Origin: a virus
IMG/VR virus record: IMGVR_UViG_3300038607_000022
DNA length: 39,122 nt
Direction: 5' to 3' (one strand)
Shown: positions 1 through 39,122 of the stretch, piece by piece
How the letters are laid out: each line of letters opens with the position of its first letter
Position numbering within the stretch: position 1 is the first letter of the stretch
Program-made: the position numbers and the translations under genes
Notes under the pieces: model-generated
Seen by the model: only the letters and a program-made list of their open reading frames with translations
What the model was told of the DNA's origin: nothing
Database searches by the model: none

Positions 1-37
1 ACGGAGCGCTTGCGTCTCCGTTAATGAGGGTTATGAA
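1..37 (+). promoter_or_regulatory. Conserved hairpin-plus-tail element, copy 1 (same bases as 38996-39032)
   Basis: ACGGAG-CGCTTGCGT-CTCCGT hairpin followed by TAATGAGGGTTATGAA. A paralogous copy lies on the minus strand at 30040-30076 with compensatory stem changes. Confidence 0.5.
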
Positions 38-127
38 CTCATCGGAGCAGTTAAATAGAGTTTATGTAGTAATATAAATCTAAAGCTTAACTAGAGATAA
101 GAAAATGAAAACAATACAAGATACAGA
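1..127. repeat. Terminal direct repeat, identical to 38996-39122 (circular closure or assembly overlap)
   Basis: Base-by-base identity of the first and last 127 nt. The ORF starting at 105 begins inside the repeat and continues after it. Confidence 0.95.
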
Positions 128-269
128 AAACCTAAAACGCGCAGCTATCGAGGCCGCATTAAATACACTGGAAAGTCAAAAAGACTTTTTACTTAAAACT
201 CCTGAATACCGTGAACGTATTTACGGACTAGACTATGAGTTAAGCGAGCATATGAGCGCGAGGTCGTAA
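105..269 (+). CDS. Hypothetical protein (54 aa), below the ORF-track size cutoff
   Basis: ATG at 105, TAA at 267-269, 55 codons read by hand. Purine-rich stretch upstream. Stop lies 2 nt before the next ATG. Confidence 0.5.
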   Translation: MKTIQDTENLKRAAIEAALNTLESQKDFLLKTPEYRERIYGLDYELSEHMSARS

Positions 270-271
270 AG

Positions 272-604
272 ATGTTAGATCAAGGGCAAAGGTTGTTAAT
301 AAATTTAAACGGTAAAAAGCTTGGTGTTTTATTTTCATTCCCTAGTTCTATAGAGGGTTTGCGTGAACACTATTCGGAATGTAAAGCCGAGATAAAAAGC
401 TCAACCGAAAAACTAAACTCTACAAACTGGGATTTGTCCGATACTGGCGATTTAAGCTTATTAGAAATCCTACTTAGAAACGTTCGATTGGTACAGGCTC
501 ATATGAAAGATGTGGAGTATCACGCGAAGTTACTTAAAGGTGATATAGAGCCCAAGAAAGTTAACGTTGTAACCCCAGGTCAACTAGGCGATAAATTAGA
601 TTAG
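272..604 (+). CDS. Hypothetical protein
   Basis: GAGG 8 nt upstream of the ATG. Tightly packed with same-strand neighbours. Confidence 0.7.
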   Translation: MLDQGQRLLINLNGKKLGVLFSFPSSIEGLREHYSECKAEIKSSTEKLNSTNWDLSDTGDLSLLEILLRNVRLVQAHMKDVEYHAKLLKGDIEPKKVNVVTPGQLGDKLD

Positions 605-615
605 CAGAGGTTAAA

Positions 616-1179
616 ATGACAAGTAAAACACCGCTGGTTTATACCGCAATGAATAATGTAAGTGATGCGCTTAGTGTTGGTATTGCCAAGAATAGCCAAA
701 ACCAACAGCAACGATATAAGTTCCGAGGTATAGACGATGTACTAAATCATTTATCGCCGCAGCTAGCTAAAAACAAACTGGTTATCACGCCGACAGCAAA
801 AGAGCGGACGGTAACAGAAAGGAGCACAAAAAATGGCGGCATTTTGTTTTATGTAACATTGCTTATCGATTACGTTTTTACGTCAGTCGAGGATGGTAGC
901 CAGCACGTTGTGACAGTTTATGGCGAGGCTATGGATAGCGCAGATAAAGCGACAAACAAGGCGTTATCAGCTGCTTATAAGTACGCTATGATACAGGCTT
1001 TTTGCATTCCAGTTGAAGGTATGCATGACGCCGACAGTGTAACGCTTGAGGTCTCAGGGCGTAACGCGCCGGACGCCAACGCGCAATCATGGATAGATGC
1101 TATAAATAACGGACAAACAACACTTCAAGAAATATCGGACGAGCAATATAGGAATTATATTTCTCAGTACGTAAAATAA
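616..1179 (+). CDS. erf: Erf-family single-strand annealing protein
   Basis: YKFRGIDDV and GEAMDSADKATNKALSAAYKYAMIQAFCIP resemble the Erf signature. AGAGG RBS. Sits next to ssb. Confidence 0.8.
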   Translation: MTSKTPLVYTAMNNVSDALSVGIAKNSQNQQQRYKFRGIDDVLNHLSPQLAKNKLVITPTAKERTVTERSTKNGGILFYVTLLIDYVFTSVEDGSQHVVTVYGEAMDSADKATNKALSAAYKYAMIQAFCIPVEGMHDADSVTLEVSGRNAPDANAQSWIDAINNGQTTLQEISDEQYRNYISQYVK

Positions 1180-1226
1180 AATCAGATACAAAACTAAACT
1201 TAAACAACTGAAAGAGAGTAAAGAAA

Positions 1227-1739
1227 ATGAGTGTAAATAAAGTTCTTCTTCTGGGAAATGTAGGTAAAGACCCAGAGATTAGATATTCAAATGACGGAAC
1301 AGCTTTCGCCAATTTAACACTGGCAACATCTGAGAAATGGAAAGATAAACAAACGGGTGAGCAGAAGGAAAAAACAGAGTGGTCAAACCTTGTTTTTTCT
1401 GGTCGATTAGCTGAGGTTGTTGGTCAGTATGTAAAAAAAGGCTCTAAACTTTATGTTGAGGGCAAATTGAATACGCGCAAATGGCAAGACCAGCAAGGTC
1501 AAGACCGATACACCACAGAGATTAAGGTTTTAAGCATGGAGATGCTAGATAGCAAGCCTGCGAACCAAGGAACGCAACAGCCTGTTAATCAAGCCTTCCA
1601 ACAACCACAACAACAAGGCGGCTTTAACCAGTCGCCACAGCAGCACACAGGCGTTAATCAGGTGCAACAATCACCGCAACAATGGCAGCAACAGCAAGCG
1701 GGATTTCAAGGAGGTCAACAGCAGATGCCGGGAAAGTAA
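1227..1739 (+). CDS. ssb: Single-stranded DNA-binding protein, zero-frame product lacking the acidic tip
   Basis: OB-fold N-terminus ([16 protein letters not shown]...[15 protein letters not shown]...[10 protein letters not shown]) and a Q/G/P-rich linker. Ends PGK-stop without the usual DDDIPF tail. Confidence 0.9.
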
Positions 1740-1789
1740 ACCCGCAAGAGCCGTCAATTGATTTTGATAATTCAGACATTCCGTTCTGA
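1730..1789 (+). other. ssb: -1 frame extension of ssb encoding the canonical SSB C-terminal tip
   Basis: Slippery G_GGA_AAG at 1730-1736. The -1 frame reads [19 protein letters not shown] then stop at 1787-1789. AAGGAGGT lies at 1708-1715. Confidence 0.65.
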
Positions 1790-1913
1790 GGAATAGTATC
1801 GCCGCTCTATATGGGCGGCAATAACACGTATCTAATGCGCAAGCTCGCGCAGTCGCATTTAGGAAGGGTTATTTACTCAACTAAAATAAATACGAAATAA
1901 TTGCATTTTATAC

Positions 1914-1941
1914 TTGATTATATGAAATAGTTGCGTATAAT
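1914..1941 (+). promoter_or_regulatory. Sigma70-type promoter (TTGATT-N16-TATAAT)
   Basis: Hexamers at 1914-1919 and 1936-1941, in the 200-nt gap after ssb and ahead of the 1987 gene block. Confidence 0.55.
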
Positions 1942-1986
1942 GAGTATCAAGAGTTGAGAAACAAACCAAACAAAAGAGAGAATATT

Positions 1987-2175
1987 ATGTTAGAACTTAA
2001 ATTAAAATGGGAAAACTTAATCAAAGCTGAAACGGGTGCTAATGCAAAAGTTAACTTAGTTGGTGAAGATAAGATTCAAGTGTTAGTTTCTGGTGATAAG
2101 GTTTTTGATGTTTACAATTTATTCTTTGGTAAGAATATTGAAATCCTAGAAGATGGCTTGTTAGTGGCGCTATAA
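1987..2175 (+). CDS. Hypothetical protein (62 aa)
   Basis: ORF track starts at TTG 1954. ATG 1987 is preferred because of the AGAGAG purine tract upstream and because it lies downstream of the predicted promoter. Confidence 0.6.
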   Translation: MLELKLKWENLIKAETGANAKVNLVGEDKIQVLVSGDKVFDVYNLFFGKNIEILEDGLLVAL

Positions 2176-2195
2176 GCGCCAAAGGAGTAAATGAA

Positions 2196-2396
2196 ATGGG
2201 TGAGTATTTTAATTATATAGAGCTTGGTGGAAAATATTATTTAGAGTATCAAGGCGAGTTCACAGGTTGGCAGCAAAGAGTAACCGAGCTAACAAGCGAT
2301 CAATTTGATAGATTTTCTGATTTCATGTGTAAGCAACATGAAGATAAAAACAAGTTTTTAAAAGGGTTAGTAAATGAAAATTGTAGCGACAGTTAA
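2196..2396 (+). CDS. Hypothetical protein
   Basis: GGAG at 2184-2187, 8 nt before the ATG. Confidence 0.65.
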   Translation: MGEYFNYIELGGKYYLEYQGEFTGWQQRVTELTSDQFDRFSDFMCKQHEDKNKFLKGLVNENCSDS

Positions 2397-2568
2397 GTTT
2401 ATATGGGAAAACAGCCCAAACCCTGATCATTGGGTTATGAAGTTTGAGTCTAGGGTTTTTGATTGCGGGAGAAGTTTAAGCGATGTTCTTTCGTGGGCTA
2501 GAACTTATGATAAGTCGTTTACTTTTTCAGATATTGTTATAAGTGAATACACTGGGGCGTCAATATGA
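2374..2568 (+). CDS. Hypothetical protein
   Basis: Same-strand ORF overlapping both neighbours in an operon-like chain. Confidence 0.55.
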   Translation: MKIVATVKFIWENSPNPDHWVMKFESRVFDCGRSLSDVLSWARTYDKSFTFSDIVISEYTGASI

Positions 2569-2786
2569 ATCCATTTACGGCGGCGAATAACGGAGATTCT
2601 TACTGGTGGCAAAATCAAAGGAAAGATTTATATTCGGCTTTTGAAAAATCAAAAAGAACAGAAACAATAGAGGCTGCGGCGTTTGAGTATTTAGGAAGAG
2701 AGCCAAAGGTTGGAGATGTGGTTTCTATATGGGTTCACTCTGGCATTATGAATAAGTCTTTCTTAAAAACATTTGAGGTAAATTAA
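2565..2786 (+). CDS. Hypothetical protein
   Basis: ATGA start/stop overlap with the upstream ORF. Confidence 0.6.
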   Translation: MNPFTAANNGDSYWWQNQRKDLYSAFEKSKRTETIEAAAFEYLGREPKVGDVVSIWVHSGIMNKSFLKTFEVN

Positions 2787-2788
2787 AT

Positions 2789-3007
2789 ATGGTAAAAGGT
2801 ATATGGATAAGTGTAGATCATGACTTACCAATAAATGAGCTTGACGAGCATGATGGCAATGTAATCGGTGTTATTGCACCTCATGGCGATTTAAATGATG
2901 CCAGTGTTGAACTGGTTCATTTTGACGGTGAAGAATGGTACGACAAAGGCGCGAGAACTTGCACAGTTACACACTGGATGCCAATAAGCATAGAGTATTT
3001 GAAATGA
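2789..3007 (+). CDS. Hypothetical protein, DUF551-like
   Basis: The C-terminal ...VTHWMPI... pattern and the size recall DUF551 phage proteins. Recognised by eye only. Confidence 0.5.
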   Translation: MVKGIWISVDHDLPINELDEHDGNVIGVIAPHGDLNDASVELVHFDGEEWYDKGARTCTVTHWMPISIEYLK

Positions 3008-3180
3008 CAGCATCACAACAAGCAAAAGCTAATGGGCTTAACTCTCTTCGGCAAATGGCAGAGCTAACAGGCGTAAAAGAGCGCACTTTAATCAATTGGC
3101 ACAAAGATAGGCCGCTATTATTTAAAGTTATTTTAACTGGATTAGCCGCTGAGCTTGGTTATGATTACAATAGTAACTAA
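3004..3180 (+). CDS. Small helix-turn-helix protein (58 aa)
   Basis: ATG 3004 overlaps the upstream stop (ATGA). SLRQMAELTGVKERTLINWHK looks like an HTH. The longer ORF-track start at 2935 lies inside the upstream gene. Confidence 0.55.
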   Translation: MTASQQAKANGLNSLRQMAELTGVKERTLINWHKDRPLLFKVILTGLAAELGYDYNSN

Positions 3181-3196
3181 TTTAGAGGCTTTGAAG

Positions 3197-3580
3197 ATGA
3201 AAAAAGAAATAATCATACACTGTAGCGCAACGCCCAATGGAAGGCCGCACACAGCAGAAGATATTCATCGATGGCATACGGAGCGCGGCTGGTCTGGTAT
3301 TGGTTATCACAAAGTTATCCGAACAAGCGGTATTGTTGACGATGGAAGGCCAGAATATTGGCAAGGCGCACACGCCAAAGGTCATAATAAAAACTCTATT
3401 GGTATCTGTTTGATTGGTACAGATGAGTTTTCAAGCGCTCAGTGGTCGTCTTTAAAAGCATTAATTGAATGTTACAAAGAAGTTTACCCGGGCTGTAAAA
3501 TAATTGGCCACAACGAAGTAAGCGACAAAAAGTGTCCGGGCTTTGATGTTCAAGAGTGGCTTAAGCGGGAGCAAATATAA
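3197..3580 (+). CDS. N-acetylmuramoyl-L-alanine amidase endolysin (Amidase_2, T7-lysozyme-like)
   Basis: IIIHCSATP, GWSGIGYH, AHAKGHNKNSIGICLIG and HNEVSDKKCPGFDV motifs. GAGG 8 nt upstream of ATG 3197. Confidence 0.85.
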   Translation: MKKEIIIHCSATPNGRPHTAEDIHRWHTERGWSGIGYHKVIRTSGIVDDGRPEYWQGAHAKGHNKNSIGICLIGTDEFSSAQWSSLKALIECYKEVYPGCKIIGHNEVSDKKCPGFDVQEWLKREQI

Positions 3581-4077
3581 TGAGTTGGAAAAAAACTTTA
3601 AGCGCTATTGCGCCGACACTGGCAACCGCTTTAGGTGGCCCTATTGCAGGAACTGCCGCTAAATTTATATCTGATAAGTTTCTAGGCGGTGAAAGTGTTA
3701 GTGAAACTGATATTGAGCAGTTTGTTTTAAACGCTAATCCAGAGCAGTTATCTGAAATAAAGAAAGCCGACCATGAATTTAAGTTGCAAATGGAAAAGCT
3801 CGGCGTAGATGTTTTCGCGCTTGAAGTTAAGGATAAGGAAAGCGCTAGAGAGCATAACAAGCAATCGTCTATGCCAGCGGTTTTGTCTGTGTCGCTAACT
3901 GTTGTCATAGGGCTGTTGCTGTATGCTTTGTTTTATATCGAGCCGCCACAAGGCGCTAAGGAGCCATTGCTAATAGTTTTAGGGATGGTTGTAAAAGAAT
4001 GGTCAAACGCTATGCACTTTTGGTTTGGCACAACTAGATCAAGCCAAGACAAAACAAAGCTTATCAAGTATAATTAA
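3580..4077 (+). CDS. Putative holin (3-TM, GTA-type holin-like)
   Basis: Start overlaps the endolysin stop. MSW...GGPIAG N-terminus, central charged helix and C-terminal hydrophobic segments resemble the 3TM holin family. Confidence 0.55.
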   Translation: MSWKKTLSAIAPTLATALGGPIAGTAAKFISDKFLGGESVSETDIEQFVLNANPEQLSEIKKADHEFKLQMEKLGVDVFALEVKDKESAREHNKQSSMPAVLSVSLTVVIGLLLYALFYIEPPQGAKEPLLIVLGMVVKEWSNAMHFWFGTTRSSQDKTKLIKYN

Positions 4078-4177
4078 CTAACCATTAACAAAGAGAGGTA
4101 AATAGTATGACATCAGGTGACGGCAAGAAGCGCACACAGAACAACGAAGAAGAAAAAGAGCAAGAGTAGCTTTCTTC

Positions 4178-4642
4178 ATGTTCGACGCAAAAACAACTAT
4201 ATGCATAATTTTGTTTTGCATGTTGTTTGTAAGAAAAACCCGCAAGGAGTGTTTTATTCTGCTTTGCGGGTATTTTTTATACACATATTTTATTAAAGAC
4301 CTTAGCGCCAATTTTTATTATTCCATTACTGCGCTGCTTAATTTACTTATAGGCCTAGCTGTTTTTCGGCTTAACTTACTTGTCTCGGCATGCTCTTATA
4401 GTCTAGTCTTAGTCAACGTTTATGGCTATTGGCTTTGGTACAGTTATCAAGAACCTACATTGTATGATAATATATCCCTAACAATACTAACAACTCAACT
4501 GGCGCTTATAGTGCAGAAAGGCTTGCTAGATGGAATTGGAAACAATAGCAAACATAATGTGGCTGAGCCTTTTGGCGCTTTTGGCTTTCAACAGAATATT
4601 AAAATGCGTAAGAACCGCAAAGCTAAAGAAGATAATCAATGA
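4178..4642 (+). CDS. Multi-pass membrane protein, function unknown (start uncertain)
   Basis: Four to five hydrophobic segments and a basic C-terminal tail. Located inside the lysis cassette. No clear RBS. Confidence 0.5.
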   Translation: MFDAKTTICIILFCMLFVRKTRKECFILLCGYFLYTYFIKDLSANFYYSITALLNLLIGLAVFRLNLLVSACSYSLVLVNVYGYWLWYSYQEPTLYDNISLTILTTQLALIVQKGLLDGIGNNSKHNVAEPFGAFGFQQNIKMRKNRKAKEDNQ

Positions 4643-4863
4643 AAGAAGAGTTAAGGCAAACGACAGAGGCGATAGCTAGTCACCCAAAAACTGCGGTGGC
4701 TGTAGCGGCTGGGGCTAACTTTAATTCGTGGTGGCTGAGTTGGGGTAGTCCGATTGTTGACGCCGTAACTTCTATTCTTGGTATAGTGCTTGTTAGCGTG
4801 TTGATACGATATCACTGGCAGAACACGAAAAAGATAATTAAAGAAAATAACCAGGAAAGTTAA
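4639..4863 (+). CDS. Small membrane protein (lysis-cassette associated)
   Basis: ATGA overlap with the upstream ORF. Two hydrophobic stretches and a charged C-terminus. Confidence 0.55.
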   Translation: MKEELRQTTEAIASHPKTAVAVAAGANFNSWWLSWGSPIVDAVTSILGIVLVSVLIRYHWQNTKKIIKENNQES

Positions 4864-4910
4864 GGTCACTCTATACGTATTAGACGAGATTTAATTTAAA
4901 TAGGCAAGTT

Positions 4911-5279
4911 ATGGCTGTTATAATCGTTAGCAACCAAAGCAACATAGCAAAGGGCGAAATAGTCACTATTGTTGAAGACTCTCACCAATTTACACATAAC
5001 GAGTGTATGGCTGAGTGGATAAGTAAAGGTAATTCACCACAAGCATGGTTTAGAACCTTTTCTCTTGTTAGAGTTGCAGATAAAACAAAAGCAGAGCTAG
5101 AGTATCTTACCGAGCCACTTTATAACAACGCTACAGCAGAGCGAGAAATTTTAAATATAAGAAAGTGGTTTTTTATCGAACCGCCAGAGCAATCCCCGCA
5201 TTACATCGACCTGTTAGACAGTGGCGAAGTTTCAACCATGTTTGAAGAGTGCCTTCCTTATCTTCGAGAGCGTACGTAA
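4911..5279 (+). CDS. Hypothetical protein
   Basis: Same-strand ORF whose stop overlaps the next start (TAATG). Confidence 0.6.
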   Translation: MAVIIVSNQSNIAKGEIVTIVEDSHQFTHNECMAEWISKGNSPQAWFRTFSLVRVADKTKAELEYLTEPLYNNATAEREILNIRKWFFIEPPEQSPHYIDLLDSGEVSTMFEECLPYLRERT

Positions 5280-6754
5280 TGCCCACGCAAATAACAAAAA
5301 CAGTTAAGCCTAGCGGCGGTGACTATTCGTTGCTCAGTACGGCATTAGCGGCTGTGCCTGTTGACTTAATAGCCGCAGACGAGCAGTGGACGATAGAGTG
5401 TTACACATTTGCTGGCGGCTTGGATGATAGTGTTAGCATTAGCGGGGATAATAACGCAGACTCAACAAGGTACTGGGAAGTGGTAGCAGCATCAGGACAC
5501 GAGTACGATTATGCAACTGGTGCAGGATTTAAGCTGGATTATCAGGCGCAGGCATCTGGAGGTACTTTTTTCGCATCAACTAACAGTGATGCATATTTTA
5601 AGCTGAAAAATATCGGCATATTTAGATCAACAGTTACGAGCCAAAAACCTTTGCAGACATCGGCTGATAATATTGAAATAACAGGTTGTACTATATGGAA
5701 TAATAGTGGATCTAGAGTTGTTATGGATTTAGGATTGGTTAATGACTCGACTATAAATAATAATTTAATTATACAAGCTGGTACATACGATTGCGTCAGG
5801 TTGGATAGAGTATTTTCTGGCACTTTATTTCAGAATAATACAATTATATCGCTGGGTGGTGGCGATGCGTTTGAGCCTGATACAACTACAGCAGGGGTGT
5901 TAAAGAATAACTTATATATTGGTGGCGGTGGTTTTAATTCAAACGGTAATATATGGGATTCAGCTAGTGATTATAACGCATCTCAAGACAATACAGCGGT
6001 CGGTGGTAATTCACTGCAAAACCGCACAACAGCAGATTTAGTTGATTACGCTGGGGGAGACTATAGAACAGCGGCAAGTAGCGCATTAGCTACAGCGGGC
6101 GAAGGCGGAACGTTTATCGGTTTTGCTTTAGAGAGTGGAGGCTCTGGCGAAACCATCGTTCTTGATAGCGGCTCTTACCTTCTCAGCGGTACAGATCTAA
6201 ATCTTATAGCATCGTTAAATATATCTACGACAACAGGCAGTTACACACTAACTGGCTCTGATGCGAATTTAATAGCGGCATATAAAGAAATTGCTAACAC
6301 TGGAAATTACACACTAACGGGAACAGATGTCACTTTAGTATACACTCCCAGCGGTGGTGGTGAGTCTATAACTCTAGATAGCGGAACCTATTCGATGGTA
6401 GGTCAAGACAAAACACTGTCCGCTAATTTTGTTCTTAATGCCCAAGCTGGTAGTTATCAGCTGTCAGGAACAAACACTCCAATTAAGTATAATGGTAGTA
6501 TTCATGTTGATAGCGGTTTTTATAGCTTAACTGGCAGTGATTTAAGTCTATATTCTAACTATGTTATAATTGCATCAACAGGTGATTACGAATTAACGGG
6601 TTCACCTGTAACGCTTAGGTATTCTGGTGATGTTTTTCAGAATATCGGCGCGGTCACTGCTGGGTTTGCTGATAGCGGCATATCGACAGCATTTAAACAG
6701 GACTCTGTAACAGCAGGGTACAAAGCAAATTCAATAACAGTGAGATTTAAATAA
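5279..6754 (+). CDS. Right-handed beta-helix (pectate-lyase-like) protein with a C-terminal array of about 22-aa repeats
   Basis: N-terminal VKPSGGDYSLLSTAL and N/G/T-rich rungs. Seven GxYxLxGxDxxL repeats at roughly 6150-6630. ATG 5279 overlaps the upstream stop. Confidence 0.6.
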   Translation: MPTQITKTVKPSGGDYSLLSTALAAVPVDLIAADEQWTIECYTFAGGLDDSVSISGDNNADSTRYWEVVAASGHEYDYATGAGFKLDYQAQASGGTFFASTNSDAYFKLKNIGIFRSTVTSQKPLQTSADNIEITGCTIWNNSGSRVVMDLGLVNDSTINNNLIIQAGTYDCVRLDRVFSGTLFQNNTIISLGGGDAFEPDTTTAGVLKNNLYIGGGGFNSNGNIWDSASDYNASQDNTAVGGNSLQNRTTADLVDYAGGDYRTAASSALATAGEGGTFIGFALESGGSGETIVLDSGSYLLSGTDLNLIASLNISTTTGSYTLTGSDANLIAAYKEIANTGNYTLTGTDVTLVYTPSGGGESITLDSGTYSMVGQDKTLSANFVLNAQAGSYQLSGTNTPIKYNGSIHVDSGFYSLTGSDLSLYSNYVIIASTGDYELTGSPVTLRYSGDVFQNIGAVTAGFADSGISTAFKQDSVTAGYKANSITVRFK

Positions 6755-7173
6755 TGGCAACATATCAAAAATACGATAACGCTATAGAAGATGTTTTTAA
6801 TAAACAGCATGACTTCGGCGCAGACGTGTTTAAGTACGCACTAACGAACACAGCACCAACACCAGCTACTGATAATGCACTAGCAGACGCTAACGAGATT
6901 TCAGCGGGTAATGGTTATACTGCTGGTGGTGAGGTAGTATCAATTACTAGTGCAACTCAAACAGGCGGCGTGCTTTCGGTTGTTCCGACTGGCGATGTTG
7001 TTTTTACTGCTAGCGGTGGCTCTATTGGGCCTTTTCGTTATGTAACATTTTATAATTCAACTCCCGCTGGTGGTAAATTAGTAAGTTATTATGACAGAGG
7101 CGCAAGCGTAACTCTTTTAGACACTGAAACGTTTACTATTGACGTTGGCGCAACTCTATTCACAGCAAGCTAA
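6754..7173 (+). CDS. Hypothetical protein, probably structural
   Basis: Start overlaps the upstream stop. A/G/T-rich, beta-type composition. Confidence 0.55.
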   Translation: MATYQKYDNAIEDVFNKQHDFGADVFKYALTNTAPTPATDNALADANEISAGNGYTAGGEVVSITSATQTGGVLSVVPTGDVVFTASGGSIGPFRYVTFYNSTPAGGKLVSYYDRGASVTLLDTETFTIDVGATLFTAS

Positions 7174-7188
7174 ATATAAAGGCAAAAC

Positions 7189-7617
7189 ATGGCAAACTTA
7201 ACTGCTAAGCAGGAAAAGTTCGCAAACGAAGTTGTTTTAAATGGTGGCGACAAAGTTGCGGCTTATAAATCCTCTGGATATAGCACTAACATGAAGTCAG
7301 ACGCAATAAGCGTCAAGGCTGATGAAGTGTATAACAACGGTAAAGTCTCGGTAAGAATAGCTGAGTTACAGAAGATAGCAGACGAAAAGGCCAAAGAGGT
7401 CTTTTCTATCAGTGTAGAGCAGCGCTTGAAGTGGTTAAACGAAGTTGCTAATGCGGGACTGTCGAAATACATAGATCCAGCCGGAAATGAGCGCAGAGAG
7501 AATCTAACTGCAGTTACCGGCGCAGTTAAAACAATGAATGAAATGCTAGGTGTTTCAGATTCTACCGGAGGCACTAAGCCCGTCAAAGTTATAGTTGGTG
7601 TGGTAGATGCCTCTTAA
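7189..7617 (+). CDS. terS: Terminase small subunit
   Basis: LTAKQEKFANEVVLNGGDKVAAYKSSGYS matches the Terminase_2 (P27-type) N-terminus. Lies immediately upstream of TerL. Confidence 0.8.
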   Translation: MANLTAKQEKFANEVVLNGGDKVAAYKSSGYSTNMKSDAISVKADEVYNNGKVSVRIAELQKIADEKAKEVFSISVEQRLKWLNEVANAGLSKYIDPAGNERRENLTAVTGAVKTMNEMLGVSDSTGGTKPVKVIVGVVDAS

Positions 7618-8920
7618 TTTAAATGTCCCTCAGTTTGAGTTTTACCAAATGGATAAGCAATTCCGAGCTTTTGTGGGAGGTTATCGGAGCGGAAAAACTT
7701 TTTTGGGCTGTGTGAGATTGTGCGCCCTGTCTTTGGAATACCCTAACATAAGGCTTGGCTACTTTGCCCCTACCTACCCTCAAATAGCTGATATATTTTA
7801 CACCACTATAGAGGAGGTCGCAGAGCTTTTTGGAATGGACTGTGAAATAAAGACAACATCAAAAGAGGTTACGTTGAGTTATTGCGGTGATGTTCATTCA
7901 GTTATCAAGTGTCGCTCAATGGAGCACCCATCAAGAATTGTAGGGTTTGATATTAACCACGCGCTTATCGATGAAATAGACACGATGAAGATAAGCAAGG
8001 CTGATGCAGCATGGAAAAAGATTGTGGCTAGGCTTTCGTCAGCGGGCTTTGATGAGCAAAGATTATACGACGAAGATATGAACGCAGACTTAATCATTGA
8101 GGCGCTAGAAGAGAACACGGTTGATTTCACCACCACGCCAGAGGGGTTTGGCTGGATTTACGATTTATTTGTTAAGCAGTTGTCGGAAGATAAAGACCTG
8201 CAAAACTATTATGGGATAGTTCACGCTTCAACGAGGCAGAATAAAAAGAACCTACAAAAAGGTTATATAGAATCTCTGTATGCGACATACCCTAGTAATT
8301 TAGTTGACGCTTATATAGACGGGAAGTTTGTTAACCTTAAGGGCGGCACGGTTTATTCGATGTTTGATCGCTCAGTTAATGATTGTGATGCCGAATGGAA
8401 CGGAAAAGAGCCACTGCACATAGGCATGGACTTTAACGTATGCAATATGAGCGCGGCTATTGCTGTTGAACGTAAAGGCGCTCTTTATTTTGTTGATGAA
8501 ATTACAGGCTCCTATGATACCCCTTCAATCATAGACACAATAAAAAGTAGGTATCAAAACTGCCAAATCAATATTTATCCTGATGCGAGCGGGAAAAATA
8601 GAAACGCCCAAGGCGCTAGTGAATCATCTATTCAGCTTTTAAGGCAAGCTGGCTTTCGGGTTCACGCACCAAATAAAAACCCATTTGTTAAAGACAGGGT
8701 TCTATCGGTAAATACAGCTTTTGATAAGCAGAGAATTTTCGTAAATGTATTAAAGTGCCCAACAATTTCATCAAACTTAGAGCAACAGGTTTACAATCAG
8801 GCGGGAGAGCCGGACAAGTCTGCCGGAACGGACCACACAAACGATGCAGTGGGCTATTTAGTGAATTACAAGCAACCTGTCAATCGCCCTGTAACACAAG
8901 TTAGACGCTTGGTAGTGTAA
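7607..8920 (+). CDS. terL: Terminase large subunit
   Basis: Walker A GGYRSGKT, a nuclease-type C-terminal half, 437 aa. Confidence 0.85.
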   Translation: MPLNLNVPQFEFYQMDKQFRAFVGGYRSGKTFLGCVRLCALSLEYPNIRLGYFAPTYPQIADIFYTTIEEVAELFGMDCEIKTTSKEVTLSYCGDVHSVIKCRSMEHPSRIVGFDINHALIDEIDTMKISKADAAWKKIVARLSSAGFDEQRLYDEDMNADLIIEALEENTVDFTTTPEGFGWIYDLFVKQLSEDKDLQNYYGIVHASTRQNKKNLQKGYIESLYATYPSNLVDAYIDGKFVNLKGGTVYSMFDRSVNDCDAEWNGKEPLHIGMDFNVCNMSAAIAVERKGALYFVDEITGSYDTPSIIDTIKSRYQNCQINIYPDASGKNRNAQGASESSIQLLRQAGFRVHAPNKNPFVKDRVLSVNTAFDKQRIFVNVLKCPTISSNLEQQVYNQAGEPDKSAGTDHTNDAVGYLVNYKQPVNRPVTQVRRLVV

Positions 8921-8980
8921 AGGTTATAATACGAAAAACTAGCGGGTTAAGCCTGCGTATATTTTTGATAAGGCTTAATA

Positions 8981-10399
8981 ATGACAGTATCAGTACATAG
9001 AAAAGAATACACAGACGGGTTAGATGATGTAACCAAAAATCGCGACGCCGTAAAAGGTGAGCGAGCAATCAAGGATAAGCGCACGGATTACCTGCCGCCA
9101 CTCCCTTCTATGTGTTGCACATACCGACAAACCGAAAACGGCAGCCAAGTTATACAGGGCAGCACTATCACTGGTGAAGGTCTAGCAAGTTATAATAAGT
9201 ATTTATCCCTTGCCTATTTTTATGGAGCTAGTGGTCGTACTGTAGATGGGCTGACCGGGCTTATATTTTCCAAACAGCCAGAAATGGAAATAGATCCGCG
9301 TGTTGAATATCTCATTGATAACGTCGATGGCAAAGGCAATTCTTTACGCAAGCAATCACAAAAAGCGTGTGAAGAAGCTTTTATTACGCCTAAATCTGGC
9401 TTATTAGTTGATTATCCGAATGTCTCACAGCCCGTATCGGTAGCCGATGCTGAACGATCAAACCTACGCCCGAAAATACTACACTATAACTATGAATCTA
9501 TCGTTAACTGGCATTATGACGTAGTAGACAACCAACAAAAGCTAACATTGGTTGTGTTAGCAGAGCAGCGAGAGACATTAGTCGATAGATTTAAAATCGA
9601 GTATGAGACCGTTTATCGCGTATTGGAAATAATCGAGGGGAACTATTATCAATCTGTTATCAATGAGTCGGGAGAAGATGTAGAGCCTCAAGAATTGGTG
9701 CTAGTTAACGGCTCACCTGTAAATGAAATTCCTTTCTTCTTAATCGAGGTAGGCTCGCAAGATAAATCAATCATTAATGATTTAGTTGATGCTAACTTGT
9801 ATCACTATCGTACTTTTGCTGATTACGGCGGTAAATTACATTATTCGTCATTTGTTATTTATTACGAGACAGGCGCTATTGATGGTGATCAAAACATGGT
9901 CATCGGTAACGGTGTTAAGTGGTCTAATCAATCAACAGATGCGACTTTTGGCGTCTTACAGCCAGACGGTAACGCAGATTCGCATATGATGGCCCTAAAA
10001 GACATGGAAAATCGCATGGCTGCTTTAGGTGCTGAAATGCTCAAGCCTAGAGGCAGTGCGGCAGAGTCGGCAGAAGCTAAATCACTCGACCAGGTAGCGC
10101 AAAACTCAACGGTTTCTAGTGTTGCTATCAATGTATCAGAAGCTTACGAAAAAGCGCTGGATTTTGCTTTACGTTGGATGGGTGGAGAGGGTGAAAACGT
10201 CTATCATCTATCAACTGACTACAACCCTAAAGGATTAGCTGGTAATGATTTGACAGCATTAGTAAACGCTTTACAGCTAGGCGCGATTTCTTACGAAACA
10301 TTCTACGAGAATCTTCAAAGAGGAGGTGTTGCAAATCCTGAGCGAACTATTGAAGATGAGCAGGCGCAAATACAAGGCGCTGAGCTAGGGCTTGAATAG
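8981..10399 (+). CDS. Portal protein
   Basis: 472 aa, directly after TerL and before a MuF-like gene. Acidic C-terminus. Confidence 0.75.
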   Translation: MTVSVHRKEYTDGLDDVTKNRDAVKGERAIKDKRTDYLPPLPSMCCTYRQTENGSQVIQGSTITGEGLASYNKYLSLAYFYGASGRTVDGLTGLIFSKQPEMEIDPRVEYLIDNVDGKGNSLRKQSQKACEEAFITPKSGLLVDYPNVSQPVSVADAERSNLRPKILHYNYESIVNWHYDVVDNQQKLTLVVLAEQRETLVDRFKIEYETVYRVLEIIEGNYYQSVINESGEDVEPQELVLVNGSPVNEIPFFLIEVGSQDKSIINDLVDANLYHYRTFADYGGKLHYSSFVIYYETGAIDGDQNMVIGNGVKWSNQSTDATFGVLQPDGNADSHMMALKDMENRMAALGAEMLKPRGSAAESAEAKSLDQVAQNSTVSSVAINVSEAYEKALDFALRWMGGEGENVYHLSTDYNPKGLAGNDLTALVNALQLGAISYETFYENLQRGGVANPERTIEDEQAQIQGAELGLE

Positions 10400-11466
10400 T
10401 GGCTAACCAACAACTAACAGAATCAAGTAGCCGTCATGCTGTATATGTTCAGCGTGTTGCTGGTGGTTTAGATGACGAGTTTCTACCCTACCTTGAGAGA
10501 TTAAAAAAGGATGTTTCATCTTGGATTGTGCTTAATGATTGGGATCAACTAAGACAGCGTGACTTATTGCGCGAGCTTACATCCATTCAAACCGAAATCT
10601 ATAACGAATATAACAAGCAGTTAATCCTAGACTTAGGCGAGGTAGGATTAAACGATGCTAAATGGCAGCAAAGACAAATAAAAAGCGTTTTACCTGATGA
10701 TTTCGACCACTTAGTTACAACGCCACCCAAAAGCGCAATTATCAGCGTGATCAAATCTACGCCGCTTGTGTTCGAGGATGCCAACCAGGTTAAGTTGTTG
10801 CAGCCGTTTATTCGGGACTGGTCTGCAAGTGAAATAAATCGAGTTAACGGGATTATTCAAACGGGCTTTTTAACAGGACAATCTAATAGAGAAATCGCAA
10901 AGGCTGTTGCGGGTAAAGGTGGCTATCTAGATAAACAGGTAAGGCAGCATAACGAAACATTAGTAAGAACTGCAGTTAATCATACCGCAACAGTGGCGCG
11001 TGATGCTGTAATGAAAGATAACGACGATATTATTATCGGTTATCGTTGGCTTTCGACTCTGGACGGGCGCACTAGTGATATTTGCCGAGGGCTAGACCAG
11101 CAGGTGTTTAAGACTGATGACGACTACCAACCGAAGCCCCCGGCGCATCCTGGTTGTAGAAGCACCACAATCCCTGAGATTAATCCTGACTTACAGCCCA
11201 AATCAAAGCGCGGTAAACGTGGCAGCAGCGGTGATGAAGGTAGAGAACCAGTAGGCGCTAATACAACCTATTACGGATGGCTGAAAAAACAAACCGCACA
11301 ATTCCAAGATGAGACTATTGGGCCAACTAGAGGAAAGCTGTTGCGTAATGGTGGATTAACCAGCGAAGAGTTTAGAAGATTATCAACTGATGATAAGTTT
11401 AGACCGCTTGATCTAGAATCCATGCGTAAAAAATCGCCTGAAAGTTTTGAAAATGCCGGTCTTTAG
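10399..11466 (+). CDS. Head morphogenesis protein (Mu F / SPP1 gp7 family)
   Basis: IGYRWLSTLDGRTSDICRGLDQQVF...PPAHPGCRSTTIP is the family signature. GTG start overlaps the portal stop. Confidence 0.85.
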   Translation: MANQQLTESSSRHAVYVQRVAGGLDDEFLPYLERLKKDVSSWIVLNDWDQLRQRDLLRELTSIQTEIYNEYNKQLILDLGEVGLNDAKWQQRQIKSVLPDDFDHLVTTPPKSAIISVIKSTPLVFEDANQVKLLQPFIRDWSASEINRVNGIIQTGFLTGQSNREIAKAVAGKGGYLDKQVRQHNETLVRTAVNHTATVARDAVMKDNDDIIIGYRWLSTLDGRTSDICRGLDQQVFKTDDDYQPKPPAHPGCRSTTIPEINPDLQPKSKRGKRGSSGDEGREPVGANTTYYGWLKKQTAQFQDETIGPTRGKLLRNGGLTSEEFRRLSTDDKFRPLDLESMRKKSPESFENAGL

Positions 11467-11487
11467 GTGGCGACTGAGTGTTTTAAC

Positions 11488-11509
11488 ACGAAGTCAATTT
11501 TAGCTTCGT
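11488..11509. terminator. Hairpin between convergent genes (ACGAAG-N10-CTTCGT)
   Basis: 6-bp stem followed on the plus strand by TTGTCGTATTT. Overlaps the stop of the minus-strand gene. Confidence 0.35.
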
Positions 11510-11694
11510 TTGTCGTATTTCACTATTATCAAAATAAGACCAACCAAAGCGACCGCAATAAAAAGCAAAGAAGAGGCGATTACACCGTAAATAAAGCCAT
11601 CCGCCCCTTGCTCGTTAGGCATATAAACCCAACTAAACAACCAGCAAGTTATGCTAAAAGCAATCAGTAATGCGGTTATTTTCACCGTTTTCAT
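11500..11694 (-). CDS. Small two-TM membrane protein (island gene 4)
   Basis: AAGGGA RBS. Two long hydrophobic segments. The opposite-strand ORF 11467..11670 is judged a shadow. Confidence 0.65.
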   Translation of the reverse strand: MKTVKITALLIAFSITCWLFSWVYMPNEQGADGFIYGVIASSLLFIAVALVGLILIIVKYDKRS

Positions 11695-11704
11695 TGCATC
11701 CCTT

Positions 11705-11887
11705 TTATCCTATGTCGTATTTAATTTCAGATTTAAGGTGTATAGTAAATATATCTCTTTCAGAGCAGTAACTAATCTCTTCTATCGCGTAGTCTACACC
11801 AAAAACCTTTATTGTTTCTCTAGATTCGAGTTTCCGCCTTATTTTCGACTCTAAAGCACAACAACCAAACTGTATTATCATTTTCAT
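11705..11887 (-). CDS. Hypothetical protein (island gene 3)
   Basis: AAGGGGA RBS 5 nt before the ATG. 10-nt gap to the next gene. Confidence 0.6.
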   Translation of the reverse strand: MKMIIQFGCCALESKIRRKLESRETIKVFGVDYAIEEISYCSERDIFTIHLKSEIKYDIG

Positions 11888-11963
11888 TTTATCCCCTTAT
11901 ATGATTTTAGCTAATTGTTTAAGCTCTTCCGCTAAATCTAGCGCCCGCTCTTTTGTTGTTCGA

Positions 11964-12299
11964 CTAAAGCACCTCTGTTAATATACGCCAGTTTTTTAAT
12001 GTCATTCCGTCGAATTCAGCCTCAACAGGTTTTCCGTTTAATTGATCAATCGAGTTGCATTTTGCATCCCTCAACAAGTCGCTAACAAACCGCATAACCT
12101 CATCATAGCCTCTGCTGCGGTCTTCTTCTGTCCATTTGCAGTGCTCTGTATGTTTTACCTGGTTAGCGTCCCAAGATGATTTATTATCACCACAGCCCCA
12201 GCCATTACCACTAATTGTAACTGTCAAGCCTAAGCAAGCGTCCTGATAACCACCAAGACCAAACTTTACATTTTCTAATTTGCCCAGTTTCTTTTCCAT
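11964..12299 (-). CDS. Hypothetical protein (island gene 2)
   Basis: Strong AGGAG RBS. 111 aa with six Cys. No family recognised. Confidence 0.65.
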   Translation of the reverse strand: MEKKLGKLENVKFGLGGYQDACLGLTVTISGNGWGCGDNKSSWDANQVKHTEHCKWTEEDRSRGYDEVMRFVSDLLRDAKCNSIDQLNGKPVEAEFDGMTLKNWRILTEVL

Positions 12300-12358
12300 T
12301 TCAATCTCCTGTTTTTAACGAGTATAAACCTCAGCTTTTAATTAACAAATCCGATCAG

Positions 12359-12739
12359 TTAACTTAAATATCGACCAGAAGAAAACCAGTCTGATTTTAT
12401 TTTCTCGGCGTGCGTTAAGCATTTTAGCATGGTGTCTGCCTCTCCTTTCTCGGTTAGAGGCATCCCTTCTGGAAACATCCATCCGCCCAGTGTTGTTGTT
12501 TTTTTAGCGAATAAAAAGCGGCTCACCTTTTTGGTCGAGAATGGGACTTTAATCTTTTTGTGGTAGTAGTGATTAAAGTTGTGAGGATTGCACGTAACTA
12601 CCGAATAAACATCTCCCGCATGAAAGTCGCCATATAAAGACCTGCCATGCTTATCGTAGTAGCAAGTATCCATTGAACCGTGCTTTATTTTCTCGTCTTT
12701 GTAAATAAGCTCAAGAATCATTCTGATTATGTTGCGCAT
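12359..12739 (-). CDS. Hypothetical protein (island gene 1)
   Basis: AAGGG RBS 7 nt before the ATG. First gene downstream of the consensus leftward promoter. Confidence 0.65.
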   Translation of the reverse strand: MRNIIRMILELIYKDEKIKHGSMDTCYYDKHGRSLYGDFHAGDVYSVVTCNPHNFNHYYHKKIKVPFSTKKVSRFLFAKKTTTLGGWMFPEGMPLTEKGEADTMLKCLTHAEKIKSDWFSSGRYLS

Positions 12740-12771
12740 ATTCTAACCCTTTATTTAAGTGTATATACCAG

Positions 12772-12800
12772 ATTATAGCCGCTACTTAGGTTTTTATCAA
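12772..12800 (-). promoter_or_regulatory. Near-consensus sigma70 promoter for the leftward island (TTGATA-N17-TATAAT)
   Basis: On the minus strand, -35 at 12800..12795 and -10 at 12777..12772. Spacer is exactly 17 nt. About 26 nt of leader before ATG 12739. Confidence 0.7.
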
Positions 12801-12803
12801 AAG

Positions 12804-12812
12804 TGTTAAAAT
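12804..12812 (+). promoter_or_regulatory. Extended -10 element TGTTAAAAT ahead of the scaffold gene
   Basis: TGnTAAAAT with no good -35. A sister motif, TGATAAAAT, lies at 18412-18420. Confidence 0.35.
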
Positions 12813-12873
12813 ATCAACAATCCATAACGGATTAAAACTCTAAGAGTTAATCAAATACCTAAGGTGTGCACAC

Positions 12874-13539
12874 ATGTTAAAAGGAATCGAAAACATTGAC
12901 CTAACTGCTGATGATGCGGTTGATCAAATAAATGCGCTTGCTGCTGGTTTGGTGAGCAAGAAAGATGAATTGAAAGACTTACTTGCAAAAGCCAATACTG
13001 AGGCGAGAAAAGAGCGTATAGGTGAAGCTTCTGCGGCAGAACTTGAACGTCTTCGGCAGTTTGAAAAAACAGCTTTACGCTCACAAGAAGAAGAAAAAGG
13101 AAATTACCAAAAAGCGCTAGATATGGCGCAAAGTGATTTCACAAAGCAGCTTGAATCGTTGCAATCTCAACTCCAAGAGAAAGAGAGTGCGCTAACTAAG
13201 CTGTTAATTGATGATGGACTAAATAAAGCGCTCGACGGGGTGAATGTTAATCCATCGTTAAAAGCTGGGGCGGAGGCTATACTCCGTTCACAAGCGCAAC
13301 TTACCGACGGCAAAGCTATGATCGGTGATAAGTCACTAAGTGATGCAGTACAAGAGTGGGCTGAATCGGATGCGGGCAAAGCGTTCTGTTTAGCACCTAA
13401 CAACTCAGGCGGCAACGCCAACGGTGGCGGAACTAGTTATTCGTCAAACAAAAAATTTAGTGATTATTCATCGGCTGAGCTTAGTCAAATTAGACAGACA
13501 AAGCCCGAAGAATATCAAAGATTATTAACAACGAGGTAA
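12874..13539 (+). CDS. Scaffolding protein
   Basis: Charged, helical and coiled-coil-like sequence, 221 aa, immediately upstream of the capsid gene. AAGGTG RBS. Confidence 0.7.
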   Translation: MLKGIENIDLTADDAVDQINALAAGLVSKKDELKDLLAKANTEARKERIGEASAAELERLRQFEKTALRSQEEEKGNYQKALDMAQSDFTKQLESLQSQLQEKESALTKLLIDDGLNKALDGVNVNPSLKAGAEAILRSQAQLTDGKAMIGDKSLSDAVQEWAESDAGKAFCLAPNNSGGNANGGGTSYSSNKKFSDYSSAELSQIRQTKPEEYQRLLTTR

Positions 13540-13542
13540 GTT

Positions 13543-14550
13543 ATGTCTACTTTAGCTAACATTATTGATGTAACCGTTTTTCAGGATTTACCAGCGGTAG
13601 ATTCACCAGAAAAAACGGCATTTTATGAATCTGGCGTTATTGTTCGCAATCCGCTTTTAGATTCTTTCGCAATGGCTGCGGGTAAAACTGCGGAGTTACC
13701 ATTCTGGAACGACTTGGACGCAAGCTCAGAACCTAACCTGTCAGATGATACAGCAACCCTAGCCACACCTGACGAAATCTTACAAGGCGAACAAATCGCA
13801 CGTAAGCTTTTTGTTAACAATGGCTGGAAAGAAGCTGATCTTGCTGGTGAACTGGCTATGGGCGGAACAGCTATGGAGCAGGTACGCGCAAGAGTTGATA
13901 CTTATTGGCGTCGTCAGTGGCAGCGTCGATTAGTTGCTGCAACTGTTGGCTTACTAGCTGATAACGTGGCTAACGACTCAGGCGATATGGTATTTGATGC
14001 GTCTATTGAAGATGGTGATAATGCAACGGCAGCTAACTTGTTTAGCCGTTCAAACTTTACCGCCGCAGCCTTTACGCTTGGTGATATGTTTGATGTAACT
14101 GGTGCTGTTGCTATGCACTCTGTTGTGTATAAACGTGCTGTTGACAATGACGACATTGAGTTTATCCCTGACTCACAAGGCAACATGACCATCCCGACTT
14201 ATTTGGGTAAGCGTGTTATTGTTGATGATGGTATGACCGTAGTTGCTGGTGGCACTTCTGGCTTTAAATACACCACTATCTTATTCGGTGCTGGTGCGTT
14301 TGGCTGGGGTGAAGGTATGCCTCATATCCCTACTGAGATTCAGCGCCAAGAGTCTGCTGGTAACGGTGGTGGTATTGAAACGCTATGGAGTCGTAAAACT
14401 TGGTTATTGCATCCGTTTGGCTATCAGTTCACCTCTGCATCTGTTGCGGGTGTTTCGCCTACTCTTGCAGAGTACCAGAACGCCGCTAACTGGGATCGCG
14501 TAATTGAACGTAAGAATGTTCCATTAGCCTTCTTGGTAACAAACGGCTAG
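13543..14550 (+). CDS. Major capsid protein (SPP1 gp13-like, HK97 fold)
   Basis: Collinear resemblance to SPP1 gp13 as recalled: ...ELPFWNDLD..., IPTYLGKRVIVDDGM, ILFGAGAFGWGEG, LLHPFGYQFT and ANWDRV. Confidence 0.85.
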   Translation: MSTLANIIDVTVFQDLPAVDSPEKTAFYESGVIVRNPLLDSFAMAAGKTAELPFWNDLDASSEPNLSDDTATLATPDEILQGEQIARKLFVNNGWKEADLAGELAMGGTAMEQVRARVDTYWRRQWQRRLVAATVGLLADNVANDSGDMVFDASIEDGDNATAANLFSRSNFTAAAFTLGDMFDVTGAVAMHSVVYKRAVDNDDIEFIPDSQGNMTIPTYLGKRVIVDDGMTVVAGGTSGFKYTTILFGAGAFGWGEGMPHIPTEIQRQESAGNGGGIETLWSRKTWLLHPFGYQFTSASVAGVSPTLAEYQNAANWDRVIERKNVPLAFLVTNG

Positions 14551-14570
14551 ATAATGCCCAAGTAATAAAG

Positions 14571-14610
14571 AAACACCCTAGCGATAACATCAAAGGGGTG
14601 TTTTTTATTA
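14571..14610 (+). terminator. Rho-independent terminator after the capsid gene
   Basis: AAACACCC ... GGGTGTTT stem followed by a T-run (GGGGTGTTTTTTATTA). Confidence 0.6.
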
Positions 14611-14651
14611 TCCGCTGTTTAATGTATAATCAGTAAAAAGAGAGGTGCATC

Positions 14652-14789
14652 ATGTTTACACAAAAAGACTTAATCCAATCAGCACATAAGATTGATCAAA
14701 ACATCAAAGCTAAGGCCGAGAATAAAACTAATGTTGTAACAAAGAAAAAGCCAGCGACTAAGCGCAAACCTAAAAAAGAGAGCGCTTAA
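14652..14789 (+). CDS. Small basic protein (45 aa), below the ORF-track cutoff
   Basis: AGAGG RBS 6 nt upstream. 46 codons read by hand. Lys-rich tail. TATAAT at 14625-14630 upstream. Confidence 0.5.
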   Translation: MFTQKDLIQSAHKIDQNIKAKAENKTNVVTKKKPATKRKPKKESA

Positions 14790-14791
14790 TA

Positions 14792-15448
14792 ATGCCTTTT
14801 AGAGACGATCAACAATACATAGCGCACGAGGTAAGGCGTTCACGTATAGAGCGCGCTGCTGGCTCGCTTGGTGCTGGGGTTTATGCTGGTGGCTCTGCCG
14901 TTGCTGTTTTTGTTGGCGACGGTTACGCAGGTGTTACAAATAACCATGTTAAGTTCCAGTTTTTCGTTGAGTCACACAACCAGACACAGCGCGGGCTTGT
15001 TTTACAGGGTAACAGCTACACGGCTGCGTCAACATTCAGAAATCTAACTTTTAAAATACAGTCAGATGATACCATGCAGGTTCAATGGCGAAATTCTGGC
15101 GGAACTAATAACAACATAAATACAGCCGTTGTCCCTGTCGGTGTTTGGCTTTCTGTTGAGTTTTACATCGATGGAAACAATTATGAGCTAAAAGTAGATT
15201 GGGACGCTAATCAAAGTGGTGTTAGTGATTATAGCCCTGTTTATGCTGGCGGCGATTGGCGCATACTGGATGACGGTACAGCGTTAAGCACCGGGGTAAA
15301 AATAACGAAAGTGCGCTGGTTTGCTGGTGGCAATAAAGCGTTAGCCTGCAATTGTGATGAAGGCGCAGGCAATACGTCTATTAACTACGGCATCATTGGC
15401 AATGGCTCTATTGTTGGTGGAAATATTCACGGGGTTTACAATGGCTAA
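14792..15448 (+). CDS. Hypothetical structural protein, possibly a lectin/LamG-like beta-sandwich
   Basis: Beta-rich composition. Lies between the capsid and connector genes. The fold call is a guess. Confidence 0.55.
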   Translation: MPFRDDQQYIAHEVRRSRIERAAGSLGAGVYAGGSAVAVFVGDGYAGVTNNHVKFQFFVESHNQTQRGLVLQGNSYTAASTFRNLTFKIQSDDTMQVQWRNSGGTNNNINTAVVPVGVWLSVEFYIDGNNYELKVDWDANQSGVSDYSPVYAGGDWRILDDGTALSTGVKITKVRWFAGGNKALACNCDEGAGNTSINYGIIGNGSIVGGNIHGVYNG

Positions 15449-16112
15449 GAATGATTGGTATCCGTTAGGCGGCAACGGCGGCATACCGTCTGATATGGTT
15501 AACGAGCAGGCCATAGGGCTTCGACGCTTAAAAGTCACCAATATAGACCGCGCAGAAGTTCAAATTAATCGCGGCGATTATTATGTCCAGGGTATTTATA
15601 GGCCATTAGTTCCTGTTGGAGATACGACTTACTACGTCGTTGAAGCGATAAATAAACCGATTATTATAGAGGATATACAGTTAGCCTTTGATTTTAGCTC
15701 GGTTACACAGGGTCAATATTCATATCTTTTAGAGGCTTATGTTGGCAGTTCTGATGGTAACACTTGGGAGGCTATCGGCGGCGGAATAGCGCCCTTAGGT
15801 CGTCCGCTTAACGCTGCATACATCAACAAAGTGTCTGACGGGGTAATCAGGACGGGGTTTGACTCGGTTGCGGCGGCTGGAATCCCTGACTACCCGATAC
15901 AGTTTGTTGAGTATTACGTCGATACTCAAGGTAATCGTGAAACAATATCAGATACAGGCGCTAGCCTTTTTGAAGGCGATAGGGAAATAATTATCCCGCC
16001 TGGCGAGTCGGTTTTATTTACTGCTATTACAGGTGGTAATGCGACCGGAACGGCTGACATTCGGGCTAATGTTTTTACTTCTGAGTTTGAAGCGGCAGTA
16101 TTAGGATTTTAA
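15441..16112 (+). CDS. Hypothetical structural protein
   Basis: ATG 15441 overlaps the upstream stop by 8 nt. The longer track start at 15354 lies inside the upstream gene. Confidence 0.55.
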   Translation: MAKNDWYPLGGNGGIPSDMVNEQAIGLRRLKVTNIDRAEVQINRGDYYVQGIYRPLVPVGDTTYYVVEAINKPIIIEDIQLAFDFSSVTQGQYSYLLEAYVGSSDGNTWEAIGGGIAPLGRPLNAAYINKVSDGVIRTGFDSVAAAGIPDYPIQFVEYYVDTQGNRETISDTGASLFEGDREIIIPPGESVLFTAITGGNATGTADIRANVFTSEFEAAVLGF

Positions 16113-16113
16113 G

Positions 16114-16911
16114 ATGCAAAATTTAGTAATACCAAACAAAGACAATAAAGTTGTTTACGTATTCGCAGGTGTAGACCTTCAAATAGCAACCGATATACAA
16201 GTCACTTTCGGTTCAGAGGTTTACACGCTACTACTAAACCCTGATGTTGTTAGTATTATATCTAATACAGAGTTAGAGCTAGATTTATCTTCTACCTCAG
16301 AAGTTGGTAAGATTTATTCAACTGTAACTTATTTCGATGGTGGCAGTGTTAACGGTACTGACATTACAAGCCGAGAACTGGGTAATTCAGATAAAATCGT
16401 TGTTGCTATCGGAACTCAATTGATTATTGAAGATGGTTCAATTGTGCCTAATGCCAACTCTTACGTAACAGATGAAGAATTTAAGCAATACGCCGATTTA
16501 AGGAATAAAGATATTCCAGCGACACAGCCAGACCGTGAAGCTTTATTAATTAAAGCGATGGATTATCTGGCGAGCAAAGAAAGTAAAATGCAGGGTTATA
16601 GAGTTGATCCAGTAAATCAGTCTTTACCCTACCCAAGAAGCGGTGTTTATCTTTATTGCACTATTGTCCCTAATAACGCAATCCCGCAAAGCTTAAAAAT
16701 AGCGCAGATTGAAGCGGCTCTTGCGGCTAAAGAGAATGACCTGTTAGTTACTACCAGCTCACAGAATGTCGCAAGTGAAAAACTAGGCGACATGGAAGTT
16801 AGTTATTTTTCTGGCGGCTCATGGGCTAACATTAGGTTAGATACTGTTGATGCTCAACTTAACCCGCTTCTGGTCGGCGGCGGCAACAGTAACATGATGA
16901 GGCGCGTGTAA
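16114..16911 (+). CDS. Head-tail adaptor (gp6 / DnaT_2-like C-terminal domain) with an extra N-terminal domain
   Basis: ANSYVTDEEFKQYADLR...REALLIKAMDYL...QSLPYPRSG matches the head-tail connector pattern. Confidence 0.65.
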   Translation: MQNLVIPNKDNKVVYVFAGVDLQIATDIQVTFGSEVYTLLLNPDVVSIISNTELELDLSSTSEVGKIYSTVTYFDGGSVNGTDITSRELGNSDKIVVAIGTQLIIEDGSIVPNANSYVTDEEFKQYADLRNKDIPATQPDREALLIKAMDYLASKESKMQGYRVDPVNQSLPYPRSGVYLYCTIVPNNAIPQSLKIAQIEAALAAKENDLLVTTSSQNVASEKLGDMEVSYFSGGSWANIRLDTVDAQLNPLLVGGGNSNMMRRV

Positions 16912-17288
16912 TGGCTGTAACACGTCAGAGGTTTAAAAACTTAGCGAGCAAATTCACAAATGACACGTTTGAGGATTTCACGAAGTCTTTTTCGTTTGAA
17001 GAGAAGACTTTAACGCCAGATGGACAAGGTGGGTTTACTTCCGACTGGTCAACATTCGTCACCATTAATAAAGGCTTTGTTAAAATCGAAAGTGGCAACA
17101 AGATCATTAGAGATGATCACGTTGATAGTGACTACCCGACAAAATTTAGCTTCGAATACGTTGCAGGCATCAATAATAAAATGCGTATCCGTTACAATGG
17201 CGAGGTTTACAACATTAAATCAGTTATACCAATCCAAGAGGCTGATGTTTGGATTGATGTAATAGCAGACAAAGCGGTTGCCACATGA
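16911..17288 (+). CDS. Head closure / head-tail joining protein
   Basis: Size, position and the ...IRYNGEVYNIKSV... motif. Confidence 0.65.
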   Translation: MAVTRQRFKNLASKFTNDTFEDFTKSFSFEEKTLTPDGQGGFTSDWSTFVTINKGFVKIESGNKIIRDDHVDSDYPTKFSFEYVAGINNKMRIRYNGEVYNIKSVIPIQEADVWIDVIADKAVAT

Positions 17289-17710
17289 GCGTTAAAATTG
17301 AAGGTATGGACGCACTAAAAGCTAACTTGTTAAAGTTCGCTATCGATACAGATAAGGCTGTTGATAACGCTGTTAGACTTACGGCTTTCGAGGTCCAAAA
17401 GACCGCTAAGGCTGATATTAGAACGCCCAGCGTGGGAACATATTATAAACGCGGTGATAAATTCCACGTAGCAAGTAAACCGGGTGACGCTCCAAACACC
17501 GATACAGGGCGTTTAATCGGCTCTATCAATGTTTCTCACAAGAAAGGCGATATGTTTGCTTATGTTGGTACTAACGTGGCATACGGCCTTTATCTGGAAA
17601 CAGTAATGAACAGACCTTTTCTAGAGCCAGCAAAAGTAAAAGAAATGAAATTCTTCGGTGAAACATTAGAGCTAATGATAGATAAAGAAATTAAAGAGGC
17701 TGGCAAATGA
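17285..17710 (+). CDS. HK97 gp10-family tail component
   Basis: MSVKIEGMDALKANLLKF... N-terminus and gene order. ATGA overlap. Confidence 0.65.
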   Translation: MSVKIEGMDALKANLLKFAIDTDKAVDNAVRLTAFEVQKTAKADIRTPSVGTYYKRGDKFHVASKPGDAPNTDTGRLIGSINVSHKKGDMFAYVGTNVAYGLYLETVMNRPFLEPAKVKEMKFFGETLELMIDKEIKEAGK

Positions 17711-18096
17711 ACGAAGTATTCAAAGCTATTTACGACAAACTAACCGCCGACTTAAGTGTTAGTGTTTATGACCATGTGCCGCAAGATTTGCCCGAGTCAG
17801 ACTATCCCTTTGTGCGAATCGATTACCCAAACTTAAACGACGATGACACAGATTTAGAATTAGCTTGGAGTGGTGACATTCAAATAATCACCTATAGCCG
17901 ATATAGAGGCATTAAAGAAATAGCAGATTTAACAGATGCGGTGTATAACTCACTACACCGAATCAGCGACCTACAAACAACTAACTACACTATAAGTAAT
18001 CTAGTACAAAGCTTTATCAGCACAGTAACCGAGCCTGATGGATTGACTCGGCATGGTGTGCAGCGATTTACTTTAGAGTTTGAGAAGGTTACTTAA
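17707..18096 (+). CDS. Tail terminator / completion protein (DUF3168-like)
   Basis: IYDKLTAD...VYDHVPQD... N-terminus. Lies just before the tail tube gene. Confidence 0.6.
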   Translation: MNEVFKAIYDKLTADLSVSVYDHVPQDLPESDYPFVRIDYPNLNDDDTDLELAWSGDIQIITYSRYRGIKEIADLTDAVYNSLHRISDLQTTNYTISNLVQSFISTVTEPDGLTRHGVQRFTLEFEKVT

Positions 18097-18382
18097 TCCC
18101 CTTATTCACTTCGTTAATAATCTCTCTAATTTGCTCAGGCGTGAAATATAGATTGGTTTTTAGATCTATGTCAGATTTTTTGCTGATTTTGCTTGTCAAC
18201 CCATCAACAGCCAAACTAAGCAATTTATAACTCTTTCCGCCGTTACTGTGTTTATAGTACCAATCATGGCTATGCCTAATAAGTTTTAAAAACTCGTCTA
18301 CTGTATAGCCTTTTTGATGTAGTGCGATTGTTATTTTATTGTGTTTCATTGCTTGCCCTATAAAACCGTATAACCACCCCAT
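18089..18382 (-). CDS. Leftward moron gene, possible HTH protein (start may be ATG 18349)
   Basis: The only minus-strand ORF in the tail module. YTVDEFLKLIRHSHDWYYKH is HTH-like. Its 3' end overlaps the upstream plus-strand gene by 8 nt. Confidence 0.5.
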   Translation of the reverse strand: MGWLYGFIGQAMKHNKITIALHQKGYTVDEFLKLIRHSHDWYYKHSNGGKSYKLLSLAVDGLTSKISKKSDIDLKTNLYFTPEQIREIINEVNKGIK

Positions 18383-18411
18383 TATAGCGCCTAACTAGCA
18401 AAAAGCCTAGC

Positions 18412-18420
18412 TGATAAAAT
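18412..18420 (+). promoter_or_regulatory. Extended -10 element TGATAAAAT ahead of the tail tube gene
   Basis: 30 nt upstream of ATG 18451. Same motif class as 12804-12812. Confidence 0.35.
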
Positions 18421-18450
18421 AGTCATGTTAATTAACAAAGAGGACATGAC

Positions 18451-18852
18451 ATGTCAGTAGGTATTAAAATCGCAGGTCGCGAGGTTACTGTAACCGTTGG
18501 CGGAACAGCTTTAGTAGGCCAGCTATCCAAAAATATTTCTTTCAATAACGAACCATTCGATACGACAGATGATGATGCGTCAGGCTGGACAGAGCTTGCA
18601 GCAGAAGCAGCGGTTAAATCGCTTGAAATGGGTTTAAGTGGGCCACTGAAGAACTTGGAAATGGTCGCCTTTTACTTTGGCGCTTCGCAAATGGCCGAGG
18701 TTATCTGGACTTTCCCTGACGGTTCAGGCTCAACAATCACGTTTGATGCGTTCTTAAGTTCAGTTAGTACAAGTGGCGAAAGCAACACAGGTTTCACATG
18801 GGAGGCTTCTCTAGCTTCTAGTGGTGCGGTTGCGTTTGTAGCGGGTACTTAA
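18451..18852 (+). CDS. Major tail (tube) protein
   Basis: 133 aa, AAGAGGA RBS, directly upstream of the chaperone pair and the tape measure gene. Confidence 0.75.
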   Translation: MSVGIKIAGREVTVTVGGTALVGQLSKNISFNNEPFDTTDDDASGWTELAAEAAVKSLEMGLSGPLKNLEMVAFYFGASQMAEVIWTFPDGSGSTITFDAFLSSVSTSGESNTGFTWEASLASSGAVAFVAGT

Positions 18853-18853
18853 T

Positions 18854-19210
18854 ATGGGCTTGCGTAAAAAACTAGACCTTAGCTGGAAGGGTAAAGAATA
18901 TCCTTTACTGGTTACGATGGAAGTTGTTGACCGTGTGGAAGATCACATCAATACAAGTCTTTTATCTGTTCAGCTATCTAAGGGTGATATTCGCTATTCT
19001 AAATTAGCTAAATTCGTTGCTTTAATGCTTAACGAAGCTGGTGCGGATGCGACACAAGAGGAAGTGTATTGCGAGGCTTTTAGTAATGGCTCTGCTGGCG
19101 TTGTAGAAATACAAGAAACAGTCGGCGCTATGCTATCAGCCTTCTTCCCTGAACAGAAAAAAAAAGAAAGCTCCGCAAAGACGAAACCGAAGGCAGTGAA
19201 AGCGGCTTAG
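18854..19210 (+). CDS. Tail assembly chaperone (gpG analogue)
   Basis: Position before the tape measure gene. Contains an A9 slippery run near its 3' end. Confidence 0.75.
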   Translation: MGLRKKLDLSWKGKEYPLLVTMEVVDRVEDHINTSLLSVQLSKGDIRYSKLAKFVALMLNEAGADATQEEVYCEAFSNGSAGVVEIQETVGAMLSAFFPEQKKKESSAKTKPKAVKAA

Positions 19211-19410
19211 ATTTTACTGTTATTTATGAAGCTTTGGTGGGGCGGTTAAATATCGCCCCTTCGGAGTATTGGCGAATGACTCCGGCAGAGGCTTTTAATT
19301 TGCTTGAGCTTAACCGACCTAAGCACATCAACGGCATTCCAGAAGAGGATTATCATTCTATGATGGATAGACGGGAAGAGCTAGAAGCGCAAGGGGTTAA
19401 TGTTCTGTAA
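19153..19410 (+). CDS. -1 frame extension of the tail assembly chaperone (gpT analogue; fused product spans 18854..19410)
   Basis: The -1 frame is open from 19153 to TAA 19408-19410. A_AAA_AAA lies within the A9 run at 19157-19165. The extension contains ...APSEYWRMTPAEAFNLLE..., a chaperone-like motif. Confidence 0.75.
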   Translation, partial: TEKKRKLRKDETEGSESGLDFTVIYEALVGRLNIAPSEYWRMTPAEAFNLLELNRPKHINGIPEEDYHSMMDRREELEAQGVNVL

Positions 19411-21359
19411 TGTCTAATTCAGTTATAGGCGCTTTAAGCGTCAAAATCACAGGAGACGCAGCCGAACTAAAAAGAGCGTTAAAAGAAACCTCTGGAAGTC
19501 TCGATGCTGTATCAAAAAAAGCCCGTCAAACCGCTAACGCATTTGGCAAGATGGGCGTTGCCCTTGGGGCGGCTGCCGCTGCTGCAAGTGCTGCAATAGT
19601 ATCCGCAAACCTAAAAACAATCGACTCCTTAGCAAAGACCGCTGATAAGCTAGGTTTAACTACCGAAGCTTTACAGGGTTTGAGGCATGCCGCAGAGTTA
19701 ACAGGTGTTAGCTCTCAAACTATGGACATGGCAATGCAGCGCATGACCCGTAGAGTGAGCGAGGCAGCGCAAGGCACGGGCGAAGCAGTAAAAGCGATTG
19801 ACGAACTAGGCTTATCTGCTGAATCGCTCGCGCAATTATCACCAGACCAACAAATGCTTAAAATTGCCGGGGCAATGGAGCAGGTAACCTCACAAGGTGA
19901 TCGCGTCCGTCTAGCAATGAAGCTTTTCGACTCGGAAGGTGTTTCGTTAGTTAATACACTGGCAGCAGGCGAGGAAGGCTTGCGCGGCATGATTAACGAG
20001 GTTGACGAATTAGGCGCGGCTATTAGTCGTTTCGATGCGGCTAAGATTGAACAAGCCAATGATGCTTTTACCCGAGGCACTTTAGCTGCTAGTGCGTTTG
20101 GAACTCAATTAACTGTAGAGGTCGCGCCGACGTTAACCGCTGTTGTCGATTTACTAACTGAAACGAGTGATGGAGCCAGTATTTTAGGCGTTACTGCTCA
20201 GAATGTGTTTAGTGGAGCAACTAAAGTTGTCAGTGTTTTCGCTGATGGCTTGCGCGGTATACACGTGATTATAAAAGCGCTTGAGGTCGGCTTGTTCGGC
20301 TTTAGCTCCATTATGTCGTCAACCATGAAAGACATTATGGGCGGTATTGATACGGCGATTGATTTTGCTTTAGAGTCGATCAATAAGCTGATTGCAGTGG
20401 CAAATACAATACCAGGCATTGATATTGAACAATTTGTTACAGGCGATAAAAGCGCGGTAACGCAGTTCTTTACCGATATTGCGGATGAAGCAACCTCAAA
20501 AATGAGAGAGGCGCAGGCAGAGTTAAAAGATTTATCTTTACAGCCTTTGCCGTCCGAAGTCATAGATGAGTTCATACAAAACGCTAATACGTTAGCAGAT
20601 GAGAGAGCCAAGGCAACTGCTAAAGCAATCGAGCAGAAGCAGCAAGAGAAAACCGCACTTGACGAGATAGAAAACCAAGGCGGCACAGCGGTTGATCGTT
20701 ATCAAGCTGAAACCGTTGGATTGCTCGAAGCTATGGGGATGCGCTTCACCTCAGTTGAGGAAATGCAACTAGCACAAAATGCGCGTGAAATGGAGCTTTT
20801 ACAGCAGCAGTATGACAACAAGCTAATTAAAGAAGCAGAATTTCAAGACAAGAAAACAAAAATAGAAAGGACTAACCAAGAATTGCAGCGCAAAATGCTT
20901 GTATCTAGTCTTCAGCAGGGCTTTGAGGCTTTACGCTCTAATAGCAAAAAAGTCGACAAAGCCATGAAAGCGGCAGCAGTTGTGCAGGCTGTTATCAAAG
21001 GTAAGCAAGCAGCTGTTGATGCGTGGCAAGCTGGTATGTCTACAGGTGGGCCTTGGGCTCCAGCAGTGGCGGCGGCATATACAGCGGCGAGTATTGCAAG
21101 AACAGCTTCAATGATTAGTTCTATCAATTCGGGCGGCAAGTCAATGTCTGGTATGAGTGGCGGCGGCGGTATTCCGTCTGCGGGCGGTGGTTCATCCGCT
21201 GCAGCACCGCAAGCACCAACACAGGAGCCACAAGCTGATAGAAATGTTACAATAAACTTAACAGGTGATAGTATGTATAGCACCGACCAAGTTAGAAACC
21301 TAATAGAGCAGATTAACGGTCAAGTGGGCGATGGTCTGACACTTAACACAGGAACTTAA
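19410..21359 (+). CDS. Tape measure protein
   Basis: 649 aa, Ala-rich and helical, follows the chaperone pair. Gly-rich C-terminal region. Confidence 0.85.
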   Translation: MSNSVIGALSVKITGDAAELKRALKETSGSLDAVSKKARQTANAFGKMGVALGAAAAAASAAIVSANLKTIDSLAKTADKLGLTTEALQGLRHAAELTGVSSQTMDMAMQRMTRRVSEAAQGTGEAVKAIDELGLSAESLAQLSPDQQMLKIAGAMEQVTSQGDRVRLAMKLFDSEGVSLVNTLAAGEEGLRGMINEVDELGAAISRFDAAKIEQANDAFTRGTLAASAFGTQLTVEVAPTLTAVVDLLTETSDGASILGVTAQNVFSGATKVVSVFADGLRGIHVIIKALEVGLFGFSSIMSSTMKDIMGGIDTAIDFALESINKLIAVANTIPGIDIEQFVTGDKSAVTQFFTDIADEATSKMREAQAELKDLSLQPLPSEVIDEFIQNANTLADERAKATAKAIEQKQQEKTALDEIENQGGTAVDRYQAETVGLLEAMGMRFTSVEEMQLAQNAREMELLQQQYDNKLIKEAEFQDKKTKIERTNQELQRKMLVSSLQQGFEALRSNSKKVDKAMKAAAVVQAVIKGKQAAVDAWQAGMSTGGPWAPAVAAAYTAASIARTASMISSINSGGKSMSGMSGGGGIPSAGGGSSAAAPQAPTQEPQADRNVTINLTGDSMYSTDQVRNLIEQINGQVGDGLTLNTGT

Positions 21360-21362
21360 ACA

Positions 21363-21620
21363 ATGGCAATTATTAGCAAACCATCAAATGATGCGCAAGC
21401 TCCTAACGATATAACGGATAAGTCGGTAAATAATCCGGCTGTGCCGAATGCGCTAACAGGCAAGGCGCAGGCAGACCCAGCAGCACCTAATACATTAACT
21501 ACTGAAAGCGTTAATAGTCCAGTCGCACCTAATAGCCTGACAACAGAATCGCAAGTTGGTCCTGCTGTACCTAATAGCATATCAAGCCAGTCGCCAAATA
21601 ATCCAGTAGCTCCGCACTAG
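21363..21620 (+). CDS. Pro/Asn-rich protein made of 14-aa tandem repeats
   Basis: The P-N dipeptide recurs at residues 14-15, 28-29, 42-43, 56-57 and 70-71, an exact period of 14 aa. The N-terminus is paralogous to that of the next gene. Confidence 0.55.
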   Translation: MAIISKPSNDAQAPNDITDKSVNNPAVPNALTGKAQADPAAPNTLTTESVNSPVAPNSLTTESQVGPAVPNSISSQSPNNPVAPH

Positions 21621-21628
21621 GTTTTAGT

Positions 21629-22612
21629 ATGAGTATTATTAGCTTACCAGAATCAAATCCAGCGCCACCCAATGACGTTTCGCCAGTTAGTTTTAACAAG
21701 TTCTTTGATGCTAACGGCGAGCAAGTTTTTGTTTCTGATGGTCTAGGCGGTTACGAGCCTTTGCTTGTGCCATTGCAGTCCGTTGATGCTCCAAACTATG
21801 TTTCACCCGTAGCGCCCTCGCAGCCAATAATTCCAAACAACATAGTTCCAGCGCCAGCAAGGGATAACAGCAACAGGAATGCGCTAATAGGCTATGAACA
21901 ACTGCTTGTTAGTGCTAACGGTGTAACACCCCCTAAAGCCTTGCAGCCAAACACCTATGAAAGATGGGTTGACAGCGCAGGAACAGCCACGGGTGTTTTT
22001 CAGTTAGCAACGGCATCAACTATTGATTACGTTGGTATAGCGGCGCACAACTTGTTTAGTGCTTCGGTAAACCCTCTTGAAATATACACTAGGTCAACTA
22101 TTGGCGGCGCGTCAACATTGGTCGCCACTATCACACCCACAAGCAATAAAGCCATAATGCACGTGTTTGAAACACCTCTGGATAATGTGGCCGAGATAGT
22201 TATTTCAACAACAAGTGTTGGCTCAGGAATTGAAATCGGCGTTGTAATGGCTGGTAACGTATTGAAAATGGAGCAGCCTATATATGGTGGCCATAAACCG
22301 CAAGCTCTAGCGAGTAAAACAACCTATCAATCGACGTTATCTGATACAGGTCAATTTTTAGGTCGTACAGTTACCCGTAAAGGCACTGATACGCAATATA
22401 GTTGGAAAAACCTTACACCTAATTTTGTGTATGGTGAATTTGCGGATTTTATCGAGAGCGCTAAAACATTGCCTTTTTTCATTAAGTGGCGTCCTGATTT
22501 ATTCGAAGATGCTGCGTATTGCCACACAACAGCAGATATAAACCCGACTAACCAAGGTGGCGGCAGTACGAGGATGCAAGTATCTATGAGCGTTAGAGGC
22601 CATGACGAATGA
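21629..22612 (+). CDS. Distal tail / baseplate protein
   Basis: First large gene after the tape measure gene. Beta-rich. Confidence 0.55.
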   Translation: MSIISLPESNPAPPNDVSPVSFNKFFDANGEQVFVSDGLGGYEPLLVPLQSVDAPNYVSPVAPSQPIIPNNIVPAPARDNSNRNALIGYEQLLVSANGVTPPKALQPNTYERWVDSAGTATGVFQLATASTIDYVGIAAHNLFSASVNPLEIYTRSTIGGASTLVATITPTSNKAIMHVFETPLDNVAEIVISTTSVGSGIEIGVVMAGNVLKMEQPIYGGHKPQALASKTTYQSTLSDTGQFLGRTVTRKGTDTQYSWKNLTPNFVYGEFADFIESAKTLPFFIKWRPDLFEDAAYCHTTADINPTNQGGGSTRMQVSMSVRGHDE

Positions 22613-24912
22613 GTTATGAAGTTAAACGCGGTGAATACTCAAAAGAGCATATTAATGTTATTGAGCTTGAGGCTGACTATTGCGCCAACACGTTCGGTCT
22701 TGCGCCGTGTACCGCAACTGGTTCGGGCGATGCTAAATGCGTTAACACGTTTAATAACTGCCAAGACAAGAATAATTTTACTAAAACAACGAAGGTTTAC
22801 AGGTTTTGCGAGGATAGAAGCCCGCATCCTATCGGTATCGATGCAATACCAAACTTATTAAGCGTTAATATCTCACCGACCACAATAGACTTAAAAGGCG
22901 GTTTAGGTGTTCGGGCATCTATTAATTGCACGTTTAAAGATCATCCTCATTCCGATATAGGTATTGATCCATATGTTGACGAGCGCACTTTTATAGCGAG
23001 TGAGCGCGGCTCATTTTGGACTAAGTGGCGAGCAAGAAACCCTAATTACCAGTTTAGAAAGATGCGCCATTTATCGGGCTACCTTGTTGATGGTGTTTTT
23101 GATGCTAACAACTTTATCACAAGGCATTATATTATTGACTCTGTTAATGTGTCAGGCGGTAAAGCGAGCATAACAGGTAAAGACCCGCTAAAACTTACGA
23201 GCAGTAAAAAGGCGCAAGCTCCTAAGCCTAGTAATGGCAAGTTAGTTAATCCTATAAACCCAACAGACACTAGCCTAACTTTAACCGCTGGTACTGGGGT
23301 TGAATATCCTACCTCTGGTAAGGTTTTAATACGTTCAGAGGTCATAAGTTATAGCGGGAAAACAGGCGATCAATTAACAGGACTGACAAGAGGCGAAAAC
23401 AATACGGTAGCAGAAGATCACAGCGTAGGCGATACGGTTCAGCTTTGTTTAGAATACACGGCACAACAGGTTCATTTAATCGTTGAAGATCTACTGGTAA
23501 ATTACGCCAATATAGACCCGTCTTATATATCTATAGGTTCGTGGCAATCTGAAATAGACACTTATTTAAGCGGATTGTTAAATGGGATTATCGTTAAACC
23601 TTTTGACGTATTTAAGTTGCTGCAAGAATTAGCAGAGGCTATGCCGCATTACTTGTGGTGGGATGAAAGACTAAACCAAATACAACTAACAGCACTCAAA
23701 GCGCCTCAAGCTGGATCTGATGTAATAGATATGGATGGCAATATAACTGCCGATTCATTCAGCACAAAAGATAAGCCGGAGATGAGGGTTAATACTGTCT
23801 ACGTTAATTTTGGCCAGTTCAACCCGGTTAAAAAACTAGATGAGCCTGACAACTACCAGGCGACTTATGTAAGGGCTGATGCTGATAGTATAGCCAATTA
23901 CGGATCTGACGAGGTAAAAGTAATAAATACCCGCTGGCTATCACAGAATAACGAGGCAGCAGCGAGACAGTTAGCCGCATTAATTGGTAGAAGGTTTGCC
24001 GATGTACCAAGGGAAATAGGCTTTAAACTTGAACCAAAAGACGGTGACGTGTGGACAGGACAAACAAGAACCGTAAACCATAGGGATATTGTTGATGACA
24101 ACGGTCTGCCATTAAACACAGATTTTCAGATAATGAGTTCTAGAGAATCAGATTTGTTTGAATATAAGGCCTTGGAATTCACCTACGGCGGCTCTCTGCC
24201 GGAAGATGAAGGCGGCGGAGAGCCTGGTGTTGATCTTGTGTTTATTCCGGCTGATGCAACAAATATAAATCTGCGCACATTATACGATGCGCAATATCCA
24301 GCTCCAGACGCAACAACAATAGCCAAGTTTATTTTAGATAACGGGCGCAAATGCGGATCAACATCAACAGCAAGTTACGCGATTGATACTGGAACATGGC
24401 CAGCGGGGGCAGTAATTACCCTGCAAACAAACGCCAGCTCTGTTGCTGCCGGAGCTGGTGGTGATGGCGGTAACGGCAATGGGAATACAGCTGGCTTAGA
24501 TGGTGGCGACTGCTTAATACTCAACTATGACTTAGAGCTAATCAACAATGGTATTTTAGGCGGTGGCGGTGGCGGTGGTAGCTACGGCGAGAACACTATT
24601 GCTGGCGGTGGCGGTGGTGCTGGCTACATTATCGGCTTAGGCGGCGTTAATGACAGCGCACCAAATTTAATAAGCAGCGTAGCACCAGAAGACGGTGGCA
24701 CGCTATCTGGCGGCAGCGGTGGTGTCGTGACCTATGAGCCAATACCTACTGAGCCAGCGATAAGCACAGGCGGTAAAGGTGGCGATTTAGGGCAAGCCGG
24801 AGAATCAGTAGACGGGGCAACATCTGGCGCGGCTGGTGTTGCGATAAATCGAAACGGTTTCACATTAACGCAAACCGTACCGGGTGATATTCGCGGCGCA
24901 ATTGTGGGATAA
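22609..24912 (+). CDS. Tail tip / host-specificity protein with an N-terminal 4-Cys cluster and a Gly-rich C-terminus
   Basis: 767 aa, ATGA overlap. C25, C34, C44 and C51. G-rich region at roughly 24450-24850. Confidence 0.6.
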   Translation: MSYEVKRGEYSKEHINVIELEADYCANTFGLAPCTATGSGDAKCVNTFNNCQDKNNFTKTTKVYRFCEDRSPHPIGIDAIPNLLSVNISPTTIDLKGGLGVRASINCTFKDHPHSDIGIDPYVDERTFIASERGSFWTKWRARNPNYQFRKMRHLSGYLVDGVFDANNFITRHYIIDSVNVSGGKASITGKDPLKLTSSKKAQAPKPSNGKLVNPINPTDTSLTLTAGTGVEYPTSGKVLIRSEVISYSGKTGDQLTGLTRGENNTVAEDHSVGDTVQLCLEYTAQQVHLIVEDLLVNYANIDPSYISIGSWQSEIDTYLSGLLNGIIVKPFDVFKLLQELAEAMPHYLWWDERLNQIQLTALKAPQAGSDVIDMDGNITADSFSTKDKPEMRVNTVYVNFGQFNPVKKLDEPDNYQATYVRADADSIANYGSDEVKVINTRWLSQNNEAAARQLAALIGRRFADVPREIGFKLEPKDGDVWTGQTRTVNHRDIVDDNGLPLNTDFQIMSSRESDLFEYKALEFTYGGSLPEDEGGGEPGVDLVFIPADATNINLRTLYDAQYPAPDATTIAKFILDNGRKCGSTSTASYAIDTGTWPAGAVITLQTNASSVAAGAGGDGGNGNGNTAGLDGGDCLILNYDLELINNGILGGGGGGGSYGENTIAGGGGGAGYIIGLGGVNDSAPNLISSVAPEDGGTLSGGSGGVVTYEPIPTEPAISTGGKGGDLGQAGESVDGATSGAAGVAINRNGFTLTQTVPGDIRGAIVG

Positions 24913-24941
24913 TACGGTAAAATATTTTAGGGTGATCAACA

Positions 24942-26852
24942 ATGGCTTATTTTAGTGACAGAACAGGCGTAAACATCGATAAAGTTTTAGATGTTAATGA
25001 CGGCTATTTTACAACAGAAGATTTAATAAACTCAAATAACACACCATCATTAAATGATGTGATGAAAACGAATGGGTATACAACTCAAGGCGATGGCGGC
25101 GGTGCTCAATGGAAATTTACAGGCGTTACAGGTCAAACACCTAGTCAAAGCCCTCTACAGTTAGGGCTGGCATTAATAAATGACGCAGCCGGAAATCAAT
25201 TTGAGCTTTTACCTAGTGATGCTGGTTACTACTTATCAACAGCGGTAGGATTTTCAGAGTCACAAGACCCTGAAGATAATACGTATTTACTGCAAGCTGC
25301 GGTAAATACATTGATCAATAATAATGGTGGAAGGCTGCACACACCAAAGGGTGTTTACCCTATGGCGGCTATATACGATCTAGATCGTGCATACTTGCCA
25401 GCAGGCTTTGTGCCTAATGACGAAATGAGGCGAGCCAATAAAGGTTTAATAATCTATCAATCTCAAAATATAGAGCTTTCTGGTGACAAAGGCACTATAT
25501 TTGACAGAAGTGGTGACACCTCTATTAGTCCAACTTATTCAGAGCATTCATCAACAATTTACATCTCACAGTCAAGTAAAATTAAAATAACAGGTATATC
25601 CGGTCTTGGCTATCAAGTTGATTTAGATCTTTATAACGACATTAAATCAAACACGTCTGGATCACATATTTTAATTAATAATGGTTGTGATGACGTTATA
25701 TTGGAGGACATAAGAAGTCAAGATGGGACTAACGGTATAAGCATCGGCGTAAATAGGACTTCTAACGCGCAAGAAATAGATCCTTTATTGCCTGATTGCA
25801 CGAATATAAAGCTATCTAATGTCTCTACAGTAAATGGAGAGCACGGACTGCTATTAGCAGCAGTTAACGGGGTTCAAATAAGTAACTTAGATATATCCAC
25901 AATAGAAAGGAATTCAATAAAGGCAGCATTACAACGCGGAATATTTATTCACTCAGCAAGAAATGTGAAAGGTTCAAATATTCGCATCAGAGGCGCTTAT
26001 AAAACACCTATTAATATCGCAGACTATAGAGATGTTTACGATATCAAGCTAAACAATGTAACTATTGATGAGCCAGTAACAGGGGCGGAATATTTTTCTT
26101 ACACGGGATCTAATTATAATTTAACCTTTGAATCTATCGGCGTAAGGCTTTCTGGGCAGAATGGAAACAGCATTAGTGACGTTAAACTTTCAGGCTTAAG
26201 AGTTAATGACTACGCATCTGGCTCTAGAGTCCAAAGTTCAAATATTTTCAACATTGTTTATAGTGATATAGAGATACTGTCTCATTATGTAGGTATTGAT
26301 AATGTGGACTACAGAGAGGGAGCAACAACGCCTATTGAGCCTGACGGTCTATCAGTTTCAGGTGTGGTGAGTGTTGTAGATGACCAGACAAACTGGCCTA
26401 ATGCAGCGCCTAATAGCGGCGTTAATTTTAACGTAGTTTCAGCAGGGAAAGGTAAAAATTTGAACTTAAACAATTTAAGAGTGTTTTCTCAAAACAGAAA
26501 CGGAAGGATTGCAAACTGGGATGGAGCTGTTATTGGCGGTGAGTTTACTTTTCAGTCTGGCTTTGGAGGGGCAAGATCTTATGATCTAAACGCCTCTCTT
26601 GGTGATTTAAAAATATACGGAACAGTTTTTGGCACCCAAGGAAGGCCTAACAAGGGGCAAGACACACCTGCCGGTGCTGACACAGAAACGATACTATTTG
26701 ATATCGGAGGTATTAGGCGTAGCATTTTAACATCTACTACACCTGAACTAATTAGGGAGTTAAACGCAGAGCTAACAAATGACACAACCCTAACCTTTAA
26801 AATAAAAGGAGAGGATGGAACAGTAAGGCAAGCAACATTGAATCTATCTTAG
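24942..26852 (+). CDS. Tailspike / depolymerase (pectate-lyase-like beta-helix)
   Basis: 636 aa with repeated N/G/I-rich rungs. N-terminal GDGGGAQW motif. Last large gene of the tail module. Confidence 0.65.
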   Translation: MAYFSDRTGVNIDKVLDVNDGYFTTEDLINSNNTPSLNDVMKTNGYTTQGDGGGAQWKFTGVTGQTPSQSPLQLGLALINDAAGNQFELLPSDAGYYLSTAVGFSESQDPEDNTYLLQAAVNTLINNNGGRLHTPKGVYPMAAIYDLDRAYLPAGFVPNDEMRRANKGLIIYQSQNIELSGDKGTIFDRSGDTSISPTYSEHSSTIYISQSSKIKITGISGLGYQVDLDLYNDIKSNTSGSHILINNGCDDVILEDIRSQDGTNGISIGVNRTSNAQEIDPLLPDCTNIKLSNVSTVNGEHGLLLAAVNGVQISNLDISTIERNSIKAALQRGIFIHSARNVKGSNIRIRGAYKTPINIADYRDVYDIKLNNVTIDEPVTGAEYFSYTGSNYNLTFESIGVRLSGQNGNSISDVKLSGLRVNDYASGSRVQSSNIFNIVYSDIEILSHYVGIDNVDYREGATTPIEPDGLSVSGVVSVVDDQTNWPNAAPNSGVNFNVVSAGKGKNLNLNNLRVFSQNRNGRIANWDGAVIGGEFTFQSGFGGARSYDLNASLGDLKIYGTVFGTQGRPNKGQDTPAGADTETILFDIGGIRRSILTSTTPELIRELNAELTNDTTLTFKIKGEDGTVRQATLNLS

Positions 26853-26869
26853 TTTCTTTTAATAAATAT

Positions 26870-26897
26870 AGCGCGTTTAGTTTTCGCTATTCGCGCT
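26870..26897 (+). terminator. Hairpin after the tailspike (AGCGCG-N16-CGCGCT, then TATTATTT)
   Basis: 6-bp GC stem 18 nt after the stop, followed by a T-rich tail. Confidence 0.4.
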
Positions 26898-26911
26898 TAT
26901 TATTTCCATAA

Positions 26912-27406
26912 CATGATCATTGCAACAAGCAATCCGGCGAGGTTATTGGTGACACTGATGTCGGAGATATAACAATAAAAGGCGGCAGGTATTATGCTAA
27001 GGATGCTAGTTATAGAGGCTGGTGCAGCGAAATCAGAAACAGCCCTGTAAAACTTGATGTTTCTGGTTTAATAGTTTTTGCTGAAAATATAGGCACAGAT
27101 ATCATGTTTATGATCGCAGGAATATCAGGCGATTCGGCATCATATAAAAACATAACACTAAATATTAACAGTCAATCCTCATCTGGTATAAATTGCATAT
27201 TCACACGACCTATAAATAGCCTTGTCGGTGTTCAGCACACAGCTAAAATCGAGGGTATTACTTTTGACGGTGCAGGATTAATTGGTAATAATGTTATAGT
27301 ATCAAACCTAATGGACGCTTATATAAATAACTGTAGAGTAACAAGTGCATTGTCGTTTACAGATAACACAGGAGGAACAAGACTTACCTGGGGCGGGGAA
27401 ACATAA
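26912..27406 (+). pseudogene. 5'-truncated beta-helix (tailspike-like) relic
   Basis: The frame is open from 26912. The first in-frame ATG/GTG/TTG is at 27104, yet beta-helix-like sequence (DITIKGGRYY...) continues for 64 codons upstream. An out-of-frame ATG lies at 26913. Confidence 0.45.
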
Positions 27407-27426
27407 AAGACTTTACTATTACAATA

Positions 27427-27454
27427 CCGCTCAATTACTTATAGTATTGAGCGG
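27427..27454. terminator. Bidirectional hairpin between the convergent late and early-left operons
   Basis: CCGCTCAAT-N10-ATTGAGCGG, a 9-bp perfect stem with T-rich sequence on the plus side. Confidence 0.6.
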
Positions 27455-27537
27455 CTTGTAATTTAATCCACTTATTGACTAAACCTCTTTAGTTTTGTAG
27501 TGCGTTTCAATTTCTTTATAGTCTTGCGCTGTTCGTT

Positions 27538-27816
27538 TTATGTGATAGCTAAAACATCATCAACACTTTTTATTATTTCATATTCTCCCTGCCACTCATT
27601 CATAAATCTAATTTCTCCATCTGACAATTTTTGCTGGCTAGGTGGTTTGCTACCGTCTTTTATTTCTATCGCTATCGTCCTGCCATCCTTGCTAACAATA
27701 ATGTCGCAACAGTTTTTTAGTTGACTGATTATTAGCACGTACCAACCAAGATCACGAAAAGCTTTTACTATCTCTTTTTGATTTGCGTCAACTTTCGCGG
27801 CTCGCCTAAACGACAT
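27538..27816 (-). CDS. PD-(D/E)XK nuclease (VRR-NUC / Hjc-like), putative Holliday junction resolvase
   Basis: KVDANQKEIVKAFRDLGW ... CDIIV...IAIEIKDG fits a D...E-x-K core. 92 aa. Confidence 0.6.
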   Translation of the reverse strand: MSFRRAAKVDANQKEIVKAFRDLGWYVLIISQLKNCCDIIVSKDGRTIAIEIKDGSKPPSQQKLSDGEIRFMNEWQGEYEIIKSVDDVLAIT

Positions 27817-28093
27817 TTAATAAACCCTCAACTTGTTTTAATAATTCTTTTTCAGTGCCAAAATTAGCCTCAAAAGACTTTCTTCCGGCATGTACAGCTA
27901 CACCATTGTTACCAGTTCTATGGTGAATGTGGCACAAAGGTATCACTTCAAAATTTGATGCTCTCTTACCCATAGTTCCGTTGCCGATATGGTGTATTTC
28001 TGCTGGCATATCCATAAACCCATGATTGCGACAAACAATGCAGCCAAGAGACGCTACTTTGTCCATGTGTTCTTTTTCTTTTTTATTCGCCAT
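27806..28093 (-). CDS. ref: Ref-like RecA-dependent HNH nuclease
   Basis: LGCIVC...EIHHI...IPLCHIHHRTGNNGVAVHAGRKSFEANFGTEKELL matches the P1 Ref-type pattern. Confidence 0.7.
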   Translation of the reverse strand: MANKKEKEHMDKVASLGCIVCRNHGFMDMPAEIHHIGNGTMGKRASNFEVIPLCHIHHRTGNNGVAVHAGRKSFEANFGTEKELLKQVEGLLNVV

Positions 28094-28286
28094 GCTTCAT
28101 CAACTTCCCTAAAAACCAATGCAAAAACGTCTTTGGAGCACTTCTTTTTTCTCTTATCTTCGCAACGCAAGAGGGGCACAAATAACGATCCTTACGCTTT
28201 TTAAATAACTTTGTTTTGCTTGGTATTACTTCGCGGCATGAGTCACATATAACCGCTTTGTTAAGGCCACGTAAAAATACTTTCAC
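28083..28286 (-). CDS. Zinc-ribbon protein
   Basis: CDSC...CPSC pairs. GTG start preceded by GGAGGGAG. Confidence 0.6.
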   Translation of the reverse strand: MKVFLRGLNKAVICDSCREVIPSKTKLFKKRKDRYLCPSCVAKIREKRSAPKTFLHWFLGKLMKHGE

Positions 28287-28548
28287 TGTTATCTCCCTCC
28301 ACAGGCTTCATGGTTAAGCCTCTTTTTTTCATCTGCGGTATAACTCTATCGCTTAAATGTCTATTGAACTTATCGATTAAGCATTGTGGCTCACCATCGT
28401 ACAGATTCTGCAAAGTATCAATCCAATCAACACTTTCTTTGTATGAATCCAATATTTCAGCGTCAGTAAAGTCATCCCAATGTAATTCTATTTGCTTTTC
28501 TTGCCACTTCTTTGGTAGAAACATTATTATGATTGCTGGTAATTTCAT
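28261..28548 (-). CDS. Hypothetical protein
   Basis: GGAG RBS. Part of the operon chain. Confidence 0.6.
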   Translation of the reverse strand: MKLPAIIIMFLPKKWQEKQIELHWDDFTDAEILDSYKESVDWIDTLQNLYDGEPQCLIDKFNRHLSDRVIPQMKKRGLTMKPVEGDNSESIFTWP

Positions 28549-28623
28549 TTATCTATCTCCAATATTTTTCCAGCGCCAAACAGTTTTCATTCCTCTCAAC
28601 TTTTAGAGTTTTGGCGATAAAAC

Positions 28624-28857
28624 TTAATTACTCTTTACATGCTTAAAGCTACGAACACGCCAGCCGTCAGCTTCCATTTCATCAAGGTGCTGCTGCCAAT
28701 CTATATAGCGGTTATATCTCATTGTTTGATACTCCACCTTTGCGCCTCTAATCCCGTAATAGCGCGGAGTTAACTTTGTAAACTCAACTATAATATCTTC
28801 TGGTTCATATTCTTTATACGCTAGGTAAATTTCTTTTAAAAGCCCAAAAAAACTCAT
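28624..28857 (-). CDS. Hypothetical protein
   Basis: GAGGG RBS (TGAGGGTTATACAATG). Confidence 0.6.
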   Translation of the reverse strand: MSFFGLLKEIYLAYKEYEPEDIIVEFTKLTPRYYGIRGAKVEYQTMRYNRYIDWQQHLDEMEADGWRVRSFKHVKSN

Positions 28858-29042
28858 TGTATAACCCTCAAAGACTCAGGAATCCTACTGTAACTAAGCT
28901 TTGCGACAACCTCTTCAAGCGAGTCTATGTATTCGTTTTGTTCGTCTATCTCTTTTTGTTGAGACTTGATAATTTTATCAATATCTTTTGAGTAGCAATT
29001 GTCTTGCGCTCGTAGCCATTCAAATGTTTTATCTTTATTCAT
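28854..29042 (-). CDS. Hypothetical protein
   Basis: Overlapping start and stop with both neighbours. Confidence 0.6.
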   Translation of the reverse strand: MNKDKTFEWLRAQDNCYSKDIDKIIKSQQKEIDEQNEYIDSLEEVVAKLSYSRIPESLRVIQ

Positions 29043-29482
29043 TACTCATCCTTATACTTTAACTCTAAGCCATTATTGAACCAGTATAATCTTAAGCTAT
29101 CTCTGTATAGATTGTGTTGCTTTGTTTTAAACAGTGATGTTACCTGCAGAATATCCATCACGTTAATTTGCTGCTCTCGACTCATGCTGTAAAAACCTAT
29201 TTTATCGAGCGTGAAAGATACTCTTCTTGCGTAATCAGGAATAGATAATAGTATTGGTAGTCCGTGGTCTAACTTGCATGTATTGCCAGCGGTCCTAATA
29301 TCGTCTCCTGTAAATTCTGATATTTGCTTGTACCAAACATGCTGCTGCGCGTTAGCTGATAGAGTTCTTTTTCTATCCCAATCATCTATTATCACGCGAT
29401 AGTTTTTATTCGTAGTGATCAGATTTTTAAGTTGTTCAAAAACCCATAATAAAGAGTTGGCGTTTAACTTAAATTCTTTCAT
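29042..29482 (-). CDS. ninB: NinB/Orf-like recombination mediator (tentative)
   Basis: 146 aa, the same length as lambda NinB. RKRTLSANAQQHVWYKQIS resembles the NinB R-x-R-S-L-x-Q-N-x-x-x-W segment. Confidence 0.45.
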   Translation of the reverse strand: MKEFKLNANSLLWVFEQLKNLITTNKNYRVIIDDWDRKRTLSANAQQHVWYKQISEFTGDDIRTAGNTCKLDHGLPILLSIPDYARRVSFTLDKIGFYSMSREQQINVMDILQVTSLFKTKQHNLYRDSLRLYWFNNGLELKYKDE

Positions 29483-29616
29483 GCCGATAGCGCCAAAATC
29501 AAAACAAGTGAAAACAAAACAGTTTTATCAATATCGCTAACATCATCATTATTAGATATAAGAATAGCACCTTTAATAAAAATGATAGCTGCGATAAACG
29601 CTAGTAAGACTTTCAC
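29479..29616 (-). CDS. Micro membrane protein (45 aa), below the ORF-track cutoff
   Basis: GTG start overlaps the upstream stop (GTGA) and the stop overlaps the next ATG (ATGA). Two hydrophobic segments. Confidence 0.4.
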   Translation of the reverse strand: MKVLLAFIAAIIFIKGAILISNNDDVSDIDKTVLFSLVLILALSA

Positions 29617-29711
29617 AACATACACCAAACAACAAAAGTAATTAAAATTACATTCAATGTAAAAAATATTACCTGCTGCCTTCTAGCTTTTAAATTATCG
29701 TCGTGTCTCAT
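29613..29711 (-). CDS. Micro membrane protein (32 aa), below the ORF-track cutoff
   Basis: ATGA overlap with the upstream gene. One hydrophobic segment (VIFFTLNVILITFVVWCML). Confidence 0.4.
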   Translation of the reverse strand: MRHDDNLKARRQQVIFFTLNVILITFVVWCML

Positions 29712-29884
29712 AATTCAAATTCCTTCTCGATTTCTGCCAGCTCTTTTTGATGTTCTAGCAATCTACGGCGCTCTGTTTTTTCTTTCGCTGTTTGAGTCTG
29801 GCGTCTTGGCGTCATGCTCTCAGCGTTAAGGGTTTTATAAAATGTTGCGAACTCCGCTTGTGTTAGTGTGTTTGCGTTACTCAT
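29708..29884 (-). CDS. Hypothetical charged protein (58 aa)
   Basis: ATG 29884 is preceded by AGGAGA. The track start at 29920 is GTG with no RBS. Confidence 0.6.
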   Translation of the reverse strand: MSNANTLTQAEFATFYKTLNAESMTPRRQTQTAKEKTERRRLLEHQKELAEIEKEFEL

Positions 29885-29940
29885 TTCACTTATCTCCTGC
29901 TGTTTTATTAAACTTAGCACAATAAATACAGTAATGTGGT

Positions 29941-29968
29941 TTGACCAGTGAGATTATTTTGCTATTAT
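29941..29968 (+). promoter_or_regulatory. Sigma70 promoter on the plus strand inside the leftward operon (TTGACC-N16-TATTAT)
   Basis: Hexamers at 29941-29946 and 29963-29968. Points away from all neighbouring genes. Confidence 0.55.
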
Positions 29969-29974
29969 TGAGTT

Positions 29975-30042
29975 GAAACTTTTATCTCCAGTTTCTATCG
30001 ATGTTTCGCCCGGTCGTGGTTAGTTGGTGGCCGGGCTTTTTT
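29975..30042 (+). ncRNA. Candidate antisense small RNA of about 67 nt
   Basis: Runs from the predicted start to the GCCCGG-N17-CCGGGC hairpin plus T6 (30008-30042). 5' hairpin GAAAC-N11-GTTTC. Contains no ORF. Confidence 0.5.
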
Positions 30043-30076
30043 ATAACCCTCACTAACAAGGACGCAAGCGCCTTGT
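30040..30076 (-). promoter_or_regulatory. Conserved hairpin-plus-tail element, copy 2
   Basis: The minus strand reads ACAAGG-CGCTTGCGT-CCTTGT TAGTGAGGGTTATAAA. Starts 10 nt after the stop of the 30086..30340 gene. Confidence 0.5.
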
Positions 30077-30085
30077 AGTTTCGAG

Positions 30086-30340
30086 TTATGTGTTCTTCCC
30101 AATGTTATAAATAGTTGCAACCTGCGAATCATTAAGTCCGCGCTTTTTCGCTCCTTCTAAAGCATTTATTACCGTTTGCACTCCATGGTGGTAAATATCC
30201 AACTCTTCGGCATCATGGTATCCACCAAGGTAATCTAAACACCCTTTAGCTATTGCTATGGCATCATCAAAACACATAACAACAGGCTCAATCGGACTTG
30301 CTGTAGTTGGGTTTTTATCTTCGTCTTGCATCTTCGTCAT
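30086..30340 (-). CDS. Hypothetical protein (start may be ATG 30331)
   Basis: Same-strand ORF. AAGGA sits closer to optimal spacing for the second ATG. Confidence 0.6.
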   Translation of the reverse strand: MTKMQDEDKNPTTASPIEPVVMCFDDAIAIAKGCLDYLGGYHDAEELDIYHHGVQTVINALEGAKKRGLNDSQVATIYNIGKNT

Positions 30341-30399
30341 CCTTATTTATTCGTTGTAATATTTGCGCTCACAATCCGCAAGCGCGGTTAGCCTAATGG

Positions 30400-30606
30400 T
30401 TATTTAACGTAACAATCGCCATCTTTCATCACTATATTTATACGCTCTATTCCAAGATCGTAAACTTTTTCATTCATACACTTTATTTCGTCCTGATAGC
30501 GCTTCTCAGCCTCGTTCCAATCCTTAACTATAGTCGGCAGGGCTTCGACATATAAAACCGCCACACTTGCGATTAAGGCGCTTATAGCTAGTAAATTCTT
30601 AATCAT
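30400..30606 (-). CDS. Signal-anchored small protein
   Basis: N-terminal hydrophobic segment LLAISALIASVAVLYV. ATGA overlap with the RHH ORF. Confidence 0.6.
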   Translation of the reverse strand: MIKNLLAISALIASVAVLYVEALPTIVKDWNEAEKRYQDEIKCMNEKVYDLGIERINIVMKDGDCYVK

Positions 30607-30755
30607 CTCGTTACCTTCAATTCCTTATCACCAATAGCTCTGAACAATTCTGAAACATTCATATTGTAATAGCTGGCTATTTGCTTTAACTGCTCTTTTT
30701 GTTTGTTTGAAACATTAACTAAAACTTGCTTTGTTTGTTTAGCTTTCTTTTTCAT
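30603..30755 (-). CDS. Ribbon-helix-helix (CopG/Arc-like) DNA-binding protein (50 aa), below the ORF-track cutoff
   Basis: MKKKAKQTKQVLVNVSNKQKEQLKQIASYYNMNVSELFRAIG shows a basic tail, a beta-strand and two helices. Hand-translated, 51 codons. Confidence 0.55.
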   Translation of the reverse strand: MKKKAKQTKQVLVNVSNKQKEQLKQIASYYNMNVSELFRAIGDKELKVTR

Positions 30756-30915
30756 GTTCAATACCGTATTTTTCACAGTAATCTATAAACGGCTGGCGAT
30801 TGTCTTTTAATAGCTCTTTAAAAACCAGCTTACATTCGTCAAGTTGGTTCTTAGCTTCTATGTATTTGCAATGCCAACGATAAGCACCTATGTATTTTGG
30901 ATCTATATTTTTCAA
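30739..30915 (-). CDS. Hypothetical protein (58 aa from TTG 30915; the ORF track extends to 30948)
   Basis: AAAGAGGAA lies 7 nt before TTG 30915. The longer start at 30948 lies upstream of the predicted -10 at 30942..30937. Confidence 0.5.
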   Translation of the reverse strand: MKNIDPKYIGAYRWHCKYIEAKNQLDECKLVFKELLKDNRQPFIDYCEKYGIEHEKES

Positions 30916-30936
30916 AATTGATTCCTCTTTTTCACT

Positions 30937-30972
30937 ACTATAAACCAAATTTAAATGCCATGTGGTCGGATG
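30937..30972 (-). promoter_or_regulatory. Bipartite promoter-like box CATCCGACCACAT-N17-TATAGT
   Basis: On the minus strand the box is at 30972..30960 and TATAGT at 30942..30937. Identical architecture occurs at 37892-37927 (+). Confidence 0.5.
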
Positions 30973-31007
30973 AGTGTTTGAACTTACGTTAAGGCTCGAA
31001 AGCCTAC

Positions 31008-31178
31008 TTAAATATAATAACTTCTGTTTAACCAGTAATTTGTTATTTGTCCAGCTTTAGATTTTTTCTCGTATAGTTTATTCCTTTGTTTTTGACGAAT
31101 TATAAAGTCTTCTGAGATTTTCTTATCTATTGTTGGATCAGCTTTAAGTTCAATTAACTTTTGGAAAGTGTTGTGCAT
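31008..31178 (-). CDS. Hypothetical protein (56 aa), below the ORF-track cutoff
   Basis: AGTAGGGA RBS. 57 codons read by hand. Confidence 0.5.
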   Translation of the reverse strand: MHNTFQKLIELKADPTIDKKISEDFIIRQKQRNKLYEKKSKAGQITNYWLNRSYYI

Positions 31179-31186
31179 AATTATCC

Positions 31187-31441
31187 CTACTTTTGTGGAG
31201 TCTCGATAGCCCTATTAATTGCATTCGTGATTGCTTTAATTGTTTTTACACCTGCATCACTATTAATCATACCGTCAGGCTGTATTGAGTCACGTAAAGC
31301 GATTAGTGTGTCATTTCTAGTTTCCAGAACAATATCGTTAATATCACTCACAACCGCATCAATATAGTTGTCGTGAAGTACGCCTTTTAAATCCGACTTT
31401 AGGTTTTTAATTAACTTCTCCGCTTTCGCCATTTGTTTCAT
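31187..31441 (-). CDS. Hypothetical protein
   Basis: AGGAA RBS. 84 aa, helical. Confidence 0.6.
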   Translation of the reverse strand: MKQMAKAEKLIKNLKSDLKGVLHDNYIDAVVSDINDIVLETRNDTLIALRDSIQPDGMINSDAGVKTIKAITNAINRAIETPQK

Positions 31442-31618
31442 TTCCTACTTTTGCGTATGTAAATTCATCTTCTTTGATCACTTCTTTATCAGCAACAAGA
31501 CTCATTCTTGCTAACGACCTTGCCATTTCAGATGGCGTGTAATTTCTAACGTCACGAGCCATCATTTCAAAAAAAACCTAAAATAATCAACATCTAAGCC
31601 GTATTCGTTTTTAGCCAT
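31407..31618 (-). CDS. Split ORF: 18-codon ORF (31618..31562) and 52-codon ORF (31565..31407) joined by a -1 shift at a T8 run
   Basis: GGGG RBS before ATG 31618. On the minus strand the sequence reads T8 then GAAATGATGG. The second ORF has no RBS of its own. Confidence 0.35.
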
Positions 31619-31628
31619 GTTCACCCCG

Positions 31629-31868
31629 TTAATTTTTGTTAAGGCTCAAAGCCTGCTTTTGTGTGAGCTGGTTAATTTGATACTCTAGATTTTGCAATTC
31701 ATTTTGAACACCCGAATTAAGAGATTCGTAAAATTGCCAATCAGAGCTTTGGAATGCTGCTAGTTTATTTTGATGGAATTGCACTAACTGGCTAAATGCG
31801 TTTTCGATAATGCCAAGACGGGCGTTTAGTATTGCCATTTCTTTTTCTAACTCTTTTTCCATTGTCAT
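31629..31868 (-). CDS. Hypothetical coiled-coil protein
   Basis: Heptad-like, Q/L/E-rich sequence. Confidence 0.6.
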   Translation of the reverse strand: MTMEKELEKEMAILNARLGIIENAFSQLVQFHQNKLAAFQSSDWQFYESLNSGVQNELQNLEYQINQLTQKQALSLNKN

Positions 31869-31916
31869 TGCCTGATTTTATAAACTCTACGCATTAATAT
31901 AACACCAAAACCCCGT

Positions 31917-32150
31917 TTAACTGCTCCGATGAGTTAAGCCTCGCTCGATAGCTCTTTGCCGATAATGCCTAATCTGATCACTATTCAATCCAAATTTACG
32001 GCATGATTCATTAATGCCATGCTCCTCGCTATACAGCCATATCTTCCGCACTAGCTCTGGTTTTGCTTCTCTGCTGCTATTCTTGCTGCGTTTTATTTCC
32101 GGCTCTGTATTGCCTAGGGAGAATTTTTCGATTACTGATAGGTTAAACAT
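31917..32150 (-). CDS. Small HTH-type DNA-binding protein
   Basis: GINESCRKFGLNSDQIRHYRQRAIERG is HTH-like. Start overlaps the methyltransferase stop. Confidence 0.55.
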   Translation of the reverse strand: MFNLSVIEKFSLGNTEPEIKRSKNSSREAKPELVRKIWLYSEEHGINESCRKFGLNSDQIRHYRQRAIERGLTHRSS

Positions 32151-33448
32151 TATTGGTCCATATAGCTTAATAAGTGAGAAATAACATCAACGGTCCACCC
32201 GTTGCCGGTCATTTTGTATAATTGCGTGTTGCTGATACCGGCGTCTAACAGTGTATTAATATGGTGTTCTGGTATTGTTTGCAGTCTCATACACTCTCGA
32301 GGTGTGAGTTTTCGATATTTAAGGTTATTAATATCGCTATTGACAGCAAACTTTGGTGCGTGTGATGTTGTCAAAGTGTCAGTTTTGCCGGCTCCAGATT
32401 TTAATATTCTGCCTAGCTCGCTTATTCCTGATTTTCTAGCGTCGTTTTTGTGCGGCCTATACCCTCTATCATCTTCTGTTATACCTTTAACGCGCTCATT
32501 ATCATTGACACTTACAACAAGGTGATTATTGTGCTCCCAGGCGTTAGCGCTCAGGCAAGGTGTTTTACCGTTTTCTGCTCTAATTCCACCAGGGTTATTG
32601 CCTCTAGGTGTTTGCATGATTAACAAATTATCTTTTTGCACCGTGGTTATGGTGTTGGTTTTATCATCGCCTCTCACTTCGATGCGCTGTTCGGTTTTTA
32701 GGTTGGGGTTATAATCATCCCGTTTGCCGGTTTCAGGGTTAATCTTGCGCCCTATCATTGCACCGCATTTTATGTAATCTCCTTGACGGCCATTTTTTAC
32801 ATACTCCATAGCTGACAAATTCTTAGCTTTACCGCCTAAATCGTCACGTAGTATTTTTTCATTCCGCTTACAGAATTTACTCGACATATAGGTAAAATCT
32901 CCATCTGCTTCAATAATATCTTTAAGCACAATCCCTTTGTCTTCTGGCTGCTCACATGCCCAGCTAGTCCAATAATAACGATTACGATTCTGAGCAGACA
33001 CTAACGCGCTATTAATTAAAATTTTATGCACTTTACCTAGCGCTTGCTCTGTGTGGCGTGTGATATATTGTTCAAATTCCTTTTTCATCTTGACGTTTTC
33101 AATTAAGAAATGCGCTTTAGGGTTATTTTGTTTTACATGCTGCATTATCTCTAACATTGTCCAAAACAACATTCCGCGCTCGTCTTTATCGCCCAACTGC
33201 TTACCAGCCATTGACCATGCCTGACAGGGAAAACCACCGGTAACTAAATTAATACTGGGCCAGTCAATATCCCACTCGCGCCACTTGGTTACATCGCCTA
33301 ACTGAATTGTATCAGGGTAAAGCGCCTGGGCTGCTTTGATTGCGTGTTTATCAATTTCGGCGCTGTAGTATTTATTAACTTCAATACCTAGGTTTTCTAG
33401 AGCCATATAGCCGCATGACATGCCGTTGAACAAACTTAAAATATTCAT
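32150..33448 (-). CDS. DNA (cytosine-5)-methyltransferase, orphan
   Basis: Motif I LFNGMSCG, motif IV GGFPCQAWS, motif VI ENV, C-terminal TPRECMRLQTIP and GNGWTV. Long variable region. Confidence 0.9.
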   Translation of the reverse strand: MNILSLFNGMSCGYMALENLGIEVNKYYSAEIDKHAIKAAQALYPDTIQLGDVTKWREWDIDWPSINLVTGGFPCQAWSMAGKQLGDKDERGMLFWTMLEIMQHVKQNNPKAHFLIENVKMKKEFEQYITRHTEQALGKVHKILINSALVSAQNRNRYYWTSWACEQPEDKGIVLKDIIEADGDFTYMSSKFCKRNEKILRDDLGGKAKNLSAMEYVKNGRQGDYIKCGAMIGRKINPETGKRDDYNPNLKTEQRIEVRGDDKTNTITTVQKDNLLIMQTPRGNNPGGIRAENGKTPCLSANAWEHNNHLVVSVNDNERVKGITEDDRGYRPHKNDARKSGISELGRILKSGAGKTDTLTTSHAPKFAVNSDINNLKYRKLTPRECMRLQTIPEHHINTLLDAGISNTQLYKMTGNGWTVDVISHLLSYMDQ

Positions 33449-34092
33449 AATCTATTCTCTATTAGTTGTTGTGCTTTTGATTTAATCTGCTCAGACCTTT
33501 TTATTAACGAAGATTTGATTGGCTCTTTGTTTTTTAAGGCTTCAACGTAAACCACATGGGACTTGTAAGACAGGTAGGCAGACTCAGCCTCTTCGACTGA
33601 GTTGAAGTATCCTAAATTGATTATCTTTCCATTCCTGTTACATCTAGATCTAAACCTCTTGCCGCAAGATCCTATTGAAACACCAGTGGGAAGGCTCCTC
33701 CCTCTTTCAGGGATGGCAAAAAGCTTATTGAGCTCGCTGGAAATAAATACACAAGTAGACGGGGAATAAACTTTATTTCCACAAGACAATATATCCTTAT
33801 CAAGCTCTTTTCCTTCCCATTCCTGCTTCATCATCCAAGCTTTAAATGAAGAGAATGTCAACCACTCATCACACACATAGCAATCTTTATATGTGCCGTG
33901 CTCTTCTGTGTATTTACCGTAATAGCACCGATGAAGCATCTGTTTCCATCTAGTGTAAAACGGGCAGGATATTCTTTTCCCTTTTTCACTTAATTGAACT
34001 ATGTAATCGGCGTCATTGATGCCTTTGCCGTAAACCAGGCTTCTTCTACATAATGACTTACCTTTTGCTTTTATCTCTTTAAATTTAGACAC
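33445..34092 (-). CDS. AP2-domain DNA-binding protein (homing-endonuclease-associated type)
   Basis: LPTGVS...GKRFRSRCNRNGKIINLGYFNSVEEAESAY is AP2-like. Cys/Trp-rich N-terminal region. GTG start. Confidence 0.5.
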   Translation of the reverse strand: MSKFKEIKAKGKSLCRRSLVYGKGINDADYIVQLSEKGKRISCPFYTRWKQMLHRCYYGKYTEEHGTYKDCYVCDEWLTFSSFKAWMMKQEWEGKELDKDILSCGNKVYSPSTCVFISSELNKLFAIPERGRSLPTGVSIGSCGKRFRSRCNRNGKIINLGYFNSVEEAESAYLSYKSHVVYVEALKNKEPIKSSLIKRSEQIKSKAQQLIENRL

Positions 34093-34499
34093 TACAAACC
34101 CCTTTGAATTAAATCAGCGCAGACATTGTTTATCTCATTTTTGATCATATTTCTAAATCTTTCAAGATAAATACTGGGCAGTTCATTTTCCTCAAGACTC
34201 AATACTGGCCACCCCATCATTTGGGCTCTTCTTTGTTTCCAGTCCCAAGCCGTCCAATAAGTCATTTCATTGAGCTTCTTTATAAGGTTTAAATTTTCAT
34301 TTATGGCTTCGGTCATTTTTTCAGCTTCATAGCCGTGCATATTGAAATGGTAAGAACATGTTTTTCTTGCGGCGCTGACGCTTGCTAATAATTTACAATT
34401 GTGCTGTTCGCATCGACCCCAATAACTAACCTTTTCGGGCTTTTGCTCTTGATTTACCTTCTCGTAAAGCTTTTCAACAGCAGCGGTTTTACTCACCAT
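34092..34499 (-). CDS. Hypothetical protein
   Basis: Translationally coupled in the operon. Cys/His-containing N-terminal part. Confidence 0.6.
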   Translation of the reverse strand: MVSKTAAVEKLYEKVNQEQKPEKVSYWGRCEQHNCKLLASVSAARKTCSYHFNMHGYEAEKMTEAINENLNLIKKLNEMTYWTAWDWKQRRAQMMGWPVLSLEENELPSIYLERFRNMIKNEINNVCADLIQRGL

Positions 34500-35001
34500 G
34501 ATAATACCCGTCTAAAACTTTTGATAAATTAGCAGGCTTAACCAGCCATTCTATTGTTAACTTAAAAGGCTTTCTGTCACCAGCCTGAACTTTACCCATC
34601 AAGAAATCACTTTGCTTGACTGCTTCAAATAAATCGCGCCAAGACTGTTCAGTAAAAAAGTCAGCGCGTGTCAGACGGTCTAACTTACCTTTTAAATCAT
34701 CAGATATTACCGTTTTGAGCTGCGCGTATGTCCCTTGATATGTTTCGTTGTAGATATCGCAAACACGCTGGGCTGATACGTTTACTGCTTTCTGCTGGCG
34801 CTTAACTTTACTCGCTCCGCCTTTAACCTCATCAACTCTTTCTGTTATTTTAAAGAATAGGTCTATTGGCATTTTAAACACACCATCAATAATTGCGTGC
34901 TCATCTGTAACCCATGTGACAGTCATCACTTCATTTGCTGGGACTTCCACTTTTAAATCGTCTGTTATTTGACGATAGGGAAAATTAAACCTTACCTTCA
35001 C
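34489..35001 (-). CDS. Hypothetical protein, possible replication initiation/organiser protein (tentative)
   Basis: GTG 35001 is preceded by GGAGA 7 nt upstream. The C-terminal ...FKLTIEWLVKPANLSKVLDGYY recalls phage replication-associated proteins. The track start at 35040 overlaps the upstream gene. Confidence 0.5.
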   Translation of the reverse strand: MKVRFNFPYRQITDDLKVEVPANEVMTVTWVTDEHAIIDGVFKMPIDLFFKITERVDEVKGGASKVKRQQKAVNVSAQRVCDIYNETYQGTYAQLKTVISDDLKGKLDRLTRADFFTEQSWRDLFEAVKQSDFLMGKVQAGDRKPFKLTIEWLVKPANLSKVLDGYYHGE

Positions 35002-35012
35002 TTTATTGTCTC

Positions 35013-35210
35013 CTAATAAATTATGCTTTCTTTTCCACACTCGCCACAGTTGACTCTAGCTCCATAAAAATCTTTTTTTCCAGTGGCGTCTAAAAGGTCA
35101 GCGTCTTCGCCAGTGAATTTGTTTGTTAATCCACAATGCCCACACTTAAAACCAACCGGTAGAAGTCCGCGACCATCAGAGTACACTTCCAACATGTCAC
35201 TAAGAATCAT
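35013..35210 (-). CDS. Zinc-ribbon protein
   Basis: CGHC...CGEC pairs. AGGAG RBS. Confidence 0.6.
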   Translation of the reverse strand: MILSDMLEVYSDGRGLLPVGFKCGHCGLTNKFTGEDADLLDATGKKDFYGARVNCGECGKESIIY

Positions 35211-35244
35211 TTTATTATCTCCTAATCAATTTACGCTTTTAACT

Positions 35245-35445
35245 CTATTTTAAAACAGATAAGTTTCCATGATGACAACCACGTGTTTCTCCTGATTGCC
35301 ACTGAATTAAAGGAATAGCTCTTTCAGGCTCAGAGCGTGTACTAATGTCGCCAGAAGTGCAATTGTTGGTGATGCCAACAATCATTCCAATTTCTCCATT
35401 GCTACTCTTTACTAAAATACCATGCTTACAGTCTTTCAATTCCAT
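35245..35445 (-). CDS. Hypothetical protein, first gene of the leftward operon
   Basis: ATG 35445 is preceded by TGGAGA. The track start at 35469 is GTG without an RBS. Confidence 0.55.
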   Translation of the reverse strand: MELKDCKHGILVKSSNGEIGMIVGITNNCTSGDISTRSEPERAIPLIQWQSGETRGCHHGNLSVLK

Positions 35446-35531
35446 TTTATTCTCCAATAAATTATTCACACCCCAAACTCTACAACAAAAAATAGCGTTA
35501 TGTGATCCGACCAGTTAAATTAAATTTATAG

Positions 35532-35560
35532 TTGATTTATTGCGCAGGATTGGCGATAAT
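35532..35560 (+). promoter_or_regulatory. Rightward sigma70 promoter (TTGATT-N17-GATAAT)
   Basis: Hexamers at 35532-35537 and 35555-35560 in the 570-bp divergent intergenic region. Confidence 0.5.
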
Positions 35561-35566
35561 TTATTT

Positions 35567-35670
35567 GTTATTTGGAGTCGTGTCTGAATGATGAATAAGG
35601 TTTTATAGGTATTTCTGGCATTAACGACGATTAATGCACACGACCAGAGATACCCATAAAGCCTTTTTTA
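35567..35670 (+). ncRNA. Leader RNA or sRNA candidate: 22-bp hairpin plus T-run, with a 6-codon mini-ORF
   Basis: 35597-35618 pairs with 35644-35665 (19 Watson-Crick pairs, 2 G-U, 1 mismatch). Inner hairpin 35619-35636. TTTTTTATTA tail. Mini-ORF ATGATGAATAAGGTTTTATAG at 35588-35608. Confidence 0.5.
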
Positions 35671-36040
35671 TTACCTCAAATTCCCTCCAAGCAACATGCA
35701 ATTGCTGTAAAGCCGATTCGGGCATTGCATTATAAATCTGATACTGAGTTACTAGTACAATCAGACAGTGCGGCAATGTTTAAGCTGAGAGCCTATATTG
35801 GATTAATCCTTGGGTGATACTCAATAGTTTAAACGTGGAAAGCTCTGCTAGTGTCGAAAGATAAAAAGTTTCCAACCAGAAAGAAAGATTCTGGCCTTCA
35901 AAGCTCTACAGACCGCTAGGTTATTGCTAGAAGTGAAAAGCCTTTAGTTGAATTTTAATAATTCTCTTTAGGCTTATTATGCCTTTAAGATACGACATAG
36001 GTTTTGCTAGACACTTATCTATAACTAATAAGGTGATTAA

Positions 36041-36391
36041 ATGAGAAATACAGAAGCGGTAACGATAACTTACGAATACCTAAACAAGTACAAAACACCA
36101 AAGGGAGGCTACAACAGAAAACAGGTTGAAGCACTTGGACTGAGCTGGCCGCTAGTCTCTGGCTGGAAAGGTGAATTAATAGGAAAGGTGCTCACTGCCG
36201 AGAAAGCAAATATTTTTGAGTCAGCAGCTAAAAAACCGAATAAAAAACAGCCTAAGCAAAGCTTTAAGATTGACGATTGTATTGAATATTTATTCAAAAA
36301 TACTGATAAGTTAACAATGCAAAATATAGCTAAACTTAGATTTGTTGAAAGAAAATGGCGTGATGTTTGCGGATTAACACATAAGGAATAG
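36041..36391 (+). CDS. Hypothetical protein, first gene of the rightward operon
   Basis: AAGGTG RBS. 116 aa. Confidence 0.65.
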   Translation: MRNTEAVTITYEYLNKYKTPKGGYNRKQVEALGLSWPLVSGWKGELIGKVLTAEKANIFESAAKKPNKKQPKQSFKIDDCIEYLFKNTDKLTMQNIAKLRFVERKWRDVCGLTHKE

Positions 36392-36395
36392 CAAA

Positions 36396-36734
36396 ATGAA
36401 ATTCGAAATAACTTTAGAACTAATAGAAGAAATGGCTGAATGTATTCATGATTGCTCATGGGTTAGCGGCGAAGAAATTGCAGCTTATATGAAATCATGC
36501 GTTACTGATGGTAACTACGACCCGGAAGATTGGAGCGAGAAAGGTCAAGGCCATATCGCAAAAGAGCGAAGCACTGTTAAGAGTGAGTTTCGACCAACTA
36601 AAGAAAGACTTGAAGAAATAGCAAAGCAGGGTGCTGAACTTTTTTTATGTGACGCAAGTGATAATTCTTGGAAATATAATCGTGATTGTGATTGCTGGGA
36701 GCCGCAAGAGTCAATTCAAGATAAAGAGGAATAA
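36396..36734 (+). CDS. Hypothetical acidic protein
   Basis: AAGGAATAGCAAAATG initiation region shared with the next two genes. Confidence 0.65.
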   Translation: MKFEITLELIEEMAECIHDCSWVSGEEIAAYMKSCVTDGNYDPEDWSEKGQGHIAKERSTVKSEFRPTKERLEEIAKQGAELFLCDASDNSWKYNRDCDCWEPQESIQDKEE

Positions 36735-36739
36735 ACAAA

Positions 36740-37648
36740 ATGATTAATATTGTTGGCATGTCTGGTGGAAGAAGTAGTCTCCACTTGGCTAGAAAGCTTC
36801 AGTTAATGGGCTATAATCCTGTTTGTTTATTTGCGGACACTGGATTTGAGCATGATGAAACATATAGTTTTATAAAAAGATGCGTTAGCGAATTTAATTT
36901 AAATGCTCACTTTATACGCGCAGAAGTTAACGGCGAAGGTGTTGGTAATACGCCTATAGAGTTAAGTATTGATGATATAGGGTATAGGCCAGAAACCTTT
37001 GCTGCTCACTTCGCTAAATATGGTACTCCTACTTTCCACGCCAAGAATTGCACAGACAGGCTAAAGGGGATTGTCATGGACAAATGGAAGGATGAAAATT
37101 TCGGACGAAAAAACTATGTTACATGGACTGGTTTTAGAGCTGATGAAACGAGAAGGATTAAGGATAGAGAGCAGCAATTAGAATTAGTCGGTTTTGAAGC
37201 AGATAAGAAAAAAGTAAAAGTAAATACAAATCAAAGGTATTTAGCTGACATTTCCGAAGAATCAAAAAGCGACATCATTAAGATGTGGAAGGATTCAGAT
37301 TTTGATTTAGGGATTGGCGAGCATAATGGTAATTGTCTTTTTTGTATTCACAAGTCTTGTGAGAAGCTAGCCCTATCGGCGAGAGAGAACCAAGAGAAAG
37401 CTTCTGATTGGATTGAATTAGTTAACGATTCAAATGTAAGAACAATGCCAAGAAACAAGCAGTTACCTCCTGATATAATGTATAGAGGATATCATTCATT
37501 AAACTCAATAATTAACACATTTAAAGATTATTCCAATGGTGACCTTGCTGAAGCAATAAATAAGGGAAGAAAGTTTGATAGCGGGTCTTGCTCAGAGTCT
37601 TGTGACCCGACACCGCAACTTTCACTTGTTCTTGACGACCATTATTAA
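36740..37648 (+). CDS. PAPS-reductase-family PP-loop protein
   Basis: N-terminal IVGMSGGRSS PP-loop, FADTGFEHDETY, and Cys motifs GNCLFC and SGSCSESC. Confidence 0.7.
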   Translation: MINIVGMSGGRSSLHLARKLQLMGYNPVCLFADTGFEHDETYSFIKRCVSEFNLNAHFIRAEVNGEGVGNTPIELSIDDIGYRPETFAAHFAKYGTPTFHAKNCTDRLKGIVMDKWKDENFGRKNYVTWTGFRADETRRIKDREQQLELVGFEADKKKVKVNTNQRYLADISEESKSDIIKMWKDSDFDLGIGEHNGNCLFCIHKSCEKLALSARENQEKASDWIELVNDSNVRTMPRNKQLPPDIMYRGYHSLNSIINTFKDYSNGDLAEAINKGRKFDSGSCSESCDPTPQLSLVLDDHY

Positions 37649-37667
37649 CACATAAGGAATAAACAAA

Positions 37668-37889
37668 ATGAGCAATGTAAAAAGTATTTTCCCTGCAAAT
37701 GATTTCAGTGTCATTTGTGATAACGCATCTAAAGAGGTCGAGTGCGGGATTATTATTGGGTATGACGAAGAAGGTGCACTTTGCGTTTATGGTGGCGGAC
37801 TGCTTGACGGTAGGCAACCCTTACAAAAGGATTGGCTGTGGATGATTGAAGCTTTCAAGTTAAAAATGATGAATGGTGATTATTGCTAA
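37668..37889 (+). CDS. Hypothetical protein
   Basis: AAGGAATAAACAAAATG initiation region. Confidence 0.65.
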   Translation: MSNVKSIFPANDFSVICDNASKEVECGIIIGYDEEGALCVYGGGLLDGRQPLQKDWLWMIEAFKLKMMNGDYC

Positions 37890-37891
37890 CA

Positions 37892-37927
37892 CATCCGACC
37901 ACATAACACTAAATAATGATATATAGT
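37892..37927 (+). promoter_or_regulatory. Bipartite promoter-like box CATCCGACCACAT-N17-TATAGT
   Basis: Box at 37892-37904 and TATAGT at 37922-37927, 30 nt upstream of ATG 37957. Confidence 0.5.
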
Positions 37928-37956
37928 TAAGTTGAATTAATTAGGAGATAGAAAGA

Positions 37957-38133
37957 ATGAATTATTTAACAAAACGTGAATACTACGCTGCACTGGCGAT
38001 GCAAGCTTATCTATCTGGACGACTTTCTTGGACTTATGGTCTGGATGGTGGTTGTAGCACTAAAACAGATACAGAGGTAGCTAAAGAGGCTGTAGCTTAT
38101 GCTGACGCTTTAATTAGAGAGCTTGATAAATGA
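37957..38133 (+). CDS. Hypothetical protein (58 aa), below the ORF-track cutoff
   Basis: AGGAGA RBS. Hand-translated 59 codons (MNYLTKREYYAALAMQAYLSG...). Confidence 0.6.
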   Translation: MNYLTKREYYAALAMQAYLSGRLSWTYGLDGGCSTKTDTEVAKEAVAYADALIRELDK

Positions 38134-38297
38134 CACACTACAAAGACCAACACGAAGAATACGACCGCAACATCAACGAAATCTACACTAAGCAAGAGCA
38201 GAAACAAAAGCTTATAGGCTGGTTGATGGATTGCTTTGAAATGCAAGAAAGTGATGCGGTTAGTTATGTTGAGAAAAGTTTTAAGGATTTGAAATGA
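38130..38297 (+). CDS. Hypothetical protein (55 aa), below the ORF-track cutoff
   Basis: ATGA overlap with the upstream ORF. 56 codons read by hand. Confidence 0.5.
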   Translation: MTHYKDQHEEYDRNINEIYTKQEQKQKLIGWLMDCFEMQESDAVSYVEKSFKDLK

Positions 38298-38422
38298 TTA
38301 CAAAATACAGAATAATCGAAGGCCGTTATCATCTTTACAAAATGCGCGGTTATAGACGCTCATTTATTGCCAGCTTTAAGAGTGAAAAGAAGATGAATGA
38401 TTTTATTAGAGATAGTAAGTAA
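38294..38422 (+). CDS. Hypothetical basic protein (42 aa), below the ORF-track cutoff
   Basis: ATGA overlap with the upstream ORF. 43 codons read by hand. Confidence 0.4.
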   Translation: MITKYRIIEGRYHLYKMRGYRRSFIASFKSEKKMNDFIRDSK

Positions 38423-38426
38423 CTCG

Positions 38427-38457
38427 CCACCTTAAGAGGTTTATCCTCTTGAAGTGG
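38427..38457 (+). terminator. Strong hairpin (13-bp stem with 1 mismatch and 1 G-U) after the 38294 ORF
   Basis: CCACCTTAAGAGG-TTTAT-CCTCTTGAAGTGG followed by ATGTTATGTGTT. Confidence 0.5.
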
Positions 38458-38493
38458 ATGTTATGTGTTAATTAATTGATTGGAGAGAAAACC

Positions 38494-38736
38494 ATGATTA
38501 AAAGAAAAGGACAGATAGTTCCTAAATATTTATGCAGAAGCATAGAGAAAAAGGCTCAACATCTGGTTAAATTTGGTGCTGATGTTGAAATAACCGGAAA
38601 AACAATAAAGATGCTAACTGATGGGTATGCTATTTGTATTCCAGACGTTAAGCATGTGTTGAAAAAGAAGAACCAGAGAACTGTAAAAGGGTTTGTTTGT
38701 GAAGGGCTAACGCTGATTGGGTACAGAGAAACATAA
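38494..38736 (+). CDS. Hypothetical protein (80 aa)
   Basis: ATG 38494 is preceded by GGAGAG. The track start at 38476 is TTG. Confidence 0.6.
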   Translation: MIKRKGQIVPKYLCRSIEKKAQHLVKFGADVEITGKTIKMLTDGYAICIPDVKHVLKKKNQRTVKGFVCEGLTLIGYRET

Positions 38737-38814
38737 CCTTTTAAATAAGCGGGCGCGGCTGTTTGCGCTCCGTTTGATTTTGTTGTTAGCAGTGAAATAG
38801 CGAGGCACAGCATT

Positions 38815-38976
38815 ATGATATGTAACACATGCAAGTTTAAAAGCGATTGCCAGAAAGCAACTGAAAACGGTAATTGTAGATATTACGAAAAACAAGAGGG
38901 TACGCCCATTAACGAGCACCCTCTAAAAAATGAAATTATAGATAAAATTAAAAGTGGTGAAATAGTTTTTAGCTAA
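38815..38976 (+). CDS. Small Cys-rich protein (53 aa), below the ORF-track cutoff
   Basis: GAGG 9 nt upstream. Cys pattern CNTC...C...C. Preferred over the antisense ORF 38707..38919 because it shares the strand of all neighbours. Confidence 0.45.
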   Translation: MICNTCKFKSDCQKATENGNCRYYEKQEGTPINEHPLKNEIIDKIKSGEIVFS

Positions 38977-38995
38977 TTCCTGCTAACACGTAATT

Positions 38996-39122
38996 ACGGA
39001 GCGCTTGCGTCTCCGTTAATGAGGGTTATGAACTCATCGGAGCAGTTAAATAGAGTTTATGTAGTAATATAAATCTAAAGCTTAACTAGAGATAAGAAAA
39101 TGAAAACAATACAAGATACAGA
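38996..39122. repeat. Terminal direct repeat, identical to 1-127
   Basis: Exact identity with the window start. Confidence 0.95.

Follow-up and report, generated by a model that had tools for sequence, protein, structure and literature searches.

[quoted passage not shown] The shift would yield two forms of the protein, one of 170 aa that lacks the acidic C-terminal tip and one of 187 aa that bears it. The proposed signal would be built from known parts, namely the slippery heptamer of the lambda G/GT shift and an internal Shine–Dalgarno (SD) sequence of the dnaX type; a preliminary description of the gene had drawn attention to both likenesses, and they proved apt (PMC5009743). The features of the gene are as follows.

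1227..1739, + strand: ssb zero-frame ORF (ORF list), 170 aa, tip-less, C-terminus ...QQQMPGK
1233..1547, + strand: OB-fold DNA-binding core (PF00436 match, residues 3-107)
1548..1729, + strand: coding region of the Gln/Gly/Pro-rich disordered linker (translation)
1708..1715, + strand: internal SD-like AAGGAGGT, encoding Q-G-G, a putative 5' frameshift stimulator (duplex energy, conservation)
1716..1729, + strand: SD-to-heptamer spacer of 14 nt, of the same length in L084, L085, L086, L088, L254, L390, L392 and L393
1730..1736, + strand: slippery heptamer G_GGA_AAG in the register of the zero frame, invariant across the 14 genes that have the cassette
1737..1739, + strand: zero-frame stop TAA, abutting the heptamer
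1736..1789, + strand: −1 frame extension of 17 residues plus TGA (1787-1789), present only in the predicted 187-aa frameshift product
1760..1786, + strand: acidic SSB-Ct tip DFDNSDIPF in the −1 frame, matching the tips of cellular SSBs
1801..1819, + strand: GC-rich hairpin (fold) with a 7-bp stem and a 5-nt loop, 3' of the −1 stop

The 170-aa product is a PF00436 SSB, matching the profile over its full length (E = 2.5e-36, 124 bits). The gene resembles those of bacterial SSBs in encoding an OB fold, a disordered Gln/Gly/Pro linker and, in the −1 frame, a ...DFDxxIPF terminus, and the linker is altered in length and sequence by indels among relatives. The zero-frame product contains the linker and ends at the TAA after ...MPGK, without the acidic tip, which is confined to the −1 frame and would close the predicted 187-aa form. 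The preliminary description had placed the end of the zero frame at 1739, the tip in the −1 frame with its stop at 1789, and the two lengths at 170 and 187 aa, all of which were borne out. A homology search showed that the −1 tail matches the C-termini of cellular Colwellia and Thalassotalea SSBs. Cellular SSBs, and the majority of those from phages, have an in-frame tip, whereas that of the window ssb can be reached only by recoding. The hairpin at 1801..1819 marks the functional 3' end of ssb, and is not a stimulator of the shift because it lies too far from the heptamer. A hairpin likewise lies 3' of the −1 stop of the relative L084. The neighbouring gene of the window (616-1179) encodes a phage Erf.

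The heptamer is read CC[G GGA AAG] in the ssb frame, which makes it a true X_XXY_YYZ site. It had been assigned to 1730-1736, with the zero-frame stop directly behind it, and this was correct to the base. GGGAAAG occurs three times in the window, against 3.7 expected; the heptamer by itself is not unusual, and it is the conjunction of elements, together with their conservation in relatives, that exceeds chance. In E. coli, G_GGA_AAG has been described as 'highly shift-prone', and SD stimulators of −1 shifts are active 9–14 nt upstream (PMC5009743). The SD-like element, correctly located at 1708-1715 in the preliminary description, lies exactly 14 nt before the heptamer when counted from AAGGAGGT and 15 nt when counted from GGAGG, at the upper edge of that range. 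Its predicted duplex with the 3' end of 16S rRNA has an energy of −11.9 kcal/mol, and it is the sole strong site in the 60 nt upstream.

Folding and consensus folding revealed no conserved stem-loop or pseudoknot 3' of the heptamer (consensus fold −2.6 kcal/mol with 0 compensatory pairs; single-sequence z-score −1.7). A stimulatory structure of this kind, 5–9 nt downstream, is present in many −1 frameshift sites, but not in all. An Rfam search gave no match to a known RNA family, and the phage was found to encode no tRNA, and hence none that might affect Lys or Gly decoding.

The 170-aa product was found in identical form on at least 23 contigs in 31 index blocks (Logan, JGI and ENA assemblies), and the junction DNA is identical among the contigs that carry it. 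Relatives from the window's clade were retrieved through the OB domain and not through the tail. All five lineages that end in GK-stop (the window, L084, L085, L086/87 and L088) have the arrangement GGAGGT-N14-GGGAAAG-TAA/TAG followed by an intact tip in the −1 frame; these lineages share ancestry and do not represent five independent origins. Their OB domains are 44–68% identical at third codon positions, and the sites invariant in all five comprise 8 of 31 fourfold (26%) and 7 of 33 twofold (21%) codons. Every synonymous position of the SD and the heptamer is invariant across the five. This conservation is not due to closeness, since synonymous change elsewhere in the gene has almost reached saturation.

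The −1 tail is under purifying selection in the window's clade. Its codons vary synonymously among relatives (CCG/CCA/CCT, GAG/GAA, ATT/ATC, TTC/TTT), and the differences at codon positions 1, 2 and 3 number 3, 9 and 17, respectively, over the six pairs formed by the window, L084, L085 and L086. The tail of L086/87 extends past IPF (IPFWYNDCLR), and if the tip depends on a free Phe at its C-terminus, this run-on may inactivate it. None of the three frames encodes a tip in the close relatives L004 and L249, and a purely tip-less SSB is therefore viable for such phages. Contiguous close relatives read CCn-AAR-GTn-AAC (PKVNP) at the junction, without the heptamer, and have GGT-GGA in place of GGA-GGT.

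The occurrence of the cassette beyond this clade was examined by a frame-agnostic scan of IMG/VR for GGGAAAG 5–35 nt upstream of DNA coding for DFDxxIPF. The scan returned nine contigs, and in 9/9 the heptamer lies in the X_XXY_YYZ register of a long upstream ORF with the tip in the −1 frame; in none is the tip in frame. Since an intact tip was a condition of their selection, these nine genes serve as tests of register and SD, and not of tail conservation. Two other heptamers, considered as alternatives at the same place, gave mostly in-frame coding in the same scan (AAAAAAG 18/29, CCCAAAG 8/11) and were rejected; their in-frame matches show that the scan does detect contiguous genes. A first cassette pattern scan had yielded 18 matches, 17 of which were dismissed as chance, non-SSB hits.

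Together with the five clade lineages, 14 genes carry the cassette, and the conservation check called for in the preliminary description was thus positive in 5/5 clade lineages and in nine further viral genes, across three protein families. The families are PF00436 SSBs, phrog_44-type SSBs without a PF00436 match, and phrog_37570, and no BLAST similarity was detected between their N-terminal parts. The −1 tails are 10–23 codons long and end in the SSB tip, and the zero-frame stop abuts the heptamer in 12 of the 14, coming one codon later in L393 and three codons later in L392. An SD-like element lies 10–16 nt upstream of the heptamer in 13/14 cassettes, against 0/123 contiguous SSB genes at the equivalent place; the exception, L330, has no SD at this spacing. 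The anti-SD duplex energy is near 0 over the 60 nt upstream, apart from a peak at 10–16 nt (mean −8.8 kcal/mol at 14 nt), and the background frequency of SDs in SSB linkers is 0.27% of positions. The contiguous control set consisted of loci from the metagenome_contigs and genome_contigs scans with the clade alignment; among the matches listed, those scans gave mostly cellular Colwellia and Thalassotalea SSBs that are not clade members. Overall, the tip is in frame in 182 of 234 surveyed SSB loci.

Among cultured phages, the cassette was absent from the 11 Vibrio and Pseudoalteromonas phage SSB loci inspected, and short cassette queries against 50,697 phage records did not find it. A match in Pseudoalteromonas phage J2-1 was an in-frame hypothetical protein. 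Megablast of 20 kb of the window against annotated phage records returned nothing, and distant blastn against such records gave only OB-domain similarity (~68%).

The preliminary description had allowed for two explanations, a one-nucleotide deletion or sequencing error and a programmed shift, and the conservation described above supports the second on sequence grounds. If the true gene were contiguous (for example GGGAAAAG), the short homopolymer junction would be a conceivable site of error, and one added base does restore a single ORF. The same sequence, however, recurs on the 23 or more contigs from independent runs and assemblers, and 13 other diverged genes show the same arrangement. The contiguous relatives have PK-VNP, with no additional Gly, and the cassette is therefore not a one-base loss from such a sequence. 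Error is thus effectively refuted by the contigs and the contiguous relatives, with a negligible probability. A real but unprogrammed frameshift mutation, after which only tip-less SSB would be made, the −1 tail would be a relic in decay, and Gly-Lys and Gly-Gly codons would incidentally resemble a heptamer and an SD, is unlikely. It would fit the tolerance of tip-less SSBs in L004 and L249 and the missing stop after IPF in L086/87; it would also fit further phage SSB genes (L007, L041/L106, L405 and L406), in which tips are displaced to other frames without a recognisable slippery site and which could represent decay. A relic would not, however, retain D-F-D-x-x-I-P-F-stop intact, its codons changing for the most part synonymously, across five lineages that have diverged at 32–56% of neutral sites. 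Nor would mutation predict invariance at all synonymous positions of GGA-GGT and G-GGA-AAG, in-register recurrence in three protein families without detectable mutual similarity, or an SD-like element 10–16 nt upstream that is all but universal among cassette genes and absent at that place from the contiguous ones.

Two further explanations accept that the tip is made and differ in how. RNA polymerase realignment, adding a base to the transcript, would give both isoforms with the same protein outcome, and transcriptional slippage is used by some bacterial genes, such as dnaX of Thermus (PMC5009743). The runs at 1730-1735 are only G3 and A3, short of the long run that such slippage takes, and neither the conserved SD at the ribosomal stimulatory distance nor the strict X_XXY_YYZ register plays any part in polymerase slippage; we consider this explanation very improbable. 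For polymerase slippage to be productive, a long homopolymer run is required, typically of 8–9 or more A or T. It is just as improbable that the tail is a separate small peptide, a free SSB-Ct decoy made by internal initiation at AAGGAGGT or by reinitiation after the TAA. This would account for AAGGAGGT being a perfect RBS with an ATG 9 nt downstream at 1725, and there is also a 35-codon −1 ORF with an ATG at 1682. [quoted passage not shown] For want of a conserved start codon, independent initiation of the tail was rejected.

In the proposed programmed frameshift, ribosomes crossing the linker would arrive at CC-G_GGA_AAG-UAA, where the majority would read both GGA and AAG without slipping and stop at UAA, giving the tip-less 170-aa SSB with its OB fold and linker. 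In a minority, the P-site tRNA-Gly and A-site tRNA-Lys would move back by one base (GGA to GGG, AAG to AAA), probably aided by pairing of the 16S rRNA 3' end with AAGGAGGU 14 nt upstream, and perhaps also by slow decoding of the adjacent stop. The −1 frame would then be read for 17 codons, so that the resulting 187-aa SSB ends in a host-like SSB-Ct tip. In infected cells, the tips on SSB oligomers would be outnumbered by the subunits, in a ratio set by the frameshift efficiency, which could be very low. Fewer tips would limit or tune the recruitment of SSB-interacting proteins, and could alter the mode and the cooperativity of ssDNA binding, both of which vary with tail number in E. coli SSB.

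A close parallel within replication is the dnaX tau/gamma frameshift, which shares with ssb a replication protein as its product, a slippery heptamer ending in A_AAG, an upstream internal SD, and isoforms, predicted in the case of ssb, with a common N-terminal body and different C-terminal partner-binding parts. The two differ in gene family, in heptamer (A_AAA_AAG in dnaX, G_GGA_AAG in ssb) and in SD spacing, which is 10 nt in E. coli dnaX and 14 nt in ssb. Unlike dnaX, ssb has no 3' stem-loop that could be found, and its extension is a linear motif of 10–23 residues and not whole domains. In the reversed dnaX of some bacteria, the zero-frame stop comes immediately behind the shift site and a shift is required to make the longer form (PMC5009743); ssb has this layout, with a longer form that would likewise depend on the shift.

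The lambda G/GT site has a heptamer identical to that of ssb, is also phage-encoded, and gives its long form, as is proposed for ssb, by a shift whose efficiency fixes the ratio of the products. The lambda site shifts at a few percent and serves virion assembly, whereas ssb belongs to DNA metabolism. No SD stimulator is known for the lambda site, in contrast to the element conserved in 13 of the 14 ssDNA-binding cassettes. At 18854-19410, the same genome also contains a canonical G/GT arrangement, in which the shift site is an A-run. In the viral scan, the 10-mer GGGAAAGTAR, shared with ssb, recurs at the G/GT-like junction of many phage genes that resemble tail assembly chaperones by sequence. 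Other phage ssDNA-binding proteins, T4 gp32 and T7 gp2.5, have an acidic C-terminus that modulates DNA binding and partner recruitment, but they differ from ssb in having unrelated folds and in-frame tails without a frameshift.

The preliminary description knew of no precedent for frameshift control of the SSB tip, and our full-text search agrees, having found no report of frameshifting in ssb in the literature searched. SSB is a hub, whose last few residues recruit more than a dozen genome-maintenance proteins. PMC7145534 describes the SSB-Ct tip as the docking site for SSB-interacting proteins. In E. coli, the number of tails per SSB tetramer, varied by engineering, affects DNA-binding mode, cooperativity, replication restart and viability (PMC4872115). 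A natural translational setting of tail stoichiometry would show that tip valency is tuned by evolution, and would provide biochemists with natural mixed-tail SSB oligomers. For the recoding field, it would extend the short list of −1 frameshifts in bacteria and phages by a conserved class of genes that is new to it, with a minimal signal consisting of a heptamer, an SD and an adjacent stop, without RNA structure.

We suggest tentatively, and at somewhat less than even chances, that to place the SSB interaction tip under recoding is a general and so far unrecognised phage strategy. If so, several ssDNA-binding families without detectable mutual similarity would have gained the frameshift signal, whether separately or through the swapping of C-terminal cassettes, and the partner-recruiting tip would become sub-stoichiometric. 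The number of tips on each SSB oligomer would thereby be set, and with it the choice of host replication, repair and nuclease proteins brought to phage ssDNA. Gene callers truncate these SSBs, and all database entries found represent the tip-less form; phage SSBs annotated without a tip may therefore be mis-described. Other interrupted SSB tips were also observed, including tips in the +1 frame, an A_AAA_AAG version, and stop-containing interruptions of 10–14 nt between DFDDD and IPF, one of them in a cultured Vibrio phage. If the strategy is general, the +1-frame, stop-interrupted and A_AAA_AAG tips would represent additional ways of meeting the same need by recoding.

The window is a siphovirus genome of ~39 kb, complete or near-complete, that encodes a terminase and major head, major tail and tape measure proteins. 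Its zero-frame ssb ORF lacks the acidic C-terminal tip (DFDxxIPF, the docking site for partner proteins), which lies in the -1 frame.

Features of the window relevant to the proposed frameshifting
616-1179: Erf annealing protein gene
1227-1739: ssb ORF, 170 aa, with TAA at 1737-1739
1708-1715: internal SD-like AAGGAGGT, exactly 14 nt from the heptamer
1730-1736: GGGAAAG heptamer (G_GGA_AAG) in zero-frame register, the final ssb codons being CCG GGA AAG
1736-1789: -1 frame tail of 17 residues, then TGA at 1787-1789
18854-19210: chaperone G ORF, with A_AAA_AAA in register within a nine-A run (19157-19165)
Ending at 19410: T-like domain, 81 codons in the -1 frame, directly before the tape measure gene (19410-21359)

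Every ssb element in the preliminary description, namely the zero-frame end, the heptamer, the upstream SD and the -1 tail with its tip, was confirmed in the sequence. [quoted passage not shown] A PF00436 match covers the whole profile within the first 107 residues (E = 2.5e-36), and a homology search showed the end of the predicted 187-aa product to be nearly identical to Colwellia and Thalassotalea SSB C-termini. The window contains three copies of GGGAAAG, against 3.7 expected; the heptamer by itself is thus unremarkable, and the case for frameshifting rests on comparative evidence. Separately, AAGGAGGT followed after 9 nt by an in-frame ATG (1725) resembles a perfect internal translation start.

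A search with the hypothetical fused SSB against 5.8 billion proteins brought up roughly twelve relatives of phage type, which in the clade alignment are 70-77% identical to the window protein. Among the 120 matches listed, 14 depart from the tip pattern: tip residues are missing from seven (P0001 included), two end directly after DFDDD, and the remainder have either a variant tip or a tip with an extension behind it. Conservation of the heptamer, SD and frame, proposed as a check in the preliminary description, was found in every GK-stop relative fetched, all having GGAGGT, then 14 nt of spacer, then GGGAAAG with TAA or TAG directly behind it.

GK-stop relatives of the window ssb gene
L084: NCBI assembly, -1 tail of 18 residues
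L085: JGI, -1 tail of 18 residues
L086 and L087: two ENA assemblies, -1 tail GKVTPQGPSIDFDDDIPFWYNDCLR
L088: JGI, -1 tail GKVVGGQAPQAPSMDFDQDIPF

L088 differs from the other lineages in linker and tail, and has the same SD, spacing, heptamer and stop. The ssb neighbours vary: the window has Erf, L084 a DnaB helicase, L085-88 HNH, and L088 Sak and YqaJ. The lineages share ancestry; their pairwise third-position identity in the OB domain is 44-68%, and all five agree at only 8 of 31 fourfold sites and 7 of 33 twofold codons. GGA, GGT, the G before the heptamer, GGA and AAG show no variation. Read in the -1 frame, most tail changes are synonymous (CCG/CCA/CCT, GAG/GAA, ATT/ATC, TTC/TTT), with 3, 9 and 17 differences at codon positions 1, 2 and 3, respectively, over the six pairwise comparisons of the window, L084, L085 and L086.

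In L086 (1855-1930) and L087, TGG replaces TGA after IPF and the -1 tail continues as IPFWYNDCLR-stop. In this lineage the tip may be inactivated or have another use. Two further phage SSBs with ~82-85% OB-domain identity to that of the window, L004/L089 (IMGVR_UViG_3300032253_000017) and L249 (Logan SRR30503347), end inside the linker with the tip absent from all frames, and are naturally tip-less.

To examine the cassette beyond the clade, IMG/VR was scanned for the SD-N14-heptamer-stop pattern, giving 18 matches. One, L254, encodes an ssDNA-binding-like protein that ends ...GGYQQQPGK, and its -1 frame reads VIDFDDSIPF; the other 17 were unrelated chance matches. A frame-agnostic scan for GGGAAAG 5-35 nt upstream of DFDxxIPF-coding DNA, in which cases were chosen by their intact tip, returned nine contigs (L254, L306, L330, L388-L393). 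The heptamer is in the slippery register of a long upstream ORF, with the tip in the -1 frame, in all nine, none of which is an in-frame gene; the zero-frame stop adjoins the heptamer in seven, and is delayed by one codon in L393 and by three in L392. The same scan with other heptamers gave mostly in-frame genes (AAAAAAG, 18 of 29; CCCAAAG, 8 of 11), indicating that the method does not favour split genes. The 14 genes with the cassette form three groups that share no BLAST similarity.

Groups of cassette-bearing genes
Group 1, canonical PF00436 SSB: window clade, L392 (62-67% identity), L391 (45-52%)
Group 2, phrog_44-type SSB with no PF00436 match: L306/L389, L330, L390, L388/L393 (32-57% identity between subgroups)
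Group 3, phrog_37570 protein: L254

Within group 2, phrog_44 itself was matched by L306 and L388, while L389, L390 and L393 were grouped by BLAST similarity and L330 has no PHROG match. The spacer TATCAGAATCAGC is common to L088, L392 and L393, across families, which suggests that the C-terminal cassette moves by recombination; other cassettes have unrelated spacers. In cultured phages, inspection of 11 SSB loci and BLAST with short queries found no cassette.

Pairing of every upstream 8-mer with the 3' end of 16S rRNA was scored by duplex energy. Values stay close to zero across the 60 nt apart from one peak, 10-16 nt ahead of the heptamer, where the mean at 14 nt is -8.8 kcal/mol; 13 of the 14 genes, all save L330, have a site of -9.3 kcal/mol or better in that zone. 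In 123 contiguous SSB genes used as a control, 8-mers of this strength fill 0.27% of linker positions, so that a 7-position window would hold one by chance ~2% of the time, and none occurs at the equivalent place; the Gly-Gly codons of contiguous relatives are GGT-GGA, not GGA-GGT. A recoding review (PMC5009743) describes G_GGA_AAG as "highly shift-prone" in E. coli and places SD stimulators of -1 shifts 9-14 nt upstream, a range of which the window spacing is the upper edge. No conserved RNA structure was found 3' of the heptamer, no Rfam match and no phage-encoded tRNA. The sole strong hairpin (1801-1819) follows the -1 stop, a placement that fits this stop being the functional gene end.

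The best-supported reading of these comparisons is tandem -1 slippage on G_GGA_AAG in phage ssb. The tRNA-Gly and tRNA-Lys would slip together, assisted by the SD:anti-SD duplex and perhaps the adjacent stop; ribosomes that do not shift would terminate, giving the tip-less SSB, and shifted ribosomes would add the tip. The preliminary description had also allowed for a 1-nt deletion or sequencing error in a truly contiguous gene. This is excluded, since the exact 170-aa sequence recurs in Logan, JGI and ENA assemblies, on at least 23 contigs (31 index blocks) that are mostly 34-39 kb versions of the same phage, and since the three copies fetched have identical junction DNA. Moreover, the nearest contiguous relatives read gta-cct-aag-ata-aac, gca-cca-aag-gtt-aat and gca-cca-aaa-gtg-aac (P-K-V/I-N), whereas the window reads ccg-gga-aag, then gta-aac; with its additional Gly codon, it differs from the contiguous form by more than the loss of one base. 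A decaying relic whose tail is no longer expressed is contradicted by the clade conservation, cassette recurrence and SD enrichment, and a dead tail would not be compatible with synonymous-biased change in the -1 frame.

Transcriptional rather than ribosomal slippage is implausible at ssb, since the runs are only G3 and A3, and it would need neither an SD nor a codon register. Independent initiation of the tail as a separate product fails because the -1 frame has no start codon after the SD; the zero-frame ATG at 1725 would encode just MPGK-stop, and its equivalent, present in four of the five clade lineages, is missing from L088, L254, L392 and L393. Two internal positive controls support the parts of the proposed frameshift. 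GGGAAAGTAR also emerged from the scan as the junction of many G/GT-like gene pairs resembling tail assembly chaperones, and the window's own chaperone region (18854-19410) shows the canonical G/GT arrangement. Its nine-A run could permit either ribosomal or transcriptional slippage.

By mechanism, the predicted ssb site is a standard bacterial-type -1 site, combining the lambda G/GT heptamer with an internal SD of the dnaX or IS element type. Its nearest analogue in logic is dnaX, particularly the "reversed" form (PMC5009743), in which a stop directly follows the shift site and the long form arises via the shift. What appears to be new is the class of gene, the addition of so small a module (a linear docking motif) and the recurrence in ssDNA-binding families without detectable similarity to one another. 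The earlier claim of no precedent holds for the literature searched: full-text searches, incomplete in coverage, found no report of ssb frameshifting, there is none in the PRFect paper or a 2025 systematic preprint, and SSB is not mentioned in the portion available of the 2016 review (PMC5009743).

The SSB tip is the docking site of SSB-interacting proteins (PMC7145534). In E. coli SSB, the tips bind weakly to OB sites, the number of C-terminal tails per tetramer affects binding-mode transitions and cooperativity, and a variant with a single tail fails to complement and shows defects in replication and restart (PMC4872115). If frameshifting occurs at a fixed efficiency, phage SSB oligomers would carry a defined, sub-stoichiometric number of host-like tips. 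We speculate that plausible benefits are tighter ssDNA binding and a limit on how many host nucleases and helicases are drawn to intermediates of phage recombination (ssb adjoins erf), with some access to the host replisome kept. The tip-less relatives L004 and L249 show that the tip balance can reach zero.

Other interrupted tips were observed. In L406 (1501-2070; P0005, Logan SRR30757716), P0077 and L405 (the cultured Vibrio phage 1.047.O._10N.286.55.F2, MG592429.1, CDS NVP1047O_18), the SSB ORF stops directly after DFDDD or DLDDD, and IPF-stop follows 10-14 nt on in another frame, -1 in L406 (LSKLDIPF) and +1 in L405 (SLGIPF). Deleting 14 nt (TGAGTAAACTAGAT) or 10 nt (TAGCCTCGGC) restores DDD-IPF-stop. 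No known slippery site is present at these tips; in L406, the stop follows a GAC take-off codon and a GAT lies 11 nt further on, an arrangement like that of a short translational hop. The zero-frame SSB of L020 (IMGVR_UViG_3300046534_001361, 3' end near 3560-3660) ends ...GGGNFPQRGQ-stop, with EPPIDFDDDIPF-stop in the -1 frame and A_AAT_TTT, a classical heptamer unlike GGGAAAG, in register about five codons before the stop. In L007 (~3495), L041 (~3546) and L106, the tip is in the +1 frame just past the zero-frame stop, and a +1 shift site could not be recognised; the related L041 and L106 have in common ...GCCCCACA(A/G)CAATAACGGCGG. Decay, misassembly of Gln-rich repeats or a different kind of recoding could explain these three.

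Similar arrangements occur in other genes. A 127-codon ORF of no PHROG family in L427 (760-830; IMGVR_UViG_3300028371_000052) ends ...EKPAKKK at an in-register A_AAA_AAG with TAG adjoining, and the -1 frame reads VVENQPEIIDDFDDDIPF-stop; this follows the logic of the ssb cassette, with the dnaX heptamer and no obvious SD. L259 and L268 (IMGVR_UViG_3300030116_003407 and 3300025141_005390) carry the same GGAGGT-N14-GGGAAAG-TAR cassette as ssb at the end of a 285-aa Gly-rich ORF (...GGFWNKPGK-stop), which may be another frameshifted phage gene. The long -1 extension of L268 (...IEQVGVSPSGLNIYEWNY...) resembles C-terminal chaperone domains of tail fibres. Finally, ~9% of the surveyed SSB genes (21 of 234) have a conserved extension past the tip (...DDDIPFAPIGLQY..., ...DDIPFAPEWR), so that IPF is not C-terminal; these include L014-L016, L021, L022, L036, L039, L043-45, L399, L401, L404 and others, among them the cultured Vibrio phages V039C, K242 and 1.248.O.

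Follow-up and report, generated by a model that had tools for sequence, protein, structure and literature searches.

A mosaic insertion of four reversed genes in the head module of a siphophage carries a member of a phage-restricted family with a predicted OB-like fold

Two kinds of described phage locus invite comparison with the one reported here. Morons, as set out in PMC3594210 after Juhala et al. 2000, consist of DNA added between genes that adjoin each other in relatives, with a promoter and a terminator of their own; a differing base composition and expression from a repressed prophage are further criteria, and HK97 gene 15 and lambda lom and bor are the lambdoid examples (Juhala et al. 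2000; Cumby et al. 2012, PMC3594210). MuF polymorphic toxins and the immunity ORFs downstream of them form variable cargo at the 3' end of MuF genes (Jamet et al. 2017, PMC5576092).

The locus lies in the genome of a siphophage of about 39 kb that is circularly assembled and apparently complete (IMG/VR record IMGVR_UViG_3300038607_000022; the whole stretch analysed, 39,122 nt, is called the window below). Identical sequence was recovered in 8-15 contigs across the JGI, ENA and Logan assemblies, and the assembly is therefore taken to be real; as these other assemblies are 100% identical to the window, they offer no variation with which to test selection on ORFs that have no homologues. Between the MuF and scaffold genes, four minus-strand ORFs were found, as the earlier note on this DNA had described, and the JGI gene calls on the source contig agree with them (120, 111, 58 and 64 aa). 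The genes of this island and its surroundings are as follows.

10399-11466, plus strand: left flank, MuF/gp7-like head morphogenesis gene (PF04233, phrog_241), short and without a C-terminal toxin domain
11500-11694, minus strand: gene 4, 64 aa, predicted two-TM inner-membrane protein, ORFan
11705-11887, minus strand: gene 3, 60 aa (58 aa in the JGI call), ORFan, RBS AAGGGGA
11964-12299, minus strand: gene 2, 111 aa, PHROG 28440, mildly acidic (pI 5.4)
12359-12739, minus strand: gene 1, 126 aa, or 120 aa from Met7, basic (pI 9.3)
12874-13539, plus strand: right flank, head scaffolding gene (phrog_206)
13543-14550, plus strand: MCP gene, after the scaffold gene

The portal gene lies upstream of the two flanking genes and the MCP gene downstream. 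Both strong RBSs reported earlier are present, AGGAG before the 111-aa gene and AAGGGGA before the 60-aa gene, and gene 4 starts 10 nt past the stop of gene 3. GC skew flips across the island, as expected for minus-strand genes, and its GC content is modestly different from that of the window (38.2% vs 40.6%, with 42.4% for long genes), the 111-aa gene (42.0%) being indistinguishable from the rest. No Rfam families or tRNAs were found in the window, and no direct or inverted repeats that suggest an insertion mechanism were found flanking the island.

Codon-usage scores of the 126-, 60- and 64-aa ORFs are highest in the annotated frame, yet fall inside the range of non-coding decoy ORFs, so it is on the RBSs, the spacing and the gene calls that the coding status of the 60- and 64-aa ORFs rests. 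These two may have arisen by chance in non-coding spacer DNA, with expression limited to the 126- and 111-aa genes, as would fit both the decoy-like scores and the outcome of the homologue searches, which found none for either product. However, the RBSs are good, the 10-nt gap is tight, each ORF is the best of six frames in its annotated frame and was called by independent gene callers, and the 64-aa product has a hydropathy pattern typical of a membrane protein, all of which makes a chance origin quite improbable.

The island was compared with the corresponding region of 42 related phages (L093-L134), which were found through their MCP (43-82% identical). The normal arrangement in these phages is a MuF gene followed directly by the scaffold gene: the gap between the two is 71-161 bp in L093, L094, L103 and L109 vs 1408 bp in the window, and in others the distance from the MuF end to the MCP start is 800-990 bp, which leaves room for the scaffold gene only. 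As MuF and scaffold genes are adjacent in the relatives, the island is an insertion of extra DNA. The relatives assemble heads without the four genes, and no match to a virion or assembly family was found for any of the four proteins in Pfam, PHROGs or NCBIfam; the homology that the earlier note had named as grounds for abandoning its reading did not appear. A megablast search of positions 9000-15000 against GenBank phages gave no match, and a MuF-based search of IMG/VR and JGI metagenome contigs found no close relatives.

Where the island is absent, other cargo can be in its place, and the MuF/scaffold junction is a recurrent cargo site in this phage group (toxin fusions, an intein, extra genes). 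Relatives carry there a MuF-ADP-ribosyltransferase fusion (L104), an intein-like insert, a 250-aa HExxH extension (L119, at the same site as the island) and a DUF6378 gene, and phiEap-2 has at this site a 2.4-kb variable stretch that includes a minus-strand gene. The fusions in L104 and L119 raise the possibility that the island is the remnant of a MuF polymorphic-toxin locus, its small genes being orphan immunity genes of the kind usually found downstream of MuF toxins (PMC5576092), and the 111-aa protein does have a faint match to CdiI_2 (PF18593; E 0.12). That match, however, scores 13.6 bits, far under the cut-off of 26.7; the MuF protein of the window is short (355 aa) and contains the Phage_Mu_F domain only; the island genes lie on the opposite strand; and members of the 111-aa family in every other phage examined are encoded in early operons, far from MuF. 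We regard a toxin-locus remnant as extremely improbable.

The earlier note had treated the four genes as a module, a description that does not hold. No co-occurrence of the four was found in about 140 loci examined, the neighbourhoods of 111-aa homologues, at 80 IMG/VR loci and in further contexts, contained none of the other three proteins, and blastn homology to other phages (85%) is confined to 11963-12301, which is exactly the 111-aa ORF. Because the genes never co-occur elsewhere and the DNA homology stops at this ORF, the four do not form a conserved module. In L090 a gene for 111 aa lies close to the 126-aa homologue; it was considered as a case of co-occurrence and rejected, its sequence being unrelated. 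In scans of the four proteins against Pfam, PHROGs, NCBIfam and PADLOC, the sole real match was that of the 111-aa protein to PHROG 28440, with CdiI_2, CYCXC, phrog_24123 and phrog_944 appearing as sub-threshold noise. We consider it probable that the region, with its roughly 1.4 kb of additional DNA at the MuF/scaffold junction, is a mosaic accessory cassette built gene by gene from unrelated sources.

Three elements in and beside the island bear on how it might be transcribed.

12800..12772, minus strand: putative sigma70-type promoter of the island, -35 TTGATA (12800-12795), 17-nt spacer, -10 TATAAT (12777-12772)
12804..12812, plus strand: possible extended -10 element (TGtTAAAAT) directed rightward, back-to-back with the island promoter, a reading of the sequence only
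11488..11509, no strand assigned: weak hairpin of 7 bp including one G-U, with an 8-nt loop

The TTGATA-N17-TATAAT promoter described earlier is present on the minus strand in the 134-nt gap upstream of gene 1, where it matches the sigma70 consensus at 11/12 positions, with 33 nt from the end of its -10 to the first ATG. Across the window as a whole, sites reaching 11/12 or better are no commoner than expected by chance (2 observed vs 1.5 expected); the chance of such a site in the 134-nt gap on the correct strand is P ~0.002, and the island promoter is the top consensus match among all intergenic regions of the window. Being a consensus match and not proof of function, it is referred to here as putative. 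The sigma70-like TGTATAAT at 14623-14630 precedes late genes in the same phage, so a sigma70-like promoter type alone is not proof of early or independent timing. Of the suggestion that host RNA polymerase can express the genes independently of the late operon, the well-placed near-consensus promoter stands, but the timing does not follow from it. The TGtTAAAAT element, which has no -35 match and was missed by the promoter scan, could, speculatively, restart transcription of the scaffold and MCP genes.

The hairpin overlaps the stop codon of gene 4 and lies 22 nt past the MuF stop. It exists where a convergent hairpin had been reported, but it is weak: its folding is unremarkable (z -1.7 and -1.2, the latter on the island strand), a U-tract is absent on the island strand, and it fails the terminator scan. 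It is not a canonical intrinsic terminator on either strand, and no internal terminator was found in the island. The moron-like architecture proposed earlier thus holds for the extra DNA, the orientation against the late genes and the near-consensus promoter, but not for a convincing terminator.

From this layout, host sigma70 RNA polymerase would initiate at the near-consensus promoter (12800..12772) and produce a single leftward polycistronic mRNA, in the order 126, 111, 60, 64, separate from the rightward late transcript. With no real terminator, the leftward transcript would continue antisense into MuF, and rightward late transcription, crossing the cassette antisense, would lower its expression at a late stage of infection. 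The products would act in lytic infection and not as lysogenic-conversion factors; a lytic rather than a prophage role is suggested because homologues of the 111-aa protein occur in 6/185,579 bacterial species genomes, all of them MAGs, and because the ORFs scanned in this apparently complete genome yielded neither an integrase nor a CI-like repressor.

The same observations bear on whether the island is a classical moron, that is, a lysogenic-conversion or superinfection-exclusion unit of a repressed prophage, in which the 64-aa protein would block DNA entry as HK97 gp15 does. Extra DNA with its own putative promoter inside a late operon, encoding a small inner-membrane protein, fits the description in PMC3594210. 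Against this, besides the terminator, integrase and repressor that were looked for and not found, the 111-aa family is nearly absent from bacterial genomes and occurs in lytic-type and jumbo phages, and the 64-aa protein has no homologues, so that a likeness to gp15/YebO, Imm or Sie is unsupported. We assign this reading only a small probability.

The two-TM character claimed for the last of the four proteins was confirmed: the 64-aa protein has hydrophobic peaks at residues 6-24 and 39-57, with an acidic loop and basic termini, and from its sequence it is predicted to be a small inner-membrane protein. Its match to phrog_24123 is weak (E 0.0055). Class II holins are small two-TM proteins encoded beside the endolysin. 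The 64-aa protein resembles them in its size, two TM segments and charged C-terminus, and no PHROG-annotated holin was found beside the amidase gene, so that it might be the holin or antiholin of the phage, moved away from the lysis cassette, which would make the island a lysis-timing unit. However, three membrane-protein genes (3580-4077, 4178-4642 and 4639-4863) directly follow the amidase gene (3155-3580) and are natural holin or spanin candidates, relatives without the island must lyse their hosts anyway, and the protein matches no holin family in Pfam or PHROGs. A displaced holin is very unlikely on this evidence.

No family had been recognised earlier for any of the four proteins, and this needs correction for two of them. 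For the 126-aa protein there is a rare phage family of 12 members, with the motif G-S-W-M-W-P-D-G-L-P-L, whose genes are found in the early regions of phages, close to DNA polymerase, Lar, ERF and HTH genes. Its AF2 model has a pLDDT of 66.8, a fold search with this model gave no meaningful match, and a PDB sequence-profile search with the family gave no hits at E up to 10. An HMMER match of this protein to P0122 (1906 aa, in 10 stretches) was judged to be a low-complexity eukaryotic repeat translation and set aside.

The 111-aa protein matches the PHROG 28440 profile from end to end (E 3.3e-13; residues 3-111 on positions 4-110 of 110). The homologues form more than 390 clusters at 90% identity, are about 111 aa long and occur on phage contigs of 4 to 318 kb; mean column identity is 63% across very different phages. 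Invariant positions, in window numbering, are F13-G14-x-x-G17-Y18, W43-D44, W56-x-E58 and R105-x-L107-x-E109, the W56 and R105 blocks reading KWTEEDR and WRILTEV in the family consensus. Six cysteines had been counted in this protein; there are four, of which C22 and C54 alone are semi-conserved in the family. PHROG 28440 is a phage-restricted family, with members in lytic-type and jumbo phage genomes, and searching the literature for phrog_28440 gave no result.

The genomic contexts of the family are varied. The closest homologues (73-91% amino acid identity) lie in early operons beside ERF, SSB or YqaJ genes, but these were rejected as general neighbours of the family, since they occur at 4/80 IMG/VR loci and are limited to the subclade nearest the window copy. 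Among more distant loci, 20/80 have RNA ligase, metallophosphatase or AAA_33 kinase neighbours, and in large phages the gene sits among RNR, primase and helicase genes. Two derivations from neighbouring genes, as the stand-alone N-terminal OB domain (PHA02142) of the neighbouring RNA ligases and as a copy of any other recurrent neighbour, were rejected (hhalign probability at most 11% in both cases).

The AF2 model of the 111-aa protein has a pLDDT of 94.6, with strands at residues 2-16, 22-31 and 34-43, a helix at 58-78 and strands at 91-97 and 100-106, giving a five-stranded barrel with the helix between strands 3 and 4, an OB-fold-like topology. Foldseek matches with this model are weak (E 0.003-0.1, TM 0.3-0.57; best E 0.003 in BFVD and 0.012 in PDB, to STN1), and they cluster on OB-fold ssDNA binders (STN1, LEF-3, phage SSB, DUF669). 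A PDB sequence-profile search with the family gave no hits at E up to 10, and no sequence profile linking the family to SSBs was found. The protein probably binds nucleic acid and is most likely a small OB-fold nucleic-acid-binding accessory factor in DNA recombination or RNA-repair transactions.

The earlier note had proposed the island as a host-interaction, exclusion or counter-defence module. In its strongest form this would be a dedicated counter-defence or host-takeover cassette, expressed immediately on infection, with at least one small protein that inhibits a host immune system; anti-CRISPR and anti-restriction operons with strong promoters are the model for such a cassette. Small uncharacterised proteins behind a strong promoter, variably present among relatives, are consistent with it, as is the position of the 126-aa homologue in L090, two genes away from a Lar restriction-alleviation gene. 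High conservation together with restriction to phages, as seen in the 111-aa family, would fit binding to a conserved target, and the family adjoins RNA-repair genes, which are known countermeasures to tRNA-nuclease. However, the PADLOC-DB component models, which cover defence systems only, gave no families for the four proteins at E up to 1, the block has no HTH (Aca-like) regulator, and the island genes are unlinked to each other elsewhere. No evidence ties the block to a role in host interaction, exclusion or counter-defence, and the contexts of the 126- and 111-aa homologues point instead to early, nucleic-acid-metabolism regions; we consider a dedicated counter-defence cassette fairly unlikely. 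A more speculative version, to which we give a still lower probability, would make PHROG 28440 a phage-restricted OB-fold family that shields or channels single-stranded nucleic acid, for instance by covering recombination intermediates, by serving phage RNA/tRNA repair as a cofactor or by acting as a decoy against nuclease-based host defence, and the island a portable, promoter-equipped counter-defence cassette. If true, such a cassette could be dropped anywhere in a phage genome.

As part of the mosaic accessory cassette that we favour, at least the 126- and 111-aa genes are likely to be "early-region" phage genes that lie ectopically and reversed inside a head module. The architecture, promoter-equipped extra genes at a plastic junction of the head module, is textbook phage mosaicism and offers little that is new; the island is an ordinary kind of phage accessory insertion whose only notable cargo is the widespread 111-aa protein. 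It is PHROG 28440, rather than the island, that is a reasonable target for biochemistry: the family is widespread, strongly conserved and without annotation, has a confident OB-like predicted fold, and is found repeatedly beside ERF/YqaJ recombination genes and RNA ligase/phosphoesterase/kinase clusters.

Set against the described systems, the island resembles morons in being extra DNA between genes adjacent in relatives, within a late structural operon, with a sigma70-type promoter (on sequence evidence), a predicted small membrane protein and, less clearly, a slightly lower GC content. It differs in having four genes of separate origin instead of one, in its orientation against the operon without a recognisable terminator, and in that nothing indicates a temperate phage; its one populous family, that of the 111-aa protein, is restricted to phages, occurring in genomes of lytic type rather than in bacteria or prophages. 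With MuF toxin loci it shares its genomic position, at which relatives carry MuF-ADP-ribosyltransferase and other C-terminal extensions, but here MuF is short, has no C-terminal toxin and is followed by no co-oriented small ORF, the cargo consisting of separate opposite-strand genes with no tie to a toxin or immunity family. None of the island proteins reaches the Pfam gathering threshold of CdiI_2, matches a PADLOC component or qualifies as a class II holin.

The 111-aa protein is like the OB-fold binders (phage and bacterial SSB, T7 gp2.5/DUF669, STN1, LEF-3) in its predicted beta1-beta2-beta3-helix-beta4-beta5 order, in the concentration of its weak structural matches on them and in the position of its family beside ERF, SSB and RNA ligase genes. 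It differs from them in showing no sequence-profile similarity, only marginal Foldseek scores and no SSB-like acidic C-terminal tail, and the window itself encodes Erf and a canonical SSB, which makes the need for a further binder questionable. Other members of PHROG 28440, such as DAL_140 of Psychrobacter phage D'Alembert, are co-oriented with their neighbours in early, replication, recombination or RNA-repair regions, whereas the copy described here is reversed in a head module, and it shares with them the end-to-end profile and the invariant residues of the family.

Four minus-strand open reading frames (ORFs) occupy the interval between the MuF and scaffold genes at the positions the earlier note had given, and the same four were called by the JGI gene caller on metagenome contig Ga0246066_00005 (sample 3300038605). 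The portal gene lies upstream of the MuF/scaffold pair and the major capsid (MCP) gene downstream. An exact 127-nt direct repeat common to positions 1-127 and 38996-39122, at both ends of the window, indicates circular assembly of a genome of ~38,995 bp that is apparently complete.

616-1179: Erf, the window's own copy, away from the island
1227-1739: SSB, the window's own copy, away from the island
3155-3580: amidase, with three membrane-protein genes directly after it
10399-11466, plus strand: short MuF gene (PF04233, phrog_241)
11488-11509: hairpin of 7 bp with a G-U pair and an 8-nt loop (z -1.7 and -1.2)
11500-11694, minus strand: island gene 4, 64 aa
11705-11887, minus strand: island gene 3, 60 aa
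11964-12299, minus strand: island gene 2, 111 aa
12359-12739, minus strand: island gene 1, 126 aa
12800..12772, minus strand: candidate sigma70 promoter TTGATA-N17-TATAAT, matching 11/12 consensus positions
12804-12812: TGtTAAAAT, a possible extended -10 element back-to-back with the island promoter, a candidate from sequence reading alone
12874-13539, plus strand: scaffold gene (phrog_206)

Both of the ribosome binding sites described earlier, AGGAG and AAGGGGA, were found in the sequence, and GC skew flips over the island as minus-strand genes would give. In codon-usage scoring, the annotated frame ranked first of six for each of the four ORFs; only the 111-aa gene scored like the long genes of the phage, and the scores of the 126-, 60- and 64-aa ORFs fell inside the range of non-coding decoy ORFs. 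A gap of 10 nt separates the 60-aa and 64-aa genes.

The near-perfect sigma70 promoter that had been noticed upstream of the island is the top consensus match among all intergenic regions of the window. Sites matching at least 11/12 positions are not above chance across the whole window (2 observed vs 1.5 expected), and the probability of one on the correct strand within this 134-nt gap is ~0.002. Host sigma70 polymerase would be expected to initiate approximately 7 nt past the -10 element, transcribing all four tightly spaced genes leftward. The convergent hairpin is present as claimed but weak, without a U-tract on the island strand; the terminator scan did not detect it, and no terminator lies inside the island. 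Because the island end has no terminator, its transcript would run on antisense into MuF, and the rightward late transcript would either cross the island antisense or start anew ahead of the scaffold gene. Immediately after the MCP gene, a plus-strand hairpin (ACACCC...GGGTGT, then T6; 14573-14606) is followed on the same strand by TGTATAAT, a sigma70-like extended -10-like element (14623-14630). This stretch (14573-14630) looks like a terminator and restart promoter inside the late genes, its hairpin having been overlooked by the scan because the loop is long. With a sigma70-like element downstream of the MCP gene, promoter type does not fix timing.

A set of 42 related IMG/VR loci was fetched through the MCP (43-82% identity). 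MuF, scaffold and MCP follow one another directly in most relatives where MuF could be located, with a MuF-to-scaffold gap of 71-161 bp in four of them (L093, L094, L103, L109) vs 1408 bp in the window. Where the scaffold has diverged beyond detection, the end of MuF lies 800-990 bp from the start of the MCP gene, which is space for a scaffold gene only. None of the 42 relatives encodes any of the four island proteins. By these sequence comparisons, the island is inserted DNA, and the site is plastic. At or beside this junction, some relatives have different cargo: a MuF-ADP-ribosyltransferase fusion (PF03496, E 3e-14; L104 4322-6070), an intein-like segment that interrupts MuF (L110 4266-6227), a 250-aa HExxH extension on MuF (L119 3414-5222), an extra DUF6378 gene between MuF and scaffold (L120 4724-5230), and an HNH endonuclease gene between portal and MuF (L105 1598-2251). 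The cultured Guernseyvirinae phage phiEap-2, whose MuF is 38% identical, has a 2.4-kb variable stretch with a minus-strand gene at the same position. The MuF C-terminus is a known polymorphic-toxin cargo site (PMC5576092). A MuF toxin-immunity locus was rejected here, as the MuF is short, the island genes lie on the opposite strand, and a CdiI_2 match was far below threshold.

Compared with window positions 8981-14550, relatives L093 and L094 retain 82% identity in the MCP, with 45-48% in the portal, 36% in MuF and 39-43% in the scaffold, a sharp mosaic boundary implying recombination at the scaffold/MCP junction. In many Salmonella Jersey-like phages (GenBank, H3-H17), the MuF tblastn match falls in two pieces over ~1.8 kb, which suggests an insertion within MuF (intron, intein or homing endonuclease). 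A lone leftward gene encoding a basic 97-aa protein (18089-18382, minus strand) sits in the tail module, between the tail-completion and major-tail genes. Searches of Pfam, PHROGs, NCBIfam and PADLOC gave it no family, and a perfect TATAAT (18386-18381) precedes by 32 nt an internal ATG (18349) that has an AGGG ribosome binding site. It looks like a single-gene insertion in the style of the island.

The island had been proposed to be a module, which the comparisons contradict. None of the 126-, 60- and 64-aa proteins is encoded near 111-aa homologues in the 80 IMG/VR loci and further contexts fetched, and the 85% similarity that the nearest relatives show at the DNA level is bounded by the 111-aa ORF itself (11963-12301). 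With no co-occurrence and homology confined to this ORF, the island was built gene by gene. Two of the proteins, for which no family had been recognised, do have one: the 111-aa protein aligns over its full length with PHROG 28440 (E 3e-13), and the 126-aa protein is one of only 12 members of its family. Homologues of the latter lie in early regions, near DNA polymerase genes (Vibrio phage VPMCC14), Lar (L090), or ERF and HTH genes (L091); its structure model was of moderate confidence only, and a fold search with it matched no known fold. For the 60- and 64-aa proteins, the sole matches had identical sequences and came from this phage in further samples.

Homologues of the 111-aa protein form at least 390 clusters, nearly all 111 aa long, on viral contigs of 4 to 318 kb, and the sole cultured phage among them is Psychrobacter phage D'Alembert. 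The protein has four cysteines rather than the six counted earlier, and no more than two of the four are semi-conserved among its homologues. A confident AF2 model computed from 54 members of the family (pLDDT 94.6, pTM 0.82) runs from three strands through a long helix to two further strands, and in this model the succession is that of an OB-fold. Foldseek returned no strong match with the model, and sequence-profile searches of the PDB with the family were empty; the best Foldseek matches (E 0.003-0.1, TM 0.3-0.57) were mostly OB-fold single-strand binders, including STN1 of the CST complex, baculovirus LEF-3, phage SSB and DUF669. Genomic context agrees with this: the nearest homologues, at 73-91% identity, are found in early operons next to ERF, SSB or YqaJ, including locus L136 and the following.

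L001: ERF-SSB-...-111
L137/L138 and L010/L011: 111-ERF-YqaJ
L140-L142: ERF-94 aa-117

Among more distant loci, 20 of 80 have RNA ligase (DraRnl-like or Rnl1-like), metallophosphoesterase and AAA_33 kinase neighbours, and in large phages the gene lies among RNR, primase and helicase genes. A five-gene array recurs directly upstream of the homologue in L034, L036, L014, L056 and L060 (206-aa protein, Rnl1-like RNA ligase, metallophosphoesterase, AAA_33 kinase, 335-aa protein) and looks like a phage RNA-repair cluster. As the window has its own Erf and SSB elsewhere, the 111-aa gene is an ectopic "early-type" gene here. This widespread, strongly conserved family with a predicted OB-like fold and no annotation is the most useful lead from the island.

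Only 6 of 185,579 bacterial species genomes, all of them MAGs, contain a 111-aa homologue, and the window ORFs scanned yielded neither an integrase nor a repressor. This near-absence from bacterial chromosomes and that negative scan make a lytic role likelier than one in lysogenic conversion. The sole homologue on a long bacterial contig (L147 627363-637686, on a 2.45-Mb contig of an uncultured gammaproteobacterium MAG) may lie in a prophage; the remaining five matches come from MAG contigs 2-9 kb long. The 64-aa protein has two clear hydrophobic segments (residues 6-24 and 39-57), in agreement with the two-TM character assigned to it, and by hydropathy and charge is predicted to be a small N-in/C-in membrane protein. 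It need not be the holin, since the amidase has three membrane-protein genes of its own.

Elsewhere in the genome, the largest unassigned gene is at 5249-6754, an ORF of 501 aa that immediately precedes the terminase genes and matched nothing in Pfam or PHROGs. The window also encodes a PAPS-reductase-like protein (phrog_33262/424) and, adjoining an HNH endonuclease, a DNA methyltransferase of 432 aa (jointly 36740-37648 and 32150-33448); these possibly have DNA-modification or anti-restriction functions.

A virion or assembly component is opposed by the absence of any match to such families in Pfam, PHROGs or NCBIfam, and by relatives that do without the island proteins. A search of the island proteins against known defence systems (PADLOC) gave no match. 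The island may be an undescribed host-interaction or counter-defence module, although the analysis lends that reading no support. It is a real, ordinary promoter-equipped accessory insertion in a phage structural operon. The closest known architecture is the moron (PMC3594210). Morons are also marked by a deviating base composition and by expression from a repressed prophage; the island has 38.2% GC against 40.6% for the window and 42.4% for its long genes, with the 111-aa gene at 42.0%, and the scanned ORFs gave no integrase or repressor. The moron-like description holds in part: unlike a moron, the island has no terminator of its own, but it shares with morons a predicted promoter of its own and DNA that related phages lack.

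Follow-up and report, generated by a model that had tools for sequence, protein, structure and literature searches.

The OOP RNA of phage λ is a 77-nt transcript with its own promoter, pO, and its own terminator, tO, which pairs with operon mRNA and leads to RNase III cleavage (PMC5869508, PMC12197685). Phage P22 makes sar, a 68/69-nt antisense RNA from the intercistronic region of a phage operon (PMC12197685). A third point of comparison for the locus described here is the phage moron, an inserted unit that carries its own promoter and terminator (PMC7067206).

We analysed a 39,122-nt stretch of viral DNA (IMG/VR record IMGVR_UViG_3300038607_000022), referred to throughout as the window. The original prediction for this DNA had described a self-contained promoter-to-terminator unit on the plus strand, antisense to the leftward operon and recalling OOP and sar. 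The strength of the signals, their orientation, their position and their conservation in a second haplotype, L019, all speak for such a unit, which nevertheless remains a predicted one. Our preferred interpretation, a tentative one that we hold at a little under an even chance, is that it would encode an OOP-like cis-antisense RNA of ~66 nt opposing the leftward replication and recombination operon.

The likeness to OOP is one of architecture. The predicted RNA is short (~66 nt against 77 nt), has a constitutive-type promoter and an intrinsic terminator of its own, opposes an early operon at a gene junction and is perfectly complementary to the operon mRNA. However, OOP shares 52 nt with the 3' end of cII and has its promoter within gene O, whereas the predicted RNA lies wholly in an untranslated spacer; there is also no sequence or Rfam similarity between the two, and the unit behaves as a presence/absence cassette. 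Size, antisense orientation and intercistronic position are likewise shared with sar, but sar pairs with the ribosome-binding site of ant and the predicted RNA stops ~77 nt upstream (in the mRNA sense) of the Shine-Dalgarno (SD) sequence of the downstream gene. Of the parallels originally drawn, then, the OOP architecture stands, though with no overlap of a coding sequence and no Rfam match, and the sar mode of action does not fit, the ribosome-binding site being left uncovered. Like a moron, the unit is a self-contained transcription unit between two genes that is present in some relatives and missing from others; unlike one, it has no ORF, is only 86 nt long, opposes the operon it sits in and borrows its -35 hexamer from the flanking DNA.

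The phage genome and its probable host

The window is a circularly assembled metagenomic phage genome. Its two ends (1-127 and 38996-39122) are identical over 127 nt, an overlap left by the assembly of a genome that is circular or terminally redundant, and its unique length is 38,995 bp. Plus-strand genes run from ~36.0 kb through the wrap to 27.4 kb and include a PAPS-reductase-like gene, small ORFs, the terminase and structural genes. The leftward operon occupies the minus strand from ~35.2 kb to 27.5 kb and encodes an O-like replication initiator, an HNH endonuclease, a C5 DNA methylase, many small ORFs, and NinB-like, Ref-like nuclease and resolvase-like proteins. Nowhere in the window did we recognise a repressor, an integrase, a cII-like gene or a lysogeny module.

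Near and distant searches of GenBank phages found no DNA similarity to the window, and a host search with TerL gave nothing beyond a 43-residue match to an Aliivibrio MAG. The closest phage matches of the NinB-like protein are from Pseudoalteromonas and Vibrio phages (40-51% amino acid identity), so the host is likely to be a marine gamma-proteobacterium, in which the usual rules for sigma-70 promoters and intrinsic terminators would be expected to apply. The SD-led genes and canonical terminators of the window also fit these rules.

The ~570 nt between the divergent operons (35470-36040) hold no ORF of at least 45 aa except a doubtful 51-aa frame, and no strong sigma-70 match was found there on the minus strand. 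At 4046-4278 there is a bidirectional terminator, with a hairpin (4236-4272) that has an A-run before it and a T-run after it and is preceded by AAGACA-N17-TATAAT at 4046; it overlaps listed ORF 4178-4642, perhaps a spurious frame and perhaps the gene of a small hydrophobic peptide.

A predicted promoter and a terminator opposing the leftward operon

We defined a sigma-70 extended -10 promoter as a TTGACA-like -35 and a TGnTATAAT-like -10 separated by 16-18 bp. The sequence TTGACC-N16-TGcTATTAT (29941-29968, plus strand) has all of these parts and scores 10/12 as a predicted promoter, with the -35 hexamer at 29941-29946 and the extended -10 at 29960-29968 (TATTAT at 29963-29968, TG at 29960-61). 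Both hexamers had been placed correctly in the original prediction, to which the TG, and hence the extended -10, is an addition. Across both strands (78 kb), 18 promoter-like sites score at least 10/12, and only two of them, this one included, carry the TG. The 16-nt spacer is 1 nt below the optimum, which weighs against the antisense-RNA reading. A minus-strand promoter back-to-back with the unit, TGGTCA-N17-TATTGT, was considered and rejected, as it scores only 8/12 and the key A of its -10 is lost in L019.

The terminator begins 39 nt downstream of the end of the promoter and occupies 30008-30042 on the plus strand. It consists of GCCCGG (30008-13), N17, CCGGGC (30031-36) and a T6 run (30037-42), as had been predicted. 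RNA folding extends the stem to 10 pairs through G-U pairs, giving, over the two unit-bearing haplotypes, a stem of 10-12 bp and a loop of 5-7 nt ahead of the T6, and in the terminator scan the 45 nt before the T-run fold at -16.1 kcal/mol. An intrinsic terminator was taken to be a GC-rich stem of 5-14 bp, closed by a short loop, with a U-tract directly after it in the strand that is transcribed; 30008-30042 has this form on the plus strand only. Read on the minus strand, the hairpin (30008-30036) runs into GAAACATCG (GAAACAUCG), with no U-tract, and can therefore be used as a terminator on the plus strand only, which bears out the earlier view that it is oriented for this unit and not for the surrounding genes.

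How often such signals arise by chance was gauged against dinucleotide shuffles of the genome. Terminators of -15.5 kcal/mol or better number three in the 38,995-bp genome, compared with 0.31 per shuffled genome, and 0/100 shuffles reached three. Under a loose definition of a promoter-then-terminator pair (promoter score 10/12 or higher, terminator -12 kcal/mol or better and 20-250 nt downstream of the promoter), shuffled genomes held 0.14 pairs each. Because strong terminators and promoter-terminator pairs are both this rare in shuffled sequence, a coincidental unit is unlikely, though not impossible.

A different reading of the same signals takes only the terminator, facing as it does along the plus strand, to be functional. 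Its role would be to stop antisense transcripts from entering the leftward operon, whether read-through from the late operon, which ends at 27406, or transcripts starting at spurious AT-rich promoters, and the promoter match would be incidental. We regard this as unlikely, but several observations fit it. Two of the three strongest terminators in the genome, those at 30037 (+) and 38892 (-), oppose their local genes. The convergent junction (27407-27537) has only an imperfect terminator, the late operon ending with a weak hairpin. Additionally, three NinB-bearing marine phage contigs have antisense-facing, terminator-like hairpins with T-runs in or near early-operon gaps with no convincing promoter upstream (L008 3933-3957, L011 3733-3761 and L032 ~2200-2229, all minus strand), and the L008 and L011 examples therefore make a terminator-only role possible. 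As a general theme, an antisense terminator upstream of ninB was rejected: L008 and L011 have one and Pseudoalteromonas phage Pq0 does not. Against the terminator-only reading, the promoter is top-ranked, carries the TG and is unchanged in L019, and polymerases from the late operon would first have to travel 2.6 kb antisense. A terminator, moreover, requires ~35 nt, whereas the indel block described below is 86 nt and carries the -10.

The predicted RNA

Transcription from the promoter would be expected to start 7-8 nt past the -10, at G29975 or A29976, and to end within the T-tract, giving a putative non-coding RNA of ~64-68 nt (29975-30042, plus strand). The 68-nt form folds at -20.6 kcal/mol (z = -2.9). 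At its 5' end is the small hairpin that had been predicted, GAAAC-N11-GTTTC (29975-29995, plus strand), with GAAAC at 29975-79, GTTTC at 29991-95 and the loop UUUUAUCUCCA; the CUCC stretch noted earlier also exists, at 29986-89. GAAAC has an alternative plus-strand partner, GUUUC at 30003-30007, and this pairing is conserved in L019.

No conserved ORF is present. The sole frame on the plus strand is one of 25 codons beginning with ATG (30001-30078), which has no SD, continues past the terminator and has just 9 codons in L019; a plus-strand peptide was rejected on the strength of this truncation, and the earlier statement that the RNA has no ORF holds in effect.

Nothing in the whole window matched Rfam at the gathering score, and the best sub-threshold matches (E = 0.011 and 0.71) rest on the terminator alone. 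There is a weak likeness to RF02278 (a toxic sRNA of Betaproteobacteria) and RF02837 (anti-hemB), in which a U(A/G)UCUCC motif likewise precedes a GCCCGG...CCGGGC terminator with a U-tract. However, these terminator-driven scores of 15.9 and 20.3 bits compare with gathering scores of 50 and 49.5, and the unit is a member of neither family. No tRNA or tmRNA was found. The loop UUAUCUCC has an 8-nt match to GGAGAUAA, the SD of the 58-aa gene, and also matches the SDs of two further leftward genes, but trans targeting of SD sequences was rejected as not significant, since 70% of shuffled RNAs match phage start sites equally well.

Position within the leftward operon

The predicted RNA lies opposite an untranslated spacer of 201 nt (29885-30085, minus strand), its presumed cis target and the largest gap in the leftward operon, where the other gaps are no longer than 75 nt. 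Upstream, the spacer borders an 84-aa gene (30086-30340, minus strand), whose stop is at 30086; downstream lies a 58-aa gene (29708-29898, minus strand) with the SD AGGAGA at 29898-29893 and its ATG at 29884. Orientation and position thus agree with the original placing of the unit antisense to the leader between these two genes. An orphan SD-like sequence, again GGAGAUAA, is also found within the spacer at 29989-29982 on the minus strand.

The 58-aa gene is under purifying selection, with 95% amino acid identity in L019 and 53% in L033. Its product has no family matches. A type I toxin-antitoxin arrangement was rejected, as the product is highly charged and hydrophilic and has no hydrophobic segment.

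The predicted RNA overlaps no ORF, and the ribosome-binding site and start codon of the 58-aa gene are outside the transcribed segment. A regulatory consequence is therefore not obvious, and any effect would have to fall on the integrity of the mRNA or on its continuation into the segment encoding the 58-aa, NinB-like, Ref-like and resolvase-like proteins.

Conservation in L019 and absence from L033

Exact-protein look-ups recovered contigs identical to the window phage in ENA, JGI and Logan assemblies and one second haplotype only. Source runs and samples of the contigs are SRR5439156-64, ERZ272962xx and JGI 33000383xx-386xx. Scans of IMG/VR and JGI metagenomes with the terminator, promoter, RNA body, hairpin element and 58-aa protein gave nothing related, the two matches from the metagenome scan being unrelated GC-rich terminators. 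For the 58-aa gene, the near relative is the L019/L025/L026 haplotype and the distant one is L033. The closest homologue of the upstream gene, in L012 (72% amino acid identity), is followed by an unrelated region from which the unit is absent. In the databases searched, then, the haplotypes that bear the unit are the window and L019.

L019 is a mosaic of the window phage, with 92% homology over 29708-30094, up to the stop codon of the upstream gene, in L019 another gene than the 84-aa one of the window. Taken over all the segments that the two share, the difference is 12.8% at third codon positions and ~5.5% at first and second positions. L019 has no change anywhere in 29941-29991, from the -35 hexamer through the spacer and the -10 to the start region and the initial 17 nt of the predicted RNA. 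For the 34-nt promoter, the absence of any change has a probability of ~0.01 at the third-codon rate of 12.8% but ~0.1 at the leader's own rate of ~6%; with two unit-bearing haplotypes only, conservation is therefore weak evidence. Three changes fall in the leader within 29900-29932.

The outer six stem pairs and the T-tract of the terminator are unchanged in L019, and five substitutions (30018, 30022, 30024, 30026 and 30030) fall in the upper stem and loop. Their effect on the plus strand is to turn an interrupted stem of 10 pairs into 12 contiguous pairs with a 5-nt loop. Counted over these two haplotypes only, the terminator helix pairs in 23/24 cells on the plus strand and 16/24 on the minus strand, the plus strand pairing better because several of the pairs are G-U. 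This is suggestive, and only suggestive, of the big hairpin belonging to the plus strand. For the small 5' hairpin the balance, again from two haplotypes only, is 11/12 cells on the plus strand and 12/12 on the minus strand: L019 has changes at 29992 and 29996, in the 3' arm, through which one plus-strand pair becomes A-C and its minus-strand counterpart stays paired as G-U. The 5' hairpin as first described is thus present in sequence but weakened in L019 on the strand to which it had been assigned and intact on the other. Between the window and L019, no pair of either hairpin changes on both sides.

The homologous leader of L033 provides a further comparison. It consists of the hairpin element followed by ...AUCUNACUGGUC...GUAUUUAUU.GCUA...AGGAGAUAA..AUG, and it is missing a block of 86 nt (~29954-30039, edges +/- ~3 nt) that the window and L019 both have. 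This block takes in the -10, all of the predicted RNA and the terminator, while the -35 belongs to the shared flank and reads CCGACC in L033. As L033 has the leader without the 86-nt block, the unit is an accessory presence/absence cassette and not an integral part of the leader.

These comparisons bear on another explanation, in which the spacer acts on the minus strand. Here the hairpin element, the GC hairpin, the small hairpin and the orphan SD would make up a structured mRNA leader through which the 58-aa gene is controlled at the level of processing, stability or translation, and the plus-strand signals would be by-products. We consider this quite improbable. The minus-strand spacer does fold better than shuffled sequence (z = -2.7), the small hairpin retains all six of its pairs on that strand, with an A-to-G change giving the G-U, and the adjacent hairpin element is clearly oriented for the mRNA. 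The upper half of the GC hairpin, however, pairs on the plus strand only, the A6 tract upstream of this hairpin has no known mRNA-sense role, no minus-strand promoter or U-tract was found, and the same gene in L033 has a leader that does without the 86-nt block.

They also bear on whether the unit is functional at all. It could be the leftover of a deleted moron of the opposite strand, or a chance promoter-like site beside a stray hairpin in AT-rich DNA. In keeping with this, 12% of shuffled genomes contain at least one promoter-terminator pair under the loose criteria given above, the unit is missing from L033 and L012, and the databases searched yielded no further relatives. Yet the terminator belongs to a class far above chance expectation, both signals are intact in two haplotypes that are ~13% apart at third codon positions, and the substitutions in the stem keep or lengthen its pairing; a relic or a coincidence seems improbable to us.

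The adjacent hairpin element and a second antisense-facing terminator

The T-tract of the terminator adjoins a conserved hairpin element of ~60 nt (30038-30097, minus strand) that overlaps the stop codon of the 84-aa gene, in agreement with the earlier remark that the unit abuts a second copy of such an element. In the mRNA sense the element runs AACACRUAAY, a 6-bp stem, the loop CGCUUGCGU, the complementary stem and UURRUGAGGKKUUAU (as DNA, AACACRTAAY, loop CGCTTGCGT and 3' part TTRRTGAGGKKTTAT). The loop holds an inner G(CUUG)C tetraloop, and AACACRUAAY spans the final codons of the upstream gene together with its stop, so that non-homologous upstream genes all end (N/E)-T-stop because of the element. 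Its stems, ACAAGG/CCUUGU, ACGGAG/CUCCGU and AUCGGG/CCCGAU, are three different and perfectly complementary ones, and four of eight pairs change on both sides.

A covariance model found copies in the window at 30038-30097 (-), 38978-39034 (+) and, more weakly, 1817-1877 (+), and in relatives at L019 3825-3884 and 5672-5733 and L033 751-812. All copies are in the sense of the local genes and at mosaic joints, with one copy per early operon. The element may serve as a nut-like site, as a processing site or as a linker in recombination. In L019 (5367-5800), a homologue of the rightward 86-aa gene (98% nucleotide identity) is joined directly, by way of a copy of the element, to a homologue of the leftward 67-aa gene; in the window the corresponding regions are 38420-38756 and 28083-28296, the difference being one of module inversion or exchange with the element at the joint. 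The weak third copy is followed ~40 nt downstream by TTGATT-N16-TATAAT (1914-1941, plus strand; 10/12). Situated ahead of the ATG at 1988 in a gap of 230 nt, this sequence is a candidate late or middle promoter for the sense strand.

About 70 nt from the copy at 39 kb is a second antisense-facing terminator (38925-38888, minus strand; -15.8 kcal/mol), in the rightward operon and inside the 53-aa ORF 38815-38976. Upstream of it is TTCACC-N15-TATAAT, the -10 of which is only 11 nt before the hairpin. With 38958-38888 (-), the opposite early operon could have an antisense unit of its own, a minimal one. Homology between it and the unit at 30 kb was rejected, as their alignment was unconvincing. 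A more far-reaching idea, which we think very improbable and offer as speculation, is that the 86-nt block is a portable antisense-RNA cassette, composed of -10, RNA body and terminator, that lands at the 3' edge of the hairpin element and recruits a -35 from the flank; together with the 38958-38888 unit, such short convergent units might limit or time both early operons of this phage group at nut-like punctuation sites.

A model for the antisense unit

Returning to the OOP-like interpretation, we envisage that the host sigma-70 RNA polymerase would start at ~29975 and stop at the hairpin and U6 of 30008-30042, releasing an RNA of ~66 nt. Along its full length the RNA would be complementary to the polycistronic leftward mRNA, within the untranslated spacer that immediately precedes the 58-aa gene. 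It would most likely act in cis, as OOP does: RNase III would cleave the RNA:mRNA duplex, or the duplex would be destabilised in some other way, and leftward polymerases would additionally meet interference from convergent transcription started at the antisense promoter. The distal genes, encoding the 58-aa, NinB-like, Ref-like nuclease and resolvase proteins, would then be expected to fall in expression relative to the proximal ones.

The practical value of the unit would be modest, because antisense RNAs in phage early operons are already a known kind. The neighbouring covarying hairpin element, found at mosaic joints of both early operons, may be the more interesting of the two, and may tell more about genome punctuation and recombination. 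If the RNA is made, a marine-type phage lineage without a cultured representative would have an antisense regulator of the OOP style. The unit would then also be a clean natural example of an sRNA gene gained or lost as an 86-nt cassette, and as such would help in studying how the sRNA genes of phages originate.

Follow-up and report, generated by a model that had tools for sequence, protein, structure and literature searches.

The early genes of an uncultured, marine-type phage are interspersed with three copies of a structured element that is real, is selected and represents a new sequence family. Each copy, of ~50-55 nt, is a covarying hairpin (called P2 here) clamped by an orphan Shine-Dalgarno-like (SD-like) box and the complement of this box, which lie on either side of the hairpin. 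We consider, with a probability of roughly 40%, that the element is a cis-acting structure of the sense-strand early mRNA located at the 3' boundaries of gene cassettes, where it may act in processing, stability or insulation; the structure itself is well supported, and the function is one that we infer.

The window, by which we mean the whole stretch of 39,122 nt that was analysed, ends as it begins (comparison of its ends shows 1-127 to be a duplicate of 38996-39122) and, because of this repeat of the end 127 bases, corresponds to a circular or terminally redundant phage genome of ~38,995 bp (~39 kb). Genes are arranged in two divergent arms (Table 1), the early proteins being mostly orphans; the largest ORFs (767, 649 and 636 aa) are found in the tail region, and a search for tRNA and tmRNA genes found zero. 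No cultured phage is closely related: the portal protein is at most 30% identical to that of GenBank phages, the only DNA-level match to GenBank phages found by blastn is the ssb coding sequence (in Vibrio and Pseudoalteromonas phages), and the TerL homologs that are 60-68% identical come from Tara and Colwellia-associated assemblies. The host is probably a marine gammaproteobacterium. The intergenic spacers are mosaic, as 28 nt located 3' of copy 1 of the element recur at 31908-31935(-), and the spacers of both arms have a second motif family in common. A tail-like GAGGCTTA followed by the 28 nt shared with the copy 1 spacer, without any hairpin, occupies 31917-31950(-).

Table 1. Gene arms, landmark genes and copies of the element in the window, with strand in brackets and covariance-model scores.
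Feature	Position	Content or sequence	Score (bits)
Leftward arm	~35.8 to 27.5 kb	O-like replication protein, HNH nuclease, C5 methyltransferase, many small orphans, NinB	
Rightward arm	36.0 kb to across the junction	orphans, PAPS-reductase-like, Erf, SSB, then terS, terL, portal, tail genes	
Strand-switch region	35777-36040		
O-like gene	34489-35040		
ssb	1227-1739		
Copy 1	38983..39032 (+)		77.9
Copy 1, 5' flank	38983-38992	cTAACACGTA	
Copy 1, P2 hairpin	38993-39020	ATT-ACGGAG-CG-CTTG-CG-T-CTCCGT-T-AAT	
Copy 1, 3' flank	39021-39032	GAGGGTTATGAA	
Copy 1, P1	38983-38989 paired with 39023-39029		
Copy 1 again (overlapping window ends)	1..37 (+)	5' flank lost at window start	20.5 (partial)
Copy 2	30040..30089 (-)		74.9
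Copy 2, 5' flank	30089-30080	aTAACTCGAA	
Copy 2, P2 hairpin	30079-30052	ACT-ACAAGG-CG-CTTG-CG-T-CCTTGT-T-AGT	
Copy 2, 3' flank	30051-30040	GAGGGTTATAAA	
Copy 3 (newly found)	1821..1875 (+)		67.8
Copy 3, 5' flank	1821-1830	aTAACACGTA	
Copy 3, P2 hairpin	1831-1863	TCT-AATGCG-C..apical 11 nt..G-T-CGCATT-T-AGG	
Copy 3, 3' flank	1864-1875	AAGGGTTATTTA	

Copies 1 and 2 had been noticed in a preliminary description of this DNA as a 37-nt hairpin element occurring once in each divergent operon. The sequences quoted there are indeed found at 30040-30076 and 38996-39032, the occurrence at 1-37 being the same copy as the latter owing to the 127-nt end duplication, and a stop codon precedes the hairpin start by 19 nt in copy 1 and by 9 nt in copy 2. 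The extent of the element had been underestimated: the helix has three more outer base pairs, with a fourth compensated pair, and copies 1 and 2 remain alike for 12 nt further upstream (TAACACGTAATT and TAACTCGAAACT). A single copy per operon does not hold either: when all intergenic gaps of 40 nt or longer were folded, a third, diverged copy came to light in the rightward arm, which reads TAACACGTA-TCT-AATGCG-...-T-CGCATT-T-AGG-AAGGGTTAT and which shares with the two others the flanks TAAC.CG.A ... GA.GGGTTAT, the 6-bp stem being wholly different. Copy 1 lies in a spacer of 123 nt between ORF 38815-38976 and ORF 105-269 (=39099-), copy 3 in a spacer of 214 nt located 3' of ssb, and the 5' flank of copy 2 contains the stop codon (TAA, 30088-30086) of ORF 30086-30340.

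The flank pattern TAACNCG-N20-50-GGGTTAT has three matches in the window, against 0.06 expected, and the motif made of the apical sequence and the tail is found nowhere in the window except in copies 1 and 2 (0.01 expected by chance). Using a covariance model built from the three copies themselves, run without filters on both strands of the window, we recovered exactly these three copies, the next match scoring 9.9 bits. Rfam 15 gave no match at gathering thresholds and, at E<=1, only a spurious miRNA match elsewhere. A candidate fourth copy at 28858-28870(-), TGAGGGTTATACA, was rejected as an ordinary ribosome-binding site (RBS).

The P2 hairpin has a composite architecture, with 3 bp, a bulged T, 6 bp, a second bulged T and an apical mini-hairpin, both bulged T's being on the 3' side and present in every copy. 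The nine apical nucleotides of copies 1 and 2 that had been described as a loop are present as quoted and would not form an unpaired loop, as they fold into CG-CTTG-CG with one bulged T. Copy 3 has CAAGCTCGCGCAG at its apex, which bears no relation to the CGCTTGCG of the two others. The three stem differences between copies 1 and 2 are all compensated by Watson-Crick pairs and the tails agree at 14 of 16 positions, as had been claimed. Past the outer bulged T, the helix continues as ATT/AAT (copy 1) or ACT/AGT (copy 2), and because of this outward extension by 3 bp, the A/G difference in the tail is itself a fourth compensated pair (T-A to C-G).

All three copies were aligned with MAFFT without structural guidance, copy 3 falling column for column with the others, and in this alignment P2 is paired in 30 of 30 cells (10 pairs in three copies, that is 100%), with double changes in six of the ten pairs and three different Watson-Crick pairs at two positions. 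When the 3' partners were slid by 1-3 columns as register controls, 33-45% of the cells were paired and at most two pairs covaried, and among 500 column shuffles 0-1 attained the observed pairing or covariation values; RNAalifold independently predicted essentially the same structure. Judged from paralogous copies inside one genome, these compensatory changes show that the P2 fold is selected, a conclusion already drawn from two copies in the preliminary description and stronger with three. Since both T bulges persist while the stems change, selection appears to act on a specific architecture, and the conserved parts of the element are its flanks and its bulges.

The invariant flanks, (A)UAAC.C and G.GGUUA(U), are mutually complementary and can pair into the helix P1, with an A-G mismatch in copies 1 and 3; in all copies, P1 and P2 are separated by a purine-rich internal loop of 3x2 nt (G.A / GA). 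The MFE structure of each copy folded alone contains both helices, which amount to 6-7 bp for P1 and 10-11 bp for P2, or 17-18 bp combined, and covariation cannot test P1 because it is invariant. The 3' flank, AGGGTTA, is the phage's own SD motif: in gene sense, AGGGTT(T)A occurs at four genuine RBSs (2363, 12750, 27828 and 28868), always as AGGGTT(T)A-N4-ATG. By contrast, a start codon at the N4 spacing 3' of the box is absent from all three elements, hence the term orphan. A clamp made of the SD-like box and its complement explains why the flanks are fixed and yet the stem drifts.

All three copies are intergenic and are in the sense of the surrounding genes, as had been stated for the first two. 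Fold energies of copies 1, 2 and 3 are -13.1, -18.1 and -12.3 kcal/mol for the sense strand versus -11.2, -11.9 and -11.6 kcal/mol for the antisense strand, with modest z-scores for single copies (-1.2 to -4.0, the latter for copy 2 at -18.1 kcal/mol), and the U.G pairs (outer pair of copy 3, P1 of copy 2) are viable in the sense strand only. Because sense folds are more stable, G.U-type pairs are found in the sense strand only and the copies point with transcription, an element of mRNA rather than of DNA is modestly favoured, given that all pairs but one or two are Watson-Crick. Each copy lies at the end of its upstream cistron, the next start codon being 67-156 nt further, and the distances of the copies to the strand-switch region are 2.9, 4.8 and 5.7 kb. 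In the rightward arm, copies 1 and 3 form direct repeats separated by 1.8 kb, which bracket orf54-orf110-erf-ssb, a slot that differs in every one of the relatives that we fetched, where it is occupied by Erf+YqaJ, by exonuclease+SSB, by YqaJ or by Rad52/Gp157+SSB. At 1914-1941, 40 nt 3' of copy 3, there is a strong promoter-like site (TTGATT-16-TATAAT), and 3' of copy 2 a hairpin is predicted to serve as a terminator for the opposite strand.

As proposed in the preliminary description, we looked for the element in related phages with the motif and with a covariance model. The exact motif of loop and tail has 0 matches in IMG/VR and 0 in GTDB genomes, and its sole match among JGI metagenomes (L085) is high-GC coding DNA without the stem, which we attribute to chance. 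The flank-only pattern has 66 matches in IMG/VR, 0 of them with the hairpin, and these loci score 16-23 bits in the covariance model despite having been preselected on both flanks. With the covariance model, no copy was detected in ~1.6 Mb of related or candidate loci, which were fetched via Erf (80), NinB (4), homologs of ORF 30086-30340 (L086-L098) and TerL relatives (L165-L171); a query with the PAPS reductase found no relatives. ENA, JGI and SRA samples contain further assemblies of the phage, which are 100% identical and hence uninformative. The element is so far confined to a single clonal lineage. The relatives checked are 60-68% identical in TerL or 72% identical in ORF 30086. Non-conservation among relatives had been named as part of the grounds for giving up the element; the lack of copies in these relatives does not amount to such a failure, because they are distant (TerL <=68%) and their early regions are non-homologous.

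The reading that we prefer, that of an mRNA boundary signal, is supported by the restriction of the element to three intergenic sense copies, each closing its upstream cistron, and the promoter-like site 40 nt past copy 3, as predicted from its sequence, is what would be expected at the end of a transcription unit and supports it too. P1 and P2 would stack into a quasi-continuous helix of ~17-18 bp, with its loop and bulges, which could be recognised as a processing or stability signal, either through a cut of one strand by RNase III, as at the sites of T7 early mRNA, or as a plain block to 3' exonucleases. Long early transcripts would in this way be converted to cassette-sized mRNAs, each with a protective P2 hairpin at its end, and the SD-like box, sequestered in the intact transcript, would be exposed at or near the new 5' end once cleaved. 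As the module bracketed by copies 1 and 3 varies among relatives, exchangeable cassettes may carry the element along or be delimited by it.

The RNase III sites of T7 early mRNA, R0.3 to R1.3, of which R1.1 is the model substrate, offer a useful comparison. Like them, the element is a sense hairpin placed between cistrons of long early transcripts and present in several related copies per genome, with an upper and a lower helix split by an internal loop and with bulges; this layout of the T7 sites is taken from established knowledge, and their outcome, a protective 3' hairpin on the upstream mRNA, from the literature (PMC1540722). Substrates of RNase III can consist of coaxially stacked short helices; where there are internal loops or bulges, only one of the strands is cut and a 3' hairpin with a protective role is left; and a hairpin of 34 nt is a minimal E. 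coli substrate (PMC1540722). Two traits of such signals are present here, a loop and bulges suited to limit the cut to one strand and an intercistronic sense position in a polycistronic early mRNA. Unlike the T7 signals, to which it has no sequence similarity, the element has as its conserved part an SD-like box and the complement, and its combined helix is slightly under the two turns that are typical of RNase III signals. Among the functions suggested in the preliminary description, a processing signal, given there as a fallback, appears to be the best fit.

The plasticity of the gene slot between copies 1 and 3 can also be read mainly at the DNA and evolutionary level, the element being then a portable cassette boundary similar to the PeSLs of T4-type phages, a recombination linker with transcriptional punctuation that allows modules to be swapped or excised. 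PeSLs lie between genes and begin at the stop codon of the gene upstream; they contain stem-loops, are found beside plastic genes, and were proposed to punctuate transcription and to mediate modular shuffling (PMC2839356). The element resembles them as a repeated composite intergenic motif with a stem-loop, located next to plastic genes and starting, in copy 2, at a stop codon; the direct repeats around orf54-orf110-erf-ssb, a slot with a different module in every relative, and the mosaic spacers, with the 28 nt of the copy 1 spacer recurring in the other arm and the motif family common to both arms, agree with such a role. However, PeSLs have a consensus sigma-70 promoter and a terminator-grade stem-loop, whereas the element has neither, and has instead conserved flanks that pair with each other: its best promoter-like match, in copy 2, reaches 8/12 and lacks the -7 T, copy 3 has nothing comparable, and the stem is without terminator features, having no U-tract. 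Moreover, there are three copies here versus ~50 per genome for PeSLs, linkers would be expected in exchanging phages and yet 0 relatives carry the element, and recombination linkers need neither stem covariation nor conserved bulges. We thus hold this explanation to be unlikely.

Both levels might be combined in a portable "clamped hairpin" RNA module, in which an orphan SD, paired with its own anti-SD on the other side of a specificity hairpin, would be read by a phage or host factor and which would also delimit exchangeable early-gene cassettes and move with them, acting for example as a compact factor-dependent antiterminator or insulator, or as an mRNA stabiliser that recruits 30S subunits. 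We regard it as quite unlikely.

The presence of an SD-like box raises the question of translation, P1 being then a means to sequester the box, so that the structure controls 30S binding; variants of this reading could be a gate for a tiny ORF, a start-less site for ribosome standby or stabilisation, or a decayed initiation region. Genuine RBSs of the phage have the same sequence as the 3' flank, to which the 5' flank is complementary, the stop codon upstream of copy 2 lies inside the 5' strand of P1, which is the geometry of translational coupling, and in copy 1 an ATG 2 nt after GGGTT opens an ORF of 14 codons. The relative L169 has a hairpin immediately before the GTGAGGATTT-ATG with which a called gene opens, from which it follows that a hairpin directly before an SD is a normal spacer layout in this phage group. 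Against translational control, no copy has a start codon at the N4 spacing, the ATG of copy 1 is replaced by ATA in copy 2 and by ATT in copy 3, the putative peptides are unrelated and the next real genes are 67-156 nt further. The SAS/ESAS sequences of cluster K mycobacteriophages provide a parallel, as they are also repeated, conserved SD-containing boxes in one orientation, found in the non-structural half of the genome, with an inverted repeat just upstream. The SAS box precedes a real start codon by 3-7 bp, and the arms of ESAS are conserved in sequence and do not covary, a hairpin having been judged unlikely (PMC3203893); here, by contrast, the arms covary and no start codon is found at a working distance. 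Translational control by the element is accordingly improbable in our view.

An antitermination site of the nutL/nutR or put type, as suggested in the preliminary description, would be a transcribed element that modifies RNA polymerase, alone or with a phage protein, for terminator read-through. The likeness to lambda nutL/nutR and HK022 putL/putR is that of a transcribed cis hairpin with conserved single-stranded sequence, present in both divergent early operons in the sense orientation; the stems covary between copies here, and covariation between the putL and putR stems is reportedly found in HK022 as well. In addition, the ORF just downstream of copy 2 contains an R-rich stretch, TERRRLLEHQK. 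On the other hand, lambda-type nut sites number one per early operon, close to the promoter and ahead of the terminators that they override. The element has three copies, with two in the same arm at 1.8 kb from each other, and at the distances from the strand switch given above they are not adjacent to the predicted promoters. The loop of boxB is the conserved part of nut that is read by the protein N, and copy 3 does not share the apical loop of the two others. Matches to boxA (CGCTCTTTA-like) with one mismatch number 37 in the window versus 26.9 +/- 4.7 expected, a chance level, and one is located near copy 3 only (1803-1811), none being found in sense near copies 1 and 2. No N-type protein, which would be small and basic with an N-terminal arginine-rich motif, was found among 18 small early ORFs, the R-rich stretch being in the middle of an acidic protein (ORF 29708-29920), and scans of the sense strand gave no convincing intrinsic terminator just downstream of any copy. 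As for put, its RNA has two adjacent stem-loops (~70 nt) just downstream of PL and PR and acts directly on RNA polymerase, versus one hairpin and a closing helix here. Copy number, position, loop and boxA thus speak against antitermination, which is very doubtful.

The element could also act as single-stranded DNA, as an attC-like site, a priming site of the primosome/ssi type or a target of an HUH nuclease, which replication would expose on the template of the lagging strand. Almost every pair is Watson-Crick, and attC sites are characterised by extrahelical bases and complementary AAC/GTT ends, which the extrahelical T's and complementary AAC/GTT ends of the element recall. All three sense strands would be lagging-strand templates for forks departing from an origin near the O-like gene, copies 1 and 2 have their midpoint at 34536, and copies 1 and 3 flank a cassette. 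However, neither an integrase nor a primase nor an HUH nuclease came up among the proteins that were scanned, and on inspection the R-box consensus of attC, RYYYAAC/GTTRRRY, is unmatched, the 7-mers compared with R''/R' being TGCTAAC/ACATAAC/CAATAAC and GTTATGA/GTTATAA/GTTATTT, without fit. The U.G-type pairs favour RNA and transcription accounts equally well for the orientation, making a site in single-stranded DNA very improbable. We give no more credit to the idea that the copies have no present function and are relics of duplicated spacers whose arms are kept complementary by template-switch (quasi-palindrome) mutation. It would agree with three copies in one clonal lineage without conservation outside and with visibly mosaic spacers, but such switching would have removed the asymmetric T bulges as well, both of which are kept in three of three copies while six pairs change, and the flanks are invariant where the adjacent spacer sequence has completely diverged.

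A promoter of the sigma-70 type (TTGCGT-16-TATGAA/TATAAA) with an overlapping palindromic operator is highly improbable. The conserved block of copies 1 and 2 stops precisely at a -10-like hexamer and the apical TTG is at the right spacing, but the match is 8/12 at best with the -7 T missing in all copies, copy 3 is without a counterpart of the -35 hexamer, a standard promoter scan lists no copy, and a palindrome bound by a protein predicts conserved half-sites, not covarying ones. An intrinsic terminator, the other function suggested initially, was rejected, as the tails TAATGAGGG, TAGTGAGGG and TAGGAAGGG have no U-tract and terminator scans list none of the three copies. A T3-like promoter in the reverse strand of the tail, ATAACCCTCACTAA, has 14-15/23 matches versus 15-17 in shuffled genomes, and a promoter of the T3/T7 group also fails in that the GGGAGA start box is not conserved and there is no gene of the size of an RNA polymerase; a K-turn in the internal loop was rejected on inspection, as its 5' strand has no 3-nt bulge with GA after it, and a CRISPR-repeat mimic was dropped since the stems differ between copies and the flanks are fixed.

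To our knowledge, no regulatory signals are known in the siphovirus group of this phage. Should the element prove to serve in processing or insulation, as in the reading that we prefer, it would provide a first handle on the organisation of early polycistronic transcripts in this uncultured marine-type phage group. Its compact design (~55 nt, with invariant flanks, conserved bulges and free stem sequence) makes it easy to address by compensatory mutagenesis, and it could possibly be used as a synthetic intercistronic part. Being present on both sides of a variable recombination module, it is a concrete candidate for a cassette boundary in the mosaic evolution of phages, and the factor-read clamped hairpin, if true, would link regulation at the RNA level to modular genome evolution.

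A second intergenic motif family, ACWCATCSGASCA, is present in the genome in four copies, against 0.18 expected, and all four are in gene sense and close to gene ends. Two sub-pairs can be told apart, CGGAGCA and CCGACCA, and in both of them the two divergent arms hold one copy apiece. One of the motif copies directly adjoins the tail of hairpin copy 1, and the 28 nt at 36-63 of the window are 89% identical to 31908-31935 on the minus strand, a segment made up of the 3' end of ORF 31917-32150 and the spacer after it. The ribosome-binding motif of four genes is the same and is unusual in its extended form, AGGGTT(T)A-N4-ATG; its AGGGTT(T)A part is identical with the 3' flank of the hairpin element.

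Features located in the window
Feature	Position	Strand	Remark
ACWCATCSGASCA motif copy	37-49 = 39032-39044	+	
ACWCATCSGASCA motif copy	31922-31934	-	
ACWCATCSGASCA motif copy	30963-30975	-	
ACWCATCSGASCA motif copy	37889-37901	+	
AGGGTT(T)A-N4-ATG	2363		
AGGGTT(T)A-N4-ATG	12750	-	
AGGGTT(T)A-N4-ATG	27828	-	
AGGGTT(T)A-N4-ATG	28868	-	
Candidate antisense small RNA	~29941-30048	+	~72 nt
Its putative extended -10 promoter	29941-29968	+	TTGACC-16-TGcTATTAT
Intrinsic-terminator-like hairpin with T-tract	38751-38780	+	~200 nt upstream of hairpin copy 1
G+C-rich hairpin, 7 bp, without T-tract	1800-1818	+	directly upstream of hairpin copy 3
orf54-orf110-Erf-SSB	105-1739		recombination module, with hairpin copies 1 and 3 on either side
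501-aa protein	5249-6754	+	just upstream of terS
Two ORFs, 111 and 126 aa	11964-12739	-	

At hairpin copy 2, within the leftward operon, a small antisense RNA is predicted, whose promoter would be followed by a 5' hairpin and then by a terminator stem of 10 bp, whose T6 tract runs to ~30047. The U-tract of this candidate overlaps the 3' flank of the hairpin copy; its position is similar to that of the lambda oop RNA, and a comparison with Rfam returned no match.

The 501-aa protein has no match in Pfam or PHROG, and three relatives found by TerL (L166, L167 and L171) have orphans of 532-540 aa at a similar place, likened to it by position. The two minus-strand ORFs are enclosed by the plus-strand structural block, with flanking spacers of 109 and 134 nt, and look like a moron-like island.

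Among the loci collected with homologs of ORF 30086-30340, four assemblies from different projects (L088-L091; ENA ERZ27296250/53, JGI 3300038604 and SRA SRR5439156) match the window over 9-20 kb at 100% identity, and ~39-kb contigs occur about 30 times in index blocks. Such complete identity between projects points to one clonal strain behind the assemblies of this phage, or to a source that they have in common, either a laboratory or a spike-in. Another locus, the relative L086, carries direct repeats of 92 nt (9180-9271 and 9963-10054, 97% identical) with ACGCATAAC...GTTATGCGT as inverted ends at their borders. They span the RBS and the initial ~18 codons of small paralogous genes, one of which is the homolog of ORF 30086-30340.

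In each of the TerL relatives compared (L086, L165, L166 and L169), the recombination module is exchanged for another set: Erf and YqaJ, an RNaseH-like exonuclease and SSB, YqaJ, or Rad52/Gp157 and SSB.

Follow-up and report, generated by a model that had tools for sequence, protein, structure and literature searches.

A stretch of viral DNA of 39,122 nucleotides (IMG/VR record IMGVR_UViG_3300038607_000022; hereinafter, the window) encodes a member of a family of phage RNAs that combines strong covariation with an unusual architecture and that we could not find described. Every member of the family shares a sigma-70-like promoter, a G-U-rich 5' hairpin (P1) and, 0-3 nt further on, a long hairpin (P2) that is followed by at least six U residues. 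We give roughly an even chance to the reading of this RNA as a portable promoter-proximal termination checkpoint, which would control read-through and would also yield a small RNA. The elements of the module in the window are the following:

35532-35560, plus strand: sigma-70-like promoter, TTGATT-N17-GATAAT, with a predicted transcription start at about 35565-35568
35564-35675, plus strand: entire RNA module, the extent of the match to the covariance model R1 built here (98.6 bits, E ~1e-20)
35565-35594, plus strand: P1, the G-U-rich 5' hairpin (5' strand, 35565-35576; loop L1, 35577-35582/83; 3' strand, 35583-35594)
35577-35583, plus strand: 5' half of the pseudoknot, GUCGUGU, in the P1 loop, complementary to 35638-35644
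35597-35618, plus strand: 5' strand of P2a, the long lower stem of P2, AAGGTTTTATAGGTATTTCTGG, pairing with 35644-35665
35618-35637, plus strand: P2b, the upper stem of P2 (35618-35624 with 35631-35637, 7 bp), and its apical loop (35625-35630)
35638-35644, plus strand: 3' half of the pseudoknot, ACACGAC, in the 3'-side internal loop between P2b and P2a
35644-35665, plus strand: 3' strand of P2a, a pairing seen in the window and supported by the family alignment
35664-35672, plus strand: U-tract, TTTTTTATT, where the short RNA is predicted to end

Family members and search scope

We found 32 members of the family in marine phage sequences, 31 in metagenomic phage contigs (the window counted) and one in the cultured Vibrio phage 1.131.O. 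The 30 further members from metagenomic and IMG/VR phage contigs score 63-109 bits, and the member from the Vibrio phage, which carries the pseudoknot GUGAAAG/CUUUCAC, scores 27 bits. No second plus-strand copy of the module was detected with R1 in the 39 kb. Scanning the whole window at the Rfam gathering thresholds gave no match, and permissive Rfam scans of the window region and nine homologous loci gave only chance matches of the microRNA type on the long hairpin; scattered weak matches to unrelated families appeared elsewhere in the same permissive scans. Neither Rfam 15 nor the literature searched holds a match to, or a description of, the family. Among GenBank phages, blastn with the window region, the class A leader (see below) and the class B leader returned no match. 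Exact and degenerate hairpin scans of 185,579 genomes and the JGI metagenomes recovered a single true relative, L012, on a contig shared with L001; the other twelve loci from these scans (four genome, eight metagenome) are single-arm chance matches. A pattern search of viral contigs for the inner stem likewise returned chance matches only, the first rightward gene used as a probe for related loci in viral contigs returned nothing, and a tRNA and tmRNA search found none.

A promoter followed by a long U-tailed hairpin

The promoter-like site, the six-codon ORF, the 22-bp stem, the U-tail and a second pairing, all reported in a sequence-only reading of the window, were recovered at the same positions, and the check for conservation and covariation in related genomes that this reading had proposed came out in its favor: the hairpin is conserved, and 27 of the 41 pairs of the whole structure change on both sides, compared to 15.2 in shuffles (0/500) and 9-14 when the partners are slid, with 93.6% of 1211 cells paired.

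The promoter of the window agrees with the consensus at 9 of 12 positions; taken in this region alone, where 4 sites are found and 4.8 are expected, it is no better than chance. In the homologues, a promoter-like site occurs at the same distance upstream of the RNA, with at least 8 of 12 positions matching in 27/31 and at least 9 of 12 in 23/31, and usually reads TTGAAA or TTGATA, N16-17, TATAAT.

In the window, P2a consists of 19 Watson-Crick pairs, 2 U-G pairs and 1 A-C mismatch; shuffles of the window contain no such pair of arms (expected number, 0.00). Across the members, 96.4% of P2a is paired, and both sides change in 12 of the 18 pairs counted. P2b is variable in sequence, and all five of its aligned pairs change on both sides. 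Directly after the stem, at least six T residues are present in 31/31 members, on the plus strand only. The predicted fold energy is -36.8 kcal/mol (z = -5.6) for the plus strand and -27.0 kcal/mol (z = -3.7) for the minus strand. As in intrinsic terminators, a GG/CC closes the stem and is followed by at least six U in 31/31 members; a generic terminator scanner missed the hairpin solely through its loop limit of 3-8 nt. On these features, the hairpin is most likely the intrinsic terminator of a predicted plus-strand RNA of ~105 nt with its own promoter. It departs from the compact stem of such terminators (~5-14 bp) in having a lower stem of 21-22 bp and an upper stem of 5-7 bp separated by an internal loop, and the length of the long stem is conserved across the members. 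The stem is thus far longer than those of typical intrinsic terminators, which suggests that it has a further or another role, for example as a substrate for a protein or for RNase III, or in providing geometry for the pseudoknot.

P1 and a hypervariable but complementary pseudoknot

P1 is present in the minimum-energy fold, and its helices are 83-98% paired among 30 distinct sequences; in an 11-sequence set, it contains 36 G-U cells and 5 A-C cells. Both this hairpin and the structured leader RNA described below had been missed in the sequence-only reading. P1 and P2 are separated by 0-3 nt in the folded members.

The pseudoknot comprises 6-7 bp across the family, with all 7 pairs changing on both sides and 94.6% of the cells paired; cognate loops match far better than non-cognate ones (0/20000 permutations as good). 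Conserved sequence sits in the stems, and the unpaired parts of the RNA are the most variable. The mean pairwise identity of the pseudoknot halves is ~0.5, equal to that of the unconstrained apical region, and complementarity is nevertheless kept. An example is provided by the near-identical members L041 and L042, which show 11 differences within 59 nt of the RNA, as opposed to 0 in the following 743 nt; five of these differences map to the P1 loop, three to the internal loop and two to the P2b loop. Between the two, the pseudoknot GUGGCG/CGCCAC becomes GCGGA/UCCGC, with complementarity preserved. The clustering of the differences could reflect a single recombination tract instead of selection.

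The 7-bp pairing of 35577-35583 with 35638-35644 is exact as originally noticed, but its 3' half does not lie at the base of the stem, where it had been placed; it is the 3'-side internal loop at the top of P2a. Nor is it an alternative that competes with the hairpin: it is a covarying pseudoknot, and because the hairpin leaves its internal loop unpaired, the long stem, with which it has only nucleotide 35644 in common, can form alongside it.

The strand under selection is indicated by the homologues. Because G-U cells outnumber A-C cells 68 to 6, the molecule selected is, judging by these substitutions, the plus-strand RNA; 19 pair columns are ever G-U and 4 are ever A-C. Selection in the rightward transcript, as concluded in the sequence-only reading, is thereby borne out, by the homologues only. 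The argument originally offered, from strand-specific wobble pairs in the window itself, is weak, because an A-C on the plus strand becomes a G-U on the minus strand: the window alone has 2 G-U and 1 A-C on the plus strand vs 1 G-U and 2 A-C on the minus strand.

A structured leader and variable operons downstream of the module

The RNA module is always co-oriented with the downstream genes and is always followed by a gene-free leader of 250-490 nt. In the window, this part of the locus includes:

35685-35696, plus strand: candidate partner segment 'P0', complementary to the P1 5' strand at 35566-35577; this pairing is possible only in the read-through RNA
35700-35995, plus strand: class A leader RNA, ~300 nt, conserved and structured (nhmmer E = 8e-81)
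36041-36391, plus strand: first rightward gene, 116 aa, with no hits in Pfam or PHROGs

The distance of ~370 nt between the module and the first gene had been given correctly, but the stretch is not empty, as it holds this separate conserved RNA. The class A leader is 95.1% paired, with both-sided changes in 22 of 55 pairs compared to 11.5 in shuffles (0/500), and has 89 G-U cells vs 2 A-C cells; it has no match in Rfam. At least three unrelated conserved classes of leaders occur downstream of the module; a class C leader is present in cultured phages. Locus L031 combines the same promoter and a class A leader with a 5' structure that is not that of the module and has no U-tract. An outer helix formed by P0 was rejected as a general feature: it reached significance in the window (z = -2.8), L001 and L037 and in no other member, and its z averaged -0.8 across 23 members.

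We saw no promoter that is consistently conserved in the interval from the terminator to the gene. The sole internal candidate is a weak site at 35933-35962, in a variable loop of a leader hairpin, which could drive the window operon independently. In the window and in L034, the module holds the only conserved promoter facing the downstream genes.

The family of the 116-aa protein co-occurs with the class A leader and not with the RNA module in general; comparison of its AlphaFold model (pLDDT 85.7) with the PDB gave no fold match. The module is portable, and the genes downstream of it encode a helicase (L048, L054, L062), portal or head-tail adaptor proteins (L044, L049, L047, L059), HNH endonucleases or the 116-aa family. 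In the window, early-type genes follow the module, and lysis and structural genes lie further along the same strand; the operon there takes in recombination genes, then lysis genes and finally structural genes. The terminase and portal of this phage are ordinary, and no lysogeny genes were seen. The upstream neighbors vary among the members (methylase, HNH, small unknown proteins, divergent genes). The window module lies in a divergent intergenic region, beside a replication-initiator-like gene (34489-35040); in most members, the flanking genes are co-oriented and not divergent. An antisense role against a leftward leader was rejected as a general role, the upstream genes of most members being co-oriented.

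A predicted termination checkpoint and its alternatives

The module had originally been taken for either an attenuator or an sRNA of about 100 nt. The promoter and the U-tailed hairpin are kept as a unit of ~105 nt, and as this unit precedes a long leader and an operon, both proposals are still viable; the translational control invoked for the attenuator is not (see below). P1 begins at about the predicted transcription start, and P2 comprises the lower stem of 21-22 bp, a 7-nt 3'-side internal loop and a short upper stem, with the pseudoknot joining the P1 loop to the P2 internal loop. In the checkpoint reading, this assembly would form a checkpoint between a constitutive-looking promoter and the long conserved leader that heads a phage operon. 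By default, RNA polymerase would halt at the U-tract and release the short RNA, and transcription of the leader and the genes would need read-through. The P1/pseudoknot assembly, which abuts the terminator, probably sets or switches the efficiency of termination. Where transcription starts, where the RNA ends and how efficiently it terminates are predicted from sequence. Entire phage operons have their single entry point at the module, which is therefore likely to be a master control point in marine phages of the Vibrio and Pseudoalteromonas types, and the cultured member, Vibrio phage 1.131.O on V. breoganii, renders these questions directly testable. The element could also supply compact, orthogonal terminator parts.

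The pseudoknot resembles an allele-specific recognition code, so the short RNA may act in trans on nascent leaders of the same code. A specific switch of this kind, which we consider tentative and on the whole unlikely, would have capture of the internal loop by the P1 loop lead to read-through, and terminated RNA of the same allele restore termination in trans. The tethered loop would be unable to rotate through two helical turns, so that the 21-bp stem may fail to wind up, and abundant terminated RNA of the same allele would compete for the pseudoknot segments in trans. Easy action in trans is argued against by the engagement of both pseudoknot halves in cis in the folded short RNA. If true, this would be an RNA-only self/non-self switch for autoregulation or for exclusion of like-coded co-infecting phages, which related phages would evade by code swapping. 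A pseudoknot that switches fast yet is always complementary suggests a specificity code at the level of RNA, beyond the classical temperate systems P1, P4 and N15.

The same anatomy might instead belong to a stand-alone gene for a trans-acting sRNA, with the ~105-nt RNA as the effector (a regulator directed at host or phage, a protein decoy or a multimerizing RNA) and the position at the head of an operon incidental. The module has its own promoter even where co-oriented upstream genes could supply transcription, its terminator is strong-looking and fully conserved, it moves independently of the downstream content, and the complementarity of the loop and the internal loop could work between molecules, as in phi29 pRNA. 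Such a gene is nonetheless possible rather than probable, as the RNA contains no conserved single-stranded seed and the module always stands, co-oriented, directly before a long gene-free leader and, in the window and L034, provides the only conserved promoter that faces the downstream genes.

Under a scenario of the lambda type, the module would be a late or main promoter with a proximal terminator that is overcome by a Q-like phage antiterminator, the short RNA would be a by-product, and the RNA structure would be secondary. The layout is the same, in that a sigma-70 promoter that looks constitutive is followed by a short transcript, a strong terminator and a long operon; structural genes (portal, head-tail adaptor) follow in some members, and StxS offers a precedent (PMC7547250). 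A search of Pfam and PHROGs with the ~40 window proteins and the neighbors in other loci revealed no antiterminator of a known family, Q-like or other. Furthermore, no adjacent regulator gene is conserved, the upstream neighbors differ, genes of the early type (helicase) follow in other members, and a protein switch would leave the covarying, hypervariable pseudoknot unexplained, all of which makes this scenario distinctly unlikely.

The attenuator had been proposed to be controlled by translation or by a factor. Under translational control, it would be a leader-peptide attenuator, in which a ribosome on the mini-ORF would shield the left hairpin arm and block termination. The ORF in question is:

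35588-35608, plus strand: six-codon ORF encoding MMNKVL followed by a stop codon, ATGATGAATAAGGTTTTATAG, present in the window and no conserved feature of the family

In the window, a GGAG at 35574-35577 lies 10 nt upstream of the AUG, and the ORF extends into the left arm. An AUG is found at this site in 16/31 members; in the other 15, it is replaced by AUA, ACG, AAG and others. Six of the 16 have an immediate AUG-UAA start-stop; the ORFs of the members that have one are 1, 5 or 6 codons long, and the peptide is not conserved; in L025, outside the 31-member set, the ORF reads through the hairpin. Inside P1, the AUG is base-paired, as is the GG of the putative Shine-Dalgarno sequence. Comparison of the members thus largely refutes an attenuator of this kind, which is normally marked by a conserved, translatable leader ORF, and we regard it as very improbable.

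An element acting at the DNA level (a protein-bound palindrome, a cruciform or part of an origin between divergent operons) would suit the divergent site in the window, next to the replication-initiator-like gene, but has a negligible probability in view of the 68 to 6 asymmetry of G-U and A-C, the U-tract and promoter on one strand only, the two non-palindromic segments joined by the pseudoknot, and the co-oriented flanking genes in most members.

Comparison with known systems

Pairing of a hairpin loop with an internal loop is known from other RNAs. In the pistol ribozyme family (RF02679), a hairpin loop and an internal loop of the hairpin that comes next form a pseudoknot of ~6 bp, and in phi29 pRNA, a hairpin loop and an internal loop are complementary and covary. 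The window region and the homologous loci have no Rfam match to pistol. In pistol, the pseudoknot partner occupies the 5' side of the internal loop, as opposed to the 3' side here, and the conserved core nucleotides of the ribozyme are absent from the module. The phi29 pRNA pairs between molecules on the packaging motor of protein-primed Bacillus phages, whereas the window phage encodes an ordinary terminase and portal.

In the P4 CI (seqA/seqC), P1/P7 c4 and IsrK systems, the leader of a phage operon gives rise to an sRNA, and the choice between termination or translation and read-through is made by its short complementary segments elsewhere in that leader; those of P1 and P7 differ between heteroimmune relatives. 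The module similarly has complementary, covarying segments that vary among phages, a likeness in logic only that is no evidence of membership: the C4 family (RF01695) gave no match up to E 10 in the window region and nine homologous loci. Here, unlike in these systems, both complementary segments are located within a compact 105-nt RNA, one in a hairpin loop and the other in an internal loop, and the window phage shows no lysogeny genes. The CI RNA is processed, whereas the RNA of the module is predicted to end at the terminator, with no processing indicated by the sequence. IsrK of Gifsy-1, a short RNA that comes from a promoter-proximal phage terminator, has its own read-through isoform as its target in trans (PMC4825925).

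The module shares with the lambda PR'-tR' 6S and StxS arrangement a sigma-70 promoter, an intrinsic terminator within ~100-200 nt, a long phage operon and a short RNA. The lambda and Stx phages differ in having an adjacent Q gene and a binding and pause site embedded in the promoter, neither of which was found here; moreover, the genes downstream of the module are not always late, as they are in lambda. We know of no conserved pseudoknot in the short RNAs of the lambda 6S and StxS type. In Stx phages, StxS is a short RNA that comes from a promoter-proximal phage terminator and has a function of its own (PMC7547250).

In the 'Tug-of-war' transcriptional riboswitches and in antitermination by upstream structures, a stable secondary or tertiary structure and an intrinsic terminator are only 0-3 nt apart and do not overlap in sequence (bioRxiv 10.64898/2026.06.17.733018). 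The 0-3 nt spacer between P1 and P2 reproduces this architecture and may have a corresponding effect on termination. The module does not look like a riboswitch: its unpaired regions are the most variable, the downstream genes are mutually unrelated, and there is no Rfam hit. Next to the terminator, the known cases have a ligand-binding aptamer or else a pseudoknot that stands free; here, in contrast, no ligand is indicated, and P1 is knotted to the internal loop of the terminator itself.

Genome setting of the RNA module

The window is the ~39-kb genome of a phage from metagenome JGI 3300038605; two sequencing runs contain contigs of this phage, each 39,025 bp long. Given the flanking gene starts (leftward at ~35445-35469, rightward at 36041), the RNA module lies in a 570-nt divergent control region facing a long rightward operon, which runs past the window end and resumes from position 1. 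The features of this setting are as follows.

Features of the window around the RNA module
34489-35040, leftward: protein resembling the C-terminal part of replication initiators
Other leftward genes: HNH endonuclease, C5 cytosine methylase, NinB homologue
35564-35675, plus strand: RNA module (hairpin P1, long terminator hairpin P2, U-tract)
35700-35995, plus strand: class A leader, a structured RNA of ~300 nt that occupies most of the interval from the terminator to the first gene
36041-36391, plus strand: 116-aa protein, from a family of which 18 members were found, all metagenomic; motif KGGYNRKQVEALGLSWPLVSGWK
Rightward operon: Erf, SSB, amidase, large terminase, portal

HNH-type endonuclease genes are scattered in the leftward operon (33445-34092 and 27538-28093, both minus strand): one separates the replication genes from the C5 methylase, and two small ones are found where the operon ends. 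A perfect TATAAT is present on the minus strand at 35732-35737, within the class A leader region; the best upstream hexamer is TTGTAC, 20 nt off. If this candidate promoter is active, leftward transcripts would cross the RNA module antisense.

The promoter-like site, 6-codon mini-ORF, long hairpin and 7-bp pairing described in the sequence-only reading were all found in place. The plus strand of 35565-35675 folds with an energy of -36.8 kcal/mol (z = -5.6) vs -27.0 kcal/mol (z = -3.7) for the minus strand, and the plus-strand fold includes a hairpin absent from that description, P1 (35565-35576 with 35583-35594, loop GUCGUG). On the window alone, the promoter match (9/12) does not exceed what chance would give in this region, and the strand argument from G-U pairs is weak (2 vs 1) because an A-C mismatch turns into G-U on the opposite strand.

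A family of knotted terminator RNAs

Searches with the hairpin arms, exact and degenerate, yielded one true relative, in L001, a viral contig (39.8 kb) that is otherwise unrelated. There, the left arm is identical to that of the window, the right arm is different and the loop is unrelated; the arms form 18 Watson-Crick and 4 G-U pairs with no mismatch, on the same strand, and a near-consensus promoter (TTGAAA-N17-TATAAT) lies at the same upstream distance. Tracing homologues of the first rightward gene gave contigs L025-L043; almost every one that is long enough carries the RNA module upstream. A pattern derived from the conserved stem base retrieved 20 further viral contigs, all confirmed, with 63-102 bits, by a covariance model of the RNA module built in this analysis. 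This model detects one copy per locus, the sole copy in the whole window scoring 98.6 bits. A diverged module is present in the cultured Vibrio phage 1.131.O (host Vibrio breoganii), in an unannotated gap behind a methylase gene (promoter TTGCAC-N17-TATAAT, pseudoknot GUGAAAG/CUUUCAC).

The proposal that the plus-strand RNA is the selected molecule gains its support from the homologues: in an 11-sequence set, G-U pairs occupy 68 cells vs 6 for A-C, and 19 pair columns are ever G-U vs 4 ever A-C, an excess that marks this RNA as the selected one. P1 is made largely of G-U pairs and starts near the predicted transcription start. Six or more consecutive U come after the stem in 31/31 members; a promoter-like site matching at least 8/12 positions is found at the expected place in 27/31, several of the remaining promoters being lost to the narrow scan window or a contig end.

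In the 31-sequence alignment (30 distinct rows), which was fitted to the P1 and P2 model and is hence biased toward those helices, 93.6% of cells hold standard pairs, vs 81.3% in shuffles and 29-51% with the partners slid; 27 of the 41 pairs change on both sides, vs 15.2 in shuffles (0/500 reach 27) and 9-14 when slid. The pseudoknot lies outside this model. Both partners vary in all seven of its pairs, 94.6% of the cells are paired, and the sequences are diverse, including GUCGUGU/ACACGAC, CUAGAGC/GCUCUAG, GUGGUGC/GCACCAC, GUGGGAA/UUCCCAC and GUCGAAC/GUUCGAC. Every P1 loop complements its cognate internal loop far better than the internal loops of other members (0/20000 permutations). The 7-bp pairing (35577-35583 with 35638-35644), previously taken for a competitor of the stem, is really a pseudoknot between the P1 loop and the 3' internal loop that separates upper from lower P2; it does not compete with the stem because the hairpin leaves the internal loop unpaired, only nucleotide 35644 being common to both. 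P1 (~12 bp) and the pseudoknot (7 bp) together roughly match the lower P2 stem (21-22 bp) in length, which is compatible with a side-by-side arrangement of two helical stacks, as we infer.

The P1 5' strand (35566-35577) is also complementary to 35685-35696, 20 nt past the U-tract (12 nt, 83%). This helix, possible only in read-through RNA, would surround the terminator; its significance is limited to the window, L001 and L037 and does not extend to the family.

Translation control by the mini-ORF does not emerge as a conserved property of the family, given that the AUG in the P1 3' strand is absent from 15/31 members and that the putative ribosome-binding-site GG and the AUG are both base-paired inside P1. 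Among the 16/31 members with the AUG, ORF length varies: five codons in 8, six codons in 2, and an immediate AUG-UAA start-stop in 6.

The pseudoknot as a variable code

Between members, the pseudoknot halves are ~50% identical, equal to the unconstrained apical region, and the P1 5' strand and tail are >80% identical. In two near-identical phages, L041 (891-995) and L042 (373-476), 11 differences fall within 59 nt of the RNA (P1 loop, 5; internal loop, 3; upper-stem loop, 2; P1 3' strand, 1), vs 0 in the next 743 nt, which comprise the remaining RNA, the entire class A leader and the gene. Pseudoknot complementarity is maintained despite these changes, and the upper part of the L042 RNA is similar to that of L029, another of the contigs L025-L043. 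A new code was brought into an unchanged background, either by selection or through a short tract of recombination. The pseudoknot appears to behave as expected of a specificity determinant rather than of a merely structural helix.

A separable cassette upstream of unrelated leaders and genes

At every locus, the module has its own promoter and is followed by 250-490 gene-free nucleotides and then co-oriented genes of diverse kinds.

Genes downstream of the RNA module
DNA helicase: contigs L048, L054, L062
Portal protein: contigs L044, L049
Head-tail adaptor: contigs L047, L059
HNH endonucleases: contigs L045, L052, L061
116-aa family: window and relatives

At least three classes of gene-free leader can be told apart, each conserved and unrelated to the others. 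In class A, 95.1% of cells are paired, 22/55 pairs change on both sides vs 11.5 in shuffles (0/500), and G-U outnumbers A-C by 89 to 2 cells; Rfam holds no match. It contains near-invariant blocks, for example GTAAAGCCGATTCGGG and GTCGAAAGATAAAAAGTT, that are invariant in the ten typical members, and is more conserved than the 116-aa protein after it (32-56% identity between members). That protein has no Pfam or PHROG match, and its confident AlphaFold model (pLDDT 85.7) resembles no fold in PDB. The class B leader, ~430 nt of conserved noncoding sequence downstream of the module, is 79-99% identical among five contigs (L046, L048, L054, L062, L063) and has no match among GenBank phages. It is followed by a 79-aa gene and then, in L048, L054 and L062, the DNA helicase; L046 and L063 end earlier. 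The class C leader (~150-250 nt, conserved and noncoding) lies downstream of the module in L001, L047, L049, L050 and L059, ahead of unrelated genes (portal, adaptor, unknown). Its matches extend to unannotated gaps of phage records in GenBank (73 in all: 71 from Vibrio, cultured phages included, and 2 from Pseudoalteromonas BS5), such as L064 (MG592502.1, 1501-1657) and L065 (KX365748.1, 1501-1653).

L031 (1640-1770) combines the same promoter, here TTGAAA-N16-TACAAT, with the class A leader and carries another hairpin pair, lacking a U-tract, in place of the knotted terminator RNA; L001 and the 20 pattern-found contigs have the module without class A. The RNA module is therefore a separable cassette placed between promoter and leader.

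No consistently conserved promoter was seen in the interval between terminator and gene; the only candidate past the terminator in the window (35933-35962) falls in a variable loop of a leader hairpin. A functional leader RNA without its own promoter implies that terminator read-through happens and is important.

A second noncoding element is common to the window (38723-38790) and the otherwise unrelated L001 (10974-11036, 11814-11860), with 92% identity over 63 nt. It starts at a gene stop (ACATAACC); a G+C-rich hairpin comes next, followed by TTTGTTGTTA(TG). Comparable hairpin-plus-GTTATG units occur in the window at 38424-38470 and 38990-39035; these units may serve as terminator, promoter or processing signals between genes.

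Possible modes of action

The RNA module stands at the head of operons and unites three parts: its conserved promoter, an RNA of two hairpins tied by the pseudoknot, and a terminator tail of canonical form. Most transcripts would stop at the U-tract, and expression of the leader and gene would rely on read-through. Four routes of control can be envisaged. (a) Only 0-3 nt separate P1 from the terminator, so P1, with the pseudoknot stiffening it, could adjust or switch termination. (b) More speculatively, on topological grounds, a pseudoknot that forms ahead of the synthesis of the lower stem's 3' strand might favour read-through, since the tethered hairpin top could not rotate the two turns required for a 21-bp stem to close. 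(c) Once released, the short RNA could compete for code segments in nascent leaders, by analogy with P4 CI RNA acting on seqA/seqC and IsrK acting on its own read-through isoform (PMC4825925). (d) Some protein antiterminator could act, as with lambda PR'-tR' and StxS (PMC7547250).

Comparison with known systems

The window and nine homologous loci have no match in Rfam 15, and the RNA module is outside all catalogued families; a Q-type gene was not found among the ~40 window proteins scanned. In form and position, the module is like the phage promoter-proximal terminator RNAs lambda 6S, StxS and IsrK, and its variable complementary segments follow a logic like that of the RNA-based immunity leaders P4 CI and P1/P7 c4. 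We came across no earlier case in which a long terminator stem, an internal loop knotted to the loop of the adjacent hairpin, and rapid code switching occur together, and there is a real chance that the RNA module works by a new mechanism.

What the first reader, a model, noticed from the sequence alone, without database searches (positions are those of the whole stretch)
36373..37672. Near-identical 17-27 nt initiation regions bracket the PAPS-reductase cassette
- ATTAACACATAAGGAATA plus CAAAATGA occurs at 36373-36399 and at 37644-37671. The 18-nt core is exact.
- AGGAATAAACAAAATGA occurs exactly at 36727-36743 and at 37655-37671.
- Three consecutive genes (36396, 36740, 37668) therefore start with almost the same sequence. 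The two-gene segment, a 112-aa acidic protein plus a 302-aa PP-loop PAPS-reductase-like protein, is flanked by direct repeats 1271 bp apart.
- Repeats like this are substrates for cassette gain and loss by homologous recombination, and this phage encodes Erf.
- The role of PAPS-reductase-like proteins in phages is unresolved. Nucleic-acid modification or counter-defence have been suggested.
Basis: partly seen in the sequence, partly recalled or inferred. Interest (0 to 1): 0.6.

Follow-up and report, generated by a model that had tools for sequence, protein, structure and literature searches.

The report
Repeated gene-junction leader around phage ninC
Three neighbouring accessory genes of an uncultured marine phage start with copies of one 28-base junction (stop codons, ribosome site, start codon), which most likely marks the seams where these genes were pasted together by recombination: a real example of an already known kind of phage mosaic seam, with no sign yet that the genes come and go.

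Summary
An 18-nt exact repeat (36373/37644) and a 17-nt exact repeat (36727/37655) sit at three consecutive gene starts. They are the longest non-trivial exact direct repeats in the genome and are far outliers among 2,850 pairs of gene-start leaders (next best 11 nt), so this is not ordinary RBS context.

The repeat is a self-contained junction module. It has TAA in all three frames, an AAGGA Shine-Dalgarno, an A-rich spacer and ATG. Both upstream genes lose similarity to their homologs just before it and end inside it, in different frames. Homologs of the 112-aa and 73-aa genes in other phages have unrelated leaders, so the module was copied within this lineage. All three repeat-to-repeat deletions would leave the flanking genes intact.

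Several points do not support an active cassette:
- About 15 near-identical public assemblies carry all four genes in similar numbers.
- No related phage with the element was found.
- The "112-aa + NinC" pair is not conserved elsewhere.
- The repeats are at or below the minimal pairing length reported for Red-beta.

The 302-aa protein is a lambda NinC homolog (PP-loop fold, five invariant cysteines). This scan has reported similar repeated gene-start linkers on other DNA (e1-2918494, e1-5891063). Verdict: a new member of a known kind, of modest interest.

The parts
36373..36399 (+). Junction copy B1 (27 nt): 18-mer + G + CAAAATGA. Here the 18-mer is coding: it gives the last codons (L T H K E, stop TAG) of the 116-aa gene. 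It also holds the SD AAGGA and the ATG of the 112-aa gene.
36727..36743 (+). Junction copy B2 (17 nt exact = right part of B3). The 112-aa gene ends GAG GAA TAA inside it. It holds the SD and the ATG of ninC.
37644..37671 (+). Junction copy B3 (28 nt, the complete form). It has TAA in all three frames at element positions 3, 10 and 17. ninC stops at the first TAA (37646-37648). It holds the SD AAGGA, a 9-nt A-rich spacer and the ATG of the 73-aa gene.
36041..36391 (+). 116-aa basic protein (pI 9.7), first gene of the block. It has a conserved core (TPKGGYN.KQVEALGLSWPLVSGWK). Its C-terminal tail CGLTHKE is absent from its only two homologs and is encoded largely by the repeat.
36396..36734 (+). 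112-aa acidic, Cys-rich protein. The N-terminal ~50 aa form a two-helix module shared with many marine phage contigs, where the family is 57-81 aa long. The C-terminal ~50 aa are unique to this lineage.
36740..37648 (+). 302-aa NinC homolog. It is a PP-loop ATP pyrophosphatase of the PAPS-reductase superfamily with motif SGGRSS at residues 8-13 and invariant Cys104, 199, 202, 284 and 288. Two extra residues (HY) follow the point where the closest homolog ends.
37668..37889 (+). 73-aa acidic protein of a widespread marine phage family (15 clusters at 58-75% identity, including Tara). Homologs in other phages have unrelated leaders and neighbours.
616..1179 (+). Erf-like single-strand annealing protein, the candidate recombinase for exchanges at short repeats. 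It lies about 2.9 kb downstream of ninC on the circular map.
1227..1739 (+). SSB, partner of Erf. It was used as the anchor to fetch 80 related loci.

Best explanation
The repeat is a 28-nt portable junction module. It carries TAA in each of the three reading frames, then the Shine-Dalgarno AAGGA, a 9-nt A-rich unstructured spacer and ATG(A). The module was copied as DNA within this phage lineage to three consecutive gene boundaries. The copies are the seams left when unrelated accessory genes (the 112-aa gene, ninC, the 73-aa gene) were stacked one by one behind the 116-aa gene by recombination.

Today each copy ends the upstream ORF, whatever its frame, and starts translation of the next gene.

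Shown: copy origin, lineage specificity and junction anatomy.

Inferred: the copying happened by recombination at or near the module, either homologous exchange at a shared linker or integration of a circular gene-plus-leader. Also inferred: Erf/SSB can occasionally recombine the copies, which would remove ninC alone (928 bp), the 112-aa gene alone (343 bp) or both (1271 bp) without harming neighbours.
For: - The identity is far beyond any other pair of leaders in the genome: 18 and 17 nt against a maximum of 11 among 2,850 pairs. Other genes match the 17-mer at <=13/17. Only three copies exist.
- The shared part extends 10 nt upstream of the SD. It is coding in B1 (LTHKE*) but lies behind the ninC stop and out of frame in B3. 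So it was copied as DNA and did not converge as an RBS.
- Both upstream genes lose homology within 8 nt of the left edge. Homologs of the 116-aa protein end ...DLVK or ...EIINK, whereas the window adds CGLTHKE. The closest NinC homolog (58% identity) ends ...LLLDD, whereas the window adds HY and then stops at the module's first TAA.
- The module has TAA in all three frames. That is true of 0.06% of 19-nt windows and 2 of 76 leaders.
- Leaders of 112-aa homologs and of 73-aa homologs in other phages are unrelated to the module. Four other ninC phages have no repeated leaders.
- The four genes have independent sets of relatives that never share a contig-length fingerprint.
- All three repeat-to-repeat deletions leave the upstream ORF unchanged and the downstream gene with an intact leader.
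- Erf and SSB are encoded.
- Precedents exist: module exchange through short conserved flanking sequences (Clark et al. 2001, as cited in PMC2327257), PeSL cassettes (PMC2839356), deletions at direct repeats in the Sf6 nin region (PMC5630979), and Erf-type recombinases that drive mosaicism (PMC3945230).
Against: - No relative shows gain, loss or replacement at the repeats. About 15 near-identical assemblies carry all four proteins in similar numbers.
- The 18-mer was found in no related phage in IMG/VR or the metagenome collection. There is therefore no evidence that it is a linker shared by a phage population.
- Exact identity of 17-18 nt is below the 23-27 bp pairing segment quoted for Red-beta (PMC3945230).
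- The order and mechanism of the copying events cannot be reconstructed from one genome.
Confidence: 0.6

Rival explanations
1. Shared translational control. The three leaders are kept identical because the three genes must be translated alike. They could share a strong, unstructured, A-rich initiation region, or an operator for one translational repressor, CsrA-like protein or small RNA. The copies would have arisen by gene conversion and be held by selection. Their role as recombination seams would be incidental.
For: - The element lies within the ribosome-binding window and is unstructured in all three contexts, with z-scores of +0.8 to +1.3.
- All three genes lie in one transcription unit without internal promoter or terminator.
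- A second, looser family of similar leaders occurs at other early genes, which suggests some selection on leader type.
Against: - No regulator is identified.
- B2 lacks the left 11 nt, so any operator would have to be the SD-spacer-ATG part alone.
- Selection on translation does not explain why both upstream ORFs lose homology exactly at the left edge.
- It also does not explain why homologs elsewhere use unrelated leaders.
- It still needs a DNA-copying event to create the identity.
Confidence: 0.22
2. One-off scar. A single out-of-register or illegitimate exchange between two related genomes duplicated the end of the 116-aa gene plus its downstream leader behind ninC. The repeats are a consequence of that event. 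They are not a reusable substrate and have no further role.
For: - B3 carries an out-of-frame copy of the last codons of the 116-aa gene.
- There is no polymorphism in about 15 assemblies.
- The element is absent from all other sequences searched.
Against: - A single event explains B1/B3 but not the separate exact 17-nt identity of B2 with B3.
- The tail LTHKE is not native to the 116-aa family either. B1 is therefore itself a joint and not the source.
Confidence: 0.13
3. Chance or compositional coincidence in an AT-rich genome, or an assembly artefact.
For: The genome is AT-rich (about 40% GC). One unrelated, eukaryote-like contig (L006) shares 24 nt with B3 by coincidence.
Against: - Shuffles and simulations argue against chance.
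- Two overlapping repeats both sit in register with gene starts.
- The repeats are far shorter than the assembler overlap of 127 nt.
- The proteins recur on about 15 independent contigs.
Confidence: 0.02

Closest known systems
Short conserved boundary ('linker') sequences of lambdoid phages (modular theory; Clark et al. 2001 on HK620, as cited in PMC2327257)
   Same: Both are short sequences at gene boundaries in the non-essential early or nin-type region, and they flank individual accessory genes including ninC-type genes. Both are proposed to be sites of homologous exchange by phage Rad52-like recombinases.
   Different: Those linkers are defined by being shared between different phages in front of different genes. 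Here the element was found only within one genome lineage, and no exchange at it has been seen.
PeSL (promoter-early stem-loop) cassettes of T4-type phages (PMC2839356, PMC4122927)
   Same: Both are repeated regulatory modules that bracket small accessory genes. Recombination between neighbouring copies would delete genes or release circles.
   Different: PeSLs are promoter plus terminator hairpin units. This module has no promoter and no hairpin. It acts on translation (stops, SD, ATG), is only 28 nt long and has three copies.
Lambda NinC / phage PAPS-reductase-like proteins (phrog_424, phrog_33262; PF01507)
   Same: The 302-aa protein aligns end to end with annotated NinC proteins (38% identity over 99%). 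It has the PP-loop and the conserved cysteines.
   Different: It sits near the start of the rightward early operon, not in a nin region between the replication genes and Q. It is not fused to a Dam methyltransferase as in several Vibrio and Morganella phages. Its function is unknown; lambda ninC is non-essential (PMC10695390).
Direct-repeat-mediated deletions in phage accessory regions (Sf6 nin region, PMC5630979; T7 and lambda examples cited there)
   Same: Short direct repeats flank dispensable early genes in a phage. That paper studied a headful packager, for which deletions are tolerated.
   Different: Those deletions were observed experimentally. Here they are only predicted.

Membership tests
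Phage boundary/linker sequences (Clark et al. 2001 sense) | Short conserved sequence located exactly at gene boundaries of accessory genes | tested here: met
   The three copies run from the end of the upstream ORF to ATGA of the next gene.
Phage boundary/linker sequences (Clark et al. 2001 sense) | Same sequence present in related phages, flanking different genes, with exchanges mapping to it | tested here: inconclusive
   The exact 18-mer was not found in any related contig of IMG/VR or the metagenome collection. Leaders of homologs are unrelated.
PeSL cassettes | Sigma-70 early promoter inside the repeated unit | tested here: not met
   No promoter-like site overlaps any of the three copies.
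PeSL cassettes | Stem-loop terminator inside the repeated unit | tested here: not met
   No terminator was found. The leaders fold less well than shuffles.
PeSL cassettes | Mini-circles or indels between copies in sister phages | not testable with these tools
   This needs reads or lysate DNA. The contig counts give no hint of indels.
NinC / PAPS-reductase-like PP-loop proteins | N-terminal PP-loop (SGGxxS) in a Rossmann-like ATP pyrophosphatase fold | tested here: met
   SGGRSS at residues 8-13 has invariant S8, G9, R11 and S13. PF01507 scores 23.2 bits against a cut-off of 22.5. The AF2 model (pLDDT 82) matches MnmA, CysH, TtuA, LarE and GMP synthase.
NinC / PAPS-reductase-like PP-loop proteins | Full-length similarity to annotated phage NinC | tested here: met
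   38% identity over 99% of the length to P22-like NinC. There are 523 phage records with a match. phrog_33262 gives E 1e-59.
Bona fide PAPS reductase (CysH) | Similarity over the whole CysH domain, including the C-terminal catalytic Cys motif | tested here: not met
   Profile matches to CysH structures cover only positions 3-62. The C-terminus instead carries the conserved SGSCSESC. It should not be called a PAPS reductase.
Integron-type gene cassettes | attC-like imperfect inverted repeat at the cassette end and an integrase nearby | tested here: not met
   No inverted repeat or hairpin is present at the copies. No integrase was seen among the neighbours scanned.

The most novel reading that the evidence does not exclude
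The 28-nt module (three-frame stop + SD + ATG) is a working, promoter-less 'plug' for accessory genes. Erf/SSB annealing at the copies would continually excise single genes as circles, each carrying one leader, and re-insert them at any other copy in co-infecting phages. That would be an integrase-free, translation-level cassette system in marine temperate phages.
Probability: 0.1. Interest if true: 0.6.

Novelty: new member of a known kind. Interest (0 to 1): 0.3.

Why it matters
It gives a well-resolved, small example of how phage accessory genes are joined. The junction ends any incoming reading frame and restarts translation, so genes can be stacked or removed without damage to their neighbours. 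If exchange at such junctions were shown, it would add a translation-level counterpart to the promoter/terminator cassettes of T4-like phages. It would also support homologous recombination, as opposed to illegitimate recombination, as the origin of some mosaic joints. As it stands it is descriptive. It also corrects the annotation: the 302-aa protein is a NinC-type PP-loop enzyme with conserved cysteines, not a PAPS reductase, and it has no conserved partner gene.

Tried and rejected
- DNA searches of the region and of half the genome against GenBank phages, near and distant modes: no match.
- tblastn of the 116-aa and 73-aa proteins against phages: no match.
- Exact 18-mer in IMG/VR: one unrelated hit. 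In metagenome contigs: 49 hits, all unrelated. L006 shares 24 nt but looks like a eukaryotic contig and was rejected as coincidence.
- Single-protein locus scans for NinC, the 116-aa and the 73-aa proteins in IMG/VR found nothing. Family-alignment scans found only distant relatives: 38-40% for the 116-aa family and 57-66% for the 73-aa family.
- 80 SSB-anchored loci: none carries the 116-aa or 73-aa genes. Whole-record searches of the five closest phages matched only the first ~140 nt of the 112-aa gene.
The ~15 near-identical contigs and the contigs of the closest homologs could therefore not be read. Contig-length fingerprints were used as a weak substitute.
- Idea that ninC is generally bracketed by repeated leaders: rejected on four phages.
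- Idea that the small N-domain protein is a functional partner of PAPS-reductase-like enzymes: rejected. Only 3 of 6 phages have any PP-loop gene nearby, of different subfamilies, and two complete genomes have none. The genes upstream of ninC in other phages are unrelated.
- A fourth diverged copy at the leader of gene 21363: not significant.
- The fold of the 112-aa protein was low in confidence (pLDDT 62) and was not searched further.
- The weak YafN-like hit (21.7 bits against a cut-off of 99) was disregarded.

Full report
**Observation.**
- Copy B1 (36373-36399) is ATTAACACATAAGGAATA, then G, then CAAAATGA.
- Copy B3 (37644-37671) is the same 18-mer, then AA, then CAAAATGA.
- Copy B2 (36727-36743), AGGAATAAACAAAATGA, is identical to the right 17 nt of B3.
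- The three copies end in the start codons of three consecutive genes: 36396 (112 aa), 36740 (302 aa) and 37668 (73 aa).

**Not chance.** Apart from a 127-nt end overlap that only shows the contig is a circular assembly, these are the two longest exact direct repeats of the genome. In 200 Markov simulations the longest repeat reached 18 nt three times. I compared the leaders of 76 gene starts pairwise. The two pairs share runs of 18 and 17 nt, while the best of the other 2,848 pairs shares 11. Other genes match the 17-mer at 13/17 at most. A gapped scan finds only these three copies. So the "ordinary RBS context" alternative is rejected.

**Anatomy.**
- The complete form (B3) carries TAA at element positions 3, 10 and 17, one in each reading frame. 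Then come AAGGA, a 9-nt A-rich spacer and ATG. Three-frame TAA occurs in 0.06% of 19-nt windows and in 2 of 76 leaders.
- The upstream genes end inside the element in different frames. The 116-aa gene reads TTA ACA CAT AAG GAA TAG (LTHKE*). The 112-aa gene ends GAG GAA TAA at the same stop position. ninC ends at the first TAA (CAT TAT TAA).
- The only two homologs of the 116-aa protein end ...DLVK and ...EIINK and lack the tail CGLTHKE.
- The closest NinC homolog (P0002, 58% identity) ends ...LLLDD, while the window adds HY before the stop.
- Both upstream genes therefore lose homology within a few bases of the element's left edge. The element's right edge is the start codon. It is an independent junction unit onto which the upstream ORFs run.
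- The part upstream of the SD is coding in B1 and non-coding and out of frame in B3. So the identity reflects copying of DNA, not convergence of ribosome sites.
- The leaders are unstructured. The block 36041-37889 has no convincing internal promoter or terminator.

**Relatives.**
- No GenBank phage matches the region or half the genome at DNA level.
- The exact 18-mer occurs in no related contig of IMG/VR or the metagenome collection. The only longer match (L006, 24 nt) lies in a contig that does not look like a phage.
- Homologs of the 112-aa gene in five phage contigs share only its first ~140 nt (70-77% DNA identity, starting at the ATG) and have unrelated leaders.
- That protein family is normally 57-81 aa long. 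The window's C-terminal ~50 aa are unique.
- Five phage contigs with 73-aa homologs have unrelated leaders and neighbours.
- Four other ninC phages have no repeated leaders around ninC and have unrelated upstream genes.
- Homologs of the four genes never share a contig-length fingerprint.
- The genes thus have independent histories, and the shared leader is specific to this lineage.

**Test for gain and loss.** As a substitute I counted the contigs that carry each exact protein: 116-aa 14; 112-aa 11 plus 3 variants; NinC 15; 73-aa 15; neighbours 12-15. This gives no hint of presence/absence polymorphism, but it is a weak test because these assemblies are nearly identical. In silico, crossovers B1xB3, B2xB3 and B1xB2 delete 1271, 928 and 343 bp. 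Each leaves the upstream protein unchanged and the downstream gene with an intact leader. The design therefore permits clean loss of either gene or both.

**The proteins.**
- The 302-aa protein is a NinC homolog. It is 38% identical over 99% of its length to NinC of P22-like Salmonella phages, and 523 phage records match it. phrog_33262 gives E 1e-59, and PF01507 is just above its cut-off.
- It has the PP-loop SGGRSS and five invariant cysteines.
- Its model (pLDDT 82) resembles PP-loop enzymes such as MnmA, CysH, TtuA and LarE only generally. It has a weak SspD match. Similarity to CysH covers only the first ~60 residues, so it should not be called a PAPS reductase.
- In other phages the domain is fused to a Dam methyltransferase. 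This hints at a nucleic-acid-modification role but is not evidence for one here.
- Lambda ninC is non-essential (PMC10695390).
- The small N-domain protein is not a regular partner of such enzymes.

**Interpretation.** The best reading (confidence about 0.6) is that the element is a portable junction copied by recombination while this accessory block was assembled gene by gene. It now serves as terminator of the upstream ORF and initiator of the next. Precedents:
- short conserved flanking sequences that mediate module exchange in lambdoid phages (Clark et al. 2001, as cited in PMC2327257);
- PeSL cassettes of T4-type phages (PMC2839356);
- deletions at direct repeats in the Sf6 nin region (PMC5630979);
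- Erf-type recombinases that drive mosaicism (PMC3945230).

The same paper quotes minimal efficient pairing segments of 23-27 bp for Red-beta and 31-34 bp for RecA. The 17-18 nt of exact identity (27/28 with an indel) would therefore support only rare events.

Rivals: selection for a shared translational signal (about 0.2), a one-off scar of an out-of-register exchange (about 0.13), and chance or artefact (about 0.02).

**Earlier notes of this scan.** Other agents reported repeated gene-start linkers on other genomes. One also brackets a PP-loop ATPase (e1-2918494), and another lies in a Prevotella-type phage (e1-5891063). I did not test those. They indicate that the kind of feature is recurrent, not new.

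**Verdict.** It is a new member of a known kind, with interest about 0.3.

Noticed in passing
window 1-127 and 38996-39122: These two stretches are an exact 127-nt repeat at the two ends of the window. This is the assembler overlap of a circular contig. The true genome length is about 38,995 bp, and the rightward block continues from 39122 into the erf/ssb genes.
   Followed up: partly
window 35001, 35210, 35445 (- strand starts); 37957, 38494 (+ strand starts): There is a second, looser family of similar leaders (AATT.ATTAGGAGA.AATAAA-RTG; 25 nt at 88% between two copies). It occurs at three consecutive leftward early genes and two rightward ones, and several copies also have stops in all three frames.
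   Followed up: partly
window 36396-36535: The first ~47 codons of the 112-aa gene are a module shared at 70-77% DNA identity with otherwise unrelated marine phage contigs (G002-G005, L003). Homology starts at the ATG and stops mid-gene, so the gene is itself a mosaic. The conserved residues include Cys16, Cys20 and Cys35.
   Followed up: partly
P0071 (cluster of P0055): One member of the small N-domain family comes from a Psychromonas sp. MAG. Together with about 40% GC, this hints at a Psychromonas-like marine gammaproteobacterial host.
   Followed up: no
L149 2501-3940 (Vibrio phage 41E34.2); P0014: NinC-type PP-loop domains are fused to a phage Dam (N6-adenine) methyltransferase domain in several Vibrio and Morganella phages.
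   Followed up: no
window 37668-37889: The 73-aa protein belongs to a widespread, well-conserved marine phage family (invariant GGG..G.QP..KDWLW), found in Tara Oceans and many metagenomes. It has no known function and no Pfam or PHROG match.
   Followed up: partly
window 36041-36391: The 116-aa basic protein has a strongly conserved core (TPKGGYN.KQVEALGLSWPLVSGWK). Distant relatives (38-40%) occur in two viral contigs and in a Variovorax genome. No family is assigned.
   Followed up: partly
L006 284-307: A 24-nt exact match to copy B3, again just before an ATG, lies in a 3-kb metagenome contig with poor coding density that looks eukaryotic. I judged it a coincidence.
   Followed up: partly
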